This document shows positions 1 to 64,000 of a stretch of DNA of 64,000 bases, piece by piece. The translations under genes and the position numbers were made by a program. The notes below the pieces were generated by a model, which was not told where the DNA came from, made no database searches, and was given only the letters and a program-made list of their open reading frames with translations. This DNA comes from an uncultured Saprospiraceae bacterium (lineage in GTDB: Bacteria; Bacteroidota; Bacteroidia; Chitinophagales; Saprospiraceae). The number at the start of each line of letters is the position of its first letter. Positions within the stretch are counted from its first letter, which is position 1. Where the stretch lies: assembly GCA_964449535.1 (NCBI GenBank), contig CAYUZA010000002.1, positions 45,549-109,548 of the forward strand, written 5' to 3'.

Positions 1-2496
1 AAACCAATCATTCGTTCATTTGACTTAAGATTGGTCTATCCGGCTTACACATTACTAAAACCTGAAGTTATAAGCAATGTGGGTGAAATTGTAGCACCTA
101 TTGGTACCAGAGCAGAATGGGTCGTTGAAACCAGTCATGCAGATGCTGTGTATTTTTCCTTCTTGGAAAAGAAGCAGATTATTGAGGCTGAAAGATCCGG
201 TGAAAACCAGTTTTCTATAAAACACTCTATCTTGAAAAACGAAGAGTATAGAATGTTGCTTAAAAACAGTATAAACGATCTCCAAGACAGTATTTTATAC
301 GGTATCCAGGTAATCCAGGACCAATACCCAGAGATTGAAGTAGAGCGTTTTCAAGACAGTAGTAGCCAAGAAAAAATAATGTTTTTTGCAGGTAAAGCAT
401 CAGATGATTACGGAATAAAAACCATTTATTTTACGTACCAGGTACACAAATACCAATCTAGTTCATTACCTGAACAGCGCATACTTGTTGCTTCTCCAAA
501 TGTTAAAAGTGCAGATTATAAATATGTTTGGGATTTTGGAAAAATTGATTTGGCCCCTGGTGATCGCATAAGTTATTTCTTTGAAGCTGGTGATAACGAT
601 GGTGTTAACGGTAGCAAATTTGCCAGAACAAATATGTTTAATATTGAGCGACCTACGCTGGAAGAAATAGACGCAAAAACAGAAAAGAATAGTGCAGATA
701 TCAAAGAAACTGTTCAGCAAACCATGAAAGAAGCAAAAAAAATCCAGCAAGAGATTAAACAACTGCGGGATAAGTTGCTTCAACAAAAGGAGATGGACTG
801 GCAAAGAAAAAAGGATTTAGAAAAGCTTCTAGAAAAGCAAAAAGAATTGGAGGAGAAGCTAAAGCAGGCACAAGAGAAATTTAAGGAAAACAAAGAGAAT
901 ATAGAAGAAAATAAGCAAGTTGACGAGCGATTTGAGGAAAAGCAAGAAAAGTTAGAAGAGTTATTTGAGAAGACAGTGGATCCCGAAACACAAGAGCTCA
1001 TGGATAAAATCCAACAGATGATGCGAGAATTAAATAAAGAAAACGCACTTCAAATGATGGACAAGATGCAAAACAAGAACAAAGAGAAAGAAATGGAGTT
1101 AGACCGACTCATGGAACTCTACAAGAATCTTGAAATGGAATATGAGATGAAACAACAGGGAGATGCTTTGGAGAAATTGTCTAAGGAACAAGAAAAGTTG
1201 GCGAAGGACACAGAAAAAGGGGATCAATCCAATGACAAATTGTCTAAAGAACAAGAGGACATCAACAAAAAATTTGATGAATTGGAAAAGAAAATGGATG
1301 ATATCGATAAAAAGAATAAGGAGCTCGAACGACCTAAGGACCTAGAAGACCTGAAAAACGACATGAAAGACATCCAAAAAGACCTTGACAAGGCCAAAGA
1401 AGAGTTGGGTAAAAAGAATAATAAGAATGCTCAACAGAGACAGAAAGACGCAGCGAAGAAAATGAAAGAGATGGCTGAAAAGATGAGCAGTATGATGGAG
1501 TCTGGCGAAATGGAACAAATGGAGGAAGACATGCGAGCTATGAGACAATTATTAGACAATATTCTTGCGTTATCGTTCAAGCAAGAAGATGTTATCCAAG
1601 AATTTAATAAAGTAAATAACAATACTCCCGGTTATGTAAGATTGGTTCAAGATCAAGCAAAAATTCGGGATAATTTTAAGATGGTGGAAGATAGTCTTCA
1701 TGCATTGAGCAAACGCGTCTTTCAGTTAGAGTCTTTCATAACCGAAAAAACACAAGAGATTCGTGTACAAGTGGACAATGCCATTAGTAAACTAGAAGAT
1801 AGAAAAAAGCACGAAGCAGCAGATAATCAACAACGGGCCATGAAAAACCTTAATGATTTGGCTTTAATGTTAAATGAAACCATGGAGCAAATGCAGCAAG
1901 ATATGGCAAATATGATGCCAGGTACCCAAATGTGCAAAAAACCGGGATCTTCTAAAGGCAATAAGCCAGGATCAATGCCTATGGACAAAATAACAGAGGG
2001 CCAAAAAGGGGTAACTGAAGACATGAAAAAACTAAAAGAAGGCAGGGATAAAGGTCAGACTCCTTCTGGAGAACAAAGTAAACAGTTTGCTGAAATAGCT
2101 GCACAACAAGCCGCATTAAGGAAGGCATTAGAACAATTGCAAAAAGAGAAACAAGAAAGAGGCAAGGGAGACAAAAGCCTTCAGGATATCATTGACCAAA
2201 TGAATAAAAATGAAATAGACTTAGTAAATAAGCGGCTAACTAATGAAACGCTAAAAAGACAACAAAACATATTAACCCGATTATTAGAAGCAGAAAAAGC
2301 AGAAAGGGAGCAAGATTGGGACGAAAAGCGTAAGGCAGAGCGACCAAGTGATGTTGCACGTCAAATACCTCCATCTATGGAAGAATATATTAGAAAGCGA
2401 CAAGCAGAAACGGATAGTTATAAAACTATCCCAGGTTCAGTACAGCCTTTCTATAAGTCACTAATAGAGGAGTATTACAGAACTTTGGAAAAATAA
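1..2496 (+). CDS. Large charged coiled-coil protein, 5' end cut by the window edge (possibly DUF4175-like)
   Basis: Frame 1 is open from nt 1 (KPIIRSFDLRLVYP...), so the TTG at 31 is not the true start. The N-part has FFEAGDNDGVNGSKF. About 500 aa are K/E/Q-rich coiled-coil-like. Family name is from memory only. Confidence 0.6.
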   Translation, partial: KPIIRSFDLRLVYPAYTLLKPEVISNVGEIVAPIGTRAEWVVETSHADAVYFSFLEKKQIIEAERSGENQFSIKHSILKNEEYRMLLKNSINDLQDSILYGIQVIQDQYPEIEVERFQDSSSQEKIMFFAGKASDDYGIKTIYFTYQVHKYQSSSLPEQRILVASPNVKSADYKYVWDFGKIDLAPGDRISYFFEAGDNDGVNGSKFARTNMFNIERPTLEEIDAKTEKNSADIKETVQQTMKEAKKIQQEIKQLRDKLLQQKEMDWQRKKDLEKLLEKQKELEEKLKQAQEKFKENKENIEENKQVDERFEEKQEKLEELFEKTVDPETQELMDKIQQMMRELNKENALQMMDKMQNKNKEKEMELDRLMELYKNLEMEYEMKQQGDALEKLSKEQEKLAKDTEKGDQSNDKLSKEQEDINKKFDELEKKMDDIDKKNKELERPKDLEDLKNDMKDIQKDLDKAKEELGKKNNKNAQQRQKDAAKKMKEMAEKMSSMMESGEMEQMEEDMRAMRQLLDNILALSFKQEDVIQEFNKVNNNTPGYVRLVQDQAKIRDNFKMVEDSLHALSKRVFQLESFITEKTQEIRVQVDNAISKLEDRKKHEAADNQQRAMKNLNDLALMLNETMEQMQQDMANMMPGTQMCKKPGSSKGNKPGSMPMDKITEGQKGVTEDMKKLKEGRDKGQTPSGEQSKQFAEIAAQQAALRKALEQLQKEKQERGKGDKSLQDIIDQMNKNEIDLVNKRLTNETLKRQQNILTRLLEAEKAEREQDWDEKRKAERPSDVARQIPPSMEEYIRKRQAETDSYKTIPGSVQPFYKSLIEEYYRTLEK

Positions 2497-2533
2497 CTAT
2501 CTCAAGGAATTTTTTTGAGCCATATATAGTTAA

Positions 2534-2944
2534 TTGCATTTTATAATTAATTCGATCATGTTATTAGTACAGTCAAAACTGAGTGATATATGTAGACTGG
2601 AGGATTACTTGAAAGTAATATTTGACTTAGAAAAGTTACCGGTTGACCGTTATGGGGATGTTTTAATTACGCTAACTGAAGCCGTAAACAATGCAATTAT
2701 TCATGGCAATTTATTGGATGAGGGAAAAACGGTTAGGATATCATATAAGTTTGCAAAAAAGATATTAACGATAATAGTCGAGGACGAAGGTAAAGGTTTT
2801 GATCCTGAAACCATTCCCGACCCTACGTGTACAGAAAGAATAGAAGAATGTGGCGGTAGGGGGGTAAGAATTATGGAGGCTCTATCTGACTCCATTTGTT
2901 TTCATAACAATGGCTCTTGCATAAAACTTGGATTTAAATTTTAA
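2534..2944 (+). CDS. Anti-sigma regulatory factor type Ser-kinase (GHKL/HATPase_c, RsbW/SpoIIAB-like)
   Basis: N-box LTEAVNNAIIHGN, G1 box VEDEGKGFDP, G2 box GGRGVRIM. Start is uncertain: TTG at 2534 or ATG at 2558. Confidence 0.6.
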   Translation: MHFIINSIMLLVQSKLSDICRLEDYLKVIFDLEKLPVDRYGDVLITLTEAVNNAIIHGNLLDEGKTVRISYKFAKKILTIIVEDEGKGFDPETIPDPTCTERIEECGGRGVRIMEALSDSICFHNNGSCIKLGFKF

Positions 2945-2946
2945 GC

Positions 2947-3408
2947 ATGGAATTAGACCTGTCCTCTCCAGATGAACCATCCTTATTGTTTGTTGACGAA
3001 GATAAATTTTTCGAAAAAGAGATTGGAGCAGGTTGGATCAAGTGGTTAACTTATTTATTCAACACAGAACAAAAGGAATATAATATAATCTGTTTTCACT
3101 ACTGTTCTGATGAATATCTACATAAGCTTAATATTGACTATTTACAGCACGATACGCTAACAGACATAATATCATTTCAATATAGTCACTCTCCGATAGA
3201 AGGAGACATCTATATTAGTTTAGATAGAGCAAAAGAGAATGCCTTATTGTACCATACAAGTGAAAGGGAAGAGATAGTCAGATTACATGCTCATGGTTGT
3301 CTACATTTTTGTGGTTACAAAGACAAAACTGCAAGCCAAAAGAAAGAAATGAGAGAAAAAGAAAATTTTTACATAAGGGAATTCTCTCGTCTAAACGGAC
3401 TTGTGTGA
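2947..3408 (+). CDS. ybeY: Endoribonuclease YbeY (rRNA maturation)
   Basis: Zinc motif HAHGCLHFCGYKD matches the YbeY signature H-G-x-L-H-L-x-G-Y-D. Size of 153 aa is typical. Confidence 0.85.
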   Translation: MELDLSSPDEPSLLFVDEDKFFEKEIGAGWIKWLTYLFNTEQKEYNIICFHYCSDEYLHKLNIDYLQHDTLTDIISFQYSHSPIEGDIYISLDRAKENALLYHTSEREEIVRLHAHGCLHFCGYKDKTASQKKEMREKENFYIREFSRLNGLV

Positions 3409-3409
3409 T

Positions 3410-3425
3410 TGTTTCACGTGAAACA
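3410..3425. repeat. 16-nt perfect palindrome TGTTTCACGTGAAACA (CACGTG core)
   Basis: Read directly. Starts 2 nt after the ybeY stop codon. Confidence 0.9.
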
Positions 3426-3486
3426 TATATAAGTACATTAAACTTATCGAATAAGAAAAAGATAAGCTGGGAGGATATGGTAGAAC

Positions 3487-3514
3487 AAGTATTGTTCCAC
3501 GTGGAACAATACTT
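3487..3514. repeat. 28-nt perfect palindrome AAGTATTGTTCCACGTGGAACAATACTT (CACGTG core)
   Basis: Read directly. Ends 8 nt before the stop of the convergent hydrolase gene. Confidence 0.9.
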
Positions 3515-3521
3515 ATAAAAA

Positions 3522-4292
3522 TTACGATACTATCTTATGCCTATCCAGATAATCAGAAAGTATGGCATTAAACTCTGCGGGTCTTTCCATCATTGGGGCA
3601 TGGCCGCACAAATCTATGAAGTGAAGCTCTGAGGTAGTAATTAGTTCTTTAAACTTTTCACCTACAAAAGGAGGAGTAATAGTGTCCTGATTACCCCAAA
3701 TTAGCAACGTTGGAACTTTAAGTTCAGGTAATCTATCACCAACATTATGTCTTATTGCCGACTTAGCAGTTGCCAGCACACGGATAGCCTTATTTCTATC
3801 ATTAACAATACTAAAAACTTCATCTACCAACTCCTTTGTGGCAACAGCAGGATCATAAAAAGTAGCAGCTGTCTTTTTTTCTATAAATTCATAGTTGCTT
3901 CTTTTTGGAAAGGTCGAACCCATAGCATCTTCAAAAAGTCCACTACTACCAGTTAATATTAGAGAAGCAACTTTGTCTTGATGATCAAAAGCATATAATA
4001 GAGCTATGTGGCCACCTAAAGAATTTCCTAATAAATGAACTTTAGCATAACCCTTGTAGCTAATGAAGTCTTCTACATAAGTTAGCAAACCTTTGATAGT
4101 GGTATTGAATATTGGCAAATCATATAATGGAAGAATGGGTATTACCACATTAAACCTTCCTTTAAAATGATTAATAAGCGATTCAAAATTAGACATAGCT
4201 CCAAACAAACCATGTAACAAAACTAAGGGTTCCTTACCTGGGTCTGTCTCAACATACTTGAACTGATTCTCTTGCAATAACGTAAAACTCAT
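3522..4292 (-). CDS. Alpha/beta-fold hydrolase
   Basis: HG oxyanion motif (LLHGLFG), nucleophile elbow GNSLGG, and a C-terminal GH (CGHAPMMERP). Confidence 0.8.
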   Translation of the reverse strand: MSFTLLQENQFKYVETDPGKEPLVLLHGLFGAMSNFESLINHFKGRFNVVIPILPLYDLPIFNTTIKGLLTYVEDFISYKGYAKVHLLGNSLGGHIALLYAFDHQDKVASLILTGSSGLFEDAMGSTFPKRSNYEFIEKKTAATFYDPAVATKELVDEVFSIVNDRNKAIRVLATAKSAIRHNVGDRLPELKVPTLLIWGNQDTITPPFVGEKFKELITTSELHFIDLCGHAPMMERPAEFNAILSDYLDRHKIVS

Positions 4293-4411
4293 TAAAAAAC
4301 ATTTAAAGAAAAGAAGAAAGAAAAAAACCCCTTTTCAAAGTGAATATTCCAAATGCAAGTATAAAAACTTATTTTTTAAACACACGCAAATAAACCATAA
4401 TAACATTAATA

Positions 4412-5446
4412 TTAATGTTCGAAAGTAGATTCTTTATAAAGATAAAATACCAGGAGCGTTAAAATAAACGCAATTAATTGATGAAATACTGCTAACCATA
4501 AGGGTATAATCCCTACACTATTAAGCAAAACAAAAACACCTAACAGAATTTGTACAATAACAATTGAAACAACCAATAGATGTAACTTAGTAAATGAACC
4601 CCTCTTAAAAGTATCCCAACAGTATAGAAAAGAGCCAAGGGCAATTAGATAGCCTAAATTCCGATGTAAAAAATGAATTAATGCAGGCATAAATACATCC
4701 TTGTCATAAAGTAAAAAATGATTTAAATTCCAGTTTTCTAACTGCAATAAAACGGTAGGAATCCATTCTGACCCTATTTTTGGCCAAGTAGGAAAAATTA
4801 AAGCAGCACGCATCCCAGATAATATTCCACCTAAGATAATTTGCACCGGAAGAAGAAAGACAAGCAAACTTAATATAAGGGAAATATTACTTGAAATGCT
4901 ATCCTTCGATACCGTTTTACCTAATGAAAAATGCCAAGTATCGAACAAATAAAGAATAAGAATTAAAGCTAAACCTAGATGTAAACTAAGCTTGTATGCA
5001 TTAACCCAAGGCCTATCTACAAGACCACTTGCTACCATAATCCAGCCAAAAACAGCTACTGTTACAGCTAAAACAAAAACTATAAATAGCCTTTTTAACA
5101 GCTGCTTTGAAAGCAAACCCTTTTTATAAAAAACAATAAATGGAATTATGAAAGCAAGACCCATTATTCTCGCCCATAATCTATGTATATATTCCCAAAA
5201 ATATATAAACTTAAATTCAGAAAGAGACATACCTTGATTTATCTTTTCATACTGAGGTGTTTGTTTATATAAGTCAAAAGCATCTTCCCATCCTTTATCC
5301 GAGATTGGCGGTAGTGTACCTACTACTATTTCCCATTTAGTTATGGACAGGCCACTTCCCGTTAACCTGGTTACACCTCCAATAAAAATTTGAATGAGGA
5401 TTAATACCACGCCCAGAAACAACCAATTTGATACCCTTTTATCCAT
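4412..5446 (-). CDS. ctaA: Heme A synthase (COX15/CtaA family)
   Basis: Polytopic membrane protein with GGVTRLTGSGLSITKWE...FKFIYFWEYIHRLWAR, characteristic of COX15/CtaA. Confidence 0.8.
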   Translation of the reverse strand: MDKRVSNWLFLGVVLILIQIFIGGVTRLTGSGLSITKWEIVVGTLPPISDKGWEDAFDLYKQTPQYEKINQGMSLSEFKFIYFWEYIHRLWARIMGLAFIIPFIVFYKKGLLSKQLLKRLFIVFVLAVTVAVFGWIMVASGLVDRPWVNAYKLSLHLGLALILILYLFDTWHFSLGKTVSKDSISSNISLILSLLVFLLPVQIILGGILSGMRAALIFPTWPKIGSEWIPTVLLQLENWNLNHFLLYDKDVFMPALIHFLHRNLGYLIALGSFLYCWDTFKRGSFTKLHLLVVSIVIVQILLGVFVLLNSVGIIPLWLAVFHQLIAFILTLLVFYLYKESTFEH

Positions 5447-5909
5447 ATTATTTGTTACATTTAATGTCGGCGTAAGTAATTATTATCTGGTGCAAATATC
5501 GTTTGCAATTCCTAATTTGAAGGAATTAACCACCTTATGACTGTATTATGAATTAATAAAAGAATTAAAAGTAAAATACATTTTCATCATACCTGTTAAT
5601 ATGTGAGTAACTTATTGTGATAATAACCTTTAGCAGTCTTTACAATAAAAACAATCATTATAATTCATTGATGATCATATTTACATTTATAATATAATTT
5701 TAATTTTATATATATAGTCTATAAATATAATTATGGTGAATAACCATTTTACTTTAAAGATGAAATTAACACATATATTATTTTTGTGCATATTTAATTT
5801 GGCCTCTGTGAGTAATTATTGTTTTTATATTTATTATTAACAAAATATTGTGAAAAAAATATATATTTATATATTGATTTACAGTTCATTATAATATTTT
5901 ATTTTTAAA

Positions 5910-5917
5910 TATGTTTG
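5910..5917 (+). promoter_or_regulatory. Bacteroidota -7 promoter box TAnnTTTG (TATGTTTG) upstream of dtd
   Basis: Matches the TAnnTTTG consensus of sigma-A promoters in Bacteroidota. It lies only 6 nt before the ATG, implying a near-leaderless mRNA. Confidence 0.35.
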
Positions 5918-5923
5918 TAACTT

Positions 5924-6376
5924 ATGAGAGCGGTTATTCAAAGAGTAAGTAAAGCAAATGTTTTTGTTGGCCAAGATTTAGTAGGTGAAATTAATCAAGG
6001 CATTCTTGTATTACTCGGAATAAGCGCTTATGATAACGAAGAAGATTGTAAATGGTTGTGTAACAAAATAGGAAATATGCGCTTGTTTAATGACGAAAAA
6101 GGACTTATGAATAAATCTTTGCAAGAAGTAGAAGGAGATATTTTATTAATAAGTCAATTTACACTACATGCATCAACAAGAAAAGGGAATAGGCCTTCGT
6201 TTATTGACGCTATGAAACCAAAAGAAGCAGAACAATTGTATAATTATTGTATTCAATTGCTACAACCATATTGCAATAAAACAATACAAACGGGTCAATT
6301 TGGCGCACACATGGAAGTAACACTTACTAATGATGGACCTGTAACAATCATAATAGATTCCAAAAATAAAGAGTAG
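5924..6376 (+). CDS. dtd: D-aminoacyl-tRNA deacylase
   Basis: MRAVIQRVSKANV... N-terminus, SQFTLHA and GNRPSF motifs, 150 aa. Confidence 0.9.
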   Translation: MRAVIQRVSKANVFVGQDLVGEINQGILVLLGISAYDNEEDCKWLCNKIGNMRLFNDEKGLMNKSLQEVEGDILLISQFTLHASTRKGNRPSFIDAMKPKEAEQLYNYCIQLLQPYCNKTIQTGQFGAHMEVTLTNDGPVTIIIDSKNKE

Positions 6377-6378
6377 AT

Positions 6379-6720
6379 ATGACTATACAAGAGGCACAGC
6401 AATTGGTCGATCAATGGATAAAAACATACGGAGTACAATATTTCAGAGAAACTACAAACATGGTAATTCTCATGGAAGAAGTAGGTGAAATGTCGAGACA
6501 CATATCCCGGATGTATGGTGAACAATCTTATCGCGATTCCATGGAAGAACAAAATGCAAAGAATCTACTATCTGCGGAAATGGCCGATGTATTATTTGTG
6601 CTTATTTGTTTGGCCAATCAAACAAATATTGATCTTCAGCAAGCTCTTATTAGCAGTATAGACAAAAAAACGAGAAGAGATGGTTCCAGGCATTTTAATA
6701 ACCCGAAGCTACAAAAATAG
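6379..6720 (+). CDS. MazG-like nucleotide pyrophosphohydrolase
   Basis: EEVGEMSRHI and EMADVLFVLICLANQTNIDL helices are typical of the all-alpha NTP-PPase (MazG) fold. Only 3 nt after dtd. Confidence 0.75.
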   Translation: MTIQEAQQLVDQWIKTYGVQYFRETTNMVILMEEVGEMSRHISRMYGEQSYRDSMEEQNAKNLLSAEMADVLFVLICLANQTNIDLQQALISSIDKKTRRDGSRHFNNPKLQK

Positions 6721-6753
6721 AAAGAAGAACAAACAAATAAGGTGATACCTAGA

Positions 6754-7797
6754 CTATTCTAAATCTTCAAAACTTCCTATTGCTACTGATGATGCACCAG
6801 ACGCAAGTTTCTCCTTTATTTTCGCTTCAATTTCTGCTGCCAATTCTGGGTTATCTTCCATGAATTGCTTAGCTGCGTCTCTTCCCTGGGCTATTTTTGT
6901 TCCGTTATAACTATACCAAGAGCCACTTTTGTCAATAATGTTTTGATCAGCACCCATATCAACAATTTCACCTGATTTAGATATACCTTGTCCAAACATG
7001 ATATCAAATTCGGCAACTCTAAATGGTGGTGCTAATTTATTTTTTACCACCTTAACCTTAACATGGTTTCCAATAAGGTTATTCTCTTTATCCTTGAGCG
7101 GTGTACCTGATTTACGTATATCTAAACGAACTGACGCATAATATTTTAATGCGTTACCCCCTGTTGTGGTTTCAGGGTTACCAAACATAACACCAATTTT
7201 TTCCCGTAATTGGTTGATAAAAATGCAACAACATCCTGTTCTACCAATCGTTCCAGTGAGTTTACGCAATGCTTGAGACATTAGTCGGGCTTGAAGACCT
7301 ACTTTCGAATCACCCATTTCACCTTCAATTTCACTACGTGGTACTAGTGCAGCTACAGAGTCTATTACAATAATATCTATAGCTCCTGAACGTATTAGGT
7401 TCTCAGCAATTTCTAGCGCCTGTTCTCCATTATCTGGCTGAGAAATAAGCAGATTTTCAGTATCAACCCCCAAAGATTCTGCATAAAAACGATCAAAAGC
7501 ATGTTCAGCGTCAATTATAGCAGCCATGCCTCCTTTCTTTTGACATTCTGCTATCGCATGTATGGCTAAAGTTGTCTTACCTGATGATTCGGGACCGTAT
7601 ATTTCTACAACCCGTCCCTTAGGGTAACCGCCAATGCCTAATGCAAGATCGAGCCCCAAAGAGCCACTTGATATTGTTTCTGCCTGAACTACTTGCTTGT
7701 CGCCAAGCATCATTACAGTTCCTTTTCCATATGTTTTGTCAATACGCTCTAACGTAAGTTTTAGCGCTTTTAATTTCTCTTCTGATTCTTTGCTCAT
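6754..7797 (-). CDS. recA: Recombinase RecA
   Basis: Walker [10 protein letters not shown] and [10 protein letters not shown], with full-length similarity to RecA. Confidence 0.97.
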
Positions 7798-7820
7798 AAG
7801 GATGCAATTATTATTTAAAG

Positions 7821-7828
7821 CAAATATA
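7821..7828 (-). promoter_or_regulatory. -7 box TATATTTG upstream of recA
   Basis: The minus strand reads ...ACATATATTTGCTTT..., 23 nt before the recA ATG. Matches TAnnTTTG. Confidence 0.35.
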
Positions 7829-7878
7829 TGTAATAATTTAATATATTCTATTTCGTTTCCTTTAATTAAAATTTACAC

Positions 7879-8919
7879 TTAAAAAAAACGCAATCCAATA
7901 GAATAGGGGTAAATACCGTTAAAAACTTGATTTTTAAACAAAGCAGTAACATCATATCTCCCATATAGAGATACCGTTTTAATACCAATGGCAGCGGAAA
8001 TACCCACGCTCAAAGGGTTTAGCCCGTATTTACCATAGGTATTTATAATATTAGTGCTATTTTCGGCAACAAAGCGCTGTGTTGTATGAGATTGTAATTT
8101 TAGTGCTGCGAAGCCCTGAACTTCGCACAAAAAACCATTTTTCTTTGAGGATATGTAGGCAAAACCAGCTGAAAAAACCATACTAGTCCGATCAAAACTA
8201 TTTCTTTCCAAGTTTTGAGGAGATAATTCAAATACAGGTTCAGGCGTATTCTTTAAATAGCTGTTTCCAGCAAAACGGATACTATTCGTGATAATTGTTG
8301 CTGCCAAGCTTGCATAATATGGTGAATTTCGATTTGACTTAGATAATCGATAACGAGACAAGACCCCAATTTCAAAAAATCCAGACCGCCATGCTCTGAT
8401 ATCTGGAATATTTTCGCTGCTTTTTTGCCAATTATGCCAACCTGCTGCTGTGATGATATTTAGAGAAAATTGATTTCTATTCTTGGGAATATCTGGAGGT
8501 GTTTCTGTAAATGTCCAAGTATAGTCTTCGTTAATTTTTTGTTCTTCTTCTTCTTTCAATATTTGATTGTCACCGTTATTATACAAAATATATTGATAGT
8601 CACCGTTCAACAATTTTTGTTGTAGCTGGTATGTTATACTATCGTGCTTTTTGAGCAAATATGCTGCTTTCTCCCTTAATATGCGTATTCCTTTTTCATC
8701 GCTAATATTCTCTTCATCTGAAGATCCCTGCATGGTTAAAAAATTGTCTATATGGTTTTTAAATTCTTGATTCATCAAAGTTTTTAGTTCTTGCATCATG
8801 GCACCAACTTCGGCAGTAGTAACATAATCTTCTACTGTGCTTGTATTAGGTTCATTTTGTGCAAAAATTGAACCCTGCCAGCCGGTGACCAACAACAATA
8901 AGTACACTATACTTTTCAT
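7879..8919 (-). CDS. Hypothetical secreted or outer-membrane protein (C-terminal beta-barrel-like)
   Basis: Signal peptide MKSIVYLLLLVTGWQGSIFAQ. The C-terminal half has alternating-hydrophobic strands and ends ...YSIGLRFF (terminal Phe). Start moved to the internal ATG. Confidence 0.45.
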   Translation of the reverse strand: MKSIVYLLLLVTGWQGSIFAQNEPNTSTVEDYVTTAEVGAMMQELKTLMNQEFKNHIDNFLTMQGSSDEENISDEKGIRILREKAAYLLKKHDSITYQLQQKLLNGDYQYILYNNGDNQILKEEEEQKINEDYTWTFTETPPDIPKNRNQFSLNIITAAGWHNWQKSSENIPDIRAWRSGFFEIGVLSRYRLSKSNRNSPYYASLAATIITNSIRFAGNSYLKNTPEPVFELSPQNLERNSFDRTSMVFSAGFAYISSKKNGFLCEVQGFAALKLQSHTTQRFVAENSTNIINTYGKYGLNPLSVGISAAIGIKTVSLYGRYDVTALFKNQVFNGIYPYSIGLRFF

Positions 8920-9076
8920 TATCAATAAGTTTATAATAGTAAAGATAAAGAGAGATACCATACTGGCCAATGCCCGAAACATATAATCCCGCAATAAGAA
9001 ATTAACTGGCGCCAGAAAAATAATATCAATACATTTTAACTAAAGAGGACCAAAATAGTCTATCTAAAGTAGCAAG

Positions 9077-9640
9077 ATGATAGAAAAATCAAATTTACCC
9101 AATATAGAGGACCAAGCTCTTGTTGAAGCATATTTGCAGCCAAGTACTCGGGACGAAGCGTGTTTAACCATAGTTAAGCGTTACCAGGAAATGCTGTATT
9201 GGCATATTCGTAGGCTGGTTGTAACACACGAAGACGCTGAAGATTTGCTTCAAGAAACTTTTTTCAAGGCTTTTTTACATCTGCATAAATTTATGGGTAA
9301 ATCTAGTTTAAAAACATGGTTATATAAAATTGCGACCAATGAATGTTTGAGCCATTTAAAGAAAAAGAAAAGTAGATTTTATCCTATGGGCGATTTAACT
9401 ACCGCAATGGTAGATCGTCTAAAAGCCGAAACCATATTGGATCACCAAGAAATAGAAGTTAGATTTCAAGAAGCCATATTACGTTTGCCCCCACAGCAGC
9501 AATTAGTGTTTCAAATGCGATATTATGATGATTTATCTTATGAAGAAATTAAAGAAATAACTGGCTCTTCAATAGCTACACTGAAAACGAATTACCACTA
9601 TGCATTTCATAAACTAAAAAACTTCCTCATTGAACAATAA
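9077..9640 (+). CDS. ECF-type RNA polymerase sigma-70 factor
   Basis: Region 2 (DAEDLLQETFFKAF...WLYKIATNECL) and region 4 (YYDDLSYEEIKEITGSSIATLKTNYHYA). Confidence 0.85.
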   Translation: MIEKSNLPNIEDQALVEAYLQPSTRDEACLTIVKRYQEMLYWHIRRLVVTHEDAEDLLQETFFKAFLHLHKFMGKSSLKTWLYKIATNECLSHLKKKKSRFYPMGDLTTAMVDRLKAETILDHQEIEVRFQEAILRLPPQQQLVFQMRYYDDLSYEEIKEITGSSIATLKTNYHYAFHKLKNFLIEQ

Positions 9641-10057
9641 ATGAATCAAGCCATGCTAGATAAAAGTACCAAAATTTCACATCCATATCAAGTACCAGAA
9701 GGTTTTTTTGAACAGTTTCCTGAAAAGAGTCTACCTAAACTGCAAAAAAAACAAGACAAACAATTAAAAGTAATATCAAACATAAAGCGGTTTGGTAGCA
9801 TAGCGGCCGGTATAATGATCATCATTGTGGCAGGAATACTGATGGTTTTTTCTCCGCAAATTAAAAACAAACAAAATGGAGGAGGAATCACGGTAACAAC
9901 CGACAAACAAGTTGGCACTACGGGCTATACCGCACAAAGTGAATTTGTAGAAGAAGAATTAACCTTGGAAAATTTACTTACCGAAATGAGCGAAGATGAA
10001 CTTACGCAGTGGACAGAAGTTTATTTAATAGATATGTTTTACCAAACACCATTATAA
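9641..10057 (+). CDS. Putative anti-sigma factor or membrane protein
   Basis: Starts immediately after the sigma stop codon and has a single TM (FGSIAAGIMIIIVAGILMVF). No recognisable domain. Confidence 0.4.
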   Translation: MNQAMLDKSTKISHPYQVPEGFFEQFPEKSLPKLQKKQDKQLKVISNIKRFGSIAAGIMIIIVAGILMVFSPQIKNKQNGGGITVTTDKQVGTTGYTAQSEFVEEELTLENLLTEMSEDELTQWTEVYLIDMFYQTPL

Positions 10058-10067
10058 TATTATAATT

Positions 10068-10526
10068 ATGAAAATTCAAATTGTATTTTTTATAGCATTA
10101 TTAGCCTGTATTACAGCAGCAGTAAATGCTCAGCCAATGGACAAGGGCCATCGCGTTATGGATCGTGTACGAGAAGCACAATGGAGAGAAATCAAAAAAG
10201 AAATGAATTGGGATGAAGAAAAAGTAAGACAAGTAAAGCCACTATACCTTAAGTATACAGATGAATTGGCAGAAGTTGGTTTTCGATCCCGAAGAAACGT
10301 AATGAGTCTGGATCCTGATTTGGCAACTAAGGAGGAAGCGCAGGAGGCATTACGCGATCATTTTTCAGACACAGAGCAACAGTGGCAAATTAGAAAAAAG
10401 TATTATCAGGAGCTTTCTCGCGTGCTCAGTCCACAAGAACAAGTTAGACTAATGCAAACAGAAGCAAGGGTGAGACAAAAAGTCATTGGAGAAGTGAAAG
10501 AGCGCAGACAAAGAAGAAGACAATAA
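10068..10526 (+). CDS. Periplasmic helical protein (Spy/CpxP-like LTxxQ-type)
   Basis: Signal peptide, charged helical sequence, LSPQEQVRLMQ motif. Third gene of the ECF cluster. Confidence 0.4.
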   Translation: MKIQIVFFIALLACITAAVNAQPMDKGHRVMDRVREAQWREIKKEMNWDEEKVRQVKPLYLKYTDELAEVGFRSRRNVMSLDPDLATKEEAQEALRDHFSDTEQQWQIRKKYYQELSRVLSPQEQVRLMQTEARVRQKVIGEVKERRQRRRQ

Positions 10527-10529
10527 ATG

Positions 10530-11228
10530 CTATGTGTTTTTGCGAGTTGATTTGTCTTTCGGGCCGACAACAATAACAATTTCTCCCAATGCCTTGCCTT
10601 TTGCCTCATAATCGGCAGCTAAAGAACCAAGGGAGCCGCGTTCATATGATTCATAAATTTTTGATATTTCTCTGACTACGCACGCGAGCCTGTTTTCCCC
10701 GCAAACTTGAGCCAACTCTCGAAGGGTCTTAATCAATCTGTGTGGGGACTCGTATAGAACGAAGGTGTTTGGCCAGGATGCCAGTTCAGTAAGCGCAGTT
10801 TTTCTACCTTTTTTATGTGGAAGAAAACCATAAAACCAAAAAGAGTCGCAAGGTAGTCCAGAACCAACTAATGCAGGAATGATTGCGGTTGCGCCGGGAA
10901 GAACCTCAACTTGTATGCCTTGTTGTACACAGCTACGCACGATTAAGTGACCCGGATCAGAGATTCCAGGCGTTCCTGCATCTGATATCAGCGCAACATT
11001 TTTACCATTGTGCAACATTTGAACCAATGCATCTTGCTGTTGGTGCTCATTAAATGTATGATATGCTTTGAGCGGGGTCTTTATTTCGTAGTGCTTGAGA
11101 AGCTTTGATGATGTCCGCGTATCTTCTGCCAGAATAATGTCTGCCGAGCGCATCACATTAAGCGCACGAAGGGTAATATCTTCCAAATTTCCTATTGGTG
11201 TTGGAACTAGTGTTAATTTTCCTGTCAC
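10530..11228 (-). CDS. rsmI: 16S rRNA (cytidine1402-2'-O)-methyltransferase
   Basis: GKLTLVPTPIGNLEDITLRAL...ILAEDTR...ISDAGTPGISDPG, tetrapyrrole-methylase fold RsmI signature. Confidence 0.9.
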   Translation of the reverse strand: MTGKLTLVPTPIGNLEDITLRALNVMRSADIILAEDTRTSSKLLKHYEIKTPLKAYHTFNEHQQQDALVQMLHNGKNVALISDAGTPGISDPGHLIVRSCVQQGIQVEVLPGATAIIPALVGSGLPCDSFWFYGFLPHKKGRKTALTELASWPNTFVLYESPHRLIKTLRELAQVCGENRLACVVREISKIYESYERGSLGSLAADYEAKGKALGEIVIVVGPKDKSTRKNT

Positions 11229-11231
11229 AGT

Positions 11232-11483
11232 TTAGGCAGGGCGGATAGAGAATTGATAAGATTCCATGATAGGGTTGGCGAGCAATTTCTCACAAGCTAA
11301 TTTTAACTTAGTGTGTGCCTCGGCTTCATCTTTAGCTTCTAGGCGGATAAGTATGTTTTTGCCTATTCGTATATCATCAACTCCATGAATATCTAGGTTT
11401 TTCATATTGTTGGCTACTGTTTTGCCTTGGGGGTCCAAAAGCTCCTTGTGCGGCATAACCTGTACTTCGGCTAAAAATTTCAT
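11232..11483 (-). CDS. purS: Phosphoribosylformylglycinamidine synthase subunit PurS
   Basis: 83 aa with V.V..K...LDPQGKTV and LLANPIMESY motifs. Confidence 0.9.
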   Translation of the reverse strand: MKFLAEVQVMPHKELLDPQGKTVANNMKNLDIHGVDDIRIGKNILIRLEAKDEAEAHTKLKLACEKLLANPIMESYQFSIRPA

Positions 11484-11555
11484 GATGTGTTATCTTTAAT
11501 AATACAAAGATAATACGATAAGTAATATTAAAAGTCCGGCCGAACAATCAATTGT

Positions 11556-11593
11556 TAAAAAGACATAAACCTACAAAATCGATACGGTTTATG
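11556..11593 (-). terminator. Intrinsic terminator after the FAD oxidase gene
   Basis: 8-bp stem CATAAACC/GGTTTATG (11564-11571 with 11586-11593) directly after the stop, followed on the minus strand by TCTTTTT. Confidence 0.55.
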
Positions 11594-11594
11594 A

Positions 11595-13073
11595 TTACAC
11601 GGGAATACTTTGTGGATTAGAAAAAACATTATTGGGGTCTAGCTGTCTTTTTACTGCCTTTAAGCGGTCTATATGATATCCATAATAAGCATCCAGGTGA
11701 TTTTGCTGTCGATTATCAATAAAATTAATGTAGCAGTGGCGTGAGGTAAATTGTTCCATTTCAGCATGGAAGGCATCTAACCAAGCATAATTGGCAGACA
11801 ACAACCCTTCATCTCGTGTTAGCCATTCTATTTCAATCGAGGTAATCATAGTAGCCTCTCGAAATAGAAAAGCAGTATCATCACCAGAAATTTCTTTTAT
11901 TTTACCGCCCATTAAAAAAAATTTCCATTGACCATCAATAGATGTTCCTGGCCAGTTTTCTAAGTTTCGAAAAATAGCCTCTCTCCCTTCTTTAGATATT
12001 TTTCCAAAAGCAAATCGTGATCTTTCATGGGCATATTCCGGATTCCCGTCAATGGACAATAGCTCTTGTGCATCCCAATAAGGTAAAATTTCTATAGTTT
12101 CAACAAGAGGATCTGCAATATCATAAAGTGGTTTAAGTAAGGCTAATAGTTCAGTTTCACTGCCAACAAATTGTCCTAAAATATCGATTGTAATCGAGTT
12201 ACCAGAAAAAGTCTTTCGTGCGATTACAGAAAATTTAACGCCTAAAGTATTGGGTGCTGTAGCTGCAATATCTTGAAAAGCATCAAAAATTTCATTTAAA
12301 TTATCTTGCCATTGCATATTAAAGAAAACAACATTTCCCACAGGAAACATTTGAAAAGCGAATTGTGTATGTATTCCAAAATTGCCTCCACCCGCTCCCC
12401 TTACGGCCCAAAAAGCCTCTGGGTTTTCTGTGGCGCTAGCAGTAATCACGTCTCCGTTTGCCAAAACTATTCGCGTAGATAACAACTGGTCACAGGTAAG
12501 TCCATGGCCTCTCATATTAAAGCCAATTCCTCCGCCTAAAACCAAGCCGGCAACACCAACCCCCTTGCAACGTCCATGTGTTAGGGAAGTAGAGAAGTTT
12601 CGCCCAGCTAAATATACCTCTTGATTGTGTACGCCTCCTGCAAGTGTAGCAATATTAGAATTTGCATCAAACTGAATATCTGTCATTTGTGATAGATCAA
12701 TAAGCAGCCCTGTGGTTCTTGAAAAACCAGCATAAGAGTGTCCACCAGAACGTGGTGCTATAGGAATATTGTGTAATCTTGCCCATTTGACACAAGCAAC
12801 AACATCTGCCTCGCTTTTACATAGAGCAATTGCTTGGGGTACTACGGATAAGTAAGCTAAAGCATATTGTGTATTTAGGCGTGTAAAATCAAGATCATCG
12901 CGCATAACCAAGGAACCATTTAAAGATCGGGCTAAATCGGCCCATTTCCCACGAGGACCAGAAATATCTTCTTTGGTACATGATTGTATAAATGTGGCAA
13001 AAGTGGGCGCAATAGCCAAGCCTATTGCGGCACGCATGCTATTACCCAGAAAGTCTCTGCGCGATGTTGTCAT
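11595..13073 (-). CDS. Tat-exported FAD-linked oxidoreductase (FAD_binding_4 / berberine-bridge-like)
   Basis: Twin-arginine signal MTTSRRDFL, flavinylation motif PRSGGHSYAG, C-terminal BBE-like NNVFSNPQSI. Confidence 0.8.
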   Translation of the reverse strand: MTTSRRDFLGNSMRAAIGLAIAPTFATFIQSCTKEDISGPRGKWADLARSLNGSLVMRDDLDFTRLNTQYALAYLSVVPQAIALCKSEADVVACVKWARLHNIPIAPRSGGHSYAGFSRTTGLLIDLSQMTDIQFDANSNIATLAGGVHNQEVYLAGRNFSTSLTHGRCKGVGVAGLVLGGGIGFNMRGHGLTCDQLLSTRIVLANGDVITASATENPEAFWAVRGAGGGNFGIHTQFAFQMFPVGNVVFFNMQWQDNLNEIFDAFQDIAATAPNTLGVKFSVIARKTFSGNSITIDILGQFVGSETELLALLKPLYDIADPLVETIEILPYWDAQELLSIDGNPEYAHERSRFAFGKISKEGREAIFRNLENWPGTSIDGQWKFFLMGGKIKEISGDDTAFLFREATMITSIEIEWLTRDEGLLSANYAWLDAFHAEMEQFTSRHCYINFIDNRQQNHLDAYYGYHIDRLKAVKRQLDPNNVFSNPQSIPV

Positions 13074-13082
13074 ATTTAGTAA

Positions 13083-13760
13083 TTATTTTGATCGTAAAAA
13101 TAATGAAAGTAAGATATATACCAAAACGGAAACTAAGAAGCCACCAAACCCTATTATGTAAATAGAAATGCAGGCTGAAATTAATACAAGCCATGCTGCT
13201 CGACCCGATAAAAGATTGGTGCTTAAGGAAGAAAACTTGAGAAGGGGAATGCGAGAAAGCATCAGAAAACAGGATACAAGAATAAAGAAGGCGACAATCC
13301 AAAAATTGCCCATCCAGGGGATTGTTTTGTCCACAAAAGCCAACCAGACAAAACCAATAACAAGAATAGTATTAGCAGGAGTAGGCAAACCTAAAAACTG
13401 TTTTCGCTGTTCAGTATCCAGATTAAATATAGCTAATCTTAGTATGGAAGAAACGGGTATTAAAAAAGCCATGTAGGCCATCCAAGGAGAGTCGGTTACC
13501 ATTATTGAAAGACAAACATAAAGCAACATGCCTGGAGAAACCCCAAAACTTATCGCATCTGCAAGGGAGTCTAATTGCACACCCAAGGGCGAGTCTACAC
13601 CTAGTTTTCGGGCAACCATTCCATCTAACAAATCCGCTAATGCTGATATCCCCGTACAAACCAAAAAGGCATTCCACTCGTTTTGAAAAACAAAGGCTAT
13701 CGCCATACACCCAAAAAAAAGGTTTAACAGCGTCAATGCATTTGGAATATGTTTGATCAT
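13083..13760 (-). CDS. CDP-alcohol phosphatidyltransferase (phosphatidylserine synthase-like)
   Basis: Motif DLLDGMVARKLGVDSPLGVQLDSLAD matches D-G-x2-A-R-x8-G-x3-D-x3-D. Start set to MIKHIPNALT to avoid overlap with the divergent gene. Confidence 0.75.
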   Translation of the reverse strand: MIKHIPNALTLLNLFFGCMAIAFVFQNEWNAFLVCTGISALADLLDGMVARKLGVDSPLGVQLDSLADAISFGVSPGMLLYVCLSIMVTDSPWMAYMAFLIPVSSILRLAIFNLDTEQRKQFLGLPTPANTILVIGFVWLAFVDKTIPWMGNFWIVAFFILVSCFLMLSRIPLLKFSSLSTNLLSGRAAWLVLISACISIYIIGFGGFLVSVLVYILLSLFLRSK

Positions 13761-13837
13761 AAAAAAATAGCGTGAGAAAAACAGAAAAAACTGGGTCAAA
13801 GATAAATGAATAACAAGAAAAACACGTTTATACTCAT

Positions 13838-15682
13838 ATGAATAAGCTTTACACCATAGGATTGCTGGGAATGATGCTGGTAACAGCCATGTCAAGATCT
13901 TTAGCACAAAACAACCATGATGAGTGCAATACGGCGATTGCTATTACAGACCCAAGGAATTACTGCTCCGATCCTGATGCATTTCGTTTGTTTGGCGCTA
14001 CCGCATCGTCTCAGCCCCGGCCAAGCTGTGCATTATCAGTTAACCAAGATGTCTGGTTTACTTTTATCGCGGAAGCAGAGTATTTAAGTGTTCGGATAAT
14101 AGGTCGTACGGGTAGGGTTTTTCCAGGGGGAACTATCTTAAATCCAGAGGTTTCTGTTTATGAGGGCAACTGCAACAATCTCACTCAAATGGGCTGTCTG
14201 TCTGACGCGTTTAGCAACCATATTGTAGAATTAAATTTAACTGGTTTTGTTCCCGGTAGGCAGTATTACATCAGAGTAGATAGTCGAGTAGGAAGTGTTG
14301 GCACCTTCCAGTTGTGTATGAATAATTATGAGGCCATACCAGATCCAAGCTCTGACTGTCGAAACGGAGTTTTGTTATGTGATAAAAGCCCGTTTTCTAT
14401 ACCGCGCCTGGTGGGTGCAGGAACCGATCCAAATGAAGTTGTTGGAACATGCATACAAGAGGAATATTCTTCTGCCTGGTATAAATGGACCTGTGATCAG
14501 CCTGGTTCTTTGGCCTTTACCCTTACGCCCAATAGTCCAGCAGATGATCTAGACTTTGCACTTTACGAACTTCCCAACGGAATAGAAGACTGTTCTGGTA
14601 AAAAGCTTCTTCGGTGTATGGCCAGTGGTGAAAACCAGGGAGCGCCCTTAGAAGATTGGATAAGGTGTTATGGGCCTACGGGTTTGAGATTTGGCTCCAA
14701 TGACATTACAGAAGCGCCGGGATGCCAATCAGGAGATGACAACTTTTTAGCGCCAATCAATATGGAGGCGGGTAAGAGTTATGCGTTGGTGGTAAATAAT
14801 TTTAGCAATTCAGGCTCTGGTTTTTCCATAGAATTTAGTGGTAGCGGAACCTTTTTGGGCCCCAAAGCAGAATTTGATATACTGACAGATGATTTAGAGA
14901 AAATATGTCGTAGGGTGCCACTGGAGATTGTAGATCGTTCAGAAAGTGTGCTAGGAGGTGCTATAGTCAGCTGGAACTGGCTTTTTGGCCAAGGGGTTCA
15001 GCCGGCGATTCGTCGAACACAAGGCCCTCATTCGCTTCAATATGATGATCCGGGTTACAAAACAATAACGCTTCGTATAGAAAACGAAAAAGGCTGTATA
15101 GTAAGTAAAACACAGCGAATATTGGTAGAGTGCTGTGATTATCCGGTGAGTATAGAAGCACAAGGAGAAGGTATTTATGATTTAGGAGAAGAGGTATCCT
15201 TAAATGTTGAAGTGGATCTGCCAGGCAATCAGTATACTTACCGGTGGTTTGACCCCCAATATCTGAGTTGCAATAATTGCCCAAACCCAACCGCGCTTAC
15301 TGGCAAAACAAGAACGTTTTATGTAGAAGTTGAAGATGAGCAAGGCTGCATTGCATTTGACTCTATTTTGTTGCGCATAGAGGTTATACGGCCTATTTTT
15401 TTCCCGGATGCTTTTACGCCCAATAGAAATGGTATAAACGATAAATTCACTGTTTTTGGCGGCAAAGCGGCCACACAAGTTAATTTATTGAATGTTTATG
15501 ACCGATGGGGTGGGTTAATTTACCAAGGGAAAAATCTGCCTATTAATGATACTTCTGTTGGCTGGGACGGCACATTTCAAGGAAAGGACCTCATGGCAGG
15601 AACCTATATTTTTTATGCAGAAATAGCCTTTTTAGATGAAGAAGTTGTTCCGTATTCCGGAGAAATTACGGTAATTCGCTGA
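13838..15682 (+). CDS. Secreted surface protein with PKD-like domain and T9SS type-B (gliding motility-associated, CHU_C) C-terminal sorting domain
   Basis: Signal peptide. C-terminus is IFFPDAFTPNRNGINDKFTVFG...VYDRWGGLIYQG...GWDGTFQGKDLMAGTYIFY. Confidence 0.8.
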   Translation: MNKLYTIGLLGMMLVTAMSRSLAQNNHDECNTAIAITDPRNYCSDPDAFRLFGATASSQPRPSCALSVNQDVWFTFIAEAEYLSVRIIGRTGRVFPGGTILNPEVSVYEGNCNNLTQMGCLSDAFSNHIVELNLTGFVPGRQYYIRVDSRVGSVGTFQLCMNNYEAIPDPSSDCRNGVLLCDKSPFSIPRLVGAGTDPNEVVGTCIQEEYSSAWYKWTCDQPGSLAFTLTPNSPADDLDFALYELPNGIEDCSGKKLLRCMASGENQGAPLEDWIRCYGPTGLRFGSNDITEAPGCQSGDDNFLAPINMEAGKSYALVVNNFSNSGSGFSIEFSGSGTFLGPKAEFDILTDDLEKICRRVPLEIVDRSESVLGGAIVSWNWLFGQGVQPAIRRTQGPHSLQYDDPGYKTITLRIENEKGCIVSKTQRILVECCDYPVSIEAQGEGIYDLGEEVSLNVEVDLPGNQYTYRWFDPQYLSCNNCPNPTALTGKTRTFYVEVEDEQGCIAFDSILLRIEVIRPIFFPDAFTPNRNGINDKFTVFGGKAATQVNLLNVYDRWGGLIYQGKNLPINDTSVGWDGTFQGKDLMAGTYIFYAEIAFLDEEVVPYSGEITVIR

Positions 15683-15686
15683 TAAG

Positions 15687-16238
15687 ATGCACAGAATAAT
15701 TTTTTTTGGATTGACCTTAGTGATATTATCGTGCTCTTCTTCAAAAGACAAAGAAGAAAAACTCCCTTTCGGAAAAGAAGAACTCTTTTCCGAAGTAGCA
15801 GAAAATGTTGATATTTATTACAGCGAAAATGGTCGGGTACAATTGCGAATACAAGGTCCATTGATGGTGAGAAGTTCACATCAGGGGAAGGCAACGGATG
15901 CTTTTCCGGAAGGATTACAAGTAACCTTTTTTGATAATGAAGCCAATGCAAAAAGTTGGCTTAGCGCGAAAAAGGGCACTCGGTATCCCCAAGACAGAAA
16001 AATTGTATTGCAAGATTCTGTTGTTTTCTACAACACAGAACAAGAAGAGTTGCGAACAAGTGAGCTAATATGGTGGGAGTCTGATGGAAGTATGGAAACG
16101 GCTAAATTTGTGGAAATAAAGCGGCCGGGGGAGCGAATTCGTGGATTTGGCTTCAAGGCAAAGGACAATTTAACCCGTTTTGAGATGAATGCCGTCACAG
16201 GCAGAATCAAGGCGGGAGATTTGACGGAGGATTTTTAA
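15687..16238 (+). CDS. Lipoprotein, LptC-like (LPS export periplasmic protein)
   Basis: Lipobox LVILSCSS. Size and beta-jellyroll-like pattern (VVFYNTEQEELRTSELIWWES...) resemble Bacteroidota LptC. Assignment is tentative. Confidence 0.45.
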   Translation: MHRIIFFGLTLVILSCSSSKDKEEKLPFGKEELFSEVAENVDIYYSENGRVQLRIQGPLMVRSSHQGKATDAFPEGLQVTFFDNEANAKSWLSAKKGTRYPQDRKIVLQDSVVFYNTEQEELRTSELIWWESDGSMETAKFVEIKRPGERIRGFGFKAKDNLTRFEMNAVTGRIKAGDLTEDF

Positions 16239-16558
16239 CTTTCCGGCCAATAAGCCTAATATAAATTGAGGGTTAGAGCATTTTAAAGAAATAAAGGCTA
16301 TTCAATACCCGCCACTTGTCTTAATCTGACAAGGACACAAAACGGTTTTACGAAGCGATAGGCACATAAACGCAGGAAAAGTTAAATGAGTATTAATAAG
16401 GTGTTTTATGACAGCAGTTTTTATTTTAGAGAAAGAATAAAACAAATCAAATAAAACAGTCCGGGTCAGGAATTCAGAAAAGTAAGCACAAATCTTTTTT
16501 CAGCGCGACATGATAGCGCGAAATAGTAGTTTATAAAAGCACCATAAAGCGCCTATCA

Positions 16559-19264
16559 ATGCAGAGAATAAATACCGAGAATAAAAAAATAGAATCATCC
16601 TGGCATGCGTATACACATGAAGAAACAATACAAAAGGCAGGCACAGGAAATGATGGGTTAGCTCTACATGAGGTGTTGAAGCGGAGGGAAAAAGAAGGGT
16701 GGAATGAATTAGAGGAGATCGGCAAAAGGCATTGGTTACAAATACTTTGGGCACAATTTATGAGCCTTTTGGTGTTTATATTGGTGGCAGCAGCATTGAT
16801 TTCCTGGTTTACTGGTCACGCTGTAGATGCTTATATAATCCTGGCCGTAATTATAGTAAATGCGGCCATTGGTTTTTTTCAAGAATACCGTGCAGAGAAC
16901 GCCATTCGATCGCTTCGGAGTTTGGTGTTGCCCAAAGCAAAAGTCAGACGCGGTGGACAGGTTTACGTTGTTCCTGCGCGCGCGCTAGTTCCAGGTGATG
17001 TAATTATATTAGAAGAGGGAGACGGCGTACCTGCAGATGCGCGTATCATACTGGCCAAAAACCTCCGCGCCGTGGAGTCTTCCCTGACTGGCGAATCCGT
17101 CCCTGTTCAAAAAGATACGGAAGTGTTACCACTGGAAACCGAGCTGGCAGACCGCCGCAACATGCTTTGGAAAGCAACTTTTGTAGCAGGAGGATATGCA
17201 GAGGCCGTGGTTTGCCACACAGGCATGAAGACAGCTATAGGAGAGATCGCAAAAGGACTAAAAGCCATTAAACCCACCCGGAGCCATTTTCATAAAAAAA
17301 TAGACGCATTGGCACGACAAATGGCGGTATTGTCTTTGTTGAGCGCGGGCCTTTTGTTTTTAGTGGCCTGGGTGTTTCACTCCTATGCATTGGAAGAAAT
17401 ATTCTTAATCTCTATTGCCGCATTGGTGTCCGCTTTACCGGAGGGGCTGCCGGCCGTTTTGAGTATAGTATTAGCCATTGGAGCTAATAGAATGGCCAAG
17501 CGAAATACAATAATTCGTGACTTTCACGCCACAGAAACGCTTGGTTCGATTACTACAATAATTACGGATAAGACAGGCACTCTCACCCAAAACACATTGA
17601 CGGTACGCAAATTGTTTATTCCGGGATCAGAATTATATGAGGTGGATGGTGATGGCTGGGAGACTAATGGCGCCATAAAACAGCAAGGGCAAGTAATTCA
17701 AACTGCTCATGGAGATTCATTGGATATATTGCTTGAAATAGCTGCCTTGAGCAACAATGCCGTGCTTGAATTTGATGAAGATACAGGAAAACAAAAATTA
17801 ATAGGCGACCCTACAGAAGGCGCCTTGCTGGCATTATCACATAAAGGCGGTGTGCATCAAAGGTCTTTTGTAAGAAAGGACGATATGCCATTTAGCTCAG
17901 AACTTAAACTTCGGGCAAGTCTCATTGAAACAGGGCATGGACAAAGAGCCATGGTAGTGGGTGCCCCCGAGCAACTTCTCGAAAAAGCGGACTTTTATTT
18001 GTTGGAAAACAAAATAGAGCCCCTGGATGAAAACATAAAAGAGCAAATACGAAACACTATAGACCACTGGGCGGGCGAAGCTATGCGCGTGATAGCCTTG
18101 GCATACAAACCATGGGGTCATGAAAACAAGCTGGTTGCGGAAAATATAACAGGACTTGTGTGGGTGGGTATTGCGGGAATGGTAGATCCGCCAAGAGCAG
18201 AGGTTAAGGAGGCTATTGCTCAATGTAAACGGGCGGGAGTCCGTGTAATCATGGCCACGGGGGACCACATGAAAACGGCTATGGCAGTAGGACGGCAAAT
18301 AGGTCTGATACAGGAAGACGGCGGATTAGAGCCACAGGCGCTAACAGAAAGGCAGCTCCTACATTTGGAGGGAGAAGCTTTTGTTGAGGCTATAAAAAGA
18401 GTCTCCATCTTTGCCCGTTTAAGTCCACAAATGAAATTGAAAATAGCTTCTACTTTACAGCAACAAGGCGAACTCATTGCTATGACCGGAGATGGCGTTA
18501 ATGATGCTCCGGCCTTAAAAAAAGCGGATGTTGGCATTGCTATGGGTATTGCCGGAACGGATGTGGCCCGAGATGCGGCCAAAATGGTATTGGCAGATGA
18601 TAATTTTTCGACCATAGTGCATGCTATTGAAGAGGGCAGAATAGTTTTTAAAAATGCCAGACGAACGGCATTCTTTTTAGTAACCACCAATGTGGCAGAG
18701 ATCATTACCTTGTTGGCCAGCGTATTTGTAGGTATGCCGGTACCATTGACAGCGACGCAGATACTTTGGCTAAATTTGGTAACAGATGGTGTGGGTGATA
18801 TTTCGCTGGCAACAGAGAGAGGGCACGGAAACGAGTTGGAAGACAAACCCATATCGCCCAAAGAAAACATACTTTCATGGGACATTCTTCCATTTCTGTT
18901 GATAAACGCATTGCTTATGACTGGACTCACCTTATTAACCTTCAGATATTTTCTGCCCGAAAGTCTGGAAAAGGCGAGGTCGGGGGCGTTTATTATAATG
19001 GCTTTCAGTCAGCTATACAATGTGTTTAATATGCGTTCTTTGCGCCAATCCGTATTTCGCTTAGGGATATTTTCAAACAAGTATGTAAACCTGGCCCTAT
19101 TCATTTCTATAATAATTCAGGTTTTGTTAATCGAATTGCCGTTTTTTGAGCGTTTATTCCGCTTCGACCCGATTCGCTTATCCGAGTTTTTAGTGCTGGC
19201 GGCCATGGCTAGTTCGGTGTTGTGGTTTGGAGAAGTGTACAAATGGCTTCGGTATCGAAGATGA
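16559..19264 (+). CDS. Cation-transporting P-type ATPase (P2/P3-like, Ca2+ or Mg2+)
   Basis: TGES, phosphorylation site DKTGTLT, hinge MTGDGVNDAPALKKADVGIAMG, 10-TM layout, PEGLPA in M4. Confidence 0.9.
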   Translation: MQRINTENKKIESSWHAYTHEETIQKAGTGNDGLALHEVLKRREKEGWNELEEIGKRHWLQILWAQFMSLLVFILVAAALISWFTGHAVDAYIILAVIIVNAAIGFFQEYRAENAIRSLRSLVLPKAKVRRGGQVYVVPARALVPGDVIILEEGDGVPADARIILAKNLRAVESSLTGESVPVQKDTEVLPLETELADRRNMLWKATFVAGGYAEAVVCHTGMKTAIGEIAKGLKAIKPTRSHFHKKIDALARQMAVLSLLSAGLLFLVAWVFHSYALEEIFLISIAALVSALPEGLPAVLSIVLAIGANRMAKRNTIIRDFHATETLGSITTIITDKTGTLTQNTLTVRKLFIPGSELYEVDGDGWETNGAIKQQGQVIQTAHGDSLDILLEIAALSNNAVLEFDEDTGKQKLIGDPTEGALLALSHKGGVHQRSFVRKDDMPFSSELKLRASLIETGHGQRAMVVGAPEQLLEKADFYLLENKIEPLDENIKEQIRNTIDHWAGEAMRVIALAYKPWGHENKLVAENITGLVWVGIAGMVDPPRAEVKEAIAQCKRAGVRVIMATGDHMKTAMAVGRQIGLIQEDGGLEPQALTERQLLHLEGEAFVEAIKRVSIFARLSPQMKLKIASTLQQQGELIAMTGDGVNDAPALKKADVGIAMGIAGTDVARDAAKMVLADDNFSTIVHAIEEGRIVFKNARRTAFFLVTTNVAEIITLLASVFVGMPVPLTATQILWLNLVTDGVGDISLATERGHGNELEDKPISPKENILSWDILPFLLINALLMTGLTLLTFRYFLPESLEKARSGAFIIMAFSQLYNVFNMRSLRQSVFRLGIFSNKYVNLALFISIIIQVLLIELPFFERLFRFDPIRLSEFLVLAAMASSVLWFGEVYKWLRYRR

Positions 19265-19339
19265 GTGTAAAAAACAACCGGGAAGCGTTAATTACAGGCA
19301 ATGACAAGGGACAAAGAACAAAGTATATTCCATTAGTTT

Positions 19340-21022
19340 ATGCAACTTGAAAAAAGCCTAGATAGATTTATTTCTTTGGGATCGGAAGCGAAAGATTGGG
19401 CGCTTCCGGAAAAGTTTACCTATCCGTTTCATTACGAGCCGCACCCTTTAGCCAAAATTGCCGCAACAGATTTTCAAGAGCGGTACATGAGCACCATAGA
19501 AAACGCCCATGCATTTTGGAGAGAAACAACATCTGGAACAGGCAAAATGATTGGGGTGTTGGTGGTATTAACTCAGGATAACAAACTGGGGTATATAGCC
19601 GCATTTTCAGGAAAACTGTCATCCGGAAACCATATTTATCCTTTTGTGCCTCCGGTTTATGATATGCTTAGCGAATCGGGCTTTTATAAACAAGAGGAAG
19701 CAATACTTAATGGGCTGAACCATCAAATAAGTCTGCTGGAATCATCACAGGAGCGCCAACGAATAATAGAGGAATTGGTCACAGTGCTCAAAGAGGGAGA
19801 AGAGGCGGTTTTGTTGGCTAAACAAAACATAGAACTACAGCGAAACGAGCGGAAAAACAAAAGGCAGCAATTTTATGAATTGGGTTTATTGGAAACAGAG
19901 ATAACAAAGGCTAATCTTGCCCTGGACGAAGAAAGCAAAACAGAGCAAATCGCATTGAAAGGGCTAAAGAGGCACTGGAGGGAAAAGGAAGAGGCCTTAA
20001 AAAGCAAACTGGAAGAAATAGACCATCGAATAGCCGCACTAAAACAAGAGCGAAAGGCGCTATCGGCAAACGTTCAACAGCGATTATTTCAAGCATATAG
20101 TTTTCTAAATATTAGGGGAGAAAGAAAGAGTTTGTTGGATATTTTTGGCAATAGCGCAGAACAGCAGCCGCCATCGGGCGCAGGAGAGTGTGCGGCGCCC
20201 AAGTTGCTACATTATGCCTTTTTGCAGGGTTGGAGGCCGGTGTGCATGGCCGAGTTTTGGTGGGGAGAGTCGCCCAAGTCAGAAGTTAGGCATCATGGTA
20301 CGTTTTACCCGGCTTGCCGAAGCAAATGTAAGCCGATACTACAACACATGCTGGACGGGGTAGAAACCGATCCCGACCCACTTATGAGGGATAGAGAAGA
20401 ACTTAAAGAGATGCCATTGGTGTTTGAGGATCAAGACATTATAGCAGTTAACAAGCCCCCTGGATTATTGTCTGTTCCTGGCAAAAGCAATTTGCCATCG
20501 GTGTATACCATACTTCAAGAAAAGTACCCGACCGAAAAAATATACATGGTTCACAGGTTGGATATGTCCACCTCGGGCGTTTTGTTGGTTGCACGCAACC
20601 TAGATACATATCATCAATTGCAGGAGCAATTTGCTTCACGTCAGGTGAAAAAAAGGTATGTTGCGCTGTTAAATGGATTTTTAAACGAAAAATCGGGCGA
20701 AATAAAGCTACCCTTGCGTGTAGACCTGGATGATCGACCAAGGCAACTGGTATGCTATGAGCACGGACTGTCTGCCCATACCCGCTGGAAAGTATGTGGA
20801 GAACATGCCTTTGGTAGTCGAGTGTATTTTTACCCGATAACCGGGCGAACACACCAGTTAAGGGTGCATGCAGCGCATCAGCAAGGTTTGGGTTGTCCTA
20901 TTGTAGGCGATGATTTGTATGGGCAAATGGCTGACCGCCTTTACTTACATGCAGAAGCGATTGATTTTGTCCACCCGACAAGCGGACAAACATTGCGGCT
21001 GAGGGCTCCAGCCTCATTTTAG
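19340..21022 (+). CDS. RluA-family pseudouridine synthase fused to a ~370-aa N-terminal domain of unknown function
   Basis: C-terminal catalytic core with HRLDMSTSGVLLVAR and HQLRVH. The N-terminal part is discussed in findings. Confidence 0.8.
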   Translation: MQLEKSLDRFISLGSEAKDWALPEKFTYPFHYEPHPLAKIAATDFQERYMSTIENAHAFWRETTSGTGKMIGVLVVLTQDNKLGYIAAFSGKLSSGNHIYPFVPPVYDMLSESGFYKQEEAILNGLNHQISLLESSQERQRIIEELVTVLKEGEEAVLLAKQNIELQRNERKNKRQQFYELGLLETEITKANLALDEESKTEQIALKGLKRHWREKEEALKSKLEEIDHRIAALKQERKALSANVQQRLFQAYSFLNIRGERKSLLDIFGNSAEQQPPSGAGECAAPKLLHYAFLQGWRPVCMAEFWWGESPKSEVRHHGTFYPACRSKCKPILQHMLDGVETDPDPLMRDREELKEMPLVFEDQDIIAVNKPPGLLSVPGKSNLPSVYTILQEKYPTEKIYMVHRLDMSTSGVLLVARNLDTYHQLQEQFASRQVKKRYVALLNGFLNEKSGEIKLPLRVDLDDRPRQLVCYEHGLSAHTRWKVCGEHAFGSRVYFYPITGRTHQLRVHAAHQQGLGCPIVGDDLYGQMADRLYLHAEAIDFVHPTSGQTLRLRAPASF

Positions 21023-21110
21023 GAGAAATATTGGCGGCCAACCCGTTGGATAAGATAATTTTGCTGAAGGCTGTTGAAAGGTTGAACAATTGTCCTGCCC
21101 AAGCCCGGCT

Positions 21111-22724
21111 TTATATCGGGTTCAAGCCCAATTCTTTCAAATATTCATTGTGTTTATCGGTATTAAACTTAATCATTTCATTAATGGTTGTCAGCTTTTC
21201 GTTTACTTCTTGTAGATCTATTTGCACCTCGTCTTCTGATGTGCTGACATACCTGGAAATATTAAGATTGTACCCGTTTTTCTCAATTTCGTCCATAGAT
21301 ACCCTGCGAGCATATTTCTCTACGTTTTCGGGTCGGTATTGGTAGGTTTCAATGATTTTGTTGATGTGTTCTTCTTCAATGGTGTTTTGTCTTTTGCCGG
21401 CCTTGTAGTGTTCTGCTGCATTGATGAATAATACATCGTCGTGTTTTTTGCATTTTTTCAACACCAAAATACAAACGGGAATACCTGTCGAGTAAAACAA
21501 GTTAGAAGGCAAACCAATAACTGTGTCAATATGGTTGTCCTTTAATAACTTGGTTCTGATCCGCTCTTCTGCCCCACCACGGAACAAAACTCCGTGTGGC
21601 AGGATGATTGCCATAGTTCCATCTTTGGCTAAGAAGTGAAAACCATGCAAAAGAAAGGCAAAGTCTGCGGCCGATTTTGGCGCCAAACCATAATTTTTAA
21701 AACGAAAATCATCTGACATGGATTCGTTAGGCTCCCACCGCAAGCTGAAAGGCGGATTGCATACTATCGCATCAAACTCTATTTTTTTTGCCGGGTTTAA
21801 CTCATTGAACAGCTGCCACTGATTGAGCAGTGTATCTCCATGGAAAATCTCAAACTCCGTATCTTTCATGCCATGAAGAAGCATATTCATTCGGGCAAGG
21901 TTATAAGTGGTGATATTTTTTTCCTGACCATATACTTTTCCGACATATCCACCAATTTCCTTCACCCGACTTCTGAGATTTAGTAGTAGTGACCCTGACC
22001 CACATGTGATGTCCAGGATTTTTTCAAGTTTCTTTCTGAAGCCGGTTGATGGGTCTTGACTGTCCAGAAGAACAATTTTAGAAAGTATGGTAGACATTTG
22101 TTGTGGGGTATAAAACTCACCGGCTTTTTTACCTGATCCCGCAGCAAATTGTCCAATCAAATATTCATAGGCATCGCCCAGGGTGTCCGAGTCCGCTGAA
22201 AAATCTGCTATACCTTCCGATATTTTCTGAATAATGGTGCAAAGTTTTTTGTTTCTTTCGACGGCTGTCTTTCCCAGTTTTTCTGAATTCAAATTGATTT
22301 CAGAAAATAAGCCCTGAAAAGCACTTTCAAAAGATTCGTTTTCGATGTAGCGAAAACCTGCTTCCAGGGTCACCAACAAATCCGGACTCTGGGTGCGTGC
22401 CATTTCGCTGATGTTGCTCCAGAGATGTTCGGGTTTGATGACATAATGCACTTTTCTGCGCATTTGTTTTTCATATTCCGGCACTTCCGGGTCATTTAGC
22501 ACATACCATTCGGCCAATGGGGTACGACCGTCATTTTCATCCAAAACAGGATAATCTCTGCCCAATTCTTTTTTAGCCGCTTCCTCATAATTGTGGCTCA
22601 AATACCGAAGGAAGAGAAAGGATAGCATATAATCGCGAAAATCATCAGCATTCATGGCACCGCGTAGGTTGTCTGCTATGGCCCAAAGGGTTTTACCTAA
22701 TTGTTGTTGGTCTTTATGTGTCAT
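21111..22724 (-). CDS. hsdM: Type I restriction-modification system, methyltransferase subunit
   Basis: HsdM_N-type N-terminus (LWAIADNLRG...FRDYMLSFLFLRYLS), SAM motif I DITCGSGSLL, catalytic NPPF (VCNPPFS). Confidence 0.95.
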   Translation of the reverse strand: MTHKDQQQLGKTLWAIADNLRGAMNADDFRDYMLSFLFLRYLSHNYEEAAKKELGRDYPVLDENDGRTPLAEWYVLNDPEVPEYEKQMRRKVHYVIKPEHLWSNISEMARTQSPDLLVTLEAGFRYIENESFESAFQGLFSEINLNSEKLGKTAVERNKKLCTIIQKISEGIADFSADSDTLGDAYEYLIGQFAAGSGKKAGEFYTPQQMSTILSKIVLLDSQDPSTGFRKKLEKILDITCGSGSLLLNLRSRVKEIGGYVGKVYGQEKNITTYNLARMNMLLHGMKDTEFEIFHGDTLLNQWQLFNELNPAKKIEFDAIVCNPPFSLRWEPNESMSDDFRFKNYGLAPKSAADFAFLLHGFHFLAKDGTMAIILPHGVLFRGGAEERIRTKLLKDNHIDTVIGLPSNLFYSTGIPVCILVLKKCKKHDDVLFINAAEHYKAGKRQNTIEEEHINKIIETYQYRPENVEKYARRVSMDEIEKNGYNLNISRYVSTSEDEVQIDLQEVNEKLTTINEMIKFNTDKHNEYLKELGLNPI

Positions 22725-23332
22725 TGAAAAAATTTATCATTCCGCCAATTGGCAGGGTTATTTATAATGTAATCGGAAATGGTTTGATATGATTTATCAT
22801 CGCGGATAATGCGGTCGTGAAAACGGGGTTGCCATTGAAAATCAGGGTAAATCAAACGGGCATTTTTCGTAACGCCAATTTTAAAACCGCGTATTATTGA
22901 TGCCAAATTTTTGGATTGTGGTCCGAATTGGTTTTTGGGTTGGTTTGGTCCCGTTTCCGTTTCCGTTTCCGTTTCCGTTTCCGTTGAGACGCAATGCATT
23001 GCGTCTCTACAATCCACCGCGCCAACCACCGATTTTCGTTGTGAATTATATTTATTTTCACCAATACCAATTATGGCATGAAAATGATCAGGCATCACCA
23101 CGTATTCACCCATCGACAAATTCATATCGGGGCGTAATGCAAATGTTTTTAACCATTCTGAATTAACAATTTGTCCAATTTGTGACAATTGCATTTTTCC
23201 ACCCACAATTTCCCCAAAATAATGTTCACGGTTTTGGGTACAAATGGTAATAAAATACGCACCCGCCCACCGATAATCCCAATGTTGTGCCCGGGCGGAT
23301 GCAATGCGGTATTTGTTTTTGAATTTTTCCAT
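22721..23332 (-). CDS. Y1 HUH transposase-like protein (IS200-like fold, REP-associated tyrosine transposase / RayT-like)
   Basis: HUH motif MPDHFHAIIG and C-terminal Tyr helix ISDYIINNPANW. The stop overlaps the hsdM start by 4 nt (ATGA). No IS ends were seen. Confidence 0.8.
   Translation of the reverse strand: MEKFKNKYRIASARAQHWDYRWAGAYFITICTQNREHYFGEIVGGKMQLSQIGQIVNSEWLKTFALRPDMNLSMGEYVVMPDHFHAIIGIGENKYNSQRKSVVGAVDCRDAMHCVSTETETETETETGPNQPKNQFGPQSKNLASIIRGFKIGVTKNARLIYPDFQWQPRFHDRIIRDDKSYQTISDYIINNPANWRNDKFFQ
22951..22985. repeat. Hexanucleotide microsatellite (CCGTTT) x ~5.8, in frame, encoding (TE)5 on the minus strand
   Basis: Read directly: ccgtttccgtttccgtttccgtttccgtttccgtt. Translates to STETETETETETG inside the Y1 gene. 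Confidence 0.95.
22986..23007. repeat. P1: 22-nt perfect palindrome GAGACGCAATGCATTGCGTCTC inside the Y1 gene
   Basis: Read directly. 11-bp self-complementary arms. Encodes RDAMHCVS on the minus strand. Confidence 0.95.
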
Positions 23333-23335
23333 CTT

Positions 23336-24586
23336 CTATCCTTTAACCATAGGAAACAAACCCTGCATCAACCCCTTTTTATGCAACTTCAATTGTTCTA
23401 TCTTCTCCGCCTGTGCCGTGATAAGGGCATCTAAAGACGACAGACAAGAAGCGATTTTTTGTTGTTCTTTTGGGTTCATAGGAAAGGTGATATTCAAGGA
23501 TTGTAATTGACTTGAATATAGGTGCACAACCGAAATTCCTTGAGCCAGCTGAGCAATTTCAGATTTTTTCGCGCTATTCAAATAGTAGGCTAAAAAGACA
23601 CCATCAAAATCGGAACGGATAATATTCAAATCACCTCCCAAAGCAATACCGCTTCTCAGAACGCAGGATGCAGTTGCAATATCATTTTGGGTTTCACCTG
23701 ATGCTGGAATAATAACATCATTCTCTTCGCTTAGCATCAATTCATTAGCATTTAAATGGGTGTAAGATTTCACAACATCAATAGTTTCATTGTAATGAGT
23801 ATATAACTCACCATATCTAATACAGGGTAATATGCCATTTTCAACAATATCTGATTTTGAAATTCCTTTGCCTTTGTAGAATGTAGCAACCTCCCCCAAC
23901 TTCTTCTCCACCCACTCCCCATCTTTCTCAAACTCTTTAAAGCGAACCTTCGGCACTTTCTCGCCTGCTGAAGGAAAAAGGTTTTGCATCAAGCCTTTTT
24001 TGTGGTCTCGCAGAGACGCAATGCGTTGCGTCTCTGCGGCTATCAGGTCATCTAAGGAGGAGAGGCAAGAGGCGATTTTTTGTTGTTCTTTCGGATTCAT
24101 TGGAAATTTGACACCAATATTTTTTAAGTCGGAATTGTATAAACGACTGATAACACCACCATCAGAAGTTTGCCATTTAATAATTGAATAACAATGGTAT
24201 AAAAACTCATTCAGAATCTGCTTTTCATCATTACCCAGCCATACAATATTTGAATCCTGAAAATATGCCGGTGAGCCATCGTAAACTACAAGTCTGCCAA
24301 TTGTACCAGATGCGGAAATTAAGATATCACCCATTTTAGGGAACGAATATTTGCTTTTGAATTCTTCATACAAATCAAATGAAATATAAGCATCTGCTTG
24401 TTTTCCAAATGTTCCGATTTTATAAAAAGGAATTCTATTATTTGGATTTGTAGTTGTTTGTTCTTTGAATATCCGTTTACACATTAATGGTTCACCAATT
24501 TCCCCCAACTTCTTCTCCACCCACTCCCCCTCATTCTCAAACTCAGGAAAACGCCATTTAGGTATTAGTTTATTTGTCTTACTCAT
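23336..24586 (-). CDS. hsdS: Type I restriction-modification system, specificity subunit (two TRDs)
   Basis: Duplicated architecture: EFE(N/K)(E/D)GEWVEKKLGE at each TRD start and FPMNPKEQQKIASCLSSLD...HKKGLMQ.LFP at each conserved region. Confidence 0.9.
   Translation of the reverse strand: MSKTNKLIPKWRFPEFENEGEWVEKKLGEIGEPLMCKRIFKEQTTTNPNNRIPFYKIGTFGKQADAYISFDLYEEFKSKYSFPKMGDILISASGTIGRLVVYDGSPAYFQDSNIVWLGNDEKQILNEFLYHCYSIIKWQTSDGGVISRLYNSDLKNIGVKFPMNPKEQQKIASCLSSLDDLIAAETQRIASLRDHKKGLMQNLFPSAGEKVPKVRFKEFEKDGEWVEKKLGEVATFYKGKGISKSDIVENGILPCIRYGELYTHYNETIDVVKSYTHLNANELMLSEENDVIIPASGETQNDIATASCVLRSGIALGGDLNIIRSDFDGVFLAYYLNSAKKSEIAQLAQGISVVHLYSSQLQSLNITFPMNPKEQQKIASCLSSLDALITAQAEKIEQLKLHKKGLMQGLFPMVKG
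24010..24037. repeat. P2: 28-nt hairpin-palindrome GCAGAGACGCAATGCGTTGCGTCTCTGC inside the hsdS central conserved region
   Basis: Read directly. 12-bp arms around TGCG. The inner 22 nt differ from P1 at one position. Encodes AETQRIASL on the minus strand. Confidence 0.95.
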
Positions 24587-25610
24587 CTTTTCTCTCTGTT
24601 GCGTTTATTTCGTTCAATACTAAGGTTTGCAGTTCGTCTTTTGGCAATAACAATTGGTATTCGGCTACGCCTATTGGTTTGTTAATGTCTTGCAGTGCTA
24701 TTTCCACATCCAAATGGTCTTTATCGGCACAGAGAATAATACCAATAGAAGGGTTTTCGTTTTCTCCTTTTTCCAATTTATCCAACAGGGAAAGATAGAG
24801 GTTCATTTTGCCTACATATTCGGCTTTAAAACTGCCAATCTTTAATTCAATAGCCACCAAAGACTGTAATCCTCTGTGGAAGAAAAGCATATCCACAAAA
24901 TATTCTTTGTTGTTGTACTCCAAGCGGTATTGGTTGCCTATAAATGAAAATCCTCTGCCTAACTCCAATACAAAAGCCCTGATTTTGGCTATCAACCTGT
25001 TTTCTAACTCTAATTCTTTTACAGGTTCCGTAATGCCTAGAAAACCGAGGTTGTAAGAGCTTTTAAATACTTCGTTGGCATATTCGGCACTTACTTCAGG
25101 CAATGTATTGCTGAAATTGTTGCTTTTCAGTTGGTTTTCAGCATGGCTGTAAATATCCATTTTGATGGCATTGAGTAATAAATCTCTGCTCCAACCTTTG
25201 GTTACGGCTTCATTGGCATAATATGCAACAGCTTCAAGTGACTGAATTTTGTTGATTAACAGTAAATTGTGTCCCCACGGCAAAACTGCGACAAGCTGTC
25301 GCAGTTTTGGGTCAGTCAAATAGTAACGCTCATAAAAACGTTTCATATCCCACAAGTTGCGAGGTGATAAGCCCATATCAGGAAATTCGATTTTGAGGTC
25401 AATGGACAATTGTTTAACAACACCACTGCCATAGCCTTCTTCTAACTGTTTTTCGAAGAGTAGTTTTCCCAAATTCCAATACACGGAATTTGTGGTACTG
25501 TTTACCTGTTTTGCAATTAGCGTTCGGGCAGTTTGGATTTGAGCTACCGCCTGTAGCAGTATTTTTCTGTAATCCGAATCGTTGATATTTATTTGAGGTT
25601 TATTACTCAT
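24579..25610 (-). CDS. DUF1016 / YhcG-like PD-(D/E)XK nuclease-fold protein
   Basis: N-terminal helical region (NSVYWNLGKLL...LPWGHNLLL) and C-terminal FVDMLFFHRGLQSLVAIELKIGSFKAEYVGKMNLYL (D...E-x-K). Overlaps the hsdS start by 8 nt. Confidence 0.8.
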   Translation of the reverse strand: MSNKPQININDSDYRKILLQAVAQIQTARTLIAKQVNSTTNSVYWNLGKLLFEKQLEEGYGSGVVKQLSIDLKIEFPDMGLSPRNLWDMKRFYERYYLTDPKLRQLVAVLPWGHNLLLINKIQSLEAVAYYANEAVTKGWSRDLLLNAIKMDIYSHAENQLKSNNFSNTLPEVSAEYANEVFKSSYNLGFLGITEPVKELELENRLIAKIRAFVLELGRGFSFIGNQYRLEYNNKEYFVDMLFFHRGLQSLVAIELKIGSFKAEYVGKMNLYLSLLDKLEKGENENPSIGIILCADKDHLDVEIALQDINKPIGVAEYQLLLPKDELQTLVLNEINATERKDE

Positions 25611-25616
25611 TTCGAT

Positions 25617-28604
25617 TTATTTATTATCATAAGCAGCCAAACCGCTTATTTCTCTGCCTTGAGCTAGCTTTTTTAACTGCGGCACCAGGTCTGCCATCAA
25701 TGCCAATTCTTTCACCCTGCGCTCTTTCCAGCTCAATTCCAATGGCTCTAGTAGATCGGTGAGCTTTTCACCGTCAAAAACCATCCGGCTCAATATGTTT
25801 TCTACAAAGCTTTTCAAATCTGCCATTTGTAGGCCGTGTTGGTGGGCAATGGCAGCCAGTTCTGCATGGTATTTGTCGTCTTTAAACTTTTCGTAGCCTT
25901 TTCGTAATTCTGCTTCTGTTTGCCCTTTGTTCCAATCCAGCCTATCGATGTATTCGGATAGGGCTTCTTCCTCGTCCATCAAATTGGAATTGGAGCGCAA
26001 GATACTTTTTACCTGTTCTTTGCTCATTTTCTGCTTGCCGGGTGTTCTTTGAGTGCTGTCGGCAATCAGGTTCATAATGTAGTCATAATCAATCACCGCA
26101 GAAGCAAACAACACAAATTCAAAATCCAGTTGCTGAATTTCGGGCGGTGTATCCTCTCCGCCTTTTTGTTGTATTTTCCGAAATTGCTTGGCCGTTTCTA
26201 AATAAGAGCTTCGGAATTCTAAAAAGGTATCTTTAGGTAAGATTTGATTAATAAGTTCTTTTTGCTCCGGCTCTAAATCTGTAAATTGTTCTAATGCAAG
26301 CAACTGGCGCTGTACTTCTTTAAAATTCTGAACGAAAGCAATTTTAGCAGCGTTGCCTCTTACATTATAAACTTCTTGTGGTTCGCAAACCAAGCCTTGT
26401 TCTTGCATAAAGAGATTCAGGCGTTCGACCGCATCCTTGAATTTTTCAATAACCACGGGTGCGGGGTCAACCAACCAAATTTCTCTTGATTTATTTTCAT
26501 CTATACCAGAAAACAAGGCAATGGCGTTGTTAACCGCATCTTGTTGCGAGCGAAAATCAAGGATGTTTCCATGGGGTTTGGTATCATTTAGCACACGGTT
26601 GGTTCGCGAAAACGCCTGAATCAATCCGTGGTATTTCAGGTTTTTGTCCACGTACAAGGTGTTCAGATACTTGCTGTCGAACCCGGTGAGCAGCATGTCT
26701 ACTACTATAGTGATGTCAATCTTATTTTTGTGCGGATAGTCTTTGTTGCTGTATTTCTGATTTTTGATGCGCGTTTGTACATCCTGGTAAAACAGGTCAA
26801 AAAAGTTAATATCAAAACTGGTGCCATAACGCTTGTTGTAATCAGCTATAATGGTTTTCAGAGCAGCTTTCTTTTCATCTGGATTTTGTTTGTTGTCCTC
26901 TTTCTCTTGGGATAAATCTTCCTGAATCTGCTGAATGTCGGTGTTGCCTTCGGCTGGTGGGGAGAATACGCAGGCGATATTCAAAGGCACATAGTCGGGA
27001 CTAGACGCAACGCGTTGCGACTGTATTTCCTTAAAAAGATTGTAATATTCAATGGCGCTGTTGATAGAAGCTGTGGCCAACACGGCATTGAATCGTCTAG
27101 AATTGGTAGCGGCATCGTGTTTGTCCAAAATAGCTTCTACTACTGCCTGTTGGGCAATGGCTTCGCCTGGCTTAGCTTGAATTTCACCTTTTCCTTTAAA
27201 GTAGTCTATGTGAAAACGCAATACATTTTTATCTTCAATGGCGTGGGTGATAGTGTAGGCGTGTAATTGCTTTTCAAAAATATCTTGTGTGGTTTTGTAA
27301 GAAGCAAACTCACCCTCTCTGATGTTGTATGATGAGTTTTCATCAAAAATAGGTGTTCCGGTAAAACCAAAAAGTTGAGCATTCGGGAAAAACTCCTTAA
27401 TGGCTTTGTGATTTTCTCCAAATTGCGAACGATGGCACTCATCGAAAATAAAAACCATCCGTTTGCTTCGAAGCGGTTCTAGTCTTTCCTTGTAGTTGAG
27501 GCGCGACGCATCGCGTCTTTGCGAGCCATCTAAAGCCAAACCCAATTTCTGAATCGTGGTGACAATCACCTTGTCGGCATAGTCGGCCGAAAGTAAACGC
27601 CTTACTAATGTTTCGGTATTGGTGTTTTCTTCTACGCTTCCTTCTTGGAATTTATTGAACTCTTCACGCGTTTGGCGATCAAGGTCTTTGCGGTCTACCA
27701 CGAACAAACATTTTTCAATGTCGGCATTGTCTTTAAGAAGGGTAGCAGCTTTGAAAGAAGTCAGCGTTTTACCGCTTCCTGTAGTATGCCAGATATAGCC
27801 GTTGCCACGGTTTTGTTGGATGCAATCAATTATCGCATTTACAGCATAAATCTGATACGGCCGCATAATGAGCAACTTCTGTTCACTCTCCACGAGTACC
27901 ATATACTTGCTAATCATACTGCCCAAAGTGCATTTGGGCAGGAATTTTTCGGTAAAGGTTTCAAGGTGAGTTATTTTCTTATTGCTCTCGTCTGCTAGTT
28001 GATAAATTGGTAAGAATTGCTCGTCTGCATTAAAAGAGAAATGTTGGTTCTTGTTGTTGGCAAAATAATAGGTATTTGTCTTGTTGCTTACAACAAACAA
28101 CTGCATATAGCAAAGCAATGAATTACCGTAACCGTTTCCAGCTTCATTTTTATAATCTACAATTTGCTGCATTGCTTTTCTTGGTGCAATATCGAGGTTT
28201 TTTAACTCTATTTGCACCACAGGTAAGCCGTTGATCAAGAGAATCACGTCATAACGTTGATGACTGTTTTCTGTATTGATACGCAATTGACTGATAACTT
28301 CAAAATCATTTTTGCACCAGTCTTTGTTGTTTACCAAAGTGTAATGCAAAGGCGTTCCGTCTTCACGCTGAAAGTATTGTCTTTCACGCAACAATTTTGA
28401 TGCTTTGAACACATCAGGTTGTATGATTTCTTCTCTCAATCTTAAAAATTCGTTGTCAGACAAACGAACACGGTTGAGTGTTTCAAATTTTGTTTTGAAG
28501 TTTTGTTCAAGCGTTTTTCTATCAACTATGTCAGGGCGATGTGTGTATTTCAGCCCTTTCAGTTGCTCGATTAGATATTCTTCTATTTGATTCTCTTTGC
28601 TCAT
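25617..28604 (-). CDS. hsdR: Type I restriction endonuclease, R subunit
   Basis: N-terminal nuclease region, helicase motif I HTTGSGKTLTSF, motif II FDECHRSQ. About 996 aa from MSKENQIEEYL. The upstream 30 codons of the ORF are judged non-coding. Confidence 0.95.
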   Translation of the reverse strand: MSKENQIEEYLIEQLKGLKYTHRPDIVDRKTLEQNFKTKFETLNRVRLSDNEFLRLREEIIQPDVFKASKLLRERQYFQREDGTPLHYTLVNNKDWCKNDFEVISQLRINTENSHQRYDVILLINGLPVVQIELKNLDIAPRKAMQQIVDYKNEAGNGYGNSLLCYMQLFVVSNKTNTYYFANNKNQHFSFNADEQFLPIYQLADESNKKITHLETFTEKFLPKCTLGSMISKYMVLVESEQKLLIMRPYQIYAVNAIIDCIQQNRGNGYIWHTTGSGKTLTSFKAATLLKDNADIEKCLFVVDRKDLDRQTREEFNKFQEGSVEENTNTETLVRRLLSADYADKVIVTTIQKLGLALDGSQRRDASRLNYKERLEPLRSKRMVFIFDECHRSQFGENHKAIKEFFPNAQLFGFTGTPIFDENSSYNIREGEFASYKTTQDIFEKQLHAYTITHAIEDKNVLRFHIDYFKGKGEIQAKPGEAIAQQAVVEAILDKHDAATNSRRFNAVLATASINSAIEYYNLFKEIQSQRVASSPDYVPLNIACVFSPPAEGNTDIQQIQEDLSQEKEDNKQNPDEKKAALKTIIADYNKRYGTSFDINFFDLFYQDVQTRIKNQKYSNKDYPHKNKIDITIVVDMLLTGFDSKYLNTLYVDKNLKYHGLIQAFSRTNRVLNDTKPHGNILDFRSQQDAVNNAIALFSGIDENKSREIWLVDPAPVVIEKFKDAVERLNLFMQEQGLVCEPQEVYNVRGNAAKIAFVQNFKEVQRQLLALEQFTDLEPEQKELINQILPKDTFLEFRSSYLETAKQFRKIQQKGGEDTPPEIQQLDFEFVLFASAVIDYDYIMNLIADSTQRTPGKQKMSKEQVKSILRSNSNLMDEEEALSEYIDRLDWNKGQTEAELRKGYEKFKDDKYHAELAAIAHQHGLQMADLKSFVENILSRMVFDGEKLTDLLEPLELSWKERRVKELALMADLVPQLKKLAQGREISGLAAYDNK
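27003..27022. repeat. P3: 20-nt palindrome AGACGCAACGCGTTGCGACT (one mismatch) inside hsdR
   Basis: Read directly. 18/20 identical to the core of P2, in the same reading frame relative to the palindrome (SQRVASS versus TQRIASL). Confidence 0.85.
27499..27518. repeat. P4: hairpin AGGCGCGA-CGCA-TCGCGTCT inside hsdR (possible degenerate relative of P1-P3)
   Basis: 8-bp stem with one G-T pair and a 4-nt loop. Shares GACGCA and GCGTCT with P1-P3. Encodes RRDASRL. Confidence 0.5.
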
Positions 28605-29183
28605 GGTTATTCTTTCAGAAAATATTTGGCATAGACGCCTAGAATTTGTGCAATTAGGTACAAACATTTTATTCAGGGTTGCCTCACGCTTCAAGCATAC
28701 GCGTTGATCCTGTTGTAGCTTTTTTCTATCAGCGCAACAAACTCGGTTTGTGATTTACCGCTCTTTTTCAAAACTTCTTTAACACTGCTCCATTGATCCG
28801 AAGAAAATTTAATAAGCCAAAGATAGCAAAATCCCGCAGTCAGATAGTGAAAAAATAGCATAAGGTGGCCATGGTTGCCCAATGGAAAGCCCCGCTGCTA
28901 CGGCAAGCCCCAAAAAAGCATGATCGTGCGGCCGTTTTAAAAAGTATTAAAAAATATAAAGAGAGGGACACGGTGAGCAGGAAGTATATATGCGCTGTAT
29001 ATCAACAGGTTGTGACACAATAAGCGTTTGCAAGCGGGTACAAACGACTATAAACGAGAGATAAATGTTTAATTACCGGAAGTTGGATTTAAGGGCCCGC
29101 ATCTTTGCATTGTCATTGGAACTGGCCAGCAAATGACGATAACGACACAAAAACATTTATTTATTATTAAAAACGCAATTATT

Positions 29184-29540
29184 ATGAAAAACATGAGAAA
29201 TTCAGTGAGACTGGTAGGCAATGTGGGGATAGATCCTCGTATAACCACGTATGAAAACGGCAAGAAGAAAGCCAGTATGGTGATGGCCACAAATGAGCGA
29301 TACAAGAATGGTCAGGGTGAGTGGGTTACAGAAACACAGTGGCATCAAGTGGTAGCGTGGGGTCGGGAGGCCGCGATCATAGAGCGATTTGTAGAGAAGG
29401 GAAAAGAGGTGAGTGTGGAAGGCAAATTGGTACACCGCAGCTACACGGATAAAGACGGCACGGTAAAGTATGTTACAGAAATAGTCCTGCATGATCTATT
29501 ATTAATGCAAGCTGGCCGCAGGCCGGAATCTGTTGCATAA
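29184..29540 (+). CDS. ssb: Single-stranded DNA-binding protein (short OB-fold, element-type)
   Basis: MRNSVRLVGNVG...TQWHQVVAWGREA...VSVEGKLVHRSYTDKDGTVKYVTEIV is a typical SSB OB-fold pattern. Start set to the ATG at 29184. Confidence 0.85.
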   Translation: MKNMRNSVRLVGNVGIDPRITTYENGKKKASMVMATNERYKNGQGEWVTETQWHQVVAWGREAAIIERFVEKGKEVSVEGKLVHRSYTDKDGTVKYVTEIVLHDLLLMQAGRRPESVA

Positions 29541-29575
29541 CAGCAAGATAGAACACCTTAAAACCGCGTAATATT

Positions 29576-29606
29576 CAGGGCTGCCACAGTAATTGGGGCG
29601 GCCCTG
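29576..29606 (+). terminator. 10-bp stem hairpin after ssb (CAGGGCTGCC / GGCGGCCCTG), no U-tract
   Basis: Read directly. Conserved with compensatory changes in copy 2 (43931-43961). Terminator function is uncertain. Confidence 0.4.
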
Positions 29607-29670
29607 CATTGAATGGAAGGCATAGCACAAAAACCAGAAAAAGGTATATGGAATTAGCGGCAACGGAATG

Positions 29671-29704
29671 GGATTGTAACCGGATTGTAACCTGTTTGTA
29701 AACC
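29671..29704 (+). repeat. Three phased direct repeats GGATTGTAACC / GGATTGTAACC / TGTTTGTAAACC (11-12-bp period), iteron-like
   Basis: Read directly. The reverse complement resembles the CGTTTACAAT/CGTTTACAAA pair at 43395-43414 and CGTTTGCAAG/CGGGTACAAAC at 29025-29045. Confidence 0.85.
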
Positions 29705-29996
29705 CTTAGCCCTTTATCGCACGAAGTGTTAAATGTAAATAAACCCAGGGGCAACCCGTGGATCATGAAGTTAACATTCATTGTTTTAGCGGGATTTTGC
29801 CAATAGTGGCTATCAAAATACATTTTTCAAATGCAAAAGCCGTGACCAAACAAGTCGAAAGCGATAAGGCTTAAAACTAGATGGATTTTACAGAGCACGG
29901 AGAAGCGCCACAAAACGGGTGTAAAAAAACAGAAGAGCCGGTAAACTTTATATTGATATATTCACTAAAAACAATATTGCTTTCCTTGATGGCCAA

Positions 29997-32609
29997 ATGA
30001 ATAGATTTTTAATACCTTTAAGTCTTTGCAAAGAATGTAGTGTTATGAAACCAATGCATCAATCAGGAAAAAAAGGGCTTTTTAAAACGGAACAGGCCAA
30101 TTACATGCTGTATGGGGCATTGTTTGGGTTTATGTTTCCTATCATTGGCACATTGCTTGAAAGCTTGGTGGAATATCAACAAGTAACATGGGAGCTGCTC
30201 TTGCTCTGTCAGCGAGAATCAGAGCTGTTGTGGATCATTGATACTGCCCCCTTTTTTTTGGGTGTGTTCGCTTCCTTTGGCGGCAAACAATTGGATAAGG
30301 TTAAAGAAAAGAACACGGAGCTAAACAAGCGATATGATGATATGGTGGCCCTTAGGGAAATAGCGGACAAGGCGAATCAGGCCAAAAGTGAGTTTTTAGC
30401 CAATATGTCTCATGAAATTCGCACGCCAATGAACGCTATAATTGGCATGAACTATTTGCTGAAAAAGACACCTCTGGAGACTAATCAAATGGGTTATGTG
30501 CAAAAAGTGGAAACCGCGGCCAAAAACCTTTTGAGAATAATTAACGACATATTAGACTTTTCTAAAATAGAGGCAGGAAAAATGTCTCTTGAAAAAACAA
30601 ACATTTTTCTGGAAGAGCTTATACATGAACTTACGGATACCGTAAATATCAAACTGGCTACCAAAAATGATGTAGAGTTAATTGCAGATGTTGACTCGCA
30701 AATTCCAGCTGTTTTACTGGGGGACAGTGTTCGCCTTCGACAAATATTGCTTAACCTGCTAGACAATGCTGTGAAGTTTACAGATAAAGGAGAGGTAATT
30801 TTGAGTATACGACGAACCACCAGAGATCAGGATAGGCACTGGCTGGAGTTTAAAGTTCAGGATAGCGGGATTGGAATGAATGAAGACCAGTTAAAAACGC
30901 TATTTAGTGCTTTTCAACAAGCAGACTTGTCTACTACCCGAAAATATGGGGGTACCGGGTTAGGCTTGGCGATTTCAAAGCATTTGGTCCAAATGATGGG
31001 AGGTGCACTGACTGTGCAATCACAAGAAGGGGTTGGCACAACTTTCGCCTTTCAATTGCCCTTTGACTGTCCGAACACCAAAGACAGCCGTCCAACGAAA
31101 TTAGATTCTCTTGCGGGTTTGCGAGCGTTGCTGGTAGATGATTCAGAAAGTGCACGTCTGGTATTGAAAGACATGTTGATCACATTTGGTTTTGAAGTTT
31201 ATGTGGCAGAGAATGCTATGGAAGCAATGAACTTGTATCATCAACTTGAAGAAGACAATAAAAAACTATCCCTTATAGTGGTAGACTGGAAAATGCCGGG
31301 TATTGATGGTATACAATTTATAAAAGAATTGAAAGCCGAACAAGACACCAGTGTTCCTACGGTCATAATGGTTACGGCATTTGGGGTTGATAAAATTAAA
31401 GAGGCCAAGTCTCAAGAACTTATAGATGACTTTTTAGTAAAACCGGTCAACACGTCAGCATTATTTGACGCTATCAATAATTTGTTGCACCTGGAAATTA
31501 AACAGGAGGTTTTTCATAAGGCGCAATCTTTGCCGATTGAACTGATTAGAGAGCAATTAAGTGAAGTAAGGGTACTTTTGGTAGAGGACAATGATATGAA
31601 TCTGGAGCTGGCTATAGAATTGCTTGCTGATGTTGGCATGCGAATAGATACAGCACGTGATGGCCAGCAAGGTATAGACAAGGTAAAAGAAAATGATTAT
31701 GATGTTGTGCTGATGGATATTCAAATGCCAGTAATGGACGGTTTAACCGCCACTATGAAAATAAGGCAAATGCCTCAATTTGAGCGATTACCCATATTGG
31801 CCATGACGGCACATGCTATGGTTGGCGAGTACGAAAAGAGTATTGCAGCGGGCATGAATGATCACATAACCAAGCCAATAGACCCCTTTGTATTATACAA
31901 GGCACTTATTCAATATACTAAAGGAGAGGCAATTTTGGAGGCCATGTTGAAGTCTGCTCCTAATGAAGTTGCCGAAGTCGCTGCCACCGAAATACAAATA
32001 GAGGGTATTGATACTGCCAAAGGGCTTCAGCGGGTGGCGGGAAAGACAGAAACTTACATTAAAATATTGCGCACCTTTACCAATAATTACCAAAACATTC
32101 GCTCTTCGTTACTTCATTTGATTGCACAAAACGATATTGCAGGACTGTCTAGCTTGCTGCATACATTAGCAGGTGTTTCCGGAAATATTGGCATGGAGGT
32201 AGTTCATCGCGAATCCTTGCTTCTTTCAACGGAATTTAAACAACAAAAAGAACAGGAAAACAGCTTGATTTCAGAAGAGCAACAATCGAGAATATCTAAG
32301 TTGGCCGATGAGGCGGAAAAAACAATCGGAATAATATTAGACTTTTTCAATTTACAGATAGCAGAAGATTCCTCTCAAAAAAGGCAAGACGATGCGGGCA
32401 AAAATCAATTATTATTGGAGATGAAAGACGCCATAGAGCAAAGCGATGCTGTTGCTATTGAATTAGGTGAAAGGATACTCAATGAGTTTGAATTAGGAAA
32501 TAAGGAAAAAGAGAACATTCAAGAATTAGTCAATCTTTTGAATGATTTTGAATTTGAAGAGGCAATGCGCTTGCTCGAGGAGACTATGAGCAGCGGAAAC
32601 CAGGCTTAA
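29997..32609 (+). CDS. Hybrid sensor histidine kinase (TM sensor, HisKA, HATPase, REC, REC, HPt)
   Basis: H-box SHEIRTPMN, N/G boxes (LLDNAVKFT, DSGIGM, GGTGLGL), two receiver domains (DWKMPGIDG, DIQMPVMDG), HPt HTLAGVSGNIG. Confidence 0.9.
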   Translation: MNRFLIPLSLCKECSVMKPMHQSGKKGLFKTEQANYMLYGALFGFMFPIIGTLLESLVEYQQVTWELLLLCQRESELLWIIDTAPFFLGVFASFGGKQLDKVKEKNTELNKRYDDMVALREIADKANQAKSEFLANMSHEIRTPMNAIIGMNYLLKKTPLETNQMGYVQKVETAAKNLLRIINDILDFSKIEAGKMSLEKTNIFLEELIHELTDTVNIKLATKNDVELIADVDSQIPAVLLGDSVRLRQILLNLLDNAVKFTDKGEVILSIRRTTRDQDRHWLEFKVQDSGIGMNEDQLKTLFSAFQQADLSTTRKYGGTGLGLAISKHLVQMMGGALTVQSQEGVGTTFAFQLPFDCPNTKDSRPTKLDSLAGLRALLVDDSESARLVLKDMLITFGFEVYVAENAMEAMNLYHQLEEDNKKLSLIVVDWKMPGIDGIQFIKELKAEQDTSVPTVIMVTAFGVDKIKEAKSQELIDDFLVKPVNTSALFDAINNLLHLEIKQEVFHKAQSLPIELIREQLSEVRVLLVEDNDMNLELAIELLADVGMRIDTARDGQQGIDKVKENDYDVVLMDIQMPVMDGLTATMKIRQMPQFERLPILAMTAHAMVGEYEKSIAAGMNDHITKPIDPFVLYKALIQYTKGEAILEAMLKSAPNEVAEVAATEIQIEGIDTAKGLQRVAGKTETYIKILRTFTNNYQNIRSSLLHLIAQNDIAGLSSLLHTLAGVSGNIGMEVVHRESLLLSTEFKQQKEQENSLISEEQQSRISKLADEAEKTIGIILDFFNLQIAEDSSQKRQDDAGKNQLLLEMKDAIEQSDAVAIELGERILNEFELGNKEKENIQELVNLLNDFEFEEAMRLLEETMSSGNQA

Positions 32610-32632
32610 CCCTACTAACGAATAGAATATAG

Positions 32633-33664
32633 ATGAGTCAATATTTTTCAACAGAACAATCAAAAGCTACCATACTAGTAGTAGATGATTCTGCAGAAAA
32701 CCTGCAGGTAATACACTCTATTTTAAAGGATGATTATCATGTAAAAGTGGCCAAGAGTGGGCCGAAGGCATTAGAAATAGTCAATAAAGAGCCCAGGCCA
32801 GATCTGGTATTGTTGGATATTGTAATGCCGGAAATGAATGGATTTGAGGTTTGTGAGCGAATAAAGTCCAATCCTCTTACTCAAAAGATAACCGTTATTT
32901 TTCTGACTTCCTTGCACGAAGTGGCAGATGAAACTATGGGTTTTCAAAAAGGAGGGGCAGATTTTATTAACAAACCGATCAATCCGGATATAGTAAAGGC
33001 CAGAATTAAAACACACATTGAACTTCAGAATGAGCGTAGAAAATCGGAGGAGCTTTTGAAAGTGCTTTTGCCCAATAATGTGATCCACGATTTGATGCAT
33101 GAAGGCCGGCATAGACCTATGGTGTATGAAAATGTTAGCATTTTGTTCAGTGATTTTGTGGGCTTTACAAAAATAACTTCCAGGTTGGATCCGGAGTTTT
33201 TGATTGCTGAGCTTAACGAGCTATACGGGCGTTTTGATGAGATATGTGAGGAGCATGGTTGTACCAGGATCAAAACAATAGGAGATGCTTATTTAGCGAC
33301 ATGTGGACTTTTGGAAGATGAGTCATCACACGCTGATCGCCTGGTACATGCCGGTTTAGACTTTATCTCTTTCCTTAGTGACAGAAACCGTGGGGCTAAA
33401 CAAGCCTGGACTTGCCGTATGGGAATTAATTCGGGTCGAGTGGTAGCAGGAATAGTTGGCAAGACTCGGTTTATTTATGATATCTTCGGCGACGATGTCA
33501 ATATTGCATCCAGAATAGAGGGAGTGGCAGAAGAAATGACATTGATGGCCTCTTATAAAACAGCAGCAATGTTGAGCGACAAGTTTATAAAGGAAAGTCG
33601 CGGCACTTTTCCATTAAAGGGTACTCAGGATCTAGAGGTTTTCAACATCAGCGGCAGAAGATGA
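32633..33664 (+). CDS. Response regulator fused to a class III adenylate cyclase
   Basis: REC (VVDDS...LLDIVMPEMNGFE...K) plus cyclase (FSDFVGFT, IKTIGDAYLA, YDIFGDDVNIASRIE). The Lys of KTIGD and the Asp of YDIFG suggest ATP specificity. Confidence 0.85.
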   Translation: MSQYFSTEQSKATILVVDDSAENLQVIHSILKDDYHVKVAKSGPKALEIVNKEPRPDLVLLDIVMPEMNGFEVCERIKSNPLTQKITVIFLTSLHEVADETMGFQKGGADFINKPINPDIVKARIKTHIELQNERRKSEELLKVLLPNNVIHDLMHEGRHRPMVYENVSILFSDFVGFTKITSRLDPEFLIAELNELYGRFDEICEEHGCTRIKTIGDAYLATCGLLEDESSHADRLVHAGLDFISFLSDRNRGAKQAWTCRMGINSGRVVAGIVGKTRFIYDIFGDDVNIASRIEGVAEEMTLMASYKTAAMLSDKFIKESRGTFPLKGTQDLEVFNISGRR

Positions 33665-33685
33665 AAAACACCAGATAGAGAGCAT

Positions 33686-35353
33686 TTATTTTTGTAAGAG
33701 TTTTTGGTATTTGTCTGGCTGATTAAATAACTGTACGGCTGCTTTTACTTCTGGGTCTTCTTTTAAATTGTATTGAATTTTGCCTTTTTGATAGTGAATT
33801 CTGGTGATGATTTCCCGTTCAATTTCACGGACAAGCTCTTGTTTGTTTTTTTCCAATTCGCTTTTCAGGCTTCCACTTAACTTTTTCTCCAATCCTTTAA
33901 TGTCTGATTCAAGTGCTCCAAACATTTTATCTTTTTCAAGCGCCTCCTTCAAACGCACTAATTGTCGGCTTGATTCTGATTCAAATACGGGATTTTTTTT
34001 GTTTACAAACTGTACGAAATCTTCGTAATCTATAAATTTATAGTTGGCAGGGTCTAAATCCAGGTCTTTTCCTTTCAAATAAAGGTTTACAAACTGAAAC
34101 ACGTAATATTTTTCGAGAAGGAAGCGAGTAAAAGCAGATTTTTCAAGGGAAGAGACAGGTACATCAGGGGCAACTCCTCCACCATCCAAAACCTTTCTGC
34201 CGCCTTTAGTTTTAAATACTGCGCGAAGGCTGTCGGGTATTTGAACGGGTTCTCCATCCTTGTATTGCACACTTTGAATACAACGGCCGCTCGGTATATA
34301 ATATTTTGAAATAGTCACCTTAACGCGAGAGTTGTAGCCTACTTCACGGGTGTTTTGAACCAAACCTTTACCGTAAGACCGTTGCCCGATGAGCACCCCC
34401 CTGTCATAATCCTGCATAACACCACTAACTATTTCGGAGGCGGACGCAGACTTTCCGTTGATGAGAACTACCAGAGGAAGGTTTAGGTCCATCGGCGCTT
34501 GTCGGGTTTTGTAGACTTGATCCGCCTCCCGTACCTTGCCTCTTGTAAAAACAACGTCTTCACCCTGGGGTAGAAAAAGGTTTGAAATACTCACGGCTTC
34601 TGCCAAAAGACCCCCTCCATTGTCACGTAAATCTAGAACAAGACCTTTCATTTGAGGGTTTTTTTCTTTAAGCTCACGAAGGGCCTTGCCAATATTGGAC
34701 GAGGCGTTTTGTGTAAACGTAGTCAGATTAATATACCCTACGCCTTCAGCTACAAAGTCAGAATAAGGAACATTGGGAATTTCAATTTCGCTTCTTGTAA
34801 CCTCTACAGACTCTTTAGATCCATCGCTCAGGCGCTGAACAGTAAGGTTTACCGGAGTGTTGGGTGCACCTTGCATAAAGGTTCCGAAAGATTCTTTTGA
34901 AAGGCCTTTTACGGGTTTTCCATCTATTTCCAAAATACGATCACCCGCTTTTAAACCCGCTCTGAAGGCAGGGCTGTCTTTGTATGGTTCGATGATGGTA
35001 AAATCTCCATCAACCAAATCAATAGAGGTTCCAATACCAAAATATTGGCCGTCTTGCTGAAAACGGTAACGTTCTACTTGAGATTCGGCAATATAATTAG
35101 TATACGGGTCTAACGTTTGAAGCATGGCATCAATGCCAGTTTTCATTAGTTTACCCGGGTCAATTTCATCTACATAGTTTGCATTAACCTCTTTAAAAAC
35201 ATTCATGAACAATTCTATATTCTTGGAAATTTCGAAAAGCCGACCTCCGTTTTGCTGAACTGCGGCAAATGAAATAAGGGACACAGACACCACTAAAATC
35301 CAAACAAATGGTTTTTTAAAGAGACTAAAAACAGAGGAGAATAGATTTGACAT
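33686..35353 (-). CDS. S41 family C-terminal processing peptidase with PDZ domain
   Basis: PDZ (AGLKAGDRILEIDGKPV) and catalytic region (INGKSASASEI...GQRSYGKG). Confidence 0.85.
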   Translation of the reverse strand: MSNLFSSVFSLFKKPFVWILVVSVSLISFAAVQQNGGRLFEISKNIELFMNVFKEVNANYVDEIDPGKLMKTGIDAMLQTLDPYTNYIAESQVERYRFQQDGQYFGIGTSIDLVDGDFTIIEPYKDSPAFRAGLKAGDRILEIDGKPVKGLSKESFGTFMQGAPNTPVNLTVQRLSDGSKESVEVTRSEIEIPNVPYSDFVAEGVGYINLTTFTQNASSNIGKALRELKEKNPQMKGLVLDLRDNGGGLLAEAVSISNLFLPQGEDVVFTRGKVREADQVYKTRQAPMDLNLPLVVLINGKSASASEIVSGVMQDYDRGVLIGQRSYGKGLVQNTREVGYNSRVKVTISKYYIPSGRCIQSVQYKDGEPVQIPDSLRAVFKTKGGRKVLDGGGVAPDVPVSSLEKSAFTRFLLEKYYVFQFVNLYLKGKDLDLDPANYKFIDYEDFVQFVNKKNPVFESESSRQLVRLKEALEKDKMFGALESDIKGLEKKLSGSLKSELEKNKQELVREIEREIITRIHYQKGKIQYNLKEDPEVKAAVQLFNQPDKYQKLLQK

Positions 35354-35389
35354 AAGAACAAAGATGATTATAACGATAACATAACGCGA

Positions 35390-36157
35390 TTACTTACCTA
35401 AAAAGTTTATGACAGCATGGAATAATTCTTCCGGTTTTTCTGCGTGTACCCAATGTCCGGCTTCTTTAATTTCTACAAAATGCGCTTGAGGAAATTGACT
35501 GAGAATAATTGGCTTGTCTTCAGGAAGAAGATATTGAGAACGTTCACCGTAAATAAAAAGTGCAGGTTTGTCAAAAACGCCGGTAGCAGGGAGGCGGCCA
35601 ATAATAGAAGGATATGAAGATTGAATGATGGGTAAATTCATGCGCCACTTATAGCCCCCCAAGACTTTGTCATAGACGAGGTTCTTAAGTATAAATTGAA
35701 GTACATCGGGTTGATTGATGCGCAAGGTTAAAAAATCCTCTGCTTCTTTACGGCTGGTAATTTTGTCTAATGGTAGAGCTTCCATAGCCTCAAATATGGT
35801 TTCATGCCCACCAGGATAGCTTTTTGTAGCCATATCTACAACGACAAGTTTTTCAACTTGATCCGGATATTCAATAGCAAGTTGCATGGCTACTTTTCCA
35901 CCCATAGAGTGGCCCATAACATAAGCCTGATGTATCCATTGGTTTTCCATAAAGTAGTGGATATCTGCCGCCATGGATGGGTAATCCATTTCTGCAACGT
36001 GTGGAGATTGGCCATGATTTCGCAAGTCGGGAGTAAATGTGGAGTAATTTTCTCCAAACTTTCTACCTAAAGTGGCCCAATTATCTGCGTTTCCCAATAA
36101 GCCGTGTAGTATGATAAGTGGGTGACCCTGACCGTACTCTCTGAAAAACAAATCCAT
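35390..36157 (-). CDS. Alpha/beta-fold hydrolase
   Basis: LHGLLGN, nucleophile elbow GHSMGG, C-terminal AGHWVHAEKP. Start set at MDLFFREYGQ. Confidence 0.8.
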   Translation of the reverse strand: MDLFFREYGQGHPLIILHGLLGNADNWATLGRKFGENYSTFTPDLRNHGQSPHVAEMDYPSMAADIHYFMENQWIHQAYVMGHSMGGKVAMQLAIEYPDQVEKLVVVDMATKSYPGGHETIFEAMEALPLDKITSRKEAEDFLTLRINQPDVLQFILKNLVYDKVLGGYKWRMNLPIIQSSYPSIIGRLPATGVFDKPALFIYGERSQYLLPEDKPIILSQFPQAHFVEIKEAGHWVHAEKPEELFHAVINFLGK

Positions 36158-36323
36158 GAACACAAAAGGTTTTTTGTCAAAATATAAGAGCACAAAGTTA
36201 CCGATCTTACTGCCTAAAGTTACTTTGAATAAAAAAAAGAAGCAAAGTATTTGGAGTGACGTCTTTAAGTCTTACCTTTGTATTAAATATTGTTTTAATA
36301 CGAAAGGTCTTAAAATTCAGCTT

Positions 36324-37322
36324 ATGAAACACATGTTATACCTTTTTTCAACCATGCTTTTTTCATGTGTCGCGTTGGCACAGTCACAACCGGAGATGCG
36401 TTATGCTCAAGGAGACTTTGAGCCGCTGATTAATGCTACAGTACTTACCACCCCTGCAGGATCGGGTCAGTTTTGGGACGATGTATGTTATGATGTAGTA
36501 TTATCTTCTCCGGTATTTTTTAATGCATATAGTCTTGAGCTGAGGCAGATGAAAATTTGTTCTGACGGACAGATTACCCTAACCAATTTAGCTAAAACGC
36601 AAAGCTATATCTTGATGCCTTTCAGGGCAGAATACATTGACAAAAGGGTGGACGAGTCACTATTAGAAACATCAGACATATTGTATGAAACTAAAAACGG
36701 ATTCACAACCATAGAATTTAGAAATGTAGCATCTAGAGTAGAGTTTGGGTGGTACGGAAGTGTAAATTCAACTTTTACCTTTCAGGTGCGTATAGAGCAC
36801 GCAACGGGAAATGTTCGTTATTGGTACGGGGAATCGGACTATCAGTCTGCGCTATGGGATATTGTCATCAATACCAATGAGGTATCTGAAGCGGGCTTGA
36901 AAGTGAAGCCTAACGCATCGGAAACAGCTTGGTTTTTTACAGGGTCACGTAACAATGTAAATGTAGCCCAGGTGCTTAATTTCAATGGCAACAACTATCC
37001 GGCCAATCGCCTTAGGGAAATTCCGACAAATGGCTCTATTATCGAGTTTGTTTGGGAACCTAGTACGTCTGTAAAGCAAGAAGAATCAGCTTTAGATGCA
37101 AGGATATATCCAAACCCGTCTCGAGAGGGCTTCACACTTGAATTTGAAGGAGACAAAGCTGTCTTAGGGTTGAGCGATGTTCATGGTCGTGAAATTTGGA
37201 AAAAAGCAGGTGTTCAATCGGGTGATTTCATTCAGCCTCCGGCAATACCAGCCGGCACTTATATGGTTCGTGTCATGTCCAATAAAAAAGTGTCTTATCA
37301 CAAATGGGTAAAGAAGGATTAA
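36324..37322 (+). CDS. Secreted protein with T9SS type-A C-terminal sorting domain
   Basis: Signal peptide MKHMLYLFSTMLFSCVALAQ. C-terminus is RIYPNPSREGFTLEF...AGTYMVRVMS. Confidence 0.65.
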   Translation: MKHMLYLFSTMLFSCVALAQSQPEMRYAQGDFEPLINATVLTTPAGSGQFWDDVCYDVVLSSPVFFNAYSLELRQMKICSDGQITLTNLAKTQSYILMPFRAEYIDKRVDESLLETSDILYETKNGFTTIEFRNVASRVEFGWYGSVNSTFTFQVRIEHATGNVRYWYGESDYQSALWDIVINTNEVSEAGLKVKPNASETAWFFTGSRNNVNVAQVLNFNGNNYPANRLREIPTNGSIIEFVWEPSTSVKQEESALDARIYPNPSREGFTLEFEGDKAVLGLSDVHGREIWKKAGVQSGDFIQPPAIPAGTYMVRVMSNKKVSYHKWVKKD

Positions 37323-37403
37323 ATCAAGTCGAACCGTGTTTATAGCATGTGAATGAACCGCATTTCCAGACTAAGACTAAAAGAAGTTACTAATGGAAAT
37401 TTA

Positions 37404-37725
37404 GGCGTCCTTTGCGAGAACGGCTTACAAGTCATTGACGATTAAGTGTATTTTTTTTCTGACCTGCCCACTGAGTCTTTCAATTCATAAAGCGCAGAAA
37501 AAGAACAACATATAATTATCATAGTAAGCTAATCCTTTGCGGTTCTTTGCGAGGCAGCTTTGCGTTCTTTGGGAGAAAAGAGTACAAATCGTTTACGATT
37601 TTGAGTGTTTTATTTTTTCTGACTTGCCCACTGTGTCTTTCAATTCATAAAACGCAGAAAAAGAACAACACATAATTATCTTAGTAAGTTAATCCTTTGC
37701 GGTTCTTTGCGAGGCAGCTTTGCGT
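37404..37725. repeat. Tandem intergenic repeat, 160-bp period, about 2 copies
   Basis: Cores 37453-37565 and 37613-37725 differ at about 6 of 113 positions by manual alignment. Each carries three CTTTGCG heptamers and a TTTTTCTG...CAGAAAAA inverted pair. Confidence 0.9.
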
Positions 37726-37733
37726 AACTAACT

Positions 37734-38420
37734 TTAGACAAGTTTTAGGAAAGACTGGAGGTTTTTATTAGCGCCAAACAATACGAGCAAATCACCTTGC
37801 TCCAGCAATAAATCTGCGGAAGCAACGCCGTTAATTTGTTTTATAGTCTTTGTTTTCCCCAAAGCGCTCTTTATTTCCTTGTTTTTAATAACAGTGAGCA
37901 CTAAAATGTCATATTGAACACGCAAACCAATTTCACTAATGGTTTTTCCAATAAAATTATCGGGAACACTAGCCTCGATGATGCTATAGTTTTCATTCAA
38001 CTCAAACGAATCAACTACCTTATTTAGACAAAGCTTTTTGGCCCACCTTTCTGCCGTTTCCTCTTCTGGGTGCACGATTTCATCAACGCCCAGTGCCTGT
38101 AGTACCCTTTCATGAAGAGGGTTTATAGCCCGACTAATTAATCGCTTCACTTCCAGATTTTTGAATAGTGCCGTTGTCATAATGTTAGCACCCTGGTCTT
38201 CACCGATGGCAACTAAAACTACATCCGTGTCTTTCAATGGAAGGCCGCTGACAGTAAACTCATCCGTTGAGTCAAGACAAATGGTATGCGAGATTTTTTC
38301 TTTATGCGCTTCAACTTTGGCCATGCTGGAATCTACACCGATTACCTCATGTCCTTGCTCTGTCAGTTTTTGTGCCAGAGATGCACCAAAATTTCCCAGT
38401 CCGACGATTATATATTTCAT
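37734..38420 (-). CDS. trkA: Potassium uptake protein TrkA/KtrA (RCK, NAD-binding)
   Basis: MKYIIVGLGNFG Rossmann motif and RCK_C-like C-terminus. Adjacent to trkH. Confidence 0.85.
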   Translation of the reverse strand: MKYIIVGLGNFGASLAQKLTEQGHEVIGVDSSMAKVEAHKEKISHTICLDSTDEFTVSGLPLKDTDVVLVAIGEDQGANIMTTALFKNLEVKRLISRAINPLHERVLQALGVDEIVHPEEETAERWAKKLCLNKVVDSFELNENYSIIEASVPDNFIGKTISEIGLRVQYDILVLTVIKNKEIKSALGKTKTIKQINGVASADLLLEQGDLLVLFGANKNLQSFLKLV

Positions 38421-38425
38421 GCCTT

Positions 38426-40189
38426 CTAGTTTATAGTGATTTCTTCGTTTGGATATCGATAGTTTTTATATTTTACTTTCTTAAATACAGCAATGACCAG
38501 GGTCAACATACTTACCCTGCCTATAAACATTATAAAAACGAGAACGAGTTTGCTGCCGTAACTGAGTTTGCTGGTAATACCCAGACTTAATCCAACCGTA
38601 CTGTATGCAGAAAAGCTTTCAAAAGCGATTGACATCAAATCAAACTGAGCGTCGAAAAACGATATCAATAATGTTCCGGAACCAATTACAACAAAGGACA
38701 ACATCATAATTGCAAAAGCCCTCTTCACAGAAATATCGGCAATTTCCCGGCGATAAACCTCGATTCTAGATTTACCTTTCGCCAAACTTAATATATTTAA
38801 TAGGGCAATTGCGAATGTACTCGTTTTTATACCTCCTCCGGTCGACTGAGGAGAAGCACCAATCCACATAAGTATAATAACGAGAATTAAAGCAGGTGTA
38901 GTCATAGCGCTAGAATCTATAGAATTGAAACCAGCGGTCCTGGGTGTTGTTGCTCCAAATAATGCGGCAATTAATTTACCAAAACCGGTGTGTTCTGCTA
39001 AGGTGTTATTGTATTCAATGATATAGAAAAGCACAAAAGAGACAGCAGTAATGCTTAAAGTGGTTATGAGTGTAATTCGGCTGTTTAAATTAAGTACCCA
39101 AGGTTTAAACGAGAGCTTTTTGCGCGTTAAAGAAAACAGCCTAGTTGTTTTATACCTAAGGTAGGTAAGGACATTAACTACTATCGGAAACCCTAATCCC
39201 CCAAATACAAAGGTCAATATTATAACTACGTGCAAAAAATAGTTAAACCTAAACCCAGTCTCATACAAAGAATTGGTAAGCGTAGAAAAACCCGCATTAC
39301 AAAATGCTGATATAGCGTGAAAAGCAGCAAAGAACATTCTTTCTGACGGTGCTTCAATGCTGCTTGGGTCAAGGCTCACATATATTAAGACTGCTGCCAC
39401 CAGCTCAATTCCAAAAGTTATAAACAAAATATACTTCAATGTGGAAAAAACCTCACCAAGTTTCCTGGAGCTAGTCACATCGCTCAATACTAATTGCGTT
39501 TCGTATGTTGACCCTCCTCTAAAAAAATAACTGAAGTAGCTGGCAAAAGTCAAAATGCCCAAGCCTCCAATTTGAATTAATGCCATAATAACATACTGCC
39601 CAAATCTAGTAAAGTATGTCCCGGTGTCTACAACAGCGAGGCCTGTAACGCAAACAGCACTTGTAGAGGTAAATAAGGCATCTAAAAAAGACATTCCCGA
39701 TTTAGTAGCATTTGGTAGCATCAGGAGAAAGGCTCCCAGTATAATAATAACTAAAAAACTTACGATAAATAATTGAGCGGGTTGTAAAAAAGTCCTTTTA
39801 ACAGAAAGCTCGCGACTAAAAAACTCTCTGCCAAACCCCACCACAACTGCAACCTTTAACCAGTAGGGCTCTTTTAAAAAGGTTATTTGGTCAAACCATG
39901 AAAATCCGTGGAGCATCAACAGCCACAACATCAATAGCCCATAAATAAGATCAAATAAAAAAGCATTCCTCCAAAACAGGCTTTTGTCCAGGCCATAGCG
40001 TACAACGGTAGCAATAAATCCGGCGACAATGGAAATCAGGTAAAAATATTTAAATATAGAACCAGAGGTCGACGAATGAGGAAATCCCAAATCAAAAAAC
40101 AAGACAAAAAAACCTGTAAAAGCAACCCAAAACCCTAGGGTTAGGATAGTATACACTAATTGGTGGCTAGTTTTTTTATTTATGCTCAT
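38426..40189 (-). CDS. trkH: TrkH/KtrB-family potassium transporter
   Basis: Polytopic protein with repeated pore-loop motifs (IQIGGLGILTF, GGGIKTST, TVGLSLG). Confidence 0.85.
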   Translation of the reverse strand: MSINKKTSHQLVYTILTLGFWVAFTGFFVLFFDLGFPHSSTSGSIFKYFYLISIVAGFIATVVRYGLDKSLFWRNAFLFDLIYGLLMLWLLMLHGFSWFDQITFLKEPYWLKVAVVVGFGREFFSRELSVKRTFLQPAQLFIVSFLVIIILGAFLLMLPNATKSGMSFLDALFTSTSAVCVTGLAVVDTGTYFTRFGQYVIMALIQIGGLGILTFASYFSYFFRGGSTYETQLVLSDVTSSRKLGEVFSTLKYILFITFGIELVAAVLIYVSLDPSSIEAPSERMFFAAFHAISAFCNAGFSTLTNSLYETGFRFNYFLHVVIILTFVFGGLGFPIVVNVLTYLRYKTTRLFSLTRKKLSFKPWVLNLNSRITLITTLSITAVSFVLFYIIEYNNTLAEHTGFGKLIAALFGATTPRTAGFNSIDSSAMTTPALILVIILMWIGASPQSTGGGIKTSTFAIALLNILSLAKGKSRIEVYRREIADISVKRAFAIMMLSFVVIGSGTLLISFFDAQFDLMSIAFESFSAYSTVGLSLGITSKLSYGSKLVLVFIMFIGRVSMLTLVIAVFKKVKYKNYRYPNEEITIN

Positions 40190-40552
40190 GGCAGATCGCC
40201 TTACCTGGAATAATGGTTAAATGGGAAAGCAGCGGTTAAAAAAAAGCTACGGTATTACTTGCCTCAGCGCAAAGATACACCCGGTTTAACAAAATAATGA
40301 GTTGATATATTTAAGGAAAAACAGAGGTTATTATAGCTCAGCAATAATGCATGTTGTATTCGCGTACTTCCATCCAATATAAAACGGCACGATCTCTTGT
40401 GTGCTTGACCATCCGCTTAATCTGGTAACACGAAAAAACACAAACGATTATAGCTCATAGTAGGTTTGATACAATACAAGGAGAATTTCTACTCAATTGA
40501 TGAAACACTATTCATTTGTTTCTGTTTCTATTAGATTTATATCCCTTGACTT

Positions 40553-42997
40553 ATGAAACACGTTTTATTCTCGGCTTTTCTATTAATCACCACCAGCTTT
40601 GTATTAGCTCAAAACACGAGTGTGCTAATTGTTAACATCAAGGACAAAAACACACAGGAACCCCTTATTGGTGCAACGGTAGAGCTACCAACGCTCAATT
40701 TAGGCACTACATCTGACGTTGATGGAAAGGCCAGGCTGGAGGGAATTCCGGTCGGCAATCATAATATAGTGTTTAGCTATTTGGGTTACAAGACGGTGAC
40801 TCGCTTTAATCAAGTGTTTACTTCAGGCAACGCCGTGCTGCTAACCATAGATATGGAAGAAGATATTAGCACGCTAAAGGAAGTAAATGTTACTTCTACA
40901 AAAAGAAGTGCGACAAATGTGGCTGACATCATTACACCGCTATCTATACAAAGCCTAACGACCGACGAGATAAAGAGCAATCCCGGAGGAAATTTTGATG
41001 TGTCAAGGGTCATTCAAGTATTACCAGGGGTTGGATCTACCAGTGGCTCTGTCGGAGGCTATCGCAATGATATTATCATCAGAGGAGGGGCGCCCAATGA
41101 AAACGTATATTACTTAGACGGCATAGAAATACCGGTCATCAATCATTTTGCCACGCAAGGGAGTGCCGGAGGGCCCACTGGTATTCTTAATGTGAGTTTT
41201 TTGGAAGATGTTCGGCTTACATCTTCTGCTTTTGATGCGCGTTTTGACAATGCGCTAGCATCTGTTTTTGAATTCAAACAGCGCAACGGGAATCCTGAGC
41301 GCTTGCAAGGAAACGTAAGGTTGTCGGGTACGGAGTTAGCTTTAACCGGAGAAGGGCCTCTCGGAAAAAACACAACACTGTTGGCTTCTGCAAGGCGGTC
41401 ATACCTTCAGCTTTTGTTTAGCGCGCTCGATCTGCCTATAAGACCTAATTATTGGGATTTTCAGTTGAAGCTTACACACAAAATCGATGCCAAAACCACG
41501 TTGAATTTTATTGGAGTAGGCGCTATTGATGAATTTCGTTTTGGAACTCCAAGAAATACCAGTTTGGAGAAGGAGTATGTGTTAAATTCAAACCCTAATA
41601 TAAACCAATGGAACTACACGAACGGCGTGTCTCTCAAGCGTTTGGTAAAAAATGGTTTTTGGCAAGTGGCTTTGAGTCGCAGTATGTTTGATAACAATAT
41701 AGATCGATTTGAAAACAAACAAGAGGGCGTAGAGGAACTTCGTATTCTAGGGCTTCAATCGCAAGAAATTGAGAACAAGCTGCGATTTGACATGAACAAA
41801 TATTACAACGGGTGGAAGCTTAGCTATGGCGGTGTTGTTCAGTATGTAAAGGCAAACACGAACCTGTTCAACCGGATTCGAAAAGAAATCCGAGATGAAA
41901 ACAACAACATAATTCAGCCCCAAATCGCGATCCGCTACAACAGTCAAATAGATTTTTTCCGATATGGTGCATTTATTCAGACCAGCAAGGCCTTTCTAGA
42001 CGAGCGACTTGGTGTGGCATTGGGTGTACGTACTGATATGAATAGTTTTACGGACGATGGCAATAACCCATTGGAATCACTCTCGCCACGGGTATCCATA
42101 TCTTATGCTTTTATGCCCAATTTGCGCTTTAATGCCTCTGCAGGAGATTATTACAAGCTTCCAATTTATACCGTTTTAGGCTTCCGAGATGAGAATGGTG
42201 AGTTTGTAAACCGTGCTAACCGATACATTAGGTCTACGCATTACACTGCTGGTTGGGAATATCTACCTTCTAAAACCTGGCGCGTTACCCTAGAGGGTTT
42301 TTATAAAAACTACAGCCGCTACCCGGTCGCGGTAAGAGATGGGATTTCATTAGCGAATCAGGGGGGAGATTTTGGTTCAATTGGAAATGAACGAGTTGTA
42401 AGTTCTGGAGACGGTGTTACTTACGGAGCGGAATTTTTCTTACAGAAAAAATTCAATGGCCGTACTTACGGGGTACTATCCTACACGTTTGTACGCAGTG
42501 AGTTTTCGGGTGCTGATGGCAAGCTGATACCATCATCATGGGATAGCAGGCATCTTTTATCGGCTTTATTTGGGTGGAAACTAAATCGCGGTTGGGAACT
42601 GGGTCTAAAGTACCGCTATGCAGGAGGAGCGCCTTTTACGCCTTTTGATGAGGTTGCTTCTCAATTGAACTATGGGGTCTTTGGTGTAGGGCTTCTAGAT
42701 TTTACCAGGTTGAATAGCGAGCGATTGGCCCCATTTAGTCAGCTGGATATACGCATTGACAAAAAGTGGAATTTCAGCAAATGGACGTTGGATGTATATT
42801 TAGATGTAAGTAATGTGTTGGCGAGAGCCAATCCGGCTTTTCCGCAATATACTTTTGCCAGGAATGAGGACAACAGTGGATTTGCGACCACCAACGGACT
42901 CCCTTTGGCACCAGATGGCTCCAATGCCATTCCTGTAATCCTAAGCAACGACGATGCCCTGGTGTTGCCAACGATAGGGTTTATTGTGGAGTGGTAG
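40553..42997 (+). CDS. TonB-dependent outer-membrane receptor with CarboxypepD_reg N-terminal domain
   Basis: Signal peptide, carboxypeptidase-regulatory-like domain (VNIKDKNTQEPLIGATVEL...YLGYKT), plug (NVYYLDGIEI), barrel ending ...PTIGFIVEW. Confidence 0.85.
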   Translation: MKHVLFSAFLLITTSFVLAQNTSVLIVNIKDKNTQEPLIGATVELPTLNLGTTSDVDGKARLEGIPVGNHNIVFSYLGYKTVTRFNQVFTSGNAVLLTIDMEEDISTLKEVNVTSTKRSATNVADIITPLSIQSLTTDEIKSNPGGNFDVSRVIQVLPGVGSTSGSVGGYRNDIIIRGGAPNENVYYLDGIEIPVINHFATQGSAGGPTGILNVSFLEDVRLTSSAFDARFDNALASVFEFKQRNGNPERLQGNVRLSGTELALTGEGPLGKNTTLLASARRSYLQLLFSALDLPIRPNYWDFQLKLTHKIDAKTTLNFIGVGAIDEFRFGTPRNTSLEKEYVLNSNPNINQWNYTNGVSLKRLVKNGFWQVALSRSMFDNNIDRFENKQEGVEELRILGLQSQEIENKLRFDMNKYYNGWKLSYGGVVQYVKANTNLFNRIRKEIRDENNNIIQPQIAIRYNSQIDFFRYGAFIQTSKAFLDERLGVALGVRTDMNSFTDDGNNPLESLSPRVSISYAFMPNLRFNASAGDYYKLPIYTVLGFRDENGEFVNRANRYIRSTHYTAGWEYLPSKTWRVTLEGFYKNYSRYPVAVRDGISLANQGGDFGSIGNERVVSSGDGVTYGAEFFLQKKFNGRTYGVLSYTFVRSEFSGADGKLIPSSWDSRHLLSALFGWKLNRGWELGLKYRYAGGAPFTPFDEVASQLNYGVFGVGLLDFTRLNSERLAPFSQLDIRIDKKWNFSKWTLDVYLDVSNVLARANPAFPQYTFARNEDNSGFATTNGLPLAPDGSNAIPVILSNDDALVLPTIGFIVEW

Positions 42998-43013
42998 CAA
43001 TATGCCTTGAATC

Positions 43014-43368
43014 GTAAAGTCGTATCGTTGCAAATACTTTTTTAAACCATTAAGAAATTAAGAAACATTAAGCTTAGAGACAACGATTCTTAATCCCCTT
43101 AATGCCTTAATGGTTAAATTTTTTTCCCTTGATAACAATGCCGTAGACAACTAGAAACGTAATGCGGTGAAGTCGTCGTACTATCGTTAAGTCGTATCGT
43201 TGCAAATTGTTTTTTAAACCATTAAGAAATTAAGAAACATTAAGATGGGGACAACGATTCTTAATTTCCTTAATGCCTTAATGGTTAATATTTCTTTCCC
43301 TTGAGAACAATGCCGCAGACAATTAAAAACGTAAAGTCGTATCGTCGTACTATCGTATAGTCGTCCCA
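43014..43368. repeat. Tandem intergenic repeat, about 172-bp period, 2 copies plus a partial third, each with a long three-helix hairpin
   Basis: GTCGTATCGTTGCAAAT recurs at 43020 and 43192, with a related word at 43337. Hairpins lie at 43046-43116 and 43218-43287 (helices of 10, 6 and 6 bp built from ATTAAG/CTTAAT words). Confidence 0.9.
43046..43126 (+). terminator. Hairpin plus T7 tract downstream of the TonB receptor gene (first repeat unit)
   Basis: AACCATTAAG...CTTAATGGTT stem system followed by AAATTTTTTT. Confidence 0.45.
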
Positions 43369-43394
43369 TAGCACGCACCCTCTCTCAACCCAGC

Positions 43395-43961
43395 CGTTTA
43401 CAATCGTTTACAAACGACTATAAACGAGACATAAATGTTTAAATACCGACAGTTGAGTTTACAAGCCTACATCTTTGCCCTGTCAATGGAACTGGCCAGT
43501 ACTTGATGATCGTTACAAAAAACATTTATTTATTATTTAAAATGCAAGTATTATGAAAAACATGAGAAATTCGGTGAGACTAGTGGGAAATGTAGGAATA
43601 GATCCACAAATTACTACGTTTGAAAGTGGCAAGAAAAAAGCAAGTATGGTTCTCGCCACAAATGAAAAGTACAAGAATGTGCAGGGAGAGTGGGTTACGG
43701 ATACCCAATGGCATAAAGTTGTTGCTTGGGGAAGGGAGGCTTGAGAAATTTGTCGAGAAGGGTAAAGAACTGACCATTGAAGGCAAGTTAATTCATCGAA
43801 GCTATACCGGCAAAGAGGGCACAGTTAAATATGTAACAGAGATTGTCTTACATGATCTGTTGTTAATGCAGGCAGCACGTCAACCCCAACCAACTGCTTA
43901 GAAAATACAACCTTAATTTCGCGCATCATTCGGGGTTGCCACTAAAAGGGAGGCGGCCCCG
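43395..43961 (+). repeat. ssb cassette copy 2 (diverged direct repeat of 29025-29606)
   Basis: Manual alignment. Roughly four-fifths identity by eye. Confidence 0.85.
43553..43901 (+). pseudogene. ssb paralogue inactivated by a frameshift
   Basis: Two ORF pieces (43553-43744 and the tail of 43620-43901) together match ssb copy 1. Relative to copy 1, about 8 nt are missing after ...AWGREA, giving TGA at 43742. Confidence 0.8.
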
Positions 43962-44054
43962 AAATTATTTGTCCTAAAGGGCCATAAAAATTTGAAATAT
44001 TGAAGGCTAAGGCCATAACAGATAAATATATTGAATCAAAAAAACAGTAATATC

Positions 44055-44373
44055 CATACCACATGTTTTGATGAAGTTTTAGACATGCAACGGGGCAAAA
44101 GTGGAACGAAAAAACGTGAAAAATTTGAGCAAGAATGACTTATAGAACGTTTAAGTGACGCGATTAAAAAGGCCAGAAAGGCGAAACGTTTAACGCAAGA
44201 ATAACTTGTTCTTGGTCAACAGGTTGGTGTCCAAAAAGCTCAAATATCAAAAGCGGAGAAATCAGCAACTGATGCCAGATTTGCAAACATTCTAAAGGGT
44301 TTTCAATGCCTTTGGCTCAAAGGTGAAATGTAGTGTAGAAGTCGACAAACAAAGATTAATGAATAGTGAATAA
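44055..44373 (+). pseudogene. XRE-family HTH antitoxin-like gene with in-frame stops and a frameshift
   Basis: Translation reads FDEVLDMQRGKSGTKKREKFEQE*LIERLSDAIKKARKAKRLTQE*LVLGQQVGVQKAQISKAEKSATDARFANILKGF. It then shifts frame to ...FNAFGSKVKCSVEV. The pattern resembles HigA-type antitoxins. Confidence 0.6.
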
Positions 44374-44528
44374 ACAGGGCTAGATAGTAACAATACACTG
44401 GACGAATAGGCTTACTGTCGCTGCGTCCGTCATTAATGCCCGGCCGTTATAGATGGCGTAATACCAAAGCACCTGTCATTAAAAGGACGTTTTCTGTTTG
44501 TCTTAAGCAGCAGAATATAACCTTGTTT

Positions 44529-44936
44529 TTAAACAGGGTATTCCACAAAATTACGAGGTGTTTCGTAAAGCCTAATGTGCAAATCAAGTGTTGTAGAGAG
44601 TTTTGCCCTAAGAATGTTGTAAATCACCACACAAATATTTTCCGCAGTGGGAATAAGCGTTTGGAATTCTTCTGTATCTAAATTTAGGTTTTTGTGATCA
44701 AAACGCTCTTCCACCTCTGTTTTAATCAAATCGCGTAAGTAACCAAGGTCAATTACCATGCCTGTTTCTGGATCAATTTCACCTGCAACCTTCACCTCAA
44801 GTTCATAATTGTGTCCGTGGTAGTTGGGATTGTTGCACAAACCAAACACTTCTTTATTTCGATCGTTATCCCAGGCGGGGTTGAACAAGCGGTGGGCGGC
44901 ATTGAAATGGGCGGTGCGAAATACAGCAACTTTCAT
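44529..44936 (-). CDS. queD: 6-carboxy-5,6,7,8-tetrahydropterin synthase
   Basis: FNAAHRL...C.NPNYHGHNYELEV...DPETGMVIDL motifs, 135 aa. Confidence 0.9.
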   Translation of the reverse strand: MKVAVFRTAHFNAAHRLFNPAWDNDRNKEVFGLCNNPNYHGHNYELEVKVAGEIDPETGMVIDLGYLRDLIKTEVEERFDHKNLNLDTEEFQTLIPTAENICVVIYNILRAKLSTTLDLHIRLYETPRNFVEYPV

Positions 44937-45079
44937 AAATAAAACATTTTGAATAGCTTATAAGATACCAATAGTTGGCCAACTACCTCGTTTTAAACAG
45001 ATACATCATTTTATTGTTTCAATTTAATTTTCTAATGGAACAATCCTTGACTTATACACTTTTACCAAAACAAATAAAC

Positions 45080-45613
45080 ATGAAATCTTTACGTCTGGCT
45101 TTTTTACCTTTGTTCTTATTATCCTGGATATCGATGATCGGTCAGAGTGCACACTCATTCTCATTGGAGGCTATAGATGGAAAGACCATCAATCTCAGCC
45201 AATATAAAGGCAAGAAAATTTTGTTGGTTAACGTGGCGTCGGCTTGTGGATATACGCCCCAATACAAAAAACTGCAAGAGCTATATGAAACTTATGGGGA
45301 AAAAGTAGTTGTGATTGGAATTCCGTGTAATGATTTTGGCAGACAGGAGTCCGGAACAAATGCGGAAATCGCAGAATTTTGTTCAAGCAAATATGCGATA
45401 ACTTTCCCTATGGCCGCCAAAGTTTCGATAAAGGGCAACGACCAACATCCGCTTTACAAATGGCTTACAAATAAATCCGAAAATGGAGTGATGGATGCAG
45501 ATGTTCGATGGAATTTTAACAAATTTCTATTGGACGAAAATGGTAAATTGATAGAACATTTTGGATCTGGTGTTAGTCCACTCGATGAAAAAATAACTAA
45601 ATGGCTGAAATAG
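45080..45613 (+). CDS. Glutathione peroxidase family protein (secreted or lipid-anchored)
   Basis: VNVASACGYTPQY (Cys active site), FPCNDFG-like IPCNDFGRQE, WNFNKFL. Start set to MKSLRLAFL. Confidence 0.85.
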   Translation: MKSLRLAFLPLFLLSWISMIGQSAHSFSLEAIDGKTINLSQYKGKKILLVNVASACGYTPQYKKLQELYETYGEKVVVIGIPCNDFGRQESGTNAEIAEFCSSKYAITFPMAAKVSIKGNDQHPLYKWLTNKSENGVMDADVRWNFNKFLLDENGKLIEHFGSGVSPLDEKITKWLK

Positions 45614-46728
45614 GCACAAAAGGAGTTTTAGGTCAGGCTCATGCCATCTCATTTTTGCAACAAAGTTATTTAAGCAGCAGAATACCCCATGCTTTGTTAA
45701 TACACGGGCTGCCAGGGTCTGGTCAGTTAGCCCTTGCTCTGTATACCGCAAGACTCCTTCAATGCCGGGAGGCCACCGATGGAAAGCCTTGTGGAAGCTG
45801 CAATCAGTGCCAAAAAGTAAAAAACGGAACCCACCCTGACGTCCATTTTTTGTTTCCTGTGCCTAATTTAGGAGAACAAAAAAAGAAACCGTCTCATTTT
45901 GAAGCGATTTTTAGAGAGGCTCTCGCCCAAAGTGCTTATAGGAGCCTGACTGCTTGGCTGTCAAAGCTGGATGCAGAACAAAAAACGCCCAATATCTCTG
46001 CAGAAGCATGCCGAGACGCGCTGCATGAGCTTGGACTTCATCGTGGGGAGGGAAACTACAAAATTCTAATAATCTGGCTCCCAGAGTTTTTAGGCAAAGA
46101 AGGGAATATCCTTCTAAAAGAAATAGAGGAACCTGCGCCCAATACCGCCATTATCCTGGCCACGGACAATGCAGAGCAAATCTTGCCAACCATTCAATCT
46201 CGCTGTCAATCTATTAGATTGGTCCCGTTAAAAAGTACTGAAGTGCAAGATGGTCTAATTCAGCAACTTTCCTGTGATCCTGTCTTAGCAGAAGAGGTCT
46301 CTTGGCTATCTGCTGGAAATATGGATTTGGCGCTGGACAAAGCGAGCGATCTTGATGCGGCAAATTCAACACAGTTTCTTGATTGGTTGCGGGGAGCCTA
46401 TCAGGGGGATGTGCTTACAATGAGTCAATGGGCAGACCAGTTGAGCGCCATGCCGAAGAACAGACAAAAGGCTTTTTTAGAATATTTTATGCATGTAATG
46501 CAACAATCTATTTTGGTAGGGATACTTCCAGATGACTCTTTGCATATGCCTTCTCATGAAATAGCCGCCTTGCATAAACTTAAGCCCATTTTAGATGTCG
46601 ATAAGCTTAAAAAACTGCAAATGCGAATCGATGAAGATTTGTCCGCTATGGAGCAAAACGCCAATCCTAAAATAGTTTTCATGGCATTGACAGTCTACAC
46701 CCATCAAGTCCTGAGGGGGCGGGCTTAG
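45601..46728 (+). CDS. holB: DNA polymerase III delta-prime subunit
   Basis: HALLIHGLPGSGQLALAL P-loop-like motif, zinc module CGSCNQCQKV..GTHPDV, SRCQ sensor (IQSRCQSIRL). Confidence 0.8.
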   Translation: MAEIGTKGVLGQAHAISFLQQSYLSSRIPHALLIHGLPGSGQLALALYTARLLQCREATDGKPCGSCNQCQKVKNGTHPDVHFLFPVPNLGEQKKKPSHFEAIFREALAQSAYRSLTAWLSKLDAEQKTPNISAEACRDALHELGLHRGEGNYKILIIWLPEFLGKEGNILLKEIEEPAPNTAIILATDNAEQILPTIQSRCQSIRLVPLKSTEVQDGLIQQLSCDPVLAEEVSWLSAGNMDLALDKASDLDAANSTQFLDWLRGAYQGDVLTMSQWADQLSAMPKNRQKAFLEYFMHVMQQSILVGILPDDSLHMPSHEIAALHKLKPILDVDKLKKLQMRIDEDLSAMEQNANPKIVFMALTVYTHQVLRGRA

Positions 46729-46784
46729 CTAAATTCGATAAAAACCCCTACCTTTAGGTTTTTATTTACCAAAAACAATGACCC

Positions 46785-48107
46785 ATGGCTTGCAAAGGTT
46801 GTACCATAGGATCCAAAACCGGAGGCTGCGGCAGCGGTGGATCTTGCAGTAGCGGGGGTTGTGGCAGTGGCGGATGCAATCGCCTCAACACATACGATTG
46901 GCTCTCAGCCAGCGGCATCACAGACGCAGAGCCATTTCCCATATATGAAGTAACTTTTAAAAATGGATCTACCAAGGAATTCACTTTTTGTGAATCAGGC
47001 TTGCACATAGAGACAGGTGACTGGGTGGTGGTCGATACAGGAGGAGGATACGATGTAGGAAAAGTAAGCCTCAGCGGAGAATTGGTGCGTCTCCAAATGA
47101 AGAAAAAGAAAATACAAGAAAAAAAAGTAGTTTGCAAAATTGTGCGTAGAGCGCACGAAAGAGATTTGGAGCGCCTGGAAGAGGCAAGAGGACTTGAAAA
47201 GGACACCCTGATAAAAGCTCGTGTTATATCTAGATCTTTGGGTCTGGACATGAAAGTTGGTGATGTGCAGTATCAGGCAGACTTAAGAAAGGCAACATTT
47301 TTTTTCACCTCTGACGGACGAGTAGATTTTCGGGAGTTAATCCGTCATTATGCTCGTGATTTTAAGGTTAAAATCGAAATGCGACAAATTGGCGCCAGAC
47401 AAGAATCGGCCCGAATTGGTGGAATTGGTTCATGTGGTCGTGAGCTATGTTGTTCTACTTGGTTAACAGATTTTAAATCTGTATCAACTACAGCAGCTCG
47501 CTATCAAAATCTGGCAATTAATCAAGCTAAGCTTTCAGGACAGTGTGGACGACTGAAATGTTGTCTTAATTTCGAGTTAGATATGTACGTGGATGCACTA
47601 AAGTCATTCCCACCTGAGAATAAGGCCTTGCGCTTTGAAAAAGGTCGCGCTGTACATATTAAAACAGATATTTTTAAGGGGCTTATGTATTACAACTATG
47701 AGCCACAAGGAGGCAGGTCTGTGATGCTGGCCATTGAAAAAGACCAGGTTACAAAAATTCATGCATGGAATCAGGAAGGGGTTTTCCCTTCAGATCCTGA
47801 TGAACTCAAATTTAAATTTGTAGACGAAAGCAAGGAAGAAGAAGCAGATTATGAAGATGTAACGGGCGCGATAGAGCTTCCAGATTCCAAAAGAAAGAAA
47901 AACAAGAAGAAAAAGCGAAAACCGCAGGGCCCCAACAATACACTTCCACAAGAGCCACAGGCCACTGTTACTCCAAAACCGGAGAACACAGATAAAGGAA
48001 GTGCAGGGCAAGGAGGAGAAAGAAGAGGGGACAACAATCGACGCTTTAACAAAAAGAAAAGGCGACCAGGAGGCCCGCCTAAAAACGACCAATCACCCAA
48101 ACCATAA
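46785..48107 (+). CDS. PSP1 domain protein (YaaT/RicT-like) with Cys/Gly-rich N-terminus and basic C-terminal tail
   Basis: PSP1 core (DFRELIRHYARDFKVKIEMRQIGARQE...GSCGRELCCSTWL...GQCGRLKCCLNFE). Follows holB, as yaaT does in Firmicutes. Confidence 0.8.
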   Translation: MACKGCTIGSKTGGCGSGGSCSSGGCGSGGCNRLNTYDWLSASGITDAEPFPIYEVTFKNGSTKEFTFCESGLHIETGDWVVVDTGGGYDVGKVSLSGELVRLQMKKKKIQEKKVVCKIVRRAHERDLERLEEARGLEKDTLIKARVISRSLGLDMKVGDVQYQADLRKATFFFTSDGRVDFRELIRHYARDFKVKIEMRQIGARQESARIGGIGSCGRELCCSTWLTDFKSVSTTAARYQNLAINQAKLSGQCGRLKCCLNFELDMYVDALKSFPPENKALRFEKGRAVHIKTDIFKGLMYYNYEPQGGRSVMLAIEKDQVTKIHAWNQEGVFPSDPDELKFKFVDESKEEEADYEDVTGAIELPDSKRKKNKKKKRKPQGPNNTLPQEPQATVTPKPENTDKGSAGQGGERRGDNNRRFNKKKRRPGGPPKNDQSPKP

Positions 48108-48120
48108 GATAGATTAACGC

Positions 48121-49524
48121 ATGCAATACGATATCATTTTCATCGGTTCCGGTCCCGGTGGCTATGTAGCCGCTATTAGGGCATCTCAGTTAGGTATGAA
48201 AACCGCCATCATCGAGAAATACAATACATTAGGGGGCACATGTCTGAATGTTGGGTGTATTCCTTCCAAAGCCTTGCTTGATTCTTCAGAGCATTATTAC
48301 AACGCGCGACACCATTTTGCAGAACACGGTATAGAGGTGCCCAAAGTGGGCTTGCAAATGCCTCAAATGATAGCTCGAAAACAACAGGTTGTAAGTCAAA
48401 CCTGTGATGGAGTTGCTTTCTTAATGAAAAAAAACAAAATCGATGTGTATCAAGGGCACGGATCGCTGGAAGGCGGCAGGATGGTAAGTGTTTCAAAAGA
48501 AAATGGCGAGAAGGTGACACTGGAAGGGAAACATATTGTTATTGCCACTGGTTCGAAGCCTATAACACCTGAAGCGTTTCAGTATGATAAAAACCGTGTC
48601 ATAACCAGTACGGAGGCCCTGAATATTGAAAAATTGCCCAAATCCATGATTATTATTGGTGCTGGGGTTATAGGGCTTGAATTGGGATCAGTGTTTGCCA
48701 GGTTGGGTACGCAGGTAGATATAGTGGAATATGAAGATCGCATATTGAATGGTATGGATGCGGATTGTGCTAAAGAATTACAAAAGTCCCTGAAGGGCCT
48801 TGGAATTACATTTCACCTAGGTCACAAGGTGTTGACAGTAAAGGGTCAAAAAAACAGCGCAGTAGTAAGATTCGAATCTAAAAAAGGAGGAGAGCCTATC
48901 GAAAAAACCGTAGATTATTGCCTGATAGCCATTGGCAGAAGACCTTATACAGAAGGCCTTGGCCTAGAAAAGGCAGGAGTAAATCTGGATGAACGTGGCC
49001 GTGTAATTGTCAATGATTCTATGGAAACATCAGCTAGCGGCATATATGCTATTGGTGATGTTGTCAGGGGAGCCATGCTGGCTCATAAGGCTTCCGAAGA
49101 AGGCATCTTTTTGGTGGAGAAGTTGGCCGGTATGCATGCGCATATTGATTATAATTTGATTCCAGGGGTTGTGTATACTTGGCCGGAGGTTGCGGGAGTT
49201 GGAAAAACAGAAGAGCAACTTAAGGCAGAGGGTATACCCTATAAAACAGGCAAATTTCCTTTCAAAGCATTGGGCAGAGCACGTGCAAGTGGTGATACAG
49301 AGGGATTGGTAAAAATAATAGCTCATTCAGAAACCGACGAAATACTCGGGATACATATGTGTGGTGCAAGGGCAGCAGATTTGATAGCTTCTTCGGTAGC
49401 TCAGCTTACCTTCAGGGCCTCTGCGGAGGATGTTGCAATTATGTCACACGCGCATCCCACGTTTGCTGAGGCCATAAAAGAGGCAGCATTTGCGGCTTGG
49501 GAAGGTAGAGCATTACACCTGTAG
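48121..49524 (+). CDS. lpdA: Dihydrolipoyl dehydrogenase
   Basis: GSGPGGY FAD motif, redox disulfide GGTCLNVGCIPSK, C-terminal HAHPTFAE. Confidence 0.93.
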   Translation: MQYDIIFIGSGPGGYVAAIRASQLGMKTAIIEKYNTLGGTCLNVGCIPSKALLDSSEHYYNARHHFAEHGIEVPKVGLQMPQMIARKQQVVSQTCDGVAFLMKKNKIDVYQGHGSLEGGRMVSVSKENGEKVTLEGKHIVIATGSKPITPEAFQYDKNRVITSTEALNIEKLPKSMIIIGAGVIGLELGSVFARLGTQVDIVEYEDRILNGMDADCAKELQKSLKGLGITFHLGHKVLTVKGQKNSAVVRFESKKGGEPIEKTVDYCLIAIGRRPYTEGLGLEKAGVNLDERGRVIVNDSMETSASGIYAIGDVVRGAMLAHKASEEGIFLVEKLAGMHAHIDYNLIPGVVYTWPEVAGVGKTEEQLKAEGIPYKTGKFPFKALGRARASGDTEGLVKIIAHSETDEILGIHMCGARAADLIASSVAQLTFRASAEDVAIMSHAHPTFAEAIKEAAFAAWEGRALHL

Positions 49525-49540
49525 ACGCCTTGTTTTTACT

Positions 49541-50263
49541 ATGAAGGAGTTTATCAAAAAAATCATTAGGCTGAGTCCTGTGCCCCTGACACAGAATCAT
49601 AAGTATGATCTGTTGACCAGAAAAATAATGCGCAACATATTACAAAAGAATAGTAACACCATAGATGTAGGCTGTCATAAAGGGGAGGTGCTGGATTGGA
49701 TAATTCAGATAGCACCGAATGGACAACACTTTGGTTTTGAACCTATTCCGGATTTATTTGTACGATTGGCCAACAAGTATCGATCAGCTCCCAATTGCCA
49801 CATTGTGGAAGTCGCCTTATCTGATCACATTGGTCGAACTTCATTTAATTATGTAACTACCAATCCCGCATACTCTGGCATAAAACGGCGCAAATATGAC
49901 AGAAAGGACGAAAAAGATGTGCAGATAGAAGTTCAATTAAATACACTAGACAATATCATAGACGCTTCTACCCCCATAAGGCTTATTAAAATAGATGTTG
50001 AGGGAGCAGAATGGCAGGTGTTGAATGGCGCAAAATCACTAATTGCCAGAGACAAGCCGTTTGTTATTTTTGAACACGGATTGGGCGCTTCGGATGTATA
50101 TGGTACTTTTCCAGAAGATATATTCAATTATTTTTCAGAACTGGATATGAATATATCTACCTTGTCGGGATATTTAAACCAAAGCAAAGCCTTGATAAAA
50201 AGCGATTTTAGCAAATTATATCAAGAGGCAAAAGAATATTATTTTATTGCTTGGGCTTCTTGA
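49541..50263 (+). CDS. FkbM-family SAM-dependent methyltransferase
   Basis: IDVGCHKGE and IKIDVEGAEWQVL motifs. Start set to MKEFIKK. Confidence 0.7.
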   Translation: MKEFIKKIIRLSPVPLTQNHKYDLLTRKIMRNILQKNSNTIDVGCHKGEVLDWIIQIAPNGQHFGFEPIPDLFVRLANKYRSAPNCHIVEVALSDHIGRTSFNYVTTNPAYSGIKRRKYDRKDEKDVQIEVQLNTLDNIIDASTPIRLIKIDVEGAEWQVLNGAKSLIARDKPFVIFEHGLGASDVYGTFPEDIFNYFSELDMNISTLSGYLNQSKALIKSDFSKLYQEAKEYYFIAWAS

Positions 50264-51732
50264 AGAAAATGTTTGCTTTTTGCCATTTCTGTATATAATA
50301 CGCGGTCTTCCCGAATGAAAGGCACCCTTTCTCTATACAGCTGGAGCAAATTTTCCAAATAGGCAGAAGTGCGGCCCGGTCGTCTAAACTCAATGGCCTG
50401 AGCGGCACAAAGCCACTCAATTGCCAATACCATCCATACGTTATCTACTACCTTATTTAGTTTGGTTCCAGCATTAGCAGCCATGCTTACATGATCTTCT
50501 TGTCCGGCACTAGAGACGATGCTATCAATACTGGCTGGCGTACAATATTGTTTGTTTTGGGAGACAATAGATGCAGCTGTATATTGGGCAATCATTAATC
50601 CAGAGTTAATGCCTGGATCAGAAACCAGAAAAGGCGGCAGCCCTCTCAACCCTGAAATAAGTTGAAAAATGCGTCGCTCGGCAATATTGCCTAGTTCTGC
50701 GAGTGCAATGGCCAAAAAGTCAGCGGCGTAGGCAATGGGTTGAGCATGAAAATTGCCCGCGGATAAAATACAGTTTTCTTCACTGAATATATTCGGGTTG
50801 TCTGTTACCGCATTTACCTCTGTCTCAAGCGTTTGGGCGACAAAAGTGATTGTGTCTCTAGTTGCACCATGCACTTGTGGGATACAACGAAAAGAGTAAG
50901 GGTCCTGAACATGCTCTTTAGGTCTTTCAAATAGTTCGCTGTCCTCTAAACGGCTGAGGATACCCTGCGCAACCGCCATTTGTCCGGCATGTGGCCGAAT
51001 CTTATGGGATAAAGGATCGAAAGGAGATTTATTGCATAAAAAGGCATCACAAGACAAAGCTGCGCAATCTTCTGCTATGGTAGAAATGGCCTCAGCCTGA
51101 AAATATCCGTGAAGAGCAAAAGCGGTGGAAAATTGCGTTCCATTGAGTAAAGCCAACCCTTCTTTGGCCTCTAATTGCATAGGCACCCATCCCAATTCTC
51201 GCATCACCTCTGAAGAGGCATGAATTTTGCCACGATACGTTACCTCTCCAAGGCCTAATAATACCAAACTTATATGAGCCAAGGGTGCCAAATCACCAGA
51301 GGCCCCCAGAGAGCCTTGTTCGTATACTACCGGGTATACATCAGCATTGTAATAGTCCAGGAGCCTTTGAACAACAGAGAGCCTTACTCCTGAAAACCCC
51401 TTGGAAAGGCTCATTACTTTTAGCAAAAGCATAATGCGCACAATAGAGGGATCTACAATAGGACCCGATCCACAGGCATGCGACATTACCAGATTTTTTT
51501 GAAGATCACTAAGTTGATCATCGGATATACGAACCTGACACAAGGAGCCAAACCCGGTATTGATGCCGTATATGGGTGCACTATTGTTACGTAAGGTGGT
51601 TTTTAGAAATGTTTCATTATTGACTATGGCGTCAACAGTAGCCTTACCAAGAGTAAGCTGTGTACCAGGGGTTAGTAAAGACTTTATGTCGTGAAGGCTA
51701 TAATGGACGGCTGCCGGATCTAATATTTGCAA
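50239..51732 (-). CDS. hutH: Histidine ammonia-lyase
   Basis: MIO-forming GSLGASGDLAPL. The selectivity pair in LVMSHACG is Ser-His, as in HAL rather than TAL or PAL. TTG start as listed; the true start is unverified. Confidence 0.88.
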   Translation of the reverse strand: MQILDPAAVHYSLHDIKSLLTPGTQLTLGKATVDAIVNNETFLKTTLRNNSAPIYGINTGFGSLCQVRISDDQLSDLQKNLVMSHACGSGPIVDPSIVRIMLLLKVMSLSKGFSGVRLSVVQRLLDYYNADVYPVVYEQGSLGASGDLAPLAHISLVLLGLGEVTYRGKIHASSEVMRELGWVPMQLEAKEGLALLNGTQFSTAFALHGYFQAEAISTIAEDCAALSCDAFLCNKSPFDPLSHKIRPHAGQMAVAQGILSRLEDSELFERPKEHVQDPYSFRCIPQVHGATRDTITFVAQTLETEVNAVTDNPNIFSEENCILSAGNFHAQPIAYAADFLAIALAELGNIAERRIFQLISGLRGLPPFLVSDPGINSGLMIAQYTAASIVSQNKQYCTPASIDSIVSSAGQEDHVSMAANAGTKLNKVVDNVWMVLAIEWLCAAQAIEFRRPGRTSAYLENLLQLYRERVPFIREDRVLYTEMAKSKHFLQEAQAIK

Positions 51733-51886
51733 GGGGTTTAATTTTGGGTCAAAATTACCTAAATCCAGCGTTTCTTCAAAATGCAGTCAATTTGCTATTG
51801 TAGAAAGAGCAATTAATGCACTTAAGTAAATCAAAGGCATCAAAATCCTTAAAAATACACTAAAAAAGGATGGATTACCAAAACCC

Positions 51887-51910
51887 TCTGAATCGAGATT
51901 CAGATTTTTT
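51887..51910. terminator. Hairpin TCTGAATCGAGATTCAGA flanked by AAAACCC and TTTTTT (bidirectional terminator candidate)
   Basis: Read directly. Lies just downstream of the adhesin stop on the minus strand. Confidence 0.45.
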
Positions 51911-51939
51911 ATTTAAAGTCTGAATCTATTGAATTTATA

Positions 51940-54900
51940 TTATCGAAGCAACTGGACATCACCACTAAGTGTTAATTGTTCCCCATCACTGGTCAATAGT
52001 TTGGCAACATAAACGAACACAGCCGGATCCATACGCTGTCCTTTAAAAGAGCCATCCCAACCATATCTCGGGTCATTGGGAGGGAGATCCTGCCCGTTGT
52101 AGAGCAAATTTCCCCAGCGATCAAAGACTTGCAGGGAAAGAATGCTGGATAGGCGGTTGGATCCAAATACAGTAAATCGATCGTTGATGCCGTCATCGTC
52201 TGGCGTAAACGCATCTGGAATGAAAATGTTGGTATTGCGGATAACTCGGAGTAAGACCGTCGCACTGTCAATACAGCCGTAAGGCGAAACTGCCTCTAGT
52301 CGAATTCTTAGGTCGCGCTCAGGGAAAATTGTTTGAGTTGGACAGCTTGGGCAAGAAAACAGTGAATCTGGTTGCCAGCGGAACGAAAACACCTCACCGA
52401 CAATGTTGGGAACCAACGAAACAGACTCACCTTCACGGATGAGTAGGTTTGACCCTAGATCTATGCTAAGAGGAGTTGGTTCGGGTCGATTCAAACGAAT
52501 GATAAGACTGTCACAACCAAATTGATTAACTAGTCGGGTTGAATCCGAGAAGGGTTGGGAAAGCAGGCAAATTATGGTATCTATCCTCAGCGTGTCAGAA
52601 GGCAAAAGTGTCGTTTGGATGCTAACTATAGAGTCGCATCCAAGGGCATTGGTGAACCGAAATAGCTTTATGCCCGCCGCTTGAGGATCGCAAGAAGAAT
52701 TAGACAGGAAAACAGTATCAATGGAAAGCAGTTGTACTTGCCTAATAATGGTGCTATCACATCCGAATGCGTTGGTCAGGGTTTCAGTGAATGTGCCAGC
52801 GAGATCGGGTCTGCAGGTCGTTTCATTGATGAAAATAGTTGGTGTAGCGCGGAGGGTTGTATTTATTAAAAGTGTGCTGTCACAACCAAATTGATTTGTG
52901 AGGGTCACAGAGGAAAAACCTGCCTGAGCAGGATCACAAGTATTGCGTTCGAGATTAGTGGTATCTATGGAAAAATAATTATAACTGATATACACAAAAC
53001 TATCGCATTCCTGGCCAGTGAAACGAAGTGTATCGATATAATTGATTCCGTCACCGCATATCCGAACTTCTTGTTCTGAAAAAGTAAAATCAGACAATAT
53101 TCTGGTAGTTATAACCAAGCTGTCGCATCCAAAACGGTTAGTGTATCGAGCAGTTTCTACACCTGCAAGTAGAGGGTCGCAAGTATTAAGCTGAATTCGT
53201 GTAGTGTCTGGTGGTGTGTATTCTTTTATGGTTATAATAAGGCTATCGCAACCAAACTGGTTTAATAGAAATGTGGTGTCCTGCCCTGCCTCTGATGGAT
53301 TACATACTCGTCGTTGAAAATTTGTGGTATCAGAAGGCAGTGGAATTCGTTGTATGACGACAATGGAGTCGCAGTACAGGCCTTGAAGGGTAAAGATGTC
53401 TGTTTGGGGCGCATCGATGTCACAACGCCTATCGAAAAGAAAGGTAGTATCTGAAAGGCCTAGAAGGAAATTGCGAAAAACAAGGCTGTCGCAACCGCTA
53501 CTGCTGTTGAGACGCAAGGTATCCTTGCCGACTTCGGCAACAGAGCAAACGTAAAGTGTCTGAAAGGTACTGTCGGCTGCTTGAAAGCGTTTTTCCGTAA
53601 CCACGACAGAGTCACAGCCATTCACCACTACCACCAATGTATCAAATCCAACTTGCAGTGGATCGCAGGTAGATAATATGGAAAAAGTAGTATCAATTTG
53701 GGGCAACACTACAAATGTAGCCTCAGCGCTACTAATGTTTCCGCAATTATCACCGACTTCAAACCGTACGATGTACTGACTAAGGGTTGTATCTCCGGAA
53801 AAATTGTTGCTCCACTTAACCGAATCACAAAGATCAGTGGCGATAGCCCCACCATTATTGGCCACCCATGCCAGGAGTTGCTGTCCTGGATTGGTTGCGC
53901 AGGCGATCTGGACAGACTCCGGAAGCCGGGTCAGCACCGGTGCTATGGTATCTACTACTATAAAATAAGCAGTAGCAGTAGCGGTGTTTCCACAAGCATC
54001 TTCAACCTGGAAAGTCACCAGTGTTTCACCGCAGGCGCTTGTTGGGTCTTCATCATATTGAAAAGACCAGCTAATGGTACCACATGGCACATTCGCCTCT
54101 GCTCCGCCATTGTTTTGCAGCCAATCGGTAAATGCTGCAGATACATTTTGTCCGCAGGAAACAGATATGGTTTGAGGTTGAGGAGCTATGATGGGCACCT
54201 GTACGCTTCGAAGGAAAATGTACTGCTCTATCTGGGTGATATTGCTGCATTCATCCTGTACAAACCATTGGCGGATAATATCTTGGGTACATCCTTCCCC
54301 CAATATGATTTCGTTGAAGGAAATGAGTGGCACAGGAGTGCAATTATCGCTGGTTTGAAGTATAGCAATGTCTGGAATGTCATCGGGGCAATTTACTGTT
54401 ACGGGTGAAGTCGGCGGATTTAGGACCACTGGAGGCGTGTTATCGGTTACGGTAAAAGTGGCTACATGACTGTTGGTGTTTCCGCAAGCATCCGTGAGCA
54501 GAAAAGTAACCGGTATGATAGGGCATGCGGTTCCGGGTTCCTCACTATAGGTAATAGCCCAGGTAAATGCACCGCAGTTATCTTCGGCTGTGCCATTGCC
54601 GTTGTTGTTTATCCACTGTTGGAAAACAGGTGCTGCCGATTCACAGGAGGCTTCGGTATCTACCGGCAGAAAGGTAAATGCCGGGGGTACATTGTCCAAC
54701 AACCGGACCGTCTGAGTGAGGATTGTTTCATCGCCGCAAGGTGCGGTAATGGTCCACGTCCTGGCCACTATTACTTCACAACCACCCCCGCTAGTGCTTT
54801 CCTCAAAAGTAATATCAAGGCTTCCGCAATTGAGGGTAGCAATTATTTCGGGCGCAGGAGGAGCCTCAGCGGCACAGATGAGGATAATTTCCTCTTGGGG

Positions 54901-55821
54901 CGGATTCAAAATGACTGGCTCTTCAAGGTTTTCCTCACAAGTGCAAGAGCAGTCCTGATATACGATTACTTTGCAGATGTCATCAATACACCCACATTCG
55001 TCCACTACGGAAAAGCAGACCGTATAAGTGCCTTCCTGATCGTAGGTATGCACAACAGAGGTGCCTTGATCCAGAAAGGTAGTACCATCGCCCATGTCCC
55101 AGCAAAACACCTGCAGATCGGCATTTAATCCGGCATTGTTTAGAAGTGCTTCCAGGTTGAAGCTGCCGCCACCCAGGTTTTCACATTGAATATCCTCCAG
55201 GTAATCCTGTTCGCAAGCCTCCAAAAACACATTGTCGATGCCGATATCAACAGATCCTCTGAGCACCATCAACAATTGGGTGTTGAGGGCATTGGGGGGA
55301 ATGGTAATGGACAGAATGGTTTGATTCCATGGGCCGTTTACGGGAACAGCGGAGAGGAGTTCCCATGATGGATTTATTGTCAGAGGCGGAAATCCACCGT
55401 TTCCCGGATTTAGATTCACTAATCCATTGGCAAGGTAAACATCTAAAAATCCACCCGACCCGGAAATTCGCTTGGTATAAAATCGAAGCTCATAAACACC
55501 CTCACATAGACTCAAATTGGTAAAAATGGCTTCATTATTAGCTCCCAGGCAAGCGTAATTGTCGCCTTCAAAAGGGCCGTTGTTACAAACAGAAGGAGTT
55601 CCCCAAGCGCTAAACCAGCCACTCATACAGTTTTGATTAAAAGCGGCATCAACGAATGGGGGCGAATTCCAGGAAGATGGACACGGAGGCGATACATCTT
55701 CAAATCCAGCGTTGACGATCTGATTGGAGAGTTCTACACTAGGGCATTGGGCGACAGCTGTCTTCGAAAAAAGACCCCCGATAAGACTGAGAGTCAATAT
55801 TGTTTTCGCATAATAGCCCAT
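51940..55821 (-). CDS. 1293-aa surface adhesin with HYR/Ig-like modules, ten ~45-aa Cys repeats and a T9SS type-B (CHU_C) sorting domain
   Basis: Signal peptide. Modules end ...D.CGN....A.F.V.D...P. There are 10 repeats of C.P..AG......N.FGCDS. C-terminus is IFIPDAFTPDDDGINDRFTVFG...VFDRWGNLLYNG...GWDGSFKGQ. Confidence 0.85.
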   Translation of the reverse strand: MGYYAKTILTLSLIGGLFSKTAVAQCPSVELSNQIVNAGFEDVSPPCPSSWNSPPFVDAAFNQNCMSGWFSAWGTPSVCNNGPFEGDNYACLGANNEAIFTNLSLCEGVYELRFYTKRISGSGGFLDVYLANGLVNLNPGNGGFPPLTINPSWELLSAVPVNGPWNQTILSITIPPNALNTQLLMVLRGSVDIGIDNVFLEACEQDYLEDIQCENLGGGSFNLEALLNNAGLNADLQVFCWDMGDGTTFLDQGTSVVHTYDQEGTYTVCFSVVDECGCIDDICKVIVYQDCSCTCEENLEEPVILNPPQEEIILICAAEAPPAPEIIATLNCGSLDITFEESTSGGGCEVIVARTWTITAPCGDETILTQTVRLLDNVPPAFTFLPVDTEASCESAAPVFQQWINNNGNGTAEDNCGAFTWAITYSEEPGTACPIIPVTFLLTDACGNTNSHVATFTVTDNTPPVVLNPPTSPVTVNCPDDIPDIAILQTSDNCTPVPLISFNEIILGEGCTQDIIRQWFVQDECSNITQIEQYIFLRSVQVPIIAPQPQTISVSCGQNVSAAFTDWLQNNGGAEANVPCGTISWSFQYDEDPTSACGETLVTFQVEDACGNTATATAYFIVVDTIAPVLTRLPESVQIACATNPGQQLLAWVANNGGAIATDLCDSVKWSNNFSGDTTLSQYIVRFEVGDNCGNISSAEATFVVLPQIDTTFSILSTCDPLQVGFDTLVVVVNGCDSVVVTEKRFQAADSTFQTLYVCSVAEVGKDTLRLNSSSGCDSLVFRNFLLGLSDTTFLFDRRCDIDAPQTDIFTLQGLYCDSIVVIQRIPLPSDTTNFQRRVCNPSEAGQDTTFLLNQFGCDSLIITIKEYTPPDTTRIQLNTCDPLLAGVETARYTNRFGCDSLVITTRILSDFTFSEQEVRICGDGINYIDTLRFTGQECDSFVYISYNYFSIDTTNLERNTCDPAQAGFSSVTLTNQFGCDSTLLINTTLRATPTIFINETTCRPDLAGTFTETLTNAFGCDSTIIRQVQLLSIDTVFLSNSSCDPQAAGIKLFRFTNALGCDSIVSIQTTLLPSDTLRIDTIICLLSQPFSDSTRLVNQFGCDSLIIRLNRPEPTPLSIDLGSNLLIREGESVSLVPNIVGEVFSFRWQPDSLFSCPSCPTQTIFPERDLRIRLEAVSPYGCIDSATVLLRVIRNTNIFIPDAFTPDDDGINDRFTVFGSNRLSSILSLQVFDRWGNLLYNGQDLPPNDPRYGWDGSFKGQRMDPAVFVYVAKLLTSDGEQLTLSGDVQLLR

Positions 55822-56519
55822 AAATCAATTGCTTACAACAATATACAGCAACATAATGAAAAAGTTTAGTTTGACAACTGTTTTATGCTGTAAGTAGCAG
55901 TTTCTTAACATTAACCTAATGGATCAAAAATAAGTGTTTTAATAACTTAGGCGCGTGCACAGTTAAAATGAGTTTTTAAAAAACCATTTACAAACTTTGC
56001 GATTAATGCAATTTTTTGAACATAAACTCAATATCCCCAAAACGGGAACGAACGCTTGCTATTATGTTTTAACAGGCTGATATTCAACATTTTGGAGGAT
56101 ATTTTTTAAAATAATAAAAAATCAAAATATAGCCCTACTTGACTAAGTTCTCTTGTCGATGAAAGTACCATTACTTTTCTTCGTTTGCTAGAAAAAGAAA
56201 TAGCTCCTTTGACGGCTGCCGATCAATTGCTGTTATTTCAAAAAATGATCAATGAGCCAAGTTCTTTCATTTTTTCACCCTTTCCTGTAGTAGTTGTCAA
56301 TGCACTTTTTTCTTAAGCATAATATGTGGGCCTGGATGGATACGAAGCGTCAAGAAGTTTTTATACATTTGGGATGTAATTTTCGAATTATGCCAAGAAA
56401 GTATAAATTTATAGTTACTAGTGCGGACTATGGTTGTGTTTGTGCAGAATCTCTTATTCATACTAAACTATAATTTAATGGCTAAAGGCGATAACTTGTA
56501 AAACTTTAAATTGTCAAAT

Positions 56520-57794
56520 ATGAATATTTTGCGTTACGCGAACTTCTCTCTTATTATTGTGCTTTTGGTGGTTTTATTCGACTCTTGCACCTCAAATACA
56601 AAAGAAGTGCCACCAGACCCCCCACAAATCGTAAAGTACGACTCCATAGGGTACTACAGTAAAGAGAGAGTGCAAGCAGTTATTGATAGTGTGCTTGATG
56701 TGTTTATGAATAATAGGACAATGAAGGCAGATGCATTTCGGTCAAGGCTCACACCTGCAAAACATGGGGTTAACTTATTTAAGGTAACTTACAACTCAAA
56801 GATTCCTGAAAAGAATAATCAAGTCGCTACAACTTATGGGTTGATAGCAATTCCAGATAGTATTTTGCCAGGCGCCCCCATTGTGAGTTACCAGCACGGT
56901 ACAATTTTTGATAGGGCCTCGAGTCCTTCAAACCCTGATGGATCCATAGAATTGCAGTTTCAGCTTTCCCAATTTGCCTCACAAGGCTACATTGTAATTG
57001 CTGCCGATTACTTTGGTAATACGGAAGGGACTAAAGAGCCGAATAGCTATGGAATCTTAGGCTCTGCTGCTCAAACCTGTTTAGACTTACTTACTGCGTC
57101 GAAGGAGCTTCTTAGGCAACGCAACATTTCTCCAGGTAAACTCTTCTTGAATGGGTGGTCTCAAGGTGGTGCTACTACGAACGCATTCCTGCAGCTTTTG
57201 GAAAAAGAAAAAGTCCCCGTTGCGGCCGCAATTACAGCCTCAGGACCTGCAGATCAGGTGATTTTCCTTCAAAAGCCTATAAATGAACCTAATCCTTTCG
57301 TAGCGCCGTACTTCCCTGCGGTAATTGGTAACCTCTTGTGTTCTTTTGAGGCTTACGTGGGAATAAATGGACTCGCTGAACAAATGATCAGGCCTGAATA
57401 TCTGGAGATCACTCGAAAGTTATATAACTTTGAAATTTCATTCGATGAATACTATCAGAAAGTTTTAATAGACGAGAATAAGAATTGGCGGACAATATCG
57501 GATGTGTTTACGCAGCAATTTATCGATGAAAGTAAATCAGCTTCATCCCCTTTTTGGAAAGCGATAGATGCTACTAACGGTTATCGTTGGCAGATGAACA
57601 CCCCCTACAGATGTTTTTACAGCTATCGTGATGAAGCCGTGGTTGCAGAAGCTGCCAAGATAATAGTGGACTATCAAAAGAAATTAGGCAACACGACGAT
57701 TGAGGGATTTGACGCAGGACCTGAAGCTGATCATGGATGTGTGTATCTGGAAGCTATTATCAACGCGAAACCTTGGTTTGACAGCATGCGCTAA
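56520..57794 (+). CDS. Lipoprotein, alpha/beta hydrolase (lipase-like)
   Basis: Lipobox LFDSCTS, nucleophile elbow NGWSQGG, C-terminal ADHGCVY (catalytic His candidate). Family is tentative. Confidence 0.55.
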   Translation: MNILRYANFSLIIVLLVVLFDSCTSNTKEVPPDPPQIVKYDSIGYYSKERVQAVIDSVLDVFMNNRTMKADAFRSRLTPAKHGVNLFKVTYNSKIPEKNNQVATTYGLIAIPDSILPGAPIVSYQHGTIFDRASSPSNPDGSIELQFQLSQFASQGYIVIAADYFGNTEGTKEPNSYGILGSAAQTCLDLLTASKELLRQRNISPGKLFLNGWSQGGATTNAFLQLLEKEKVPVAAAITASGPADQVIFLQKPINEPNPFVAPYFPAVIGNLLCSFEAYVGINGLAEQMIRPEYLEITRKLYNFEISFDEYYQKVLIDENKNWRTISDVFTQQFIDESKSASSPFWKAIDATNGYRWQMNTPYRCFYSYRDEAVVAEAAKIIVDYQKKLGNTTIEGFDAGPEADHGCVYLEAIINAKPWFDSMR

Positions 57795-57860
57795 TTGCTT
57801 TCAATACAACTTTGCCATTGGGTGTACCACAAGACCAATAATTGTATTGACAATAAAAAA

Positions 57861-57886
57861 GGGCTGCATTTCTGCAACCCTTTTTT
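57861..57886. terminator. Bidirectional intrinsic terminator shared by the lipase-like gene and the tRNA
   Basis: AAAAAA GGGCTGCA TTTC TGCAACCC TTTTTT: an 8-bp stem with one mismatch, an A-tract on the left and a T-tract on the right. Confidence 0.7.
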
Positions 57887-57894
57887 GTTTTTAG

Positions 57895-57971
57895 TGGTGG
57901 GCCCACTAGGACTTGAACCTAGGACCACCTGATTATGAGTCAGGTGCTCTAACCGGCTGAGCTATAGGCCC
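57895..57971 (-). tRNA. tRNA with CAT anticodon (elongator Met, or Ile2 if lysidine-modified), CCA encoded
   Basis: The reverse complement GGGCCTATAGCTCAGCCGGTTAGAGCACCTGACTCATAATCAGGTGGTCCTAGGTTCAAGTCCTAGTGGGCCCACCA folds into a full cloverleaf (7/4/5/5-bp stems, loop CTCATAA). G1-C72 pairing argues against an initiator. Confidence 0.88.
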
Positions 57972-58038
57972 GGATTTTGGAGGTTAATTTCCTAAATCGG
58001 CTGCAAAGTTACATATTTGTTCTCCTTTTGCAAAACAG

Positions 58039-58662
58039 ATGTTTCAAAAAACAAAAAACATAATTTTTGACCTAGGCAATGTCCTGATAGATCTGCATCC
58101 GGAAACCTCCGCTAGTTGTATGGAAAGCCTATTGGGTATTCCATATGACATGTATCATGTCAAAGGGCCAACTTGCTTTGCTGAATTTGAGGCAGGTAAA
58201 ATCAGTGTGGCCCAGTTTCAAGAAGCATTATCCGCGATATCTGGAAAGCCTATCAGCAGAAAAGCCCTTATGGAATGCTGGAATGCGCTATTGGGCGAAA
58301 TGCCTCTGCACCGGGTAGATTTGCTTGTTTATCTGCAGAAAAAATACAGATTGTTTTTACTGAGTAATACCAATGCCATCCATATCGAATATGTGCGCGC
58401 TTATTTTGAGCAACAAAACATTGCATTTTGGGACTTGTTTGAACGGGTTTACTTATCAAATGAAATAGGATTACGCAAGCCAGATCATCGCGTATTTACC
58501 TATGTGCTAGAGACTGCAGGGATACGTGCCGATGAATCACTTTTTATTGACGATGGACCGATGCATGTTTATGCAGCTGAGCAGGTAGGAATTCCATCGG
58601 TATGCCATGACCCTCGGGAGGATGTGGGCGTGTTGTTGAAACGATTACAGTTAATACCATGA
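58039..58662 (+). CDS. HAD-superfamily hydrolase
   Basis: Motif I IIFDLGNVLID, motif II LLSNTN, motif IV FIDDG. Confidence 0.8.
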   Translation: MFQKTKNIIFDLGNVLIDLHPETSASCMESLLGIPYDMYHVKGPTCFAEFEAGKISVAQFQEALSAISGKPISRKALMECWNALLGEMPLHRVDLLVYLQKKYRLFLLSNTNAIHIEYVRAYFEQQNIAFWDLFERVYLSNEIGLRKPDHRVFTYVLETAGIRADESLFIDDGPMHVYAAEQVGIPSVCHDPREDVGVLLKRLQLIP

Positions 58663-59150
58663 AATTTAAGCCCACCAGTCGACTGTATACCAAAGAGGTA
58701 GCATTGGCCAAAATGAAAGCATACTGTGCGCGCGAGGAGCGTTGCCATCAAGATATAGAACAAAAACTCATTAGCTATCGCGTTTCTGCTGAAGACATAG
58801 AAGAAGTAGTTGCCACCTTAATTAGCGAGGGTTTTCTCAGTGAGTCAAGATATGCGACCGCTTTCGTATTAGGAAAATTGCGTCAAAATCATTGGGGCCG
58901 TCGTAAAATTTCACTGGCATTGAGGCAAAAAGGAGTCTCCTCGTTCTGTATCCAGGAAGGACTGAATGCAATAGAACCTGAGGATTATCAACAGATTTTG
59001 CTTCGTGTTCTGCAGCAGCGCAGGCAATCGGTTCGCGAGGAAAGCCCAAAGACGCTGTTTTTTATGTTACTTCAATACGGTATTTCAAGGGGATTTGAAC
59101 CTGAATTAATTAGAGATTGTCTCCAAGCAATGGAAATAATGGAAGAATAG
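58659..59150 (+). CDS. recX: Recombination regulator RecX
   Basis: 163 aa, three-helix repeat pattern, A..KAYCAREERCHQDIEQKL N-terminal signature. 4-nt overlap with the upstream gene. Confidence 0.75.
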   Translation: MKFKPTSRLYTKEVALAKMKAYCAREERCHQDIEQKLISYRVSAEDIEEVVATLISEGFLSESRYATAFVLGKLRQNHWGRRKISLALRQKGVSSFCIQEGLNAIEPEDYQQILLRVLQQRRQSVREESPKTLFFMLLQYGISRGFEPELIRDCLQAMEIMEE

Positions 59151-59169
59151 CATGTAAACATGTCTAAAA

Positions 59170-60201
59170 TTAAAAATCACCGACCTGCAATTTACCGAGA
59201 CTGGTTTTCAAAGACTGTTCTTCTGATTTTGGATAAACAAGAAGTTTGCCGTTGTCCAGACAAACGATAAAGTCATCCAGCCCGCGAATAATCGCCTCTG
59301 TACCCTCGGGCAAAATCACTATTGACCGTGATGTGTCTTCCAGCCTGGCCCGCCCCCCCAAGCGAGCATTAGAGGATGTATCTTGTTTGCTCATATGGTA
59401 AAGGGAGCTGTAAGTGCCAAGGTCATCCCAACCAAATTCGCAGGCAAGGGTATAAATATGATCGGATTTTTCCATTACTGCATAGTCAATACTTTCGCTT
59501 CGGACTTGAAGAAATGCATCTTCAGTTGATTTATCCAAAAAAGCTGACCAAATATCGGGGGCATATTTTTCAAAGGCAGCGACAATCGCCTGAATGTGCC
59601 AAACAAATATTCCTGAGTTCCAAAGATACTGGCCACTTTTTAAGTAAGCAGTAGCCGTTTCCAAATCGGGTTTTTCTTTAAATTGTCGGACTTTGAGCAA
59701 GCTGCCCTCTATTTCGATATTGAGATATCCGTACCCCGTATGTGCCTCTTTCGGACGGATTCCCAGGGGAAATAGATGCATGGGATGCATCGAGGCCAAG
59801 GAGCAAGCCTTGATTAAGGTGTCTGTAAATAGCTGATCCCCATCAATAATATGATCAGCCGACAACACTACCATCACAAAATCATCTGTATCTGATTTTT
59901 GAAGTGCCTGGGCGGCACAAGCCAAAGCAGCAGCCGTGTTTTTCCGCTCCGTTTCGCACAAAATCTGTTCGTTTTTTACCTCTGGAAGCTGTTCGACTAC
60001 AAGGTGTTTGTACTTGGCATGTGTCAACACGAAAATATTTTCTGTGCTTGTCAGACCTTTTGCCCTATTGAAAGTAGCTTGTAAAAGCGTCTGACCGTTT
60101 TTAAGTACATCTATAAATTGTTTAGGCCTTTCCTCGGTGCTGAGCGGCCAGAAGCGAGTGCCAGCCCCACCGGCCATAATACATATCTTGATTTTGTCCA
60201 T
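59170..60201 (-). CDS. Mannose-1-phosphate guanylyltransferase (nucleotidyltransferase)
   Basis: MAGGAGTRFWPLS N-terminal motif, GYGYL, WNSGIFVW. Confidence 0.85.
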   Translation of the reverse strand: MDKIKICIMAGGAGTRFWPLSTEERPKQFIDVLKNGQTLLQATFNRAKGLTSTENIFVLTHAKYKHLVVEQLPEVKNEQILCETERKNTAAALACAAQALQKSDTDDFVMVVLSADHIIDGDQLFTDTLIKACSLASMHPMHLFPLGIRPKEAHTGYGYLNIEIEGSLLKVRQFKEKPDLETATAYLKSGQYLWNSGIFVWHIQAIVAAFEKYAPDIWSAFLDKSTEDAFLQVRSESIDYAVMEKSDHIYTLACEFGWDDLGTYSSLYHMSKQDTSSNARLGGRARLEDTSRSIVILPEGTEAIIRGLDDFIVCLDNGKLLVYPKSEEQSLKTSLGKLQVGDF

Positions 60202-60219
60202 CTATCTCTATTGTTTCTC

Positions 60220-62883
60220 TTATCGCATATATTCGTAGGCGGCCTTAATCTGTGCATTGGTTTCTTGATTTCTGATTTCTTCAAACCAACGTATTAGTCG
60301 CTCCAGGTTTTCCTGATTGGTGGTGAATTCACTCAAATCACCTTCTTTTAGTTTTTTCTCACGGTCAGCTCGCAGACTGGATAACAGCGTCATAAAAGCA
60401 TAGCGCTGAATGGGCCGTGAGTCACCATGTGCCATGAAAGAGGCCATTTCACCCAAAAACACATCTTGACCAGCAACATCCATTCCCTCTATCAGCGAAT
60501 AAAAATAGCTAAGAAAACTAAAAATATCATATCCTTGAAAGACGGGTGTTTTTTTAACAATTTGTTCATTTGATAGGCCAACATTCTCTTCTTGACTTAA
60601 TGCCAACATACCCATTATCAAATCAGGATCTTCTTCTTTATCAAAGTTTTCCAGAATGAATTGACTGACAGTGGGTGCATCAAATCGGGAAACAATAAAC
60701 ATAGCCAGGGCAACTATTTCGCCCACCTCTTTGTCACCTTTCAAAAAGATACGCCGAGCCACTTCTTGCTGCTGTGGACTATAAACCTCTATATCTAGTA
60801 GCGTGGTCAGTGCTTTGCCCCTCACTTGGGGATTCGGGTCGTTTTCTGCCAAAGACCATAGCTGATCTCCATGAAATTCTGGAGTTGCAAACTCTGCCGC
60901 TAAGGCCCTGATTTGCCAAAACTGGTCAGAAAGCATTTTTGAAATTAGGCTAGCGCTTTCATCTTCTAAGTTGATTTGACGAGCGCACTCTATGCGATAA
61001 AAATCAGCTAAAGGCAAATTCGCCTCTAAATCACCGAAAAGAGCCTGGCAGTCTTCCTTCCACGCAATTTGGTTGATTTTTGCTAACTGTGTATAGTCTG
61101 GATCCAAGACTATTCCACCGGGTAGTTCGGACATTGGAATGGTTACTTCCGTGACTTGATCCTTAATTTCGACAGGGATTCTTTGAACAGAACCATCTTT
61201 TTTTATTACAGCCAAATCCGTATACAGCGTGAACAAGGGTCTGTGAAATTTCGGCGACTGCACCTGTTCTATAAAAACTTTTACTTCCTGGCTAGAAGGG
61301 ACGAAAAAATAATTAACCTCTAATTCAGGGTGGCCCTTGTCATAAAACCACTGGTCAAAAAACACATATAAATCACGACCGGAAACCTCTTCCATAACCA
61401 AGCGAAGCTGGTGTGCTTCTACAGCTTCGAAGGCATGTTTTTGTAAAAAGCGCCTAATTCCCTCAAAAAACACCTCATCGCCAAGATAATGCCGTAGCAT
61501 GTGCAGCACGAGGCCGCCTTTATTATAACTATGGGCATCAAACATTTCCTCCTCCTGATCGTACTCAAAACGGATTAAATGTCGAGTATCGCCTTCGGCA
61601 GTGCTTTCTAAATAGGCATTTAGCTCTTCCTCGCGGTGTGCATCTGCCTCGGCCCTGCCATATTTGTGCTCTAGCCAAAGGTATTCTGCATAGTTTGCGA
61701 ATCCCTCATTCATAGTTAGGTTTGACCAGCTTTCACAGGTGACATAGTTGCCAAACCAGTGATGAGCCATTTCGTGAGCTACAATTTTGTCATTGTTTTC
61801 CAACAGTAGCTGCCGCCTAGTTTTTTGAACAAAATCACCAAAAATCACAGCGGTTGTATTTTCCATAGCACCAGATACATAGTCTCTTACGACTACTTGG
61901 TGGTATTTTTTCCAAGGATATTCTAGGCCATATTTTTCAGAAAAAAAACTGAGCATTTCTGGTGTATGATTGAAAATATCCTTGGCGAAAGAAGCGTATT
62001 TGGGTTCGACCCAGTACCCCAATTCCTTTCCGCGCCAAGAATCTCGCGTAATTGAAAATTCCCCTATGGCCAACATAAACAAATATGGTGCATGGGGTTG
62101 ATCCATTACCCAATGATCCTGCCGCTTGCCACCTTCAAGATTAGTTGAACGAATCATGAGGCCATTGGACAGGGTTGAAAAACGATTTTCAACGGTTACC
62201 TTAACCTCGCCCGTACATCTTTCATTGGGATGATCGATGGTAGGAAACCAGCAAGAATTGTATGCTGTTTCTCCTTGTGTCCAAATTTGCTGGGGCTTTC
62301 CTACTTTTGCACCGTCCGGGTTAATGAAAAACAAGCCTTGGTCCGAGGTAATTGCTCCATCTTGCTGGCTGGCCCGTTCAGCGGGTTTGGCGGTGTAGTG
62401 AATTGATATAGCGAGTGTATCCTTTTTAGAGATTTTTGACGAAAAAACAATCTTTAACTGTTGGTTGTCATACTCTTGAGAGAAAGTATATGTTTGTTTT
62501 TTTGAGATACTTTTAGTCTCAATTGAATGAATGTCAAAGTTTTTTGCATCCAAAACAAGTACACTGTCAGCATAGGCATAGGGGGTTAAGGTAAGCCCAG
62601 CTATTCCAAATACGCGTTGACTTTTCCAATCAAATGATACATCAAGCGTTGTATGTAACAGGTCCCACTTGCGCGTTGGAGTTGCTTGAAAAGCCTGGGC
62701 ATAAGCAGGTCGGATGTTATCAGAATCATCAGTACCGGATGGTTCTTCTATGGTTGGCTGCTCCAATAATTCAACTTCGGCTTTGGTATCTTTCTCTGTC
62801 TTGATATCCAAAGGCATAGTTTTGCGATGGCATGCAATTGAAAATATCAGGAGCGCAAAAAGTAAGTTGATTTTATACATCAT
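60220..62883 (-). CDS. M1-family zinc aminopeptidase with C-terminal HEAT-like repeats
   Basis: GAMEN exopeptidase motif, HEMAHHWFGN-x18-E zinc site, signal or lipoprotein start MMYKINLLFALLIFSIAC. Confidence 0.9.
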   Translation of the reverse strand: MMYKINLLFALLIFSIACHRKTMPLDIKTEKDTKAEVELLEQPTIEEPSGTDDSDNIRPAYAQAFQATPTRKWDLLHTTLDVSFDWKSQRVFGIAGLTLTPYAYADSVLVLDAKNFDIHSIETKSISKKQTYTFSQEYDNQQLKIVFSSKISKKDTLAISIHYTAKPAERASQQDGAITSDQGLFFINPDGAKVGKPQQIWTQGETAYNSCWFPTIDHPNERCTGEVKVTVENRFSTLSNGLMIRSTNLEGGKRQDHWVMDQPHAPYLFMLAIGEFSITRDSWRGKELGYWVEPKYASFAKDIFNHTPEMLSFFSEKYGLEYPWKKYHQVVVRDYVSGAMENTTAVIFGDFVQKTRRQLLLENNDKIVAHEMAHHWFGNYVTCESWSNLTMNEGFANYAEYLWLEHKYGRAEADAHREEELNAYLESTAEGDTRHLIRFEYDQEEEMFDAHSYNKGGLVLHMLRHYLGDEVFFEGIRRFLQKHAFEAVEAHQLRLVMEEVSGRDLYVFFDQWFYDKGHPELEVNYFFVPSSQEVKVFIEQVQSPKFHRPLFTLYTDLAVIKKDGSVQRIPVEIKDQVTEVTIPMSELPGGIVLDPDYTQLAKINQIAWKEDCQALFGDLEANLPLADFYRIECARQINLEDESASLISKMLSDQFWQIRALAAEFATPEFHGDQLWSLAENDPNPQVRGKALTTLLDIEVYSPQQQEVARRIFLKGDKEVGEIVALAMFIVSRFDAPTVSQFILENFDKEEDPDLIMGMLALSQEENVGLSNEQIVKKTPVFQGYDIFSFLSYFYSLIEGMDVAGQDVFLGEMASFMAHGDSRPIQRYAFMTLLSSLRADREKKLKEGDLSEFTTNQENLERLIRWFEEIRNQETNAQIKAAYEYMR

Positions 62884-63217
62884 CCGATTGGCGGTTTGTT
62901 TTTTAAAGACATTATGCATCATGTAAAGAAGAATGGGGTGAGAAAACATGAAAATAACGCAAATATAAACCAAAGCAGTATGCAAAGGCTTTGTATTAGT
63001 CGGTTCATTGGGCAAGCTGAGATAAAAATCCAGCGCGATTTATTGATTAAAGGCAAAAAAACCTAACAAGGAATACATCAATTGGGCTTGATTTGGTCGG
63101 TTTGGTTCGATTTTTGTAGTATAATTACCAACCCTTTTAATCCTAATGGGGTATAGATTTACAGAAACATGGGCAAACTGATAAAAGTCGTCAATAAAAT
63201 TGCCTGAAATTTTGAAT

Positions 63218-63694
63218 ATGAAAATAGCGCACTGGTTTTTTTTCTTTTTTTTGACTTTGCCTCGTCTTTGGAGTCAGAATCTAGAATTATATAGCAACGG
63301 AGGAGAGGTAATCACCTCAGGCACCATACAAGGTAGTTATTCATTAGGAGAAATGTTGGTCAGCACAGAGTCAGTTACCGGCTACAAAATTACCCAAGGT
63401 TTTCAGCAGGCATTATTATTTGTAGTAGGCACCAAGATTTCTTTTGCTAAGGGCAATTGGAAAATTTACCCAATACCATTTCAACATGAAGTGTTTTATG
63501 TAGGCGAAAAAGCAATAGCAAAAGCACAGGTAACGGTTTATTCAGCAGCAGGGAGACCTGTTTACACGGAAAAGAGAAACTTGGAAATTTCCGGCAGTTG
63601 GAATCTTTCGGGATTGACAGCAGGCTGGTATCTTTTGACAGCAGAGGATGATAAAGGGGAAATTATTTTTCAACAAGTGATTATAAAACAATGA
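63218..63694 (+). CDS. Small secreted protein with T9SS type-A sorting domain
   Basis: Signal peptide MKIAHWFFFFFLTLPRLWSQ. C-terminal part is KIYPIPFQHEVFY...LTAGWYLLTAEDDKGEIIFQQVIIKQ. Confidence 0.6.
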   Translation: MKIAHWFFFFFLTLPRLWSQNLELYSNGGEVITSGTIQGSYSLGEMLVSTESVTGYKITQGFQQALLFVVGTKISFAKGNWKIYPIPFQHEVFYVGEKAIAKAQVTVYSAAGRPVYTEKRNLEISGSWNLSGLTAGWYLLTAEDDKGEIIFQQVIIKQ

Positions 63695-64000
63695 GGATGA
63701 AGAGGAATGTAATGATGGCGATGGCTTGCGTTTTTGCAGTGGTGTTGTCATGGGGTCAAGTGCCTGGTGGAATAAATTATCAGGCAGTATTGCGCAATGA
63801 ACAGGGCGCGCCATTGGCCAATAGGCAAATTAATGTTAGGGCTACTGTATTGCGTAGCGCTACACAAACCATAGTGTATAGAGAAACCGCATTGTCTATT
63901 ACCAATGAATTCGGACTGTTTAATCTGGTAATAGGGAAAGGAACTCCGGTAACAGGTCAGTTTAAAGACATAGCATGGGAAACTGGTGGTCTTCGAATTC
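63691..64000 (+). CDS. Secreted protein, 3' end beyond the window
   Basis: ATG overlaps the previous stop (ATGA). Signal peptide MRMKRNVMMAMACVFAVVLSWGQ, and the frame is open to nt 64000. It is absent from the ORF track, presumably because no stop lies in the window. Confidence 0.5.
   Translation, partial: MRMKRNVMMAMACVFAVVLSWGQVPGGINYQAVLRNEQGAPLANRQINVRATVLRSATQTIVYRETALSITNEFGLFNLVIGKGTPVTGQFKDIAWETGGLRI

What the first reader, a model, noticed from the sequence alone, without database searches (positions are those of the whole stretch)
21111..28604. Tightly packed five-gene type I R-M operon with two extra nuclease-fold genes (Y1/HUH and DUF1016)
All five minus-strand genes are packed without room for internal promoters. 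The gaps are: hsdR to DUF1016, 6 nt; DUF1016 to hsdS, 8-nt overlap; hsdS to Y1, 3 nt; Y1 to hsdM, 4-nt ATGA overlap. The Y1 protein keeps both catalytic signatures (HUH in DHFHAIIG, Tyr in SDYIINNP), so it is not a decayed IS remnant. No IS200/IS605-type ends or tnpB accompany it. DUF1016/YhcG-like genes are known passengers of type I R-M loci. A translationally coupled RayT-like ssDNA transesterase between hsdS and hsdM is not something I know as a described R-M accessory. It may be a domesticated component of the defence operon, for example acting on ssDNA hairpins or ssDNA phage and plasmid intermediates, rather than a selfish insertion.
Basis: partly seen in the sequence, partly recalled or inferred. 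Interest (0 to 1): 0.62.

Follow-up and report, generated by a model that had tools for sequence, protein, structure and literature searches.

The report
Hairpin-cutting transposase gene inside restriction operon
A complete type I restriction-modification operon carries two passenger genes, and one of them is a REP-associated "domesticated transposase" (RAYT) whose relatives sit inside such operons far more often than chance allows, which gives a testable clue to what these enzymes do.

Summary
Five co-oriented minus-strand genes, hsdR–DUF1016–hsdS–Y1–hsdM, are joined by a 6-nt gap, an 8-nt overlap, a 3-nt gap and an ATGA overlap.

The 203-aa protein is a RAYT/TnpA_REP of subclass 2.4. Its HUH, WQ and YIINNP motifs are intact and its best fold match is E. 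coli TnpA_REP (4ER8). Its cognate REP hairpin lies in frame in its own gene, which is a published hallmark of the subclass. A 1-mismatch copy lies in hsdS and diverged copies lie in hsdR. These are the only close copies in the 3.47-Mb genome.

In 80 related operons (HsdM 77–85% identical), the hsdS–hsdM gap is a cargo slot:
- PrrC in 37 loci
- RAYT in 9
- RhuM in 5
- DarTG in 4
- DUF1016 in 4
- a second Y1 family in 4
- no DDE transposases

About 10% of family members in Bacteroidota genomes, and 18 of 80 metagenome relatives, lie between hsd genes. All are co-oriented, several type I families are involved, and at least 10 independent context switches are needed.

It is therefore not an IS insertion. 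It is a REPtron lodged as operon cargo. A defence role is plausible but untested. I found no paper describing the association.

The parts
25617..28604 (-). hsdR, type I restriction subunit (995 aa). First gene of the operon.
   Evidence: TIGR00348 389.6 bits (cut-off 284.6). Pfam HSDR_N, SWI2_SNF2, T1R_D3-like and EcoR124_C. Homologues align from residue 1.
24579..25610 (-). DUF1016/YhcG PD-(D/E)XK nuclease gene. Cargo in slot 1 (hsdR to hsdS).
   Evidence: Pfam YhcG_C 3.4e-56 and DUF1016_N 1e-38. PADLOC candidate family PDC-S02, E 4.5e-121. In related operons the same family is found in slot 1, in slot 2 or after hsdM.
23336..24586 (-). hsdS, specificity subunit with two target-recognition domains.
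   Evidence: Pfam Methylase_S, two stretches, 2e-42. Internal repeats D1 and D3.
22721..23332 (-). RAYT / TnpA_REP subclass 2.4 gene (203 aa). Cargo in slot 2 (hsdS to hsdM).
   Evidence: NF047646 REP_Tyr_transpos 2.9e-16, below its cut-off. Motifs DHFH, WQ and YIINNP. AlphaFold2 model pLDDT 76.7. Foldseek top hit 4ER8 TnpA_REP, E 1.6e-6. 7264 homologues.
21111..22724 (-). hsdM, methyltransferase subunit. Last gene; its ATG overlaps the RAYT stop codon (ATGA).
   Evidence: TIGR00497 378.5 bits (cut-off 242.8). HsdM_N + N6_Mtase. Sequence read.
22986..23010 (-). REP hairpin in frame in the RAYT gene. It is a 22-nt perfect palindrome, GAGACGCAATGCATTGCGTCTC, with a GTAG foot on the coding strand, and it encodes RDAMHCVS.
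   Evidence: The peptide RDAMHCVST is nearly invariant in 50 homologues while its flanks are hypervariable. It lies in the loop that the model leaves disordered, residues 99-139.
22951..22985 (-). (GGAAAC)~5 hexanucleotide microsatellite next to the REP. It encodes TETETETETE.
   Evidence: A 97.4%-identical metagenome allele (L153) has one unit instead of five.
24009..24038 (-). REP copy in the central conserved coiled-coil region of hsdS. It has 13-nt arms, and its inner 22 nt differ from the RAYT copy at one base.
   Evidence: It replaces HSQKLELLK of about 55 related HsdS proteins with ETQRIASLR, with no change in length. It is read in a different frame from the RAYT copy, so the likeness is at the DNA level.
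27003..27022 (-). Diverged REP-type palindrome in hsdR (site B, SQRVASS).
   Evidence: It replaces KKKQAEN-type residues of relatives at equal length. The same site holds REP-type palindromes in L041, L045 and L064, which carry a RAYT, and in L058, which does not.
27498..27520 (-). Diverged REP-type palindrome in hsdR (site A, GSQRRDASRL).
   Evidence: It is a 5-residue insertion relative to most relatives. In L083 a run of seven REP copies at 30-nt spacing lies at the 5' contig edge, where its hsdR alignment begins (query residue 362), close to this site.

Best explanation
The locus is a horizontally mobile type I restriction-modification operon (hsdR-hsdS-hsdM, with an EcoR124-like HsdR). 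Both of its inter-gene 'cargo slots' are filled. Slot 1 holds a DUF1016/YhcG nuclease. Slot 2 holds a REPtron, meaning a RAYT (TnpA_REP subclass 2.4) gene together with its own REP hairpins.

Shown:
- The RAYT gene has no ends of its own.
- It is joined to its neighbours by a 3-nt gap and an ATGA overlap.
- Its HUH and Tyr residues are intact.
- Its hairpin occurs in frame in its own gene, in hsdS and, diverged, in hsdR.
- Relatives of many lineages occupy the same kind of position in several type I families, always in the same orientation as the hsd genes.

Inferred:
- It is transcribed and translated as part of the hsd message.
- The enzyme cuts and rejoins single-stranded REP hairpins, as E. 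coli TnpA_REP does, and has thereby planted REP patches in permissive loops of the neighbouring genes.
- The operon serves it as an expression platform, a protected address (losing the operon is costly) and a vehicle for horizontal transfer.
- On this reading it is a tolerated resident of the cargo slot, not a working part of restriction. I hold this last step only at about even odds.
For: - Gene order, junctions and domains.
- Subclass assignment: the motifs and the in-frame REP match Quentin et al. 2018 (PMC6006769); the fold and profile hit 4ER8.
- The REP copies are confined to the operon. There are only two copies with 3 or fewer mismatches in 3.47 Mb.
- The patches are equal-length replacements relative to 50-60 related HsdS and HsdR proteins.
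- GC-rich perfect palindromes lie inside hsd genes in 6 of 9 RAYT-bearing loci against 4 of 52 RAYT-less related loci (Fisher p = 2.6e-4).
- Slot 2 is a cargo slot in 80 related operons: PrrC 37, RAYT 9, RhuM 5, DUF1016 4, Y1_Tnp 4, DarT+DarG 4, KilA-N 3, PDDEXK_3 3, and empty in 6.
- The same RAYT clade also sits alone among housekeeping genes, and the window's nearest relative in the tree is such a copy.
- Tandem copies, fragments and one decayed copy occur in other operons (L124, L122, L045).
- Di Nocera et al. 2013 (PMC3733652) already argue that RAYT expression depends on read-through from upstream genes, and they document REPs inside genes.
Against: - The association is too strong and too orderly for a passive passenger. 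About 13 of roughly 135 family loci in 128 Bacteroidota genomes lie between hsd genes, where about 0.6 is expected. So do 18 of 80 metagenome relatives.
- All are co-oriented with the hsd genes, and several type I families are involved (HsdM only 25-45% identical to this one).
- The tree forces at least 10 context switches.
- HUH and Tyr are kept in 25 of 27 embedded copies.
- The other occupants of the slot are defence or abortive-infection genes, and no DDE transposase or integrase was found there.
- A second, unrelated Y1 family also uses the slot.
- No mechanism is known that would place an end-less gene so precisely.
Confidence: 0.5

Rival explanations
1. The RAYT is a working accessory of the defence operon. 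It would be an HUH single-strand DNA nuclease, co-expressed with the type I enzyme, that acts on hairpins in single-stranded invaders which a type I enzyme cannot restrict (conjugative DNA, ssDNA phage, rolling-circle plasmids, transforming DNA), or on ssDNA produced during restriction.
For: - Recurrent, co-oriented and often translationally coupled embedding in several type I families.
- At least 10 independent switches of context.
- Catalytic motifs conserved in embedded copies.
- The same slot holds PrrC, DarTG, RhuM, Fic, SIR2+HerA-like genes and DUF1016.
- 'Guilt by embedding' has predicted real defence genes, and that screen set aside mobility-associated proteins, so RAYTs would have been missed (bioRxiv 10.1101/2024.01.29.577857).
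- Bertels et al. 2017 speculated that RAYTs defend against foreign DNA (PMC5581495).
Against: - Most family members, including the window's closest relative, are not near defence genes.
- Known RAYTs are specific for their own REP, and the cognate hairpins here are in the host's own genes.
- There is no PADLOC model hit.
- No experiment exists.
- Six related operons work with an empty slot.
Confidence: 0.3
2. The RAYT/REP pair serves the operon by changing or regulating it. Hairpins in the hsdS central region and in hsdR loops would be sites for RAYT-driven recombination (exchange of target-recognition domains, cargo swapping), or RNA or DNA structures that tune the relative expression of R, S and M.
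For: - The REP lies exactly in the hsdS central conserved region, where domain exchange happens.
- The near-identical allele L153 loses homology upstream of window 23491, inside hsdS.
- One RAYT-bearing operon has an inverted hsdS pair (L125).
- REPs flank the hsdS-RAYT junction in L063, L064, L083 and L118.
Against: - A REP in hsdS was seen only in this window among the 10 RAYT-bearing operons of this family.
- The patches keep length and frame, as expected for neutral survivors.
- hsdS domain exchange is common without any RAYT.
- No second hsdS copy lies nearby.
Confidence: 0.1
3. It is a recent simple insertion of an IS200-type element into the hsdS-hsdM junction.
For: Related operons have the junction empty, with hsdS coupled directly to hsdM (L033, L095). 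The protein has the IS200-like Y1 fold.
Against: - There is no room for left and right end hairpins (3-nt gap, 4-nt overlap).
- There is no tnpB.
- The genome holds one copy plus a 33%-identical paralogue.
- No footprint or duplication is visible at empty sites.
- The protein belongs to the RAYT class, not to TnpA_IS200.
- Other RAYT lineages, 37-70% identical to this one, occupy the same slot.
Confidence: 0.03

Closest known systems
REPtrons of TnpA_REP subclass 2.4 (RAYT group 4): Quentin, Siguier, Chandler & Fichant 2018, BMC Genomics 19:475 (PMC6006769); Bertels et al. 2017 (PMC5581495)
   Same: HUH / WQ / YIxNNP motifs. An enlarged and hypervariable stretch between HUH and Tyr. A REP with a GTAG foot inserted in frame in the gene itself. 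REP copies within about 1 kb. One or two copies per genome. Common in Bacteroidota.
   Different: Here the gene has no intergenic flanks at all. It is translationally coupled inside a type I R-M operon, and its neighbouring REPs lie in frame inside hsdS and hsdR. Neither paper mentions R-M operons as a habitat.
E. coli TnpA_REP (YafM), PDB 4ER8, bound to a REP hairpin
   Same: Best structural match (Foldseek E 1.6e-6, TM 0.52/0.63). The profile aligns the HUH and Tyr motifs.
   Different: 20% identity. E. coli belongs to subclass 2.2 and has hundreds of extragenic REPs. This protein has a 40-residue disordered insertion, and only two close REP copies exist in the genome.
Genes embedded in type I R-M operons ('guilt by embedding', Payne et al. 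bioRxiv 10.1101/2024.01.29.577857; PrrC; DarTG; PADLOC PDC-S02 = DUF1016)
   Same: Same kind of position, between hsd genes, co-oriented and often overlapping. The same slot in related operons holds PrrC, DarTG, RhuM, Fic and DUF1016.
   Different: That screen removed mobility-associated proteins. No RAYT, IS200 or Y1 term occurs in its text or its 11 supplementary files. No defence phenotype is known for any RAYT.
Intragenic REPs (Di Nocera, De Gregorio & Rocco 2013, PMC3733652)
   Same: GTAG-tagged palindromes lying wholly inside ORFs without breaking them.
   Different: That paper notes repair and replication genes as hosts. The word 'restriction' does not occur in it. Here the patches replace segments at equal length.
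IS200/IS605 insertion sequences
   Same: Y1 HUH fold and chemistry.
   Different: No subterminal end hairpins, no tnpB, no multiple identical copies, and a different subclass.

Membership tests
TnpA_REP / RAYT subclass 2.4 (Quentin 2018) | HuH motif NH[IFV]H | tested here: met
   The window has DHFH. Both histidines are present, with Asp in place of the usual Asn; 49 of 50 close homologues have NHFH. It aligns to PEHMH of 4ER8.
TnpA_REP / RAYT subclass 2.4 (Quentin 2018) | WQ motif and Tyr motif YIxNNP | tested here: met
   WQPRFHD and YIINNP. Y188, W167 and Q168 are invariant or nearly so in 50 homologues. They align to WQPRF and YIYINP of 4ER8.
TnpA_REP / RAYT subclass 2.4 (Quentin 2018) | Long, variable HuH-to-Tyr distance (median 88 aa), with short repeats and a REP inserted in frame | tested here: met
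   The distance is 108 residues. The 22-nt palindrome plus (GGAAAC)5 lie in the loop. The loop is disordered in the model. Paper text.
TnpA_REP / RAYT subclass 2.4 (Quentin 2018) | Y1 HUH fold closest to TnpA_REP | tested here: met
   Foldseek rank 1 is 4ER8_A, probability 1.00. IS608 and ISDra2 TnpA follow.
TnpA_REP / RAYT subclass 2.4 (Quentin 2018) | Reaches the curated score of the library models (NCBIfam NF047646; Pfam Y1_Tnp) | tested here: not met
   NF047646 scores 59.7 bits against a cut-off of 80. There is no Pfam hit at E <= 0.01. The precomputed Pfam column is '-' for 119 of the 120 homologues listed (the one entry, PF04886 on P0071, was not identified), so the library models do not appear to cover this branch. 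I treat this as a gap in the models, not as exclusion.
TnpA_REP / RAYT subclass 2.4 (Quentin 2018) | Cleaves and rejoins its cognate REP in single-stranded DNA | not testable with these tools
   Needs purified protein and REP oligonucleotides.
Type I restriction-modification system | HsdM, HsdS (two recognition domains) and HsdR all present and full length | tested here: met
   TIGR00497 and TIGR00348 score above their cut-offs. Methylase_S hits twice. PADLOC MTase_I 5.5e-156.
IS200/IS605 insertion sequence | tnpA flanked by left and right subterminal hairpins; usually several identical copies; often tnpB | tested here: not met
   The 3-nt gap and 4-nt overlap leave no ends. The genome has one copy plus a 33%-identical paralogue. 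No tnpB.
Defence genes embedded in defence systems (guilt by embedding) | Lies between genes of one defence system, and homologues do so repeatedly | tested here: met
   More than 40 loci, all co-oriented.
Defence genes embedded in defence systems (guilt by embedding) | Not a mobility-associated protein, and gives a protection phenotype | not testable with these tools
   It is a transposase relative, so it would be filtered out as a MAP. No phenotype data exist. No PADLOC hit.
PADLOC PDC-S02 (DUF1016/YhcG) | Matches the family models over full length | tested here: met
   PDLC04795, E 4.5e-121, residues 9-340. Pfam YhcG_C + DUF1016_N.

The most novel reading that the evidence does not exclude
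RAYT-type HUH nucleases are a real, overlooked class of accessory effectors of type I restriction-modification systems. They would have been missed because they are annotated as transposases and removed from embedding screens. On this reading they deal with single-stranded or hairpin DNA of invaders, or process ssDNA made during restriction. That would give the long-unknown cellular function of at least one RAYT branch.
Probability: 0.27. Interest if true: 0.8.

Novelty: new variant of a known kind. Interest (0 to 1): 0.58.

Why it matters
RAYTs were recognised about fifteen years ago as single-copy, apparently domesticated transposases, and their benefit to the cell is still unknown. A strong, repeated and oriented linkage to type I R-M operons gives the first concrete context in which to test a function (defence, DNA uptake, or simple exploitation of an addictive operon).

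It also shows that screens which discard 'transposases' from genes embedded in defence systems may be discarding a real signal.

For annotation, it explains the odd in-frame palindromes in hsdS and hsdR as REP patches left by the resident RAYT.

Tried and rejected
- Sigma-70-type and Bacteroidota-type (TTTG...TAnnTTTG) promoter scans and a terminator scan gave nothing above shuffled controls. They neither support nor contradict a single transcript.
- An empty-site comparison in same-genus genomes failed. The flanking RluA-like gene has no orthologue in the four same-genus or the family-level genomes searched.
- A loose palindrome classifier (one mismatch allowed) at hsdR site B was too noisy (p = 0.23). 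I replaced it with perfect GC-rich palindromes over all hsd coding sequence.
- Pfam gave no hit for the Y1 protein.
- The idea that the palindrome is a genome-wide REP family was rejected, since the genome holds only two close copies.
- The idea that the hsdS copy reflects protein homology was rejected, since it is read in a different frame.
- Window versus L153 gives 2 synonymous and 4 non-synonymous codon differences in the RAYT gene, too few to infer selection.
Full report
**1. What is there**

The minus strand of 21111-28604 holds five consecutive ORFs:
- hsdR 25617-28604
- a DUF1016/YhcG gene 24579-25610
- hsdS 23336-24586
- a 203-aa Y1 gene 22721-23332
- hsdM 21111-22724

Reading the junctions confirms the stated spacings: TAA-6 nt-ATG, ATGAGTAA (8-nt overlap), TAG-3 nt-ATG, and ATGA. 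HsdM and HsdR score above the curated NCBIfam cut-offs, HsdS has two Methylase_S halves, and HsdR ends in an EcoR124_C domain. Base composition is even across the region.

**2. What the Y1 protein is**

- Pfam gives no hit, and NCBIfam NF047646 (REP-associated tyrosine transposase) scores 59.7 bits, below its cut-off of 80.
- The protein has 7264 homologues at E <= 1e-5, many 60-75% identical and spread over Bacteroidota.
- Its motifs are DHFH, WQPRFHD and YIINNP, with 108 residues between HUH and Tyr.
- These are the signature of TnpA_REP subclass 2.4 (Bertels group 4) as tabulated by Quentin et al. 2018 (PMC6006769).
- An AlphaFold2 model (pLDDT 76.7; residues 99-139 disordered) finds E. coli TnpA_REP bound to a REP (4ER8) as best match, followed by ISDra2 and IS608 TnpA.
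- A profile of 50 homologues aligns the HUH and Tyr motifs to 4ER8.

**3. The hairpins**

- Inside the disordered loop lies a perfect 22-nt palindrome, GAGACGCAATGCATTGCGTCTC, preceded by GTAG on the coding strand and followed by (GGAAAC)5.
- The encoded RDAMHCVST is nearly invariant among homologues, while both flanks are hypervariable repeats.
- Quentin et al. describe in-frame REPs in the tnpA_REP gene as the unique trait of subclass 2.4, so this part is already known.
- A copy with one mismatch lies in hsdS (24009-24038, 13-nt arms) and is read in a different frame.
- These two are the only copies with three or fewer mismatches in the 3.47-Mb assembly.
- In about 55 related HsdS proteins the central coiled-coil reads ...IAAHSQKLELLKDHKKGLMQ. 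Here it reads ...IAAETQRIASLRDHKKGLMQ, the same length.
- Two diverged palindromes lie in hsdR. At site B, SQRVASS replaces KKKQAEN-type residues at equal length. At site A, five residues are added.
- Site B also carries REP-type palindromes in three other RAYT-bearing operons (L041, L045, L064) and in one RAYT-less operon (L058).
- In L083 a run of seven REP copies at 30-nt spacing lies at the 5' contig edge, where its hsdR alignment begins, close to site A.
- Over all hsd coding sequence, perfect GC-rich palindromes occur in 6 of 9 RAYT-bearing loci and in 4 of 52 RAYT-less loci (Fisher p = 2.6e-4).

The unit is therefore a REPtron whose hairpins have been planted in its neighbours. REPs inside genes are documented in general (Di Nocera et al. 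2013, PMC3733652).

**4. The operon family and its slots**

A scan of one genome per species with HsdM returned 80 loci with HsdM 77-85% identical. They are spread over many Bacteroidota orders and a few other phyla, and all have the order hsdR-[slot 1]-hsdS-[slot 2]-hsdM.

Slot 2 is empty in six loci; in two of these, L033 and L095, hsdS is coupled directly to hsdM (a 9-nt gap and a TAATG overlap) and no footprint is visible. Otherwise it holds one cargo:

| Cargo in slot 2 | Loci |
|---|---|
| PrrC (PADLOC 6e-127) | 37 |
| RAYT subclass 2.4 | 9 |
| RhuM | 5 |
| DUF1016 | 4 |
| 155-aa Pfam Y1_Tnp protein of another subclass | 4 |
| DarT + DarG | 4 |
| KilA-N | 3 |
| PDDEXK_3 | 3 |
| Schlafen/AlbA_2-HATPase | 3 |
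| Fic | 1 |
| SIR2 + HerA-like | 1 |

- No DDE transposase or integrase was found.
- Cargo genes usually end within a few bases of the hsdM ATG or overlap it.
- The nine RAYTs are only 37-57% identical to this one although HsdM is about 80% identical, and each carries its own REP variant.
- DUF1016 occurs in slot 1, in slot 2 or after hsdM. It is PADLOC candidate PDC-S02.

**5. Is the RAYT family enriched in type I operons?**

- In 401 Bacteroidota genomes, 129 have a family member. I searched hsdM-like genes in the 128 positive genomes other than the window's own (174 hits).
- Thirteen RAYT places lie within about 5 kb of such a gene, out of roughly 135 distinct places listed. From the fraction of sequence near an hsdM-like gene (about 0.4%), 0.6 would be expected.
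- Fetching the 13 loci showed that in every one the RAYT lies between hsd genes and is co-oriented with them.
- The orders seen are R-S-Y1-M, R-Y1-S-M, M-S-Y1-R and M...Y1-R, in type I families whose HsdM is only 25-45% identical to this one.
- Five of the eight closest genome homologues are embedded.
- Ten close metagenome homologues were looked up. Four are embedded: P0007, P0015, P0035, and the near-identical P0001/L153. One (P0046) abuts a type I locus convergently. Five stand alone among housekeeping genes.
- In a separate scan of metagenome contigs, 18 of 80 relatives are directly flanked by hsd genes, all co-oriented, including four of the five closest.
- A maximum-likelihood tree of 52 copies mixes embedded and free copies. 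Well-supported branches force at least 10 changes of state, and the window's sister is a free copy.
- HUH and Tyr are kept in 25 of 27 embedded copies.
- Decay also occurs: L045 is broken, L122 has fragments, and L124 has three tandem copies.

**6. Reading**

- A plain IS insertion is excluded by the junction anatomy, the copy number and the subclass.
- What is established is a REPtron sitting as cargo in the embedded-gene slot of a mobile type I operon.
- Two readings remain open. In the first, it is a resident that exploits the operon for read-through expression, retention and transfer. The evidence for this is the free-standing relatives, REP seeding, duplication and decay, and Di Nocera's argument on read-through expression.
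- In the second, it is a working accessory. The evidence is the strength, order and repetition of the association, the conserved catalysis, the defence company in the slot, the absence of ordinary transposases there, and a second Y1 family in the same slot.
A third reading, 0.1, is a role in rearranging or tuning the operon through the hairpins.

**7. Known or new**

- Already published: subclass 2.4 RAYTs with in-frame REPs, intragenic REPs, embedded cargo in type I operons, and DUF1016 as candidate cargo.
- Full-text searches for RAYT or REP-associated transposase together with restriction-modification, type I restriction or hsd terms found no paper describing RAYTs as type I R-M cargo.
- The embedding preprint excludes mobility proteins, and its text and 11 supplementary files contain no RAYT, IS200 or Y1 term.
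- Notes from earlier agents of this scan report the same arrangement in other genomes. They agree with my counts but are not independent evidence.
- I therefore class this as a new variant (a new habitat and linkage) of a known kind.

**8. Limits**

- No empty-site comparison was possible in close relatives.
- The enrichment was cross-checked by hand from truncated lists.
- The only mobile-gene control is the absence of DDE elements from slot 2.

Noticed in passing
L040, L050, L054, L061 (slot between hsdS and hsdM): A second, unrelated Y1 family (155 aa, Pfam Y1_Tnp 5.6e-26, motifs DHSH and YIQNQPEHH, like subclass 1.2) occupies the same slot in 4 of 80 related operons. It sits with 240-310 nt of spacer before hsdM.
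   Followed up: partly
L083:3-172: Seven copies of a 20-nt REP (AGACGCGATGCATCGCGTCT) at an exact 30-nt period, at the contig edge where the tblastn match to HsdR starts (query residue 362; hit from L083:150). That is close to where the window's hsdR has GSQRRDASRL. Whether the run lies in frame inside hsdR was not checked.
   Followed up: partly
L124 (G047:C2, about 2300400-2302050) and L122 (G280:C1): Three tandem RAYT genes (35-38% identical to the window's) lie between hsdM and hsdR in one genome. In another genome one intact copy, a second full-length but more diverged copy (286-aa ORF, HUH and Tyr kept) and a short N-terminal fragment sit around hsdR.
   Followed up: no
L125 (G087:C21): A type I operon with two hsdS genes in inverted orientation (a shufflon-like layout), directly followed by a RAYT gene and hsdR.
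   Followed up: no
L153 compared with window 21840-23491: A metagenome contig from another sample is 97.4% identical over hsdS 3' end-RAYT-hsdM 5' end. It has one GGAAAC unit instead of five, and homology stops inside hsdS (a different recognition domain).
   Followed up: partly
L077:5032-7943: One related operon carries a SIR2-like gene plus a HerA-like ATPase gene (judged from the sequences only), and then a RhuM gene, between hsdS and hsdM.
   Followed up: no
window 19340-21022: The RluA-type pseudouridine synthase with a long N-terminal extension that flanks the operon has no orthologue in the four same-genus or the eight other related genomes searched, so the local synteny could not be compared.
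   Followed up: partly
G000:C51:12475-13074: The genome has a second, distant RAYT paralogue (33% identical). In the tree it groups with an embedded copy from another genome. Its own context was not examined.
   Followed up: no
L038:8087-8392, L106:7937-8428, L045: Long in-frame or out-of-frame microsatellite tracts (GN/DN, HH/TT-rich, PS/NP repeats) lie next to RAYT genes in the slot, sometimes forming spurious ORFs.
   Followed up: no

What the first reader, a model, noticed from the sequence alone, without database searches (positions are those of the whole stretch)
24010..24037. Near-identical copy of the same palindrome inside the hsdS central conserved region, replacing an equal-length segment
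GCAGAGACGCAATGCGTTGCGTCTCTGC has 12-bp arms. Its inner 22 nt differ from the palindrome in the Y1 gene at a single central base, which is far beyond chance for a 22-mer. hsdS contains an internal paralogous region, the C-terminal conserved region. Two anchors flanking the site (TGCATCAA and GCGATTTTTTGTTGTTCTTT) are offset by exactly 621 nt in both cases. The palindrome therefore occupies the same length as the non-palindromic paralogous segment at 23389-23416 (AETQRIASLRD versus AQAEKIEQLKL). It looks like an overwrite (gene conversion or templated repair) rather than an insertion. In type I systems the central conserved region sets the spacing of the two half-sites, as with the TAEL repeats of EcoR124I/II. 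Sequence turnover here is therefore functionally sensitive. A stable hairpin in ssDNA or mRNA at this position could also be a regulatory or recombination site for the adjacent Y1 enzyme.
Basis: seen in the sequence. Interest (0 to 1): 0.72.

Follow-up and report, generated by a model that had tools for sequence, protein, structure and literature searches.

The report
Transposase hairpin overwritten into restriction gene
The palindrome inside the restriction-specificity gene hsdS is a copy of the 28-base hairpin (a REP element) recognised by the small transposase-like gene next door. It replaced an equal-length stretch of coding DNA instead of being inserted, which is an unusual footprint for this kind of selfish repeat.

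Summary
A 28-nt palindrome sits at 24010-24037 (arms extend to 24009-24038) in the hsdS central conserved region, and its 22-nt core matches the palindrome in the adjacent Y1 gene at 21/22 bases.

The Y1 gene is a REP-associated tyrosine transposase (RAYT/TnpA_REP) of subclass 2.4 (Bertels Group 4). The palindrome is that family's known "double-foot" REP, GTAGAGACGCAAnnnnTTGCGTCTCTAC. A REP inside the RAYT gene itself is already published, and the word occurs in many phyla.

- **What goes beyond the literature I read:** none of 119 listed hsdS homologues has the REP-coded peptide, and their conserved region has the same length. In five orthologous operons the flanks are 78-97% identical while the patch is 43% identical (L122/L123), with no indel.
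- **Two further patches:** decayed REP-like patches lie in hsdR at exactly the segments that differ from orthologues. One is equal length and one is +15 nt.
- **Effect on the protein:** the hsdS patch encodes ETQRIASLR in place of HSQKLELLK, inside a confidently predicted helix. TRD spacing is therefore unchanged.

Best reading: a selfish REP footprint made by short templated overwriting near its RAYT, tolerated because it stays helix-compatible. The mechanism is inferred. There is no evidence for a regulatory or shufflon role. New variant of a known kind; moderate interest.

The parts
24009..24038 (-). P2: REP copy in the hsdS central conserved region. The 28-nt unit is 24010-24037. On the sense strand it reads GCAGAGACGCAA-CGCA-TTGCGTCTCTGC and encodes A-ETQRIASLR (residues 184-193).
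   Evidence: Equal-length replacement relative to orthologues.
22983..23010 (-). P1: REP inside the RAYT gene. On the sense strand it reads GTAGAGACGCAA-TGCA-TTGCGTCTCAAC and encodes (C)RDAMHCVST.
   Evidence: Identical in L121 and L194. REP-within-gene is a published trait of subclass 2.4.
22952..22985 (-). Hexanucleotide repeat (GGAAAC)n immediately 3' of P1 in the gene, encoding TETETETE. Copy number varies: there are four fewer units in the 99%-identical L121.
22721..23332 (-). RAYT / TnpA_REP gene (203 aa), subclass 2.4 = Bertels Group 4. Motifs are DHFH (family NHFH), WQ and YIINNP. It is packed between the hsdS stop (3-nt gap) and the hsdM start (ATGA overlap).
23336..24586 (-). hsdS (416 aa): two TRDs, a central helix at residues 165-203 and a C-terminal helix at 372-410.
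27002..27023 (-). P3: decayed REP-like patch in hsdR (15/18 core bases). It encodes QSQRVASS where orthologues have QKKKQTEN/KKKLTEN, at equal length.
27498..27519 (-). P4: decayed REP-like patch in hsdR (14/18 core bases; CGA-stem variant with a compensated pair). It encodes RRDASRL, a net +15 nt relative to orthologues (DG-SNKR/TNKK-NYKER).
25617..28694 (-). hsdR (EcoR124-type). The true start is probably the ATG at 28604, by alignment to the orthologue.
24579..25610 (-). DUF1016/YhcG PD-(D/E)XK guest gene between hsdR and hsdS.
21111..22724 (-). hsdM. No REP-like patch was found.

Best explanation
P2 is an intragenic copy of the 28-nt 'double-foot' REP hairpin (consensus GTAGAGACGCAAnnnnTTGCGTCTCTAC). 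This hairpin is the cognate DNA of the subclass 2.4 / Group 4 REP-associated tyrosine transposase (RAYT) encoded immediately downstream of hsdS.

It was written into hsdS as a short, length-preserving patch of about 22-28 nt, not as a clean insertion. I infer that the patch was copied from a REP donor by short-tract conversion or polymerase template switching on single-stranded DNA near the RAYT locus. RAYT binding or nicking of hairpin DNA may have started the event.

The same process, earlier in this operon's history, left two now-decayed REP patches in hsdR. One is equal length. The other overlays a pre-existing AAACGC and nets +15 nt.

The hsdS copy persists because in its reading frame it encodes ETQRIASLR. 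That peptide keeps the helix, the I/L core positions and the exact length of the native HSQKLELLK, so the distance between the two target-recognition domains is unchanged. I see it as a selfish-DNA footprint rather than a regulator of the restriction system. If it has a role, it is as the RAYT gene's only nearby upstream flanking REP.

Shown: the identity of the repeat, its family, the equal-length replacement, the clustering in the operon and the helix context. Inferred: the templated mechanism, RAYT involvement and neutrality.
For: 1. Family identity. The Y1 ORF hits NCBIfam REP_Tyr_transpos and has 7264 homologues, several named RayT. Its motifs DHFH/WQ/YIINNP match subclass 2.4 in Table 1 of PMC6006769. 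That paper describes double-foot REPs (5' GT[AG]G ... C[TC]AC 3') and REPs inserted in frame within these genes.
2. RDAMHCVST is nearly invariant in 24 aligned homologues. It sits within a region of variable length in that alignment. 102 of 120 homologues carry such a peptide.
3. 151 genomic copies from many phyla give the consensus GTA-GAGACGCAA-nnnn-TTGCGTCTC-TAC.
4. Canonical REPtrons (L125, L008, L108) have REPs 50-55 nt upstream and 22-40 nt downstream of the gene.
5. Overwrite. 0 of 119 listed hsdS homologues have the peptide, and the conserved region has the same length in all those where it could be located. In L122/L123 the flanks are 84-97% identical and the 28-nt patch is 12/28, with no gap. 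12 of the 15 positions at which the window differs from all five orthologues fall within 26 nt.
6. Two more REP-like matches, with 3 and 4 mismatches of 18 (0.015 and 0.14 expected), lie in hsdR of the same operon. They coincide with short patches that differ from the L123 orthologue and from most of 120 homologues.
7. Orthologous operons without a RAYT (L122, L123, L127-L129) contain no REP-like site.
8. AlphaFold model: pLDDT 91; residues 165-203 form one helix with block pLDDT of about 96.
9. Template switching is a documented way to create perfect hairpins as multi-nucleotide patches (PMC8794818). The route by which REPs spread is stated to be unresolved (PMC8266576).
Against: The mechanism is not observed, only its footprint, and the sample is four patches.

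- Pre-existing similarity of the hsdS site to the REP is modest: 11/24, in the top 2% of positions in the orthologous operon. Homology guidance is therefore weakly supported.
- P2 deviates from the consensus feet (GCAG/CTGC instead of GTAG/CTAC). A single simple conversion tract from P1 does not reproduce it exactly.
- P4 is of a different stem variant from P1, so at least one donor is no longer visible in the window.
- A diverged operon with a RAYT in the same slot (L126) has no REP in hsdS or hsdM, so RAYT presence alone does not produce patches.
- The window's RAYT has D instead of the near-invariant N in the HUH motif, and its activity is unknown.
- P2 is supported by a single assembly.
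- The AlphaFold helix is partly dictated by the alignment.
Confidence: 0.6

Rival explanations
1. Ordinary REP transposition followed by selection. A 22-28-nt REP was inserted by the RAYT, causing a frameshift. Only lineages that also suffered an adjacent deletion restoring frame and helix length survived. The equal length is then a selection filter, not a property of the mechanism.
For: A 28- or 22-nt unit cannot be inserted in frame, so every surviving intragenic copy must carry a compensating change. Intragenic REPs are described in the literature as insertions. One of the three patches here is +15 nt, not 0. An RND-transporter copy in L034 appears to be about +3 aa (by my own comparison with the equivalent region of L090 and recalled AcrB sequence).
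Against: Two independent exact equal-length outcomes occur in one operon (P2 and P3). A frameshifted hsdS or hsdR intermediate would have to persist until an exactly compensating 28- or 21-nt deletion arose next to it. The +15 cases (P4, and the N-terminal patch in the L126 RAYT) are explained more simply as a REP overlaying 6-9 nt of similar pre-existing sequence.
Confidence: 0.2
2. P2 was copied by intragenic gene conversion or unequal crossing-over from a REP that once lay at the paralogous site of the C-terminal conserved region. That site is where an upstream flanking REP of the RAYT would normally sit. Homologous flanks then enforced the equal length.
For: The site paralogous to P2 (23389-23416) lies 56 nt upstream of the RAYT start codon. 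Upstream REPs in three unrelated REPtrons lie 50, 53 and 55 nt upstream. L108's upstream REP has the same GCAG foot. The window's TRD1 is homologous to the C-terminal TRD of many relatives. L121 shows recent TRD2 replacement.
Against: The present C-terminal region has no REP in the window, L121 or L126. Both flanks of P2 are of the central-region type: right flank 94-97% against 67%, left flank 84-86% against 80%. The model only moves the problem, because a REP in the C-terminal region would itself have been an equal-length overwrite. The distance coincidence has roughly a 5% chance.
Confidence: 0.1
3. P2 is a functional site. It and P1 are substrates for RAYT-catalysed deletion, inversion or exchange of the TRD2-containing kilobase (a new kind of hsdS phase variation), or the hairpin regulates operon mRNA.
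For: The two cognate hairpins are about 1 kb apart and bracket TRD2. L121 carries a different TRD2 in otherwise 99% identical DNA. Half-size HsdS proteins can be active (established knowledge, not tested here).
Against: There is no second hsdS cassette or silent TRD in the window. The L121 divergence ends at the C-terminal conserved region, not at P1. P1 and P2 are in different reading frames, so deletion or inversion would destroy both genes. P2 lacks GTAG on both strands, and GTAG is the conserved REP foot important for TnpA_REP recognition in E. coli. No terminator-like site or Rfam match overlaps P2. No other hsdS carries a REP there.
Confidence: 0.07
4. Artefact or chance: a mis-assembly at a palindrome, or convergent similarity.
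For: P2 is seen in only one assembly. The independent Logan contig ends 89 nt short of it.
Against: 0.00 chance matches are expected. The patch is in frame, helix-compatible and flanked by orthologous sequence on both sides. The Logan contig break is explained by the internal GEWVEKKLGE repeat.
Confidence: 0.03

Closest known systems
Double-foot REP sequences of TnpA_REP subclass 2.4 (Quentin, Siguier, Chandler, Fichant 2018, PMC6006769) = RAYT Group 4 (Bertels et al. 2017, PMC5581495)
   Same: It is a perfect long hairpin with 5' GT[AG]G and 3' C[TC]AC feet. A copy is inserted in frame between the HUH and Tyr motifs of the RAYT gene. Copy number is low and the phylum distribution is wide and patchy. 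The protein motifs are NH[IFV]H / WQ / YIxNNP.
   Different: The hsdS copy lies inside a neighbouring gene's conserved helix and has GCAG/CTGC feet. It replaces an equal length of DNA, whereas the paper speaks of insertions. The RAYT here has no intergenic flanking REPs because it is packed ORF-to-ORF in a type I R-M operon.
Intragenic REPs and Rickettsia palindromic elements (Di Nocera et al. 2013, PMC3733652; Ogata et al. 2000, from my own knowledge)
   Same: These are palindromic repeats that sit in frame inside functional genes, often genes acting on DNA, and that are tolerated by the protein.
   Different: Those are described as insertions that add residues, 20-80 aa for dimers and clusters. 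Here two of three patches add none.
E. coli REP/BIME with TnpA_REP (Ton-Hoang 2012; Messing 2012, PMC3479197; Corneloup 2021, PMC8266576)
   Same: An HUH/Y1 enzyme pairs with a GTAG-footed hairpin, and the REPs cluster around the gene (a REPtron). The enzyme cleaves ssDNA at C|T next to the hairpin and can transfer strands. The route by which REPs spread is unresolved.
   Different: It belongs to a different subclass (2.2/Group 2), with bulged imperfect hairpins, hundreds of extragenic copies and no copy inside the gene.
Template-switch (quasi-palindrome) mutation creating hairpins (e.g. PMC8794818, PMC7202029)
   Same: A single event replaces a run of bases and yields a perfect stem.
   Different: In that process the donor is the adjacent complementary arm. 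Here the product matches a dispersed family consensus, so the donor must be a REP.
Phase-variable type I hsdS shufflons and EcoR124I/II TAEL repeat variation (established knowledge)
   Same: Sequence change occurs in hsdS conserved regions next to a recombinase-like gene.
   Different: There are no multiple hsdS cassettes, no inverted repeats shared between cassettes and no integrase-family recombinase. The conserved-region length is unchanged.

Membership tests
Double-foot REP of TnpA_REP subclass 2.4 | Long perfect hairpin (stem of about 12 bp, short loop) | tested here: met
   P2 has 13-nt perfect arms and a 4-nt loop, at -17.3 kcal/mol. P1 has 14-nt arms with one mismatch.
Double-foot REP of TnpA_REP subclass 2.4 | 5' GT[AG]G foot and 3' C[TC]AC foot | tested here: not met
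   P2 reads GCAG...CTGC on both strands. 12 of 151 genomic copies also have C at that position. P1 has GTAG on the sense strand but CAAC at the other end. The core stem and loop length match the family, so P2 is a foot variant.
Double-foot REP of TnpA_REP subclass 2.4 | Physical association with a tnpA_REP gene (flanking it or inside it) | tested here: met
   P1 lies inside the gene. P2 lies 677 nt upstream of its start. P3 and P4 lie 3.7-4.2 kb upstream in the same operon.
Double-foot REP of TnpA_REP subclass 2.4 | Multiple dispersed copies in the host genome | not testable with these tools
   Only 64 kb of the genome is available, holding 2 perfect and 2 decayed copies.
REP in the classical sense (repetitive extragenic palindrome) | Extragenic location | tested here: not met
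   All four copies in the window are inside ORFs. In other genomes many copies of this family also lie in long ORFs, in the frames ETQxxASL and RDAxxCVST.
RAYT / TnpA_REP (HUH Y1 enzyme), subclass 2.4 | HUH motif NH[IFV]H, conserved WQ, and Tyr motif YIxNNP | tested here: met
   The window has DHFH (N to D at a position that is N in at least 90% of 24 homologues), WQ and YIINNP.
RAYT / TnpA_REP (HUH Y1 enzyme), subclass 2.4 | Score above the curated family threshold | tested here: inconclusive
   NCBIfam NF047646 scores 59.7 bits against a cut-off of 80, in two stretches split by the REP-bearing insertion. There is no Pfam hit. Homologues score at E-values down to 1e-126, and several are named RayT by JGI.
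RAYT / TnpA_REP (HUH Y1 enzyme), subclass 2.4 | Cleavage and strand transfer of its REP in ssDNA | not testable with these tools
   This requires biochemistry.
Phase-variable hsdS shufflon | Two or more hsdS cassettes sharing inverted repeats, plus a tyrosine (integrase-family) recombinase | tested here: not met
   tblastn of HsdS against the window finds only the gene itself. The neighbouring enzyme is HUH-type.
EcoR124-type spacer-length variation | Change in the number of residues in the central conserved region | tested here: not met
   The conserved region has the same length as in the listed homologues whose conserved region could be located, and aligns gap-free with five orthologous DNAs.

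The most novel reading that the evidence does not exclude
REPs of this RAYT family can spread by a length-preserving, templated 'overwrite' of nearby DNA. This would be short-tract conversion or copy-choice primed at the hairpin, preferentially near the RAYT gene and at sites with slight pre-existing similarity. It would be a second mode of REP dissemination distinct from cut-and-paste or peel-and-paste insertion, and one that can recode conserved protein segments without indels.
Probability: 0.3. Interest if true: 0.7.

Novelty: new variant of a known kind. Interest (0 to 1): 0.5.

Why it matters
How REP sequences multiply is still stated to be unresolved (PMC8266576). Intragenic copies with closely related REP-free orthologues act as natural before-and-after records of single events. 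This operon holds three such records, at 0, 0 and +15 nt. They argue that at least some copies arise by overlaying existing sequence rather than by clean insertion. If that holds generally, it constrains the enzymology towards priming or copy-choice rather than excision and integration. It would also explain why this REP family is so often found in frame inside genes. Finally, it would mean that a domesticated transposase can rewrite short stretches of neighbouring genes. For the restriction system itself the consequence is probably nil, because spacing is unchanged and the helix is kept.

Tried and rejected
1. Recurrence in other hsdS genes. Two metagenome scans found nothing: one for the REP followed by D-H-K-K-G in register, one for the REP followed by KGLMQ within 30 nt. 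None of the 119 listed homologues has it.
2. Shufflon or second-cassette idea. No other hsdS-like sequence is in the window. A weak Y1 tblastn hit at 45724-46026 falls in an ORF that looks like DNA polymerase III delta' (holB) by my reading of its sequence and is likely spurious.
3. Terminator, promoter or RNA-family role. Counts are no higher than in shuffles, nothing lies at P2 and there is no Rfam match.
4. Homology-guided targeting. The orthologous site scores only 11/24 against the REP consensus, in the top 2% of positions, which is too weak to claim.
5. Donor at the paralogous C-terminal site. The distance coincidence (56 nt against 50-55 nt) is suggestive, but the flanks of P2 are of the central type and no allele carrying a C-terminal REP was found.
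6. Looking for REP patches in hsdM and the DUF1016 gene. None was found.
7. Independent confirmation of P2. The exact HsdS is not on record in the contig index, and the Logan contig stops at 23921.
8. Organism identity. The source carries no names. The homologue names suggest Bacteroidota, which is not proven.
9. Generalising insertion versus overlay to other genomes.
Full report
**The observation.** The sequence GCAGAGACGCAATGCGTTGCGTCTCTGC is present at 24010-24037, and perfect pairing extends to 13-nt arms at 24009-24038. Its 22-nt core differs at one central base from the palindrome at 22986-23007. Allowing up to three mismatches, these are the only matches in the window, against none in 100 shuffles. 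As ssDNA the hairpin is very stable: -17.3 kcal/mol, z = -7.9. The paralogous and orthologous sites do not fold.

**Gene context.** All genes below are on the minus strand.

| Coordinates | Gene |
|---|---|
| 25617-28694 | hsdR, EcoR124-type |
| 24579-25610 | DUF1016/YhcG nuclease gene |
| 23336-24586 | hsdS |
| 22721-23332 | 203-aa Y1 gene |
| 21111-22724 | hsdM |

The Y1 gene starts 3 nt after the hsdS stop, and its stop overlaps the hsdM start.

**What the Y1 gene and its palindrome are.**
- The Y1 protein has no Pfam hit. It matches NCBIfam 'REP-associated tyrosine transposase' in two pieces below threshold.
- It has more than 7000 homologues, several labelled RayT.
- Its motifs (DHFH, WQ, YIINNP) fit subclass 2.4 of Quentin et al. 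2018, which equals Group 4 of Bertels et al. 2017.
- That paper describes, for this subclass only, 'double-foot' REPs (5' GT[AG]G ... C[TC]AC 3') and REP copies inserted in frame inside the tnpA_REP gene between the HUH and Tyr motifs.
- In 24 aligned homologues the REP-encoded peptide RDAMHCVST is almost invariant. The region around it varies in length in that alignment. 102 of 120 homologues carry such a peptide.

The copy in the Y1 gene (P1) is therefore a known family trait.

**The word across genomes.**
They come from Bacteroidota, Planctomycetota, Chloroflexota, Myxococcota, candidate phyla and others. It also occurs in 62 viral-contig stretches.
- The 151 copies give a 28-nt consensus, GTA-GAGACGCAA-nnnn-TTGCGTCTC-TAC.
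- Most copies are not within the fetched 8 kb of a Y1 gene.
- Many lie inside long ORFs in two frames, ETQxxASL and RDAxxCVST. The third frame contains the TAG of the GTAG foot.
- Canonical gene-plus-REP units are visible in L125, L008 and L108. Their REPs lie 50-55 nt upstream and 22-40 nt downstream of the gene.

**The hsdS copy is an equal-length replacement.**
- Among the 119 other best HsdS homologues none has a REP-type peptide. Where the central conserved region could be located it has the same length, typically ...LDEVIAAHSQKLELLKDHKKGLMQNLFP....
- DNA of two orthologous operons (L122, L123) is 84-97% identical to the window in the flanks. It is only 12/28 identical across the patch, with no gap.
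- With five orthologues, 12 of the 15 positions at which the window differs from all of them fall within 26 nt.
- 'Overwrite, not insertion' therefore holds against orthologues as well as against the internal paralogue.
- The replaced peptide is HSQKLELLK and the new one is ETQRIASLR. Q and the second L are identical, K to R (twice) and L to I are conservative, and the single loop difference from P1 gives Arg rather than Cys.
- An AlphaFold model built on 50 sequences (pLDDT 91) places residues 165-203 in one long helix with block pLDDT of about 96.
- Length, and therefore TRD spacing, is unchanged.

**Two more patches in the same operon.**
- A relaxed scan for the REP core found two further matches: 27002-27023 (3 mismatches of 18) and 27498-27519 (4 mismatches, with a compensated stem pair typical of the CGA stem variant seen in L125). 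Expectations were 0.015 and 0.14. Both lie in hsdR.
- The window's HsdR is 88% identical to its L123 orthologue over that protein's 989 residues. In that alignment these two sites are two of the few multi-residue divergent patches. They read QSQRVASS against KKKLTEN (equal length) and SQRRDASRL against TNKK (+5 aa).
- Among 120 homologues the usual states are QKKKQTEN-like (15-residue segment in 56 of 60 that could be scored, the same length as the window) and DG-xxKK/RR-NYKER (11-residue segment in 56 of 85, against the window's 16).
- One homologue (P0248) shares a REP-like QSVCMAS at the first site but lacks the insertion at the second.
- At the second site orthologues read AAC AAA CGC AAC. 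The window reads AGA CGC GAT GCG TCG CGC CTC AAC. That is a REP core laid over a pre-existing ...ACGC..., netting +15 nt.
- The RAYT of a diverged operon (L126) shows the same pattern. Its REP-like patch nets +5 aa where the window has AATGCAATTGTC. Seven of 121 family members have +5 aa there.
- Operons without a RAYT have no REP-like site. hsdM has none.

**Interpretation.**
- The identity of P2 as a copy of the RAYT's cognate REP is secure. That it replaced rather than lengthened the gene is directly shown.
- The patches cluster in the 7.6-kb operon that houses the RAYT. Perfect (P2) and decayed (P3, P4) copies coexist.
- A diverged operon (L126, about 74% nucleotide identity) carries a RAYT in the same slot.
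- Together these points indicate a long association with repeated events.
- I infer a short templated process: conversion or template switching with a REP as donor on single-stranded DNA, perhaps started by RAYT binding or nicking.
- Template switching is known to create perfect hairpins as multi-base patches (PMC8794818). HUH cleavage leaves a 3'-OH that 'can serve to prime replication', an option the REP literature leaves open (PMC8266576).
- This step is inference.
- The main rival is ordinary insertion with compensating deletion filtered by selection, and it cannot be excluded with four events.

**A suggestive but weak observation.** The site paralogous to P2 lies 56 nt upstream of the RAYT start, which is the usual place of an upstream flanking REP (50, 53 and 55 nt in three other loci). 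P2 may therefore have been copied from a former REP in the C-terminal conserved region. However, both flanks of P2 are of the central type and no such allele was found.

**What it is not.**
- There is no second hsdS cassette and no integrase-type recombinase.
- No terminator-like site or Rfam match overlaps P2.
- No recurrence was found in other hsdS genes.
- The near-identical relative L121 has a different TRD2, but its divergence ends at the C-terminal conserved region, not at P1.
- P2 also lacks GTAG on both strands, so it may be a poor substrate.
- A regulatory or phase-variation role is therefore unsupported.

**Novelty.** The REP type, its presence inside the RAYT gene and intragenic REPs in general are published. 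Those accounts describe insertions that add residues. In the papers I read and the searches I ran, I found no description of equal-length overwriting of conserved coding sequence next to the RAYT gene. I rate it a new variant of a known kind, of moderate interest, because it bears on the unresolved question of how REPs spread.

**Limits.** The sample is four patches, P2 rests on one assembly, there is no biochemistry, and the rest of the genome could not be examined.

Noticed in passing
window 27002-27023 and 27498-27519 (hsdR): Two decayed REP-like palindromes lie inside hsdR, at exactly the short patches that differ from orthologous HsdR proteins. One is equal length and the other is +15 nt over a pre-existing ...ACGC....
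   Followed up: yes
window 25281-25309 (DUF1016/YhcG gene): A perfect palindrome with 13-nt arms, CAAAACTGCGACA-AGC-TGTCGCAGTTTTG, encodes PKLRQLVAVLPW. It is unrelated in sequence to the REP and is absent from the DUF1016 homologue in L129. Five perfect hairpins with arms of at least 11 nt occur in the window, against about 0.05 in shuffles, and three of them are in this operon.
   Followed up: partly
window 3487-3514 and 15768-15794: There is a 28-nt perfect palindrome, AAGTATTGTTCCAC|GTGGAACAATACTT, and an 11-nt-arm hairpin, TTCGGAAAAGA...TCTTTTCCGAA. Their function is unknown.
   Followed up: no
window 22721-23332 and 24579-25610; loci L121-L123, L126-L129: Orthologous type I operons have two 'guest gene' slots filled ORF-to-ORF by unrelated genes. 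The hsdS-hsdM slot holds a RAYT (window, L121, L126), KilA-N (L122, L123), AAA_13 (L127, L128) or DUF1016 (L129). The hsdR-hsdS slot holds DUF1016 (window), PDDEXK_3 (L122, L123) or nothing (L127). The junctions are only 0-4 nt wide.
   Followed up: partly
window 22952-22985: The (GGAAAC)n repeat encoding TETETETE directly follows the REP in the RAYT gene. There are four fewer units in the 99%-identical metagenome contig L121. Other family members have different short repeats at the same place (PHEPHK, NAPTINPT).
   Followed up: partly
window 23086-23097 (RAYT HUH motif, approx.): The window's RAYT has DHFH where L121 and at least 90% of aligned homologues have NHFH. This may affect activity.
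   Followed up: no
L121:1-90 versus window 23470-23560: A contig otherwise 99% identical carries a different TRD2 in hsdS, which indicates recent specificity-domain exchange in this operon lineage.
   Followed up: partly
window 23389-23416: The site in the C-terminal conserved region that is paralogous to P2 lies 56 nt upstream of the RAYT start. That is the same distance as the upstream flanking REP in three unrelated REPtrons (50, 53 and 55 nt). The match is unexplained and may be coincidence.
   Followed up: partly
window 24579-25610 versus L129:1426-2541: The two DUF1016 proteins are nearly identical in their C-terminal halves but diverge in their N-terminal halves, which suggests mosaic recombination.
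   Followed up: no
window 46006-46030 (ORF 45601-46728, probably holB): CGAGACGCGCTGCATGAG encodes CRDALHE and resembles half a REP. It produced a weak Y1 tblastn hit and is probably chance.
   Followed up: no
L132-L193 (IMG/VR contigs): The REP word occurs in 62 viral-contig stretches, some holding 3-5 copies. Groups of contigs share identical spacing, for example 1857 nt.
   Followed up: no
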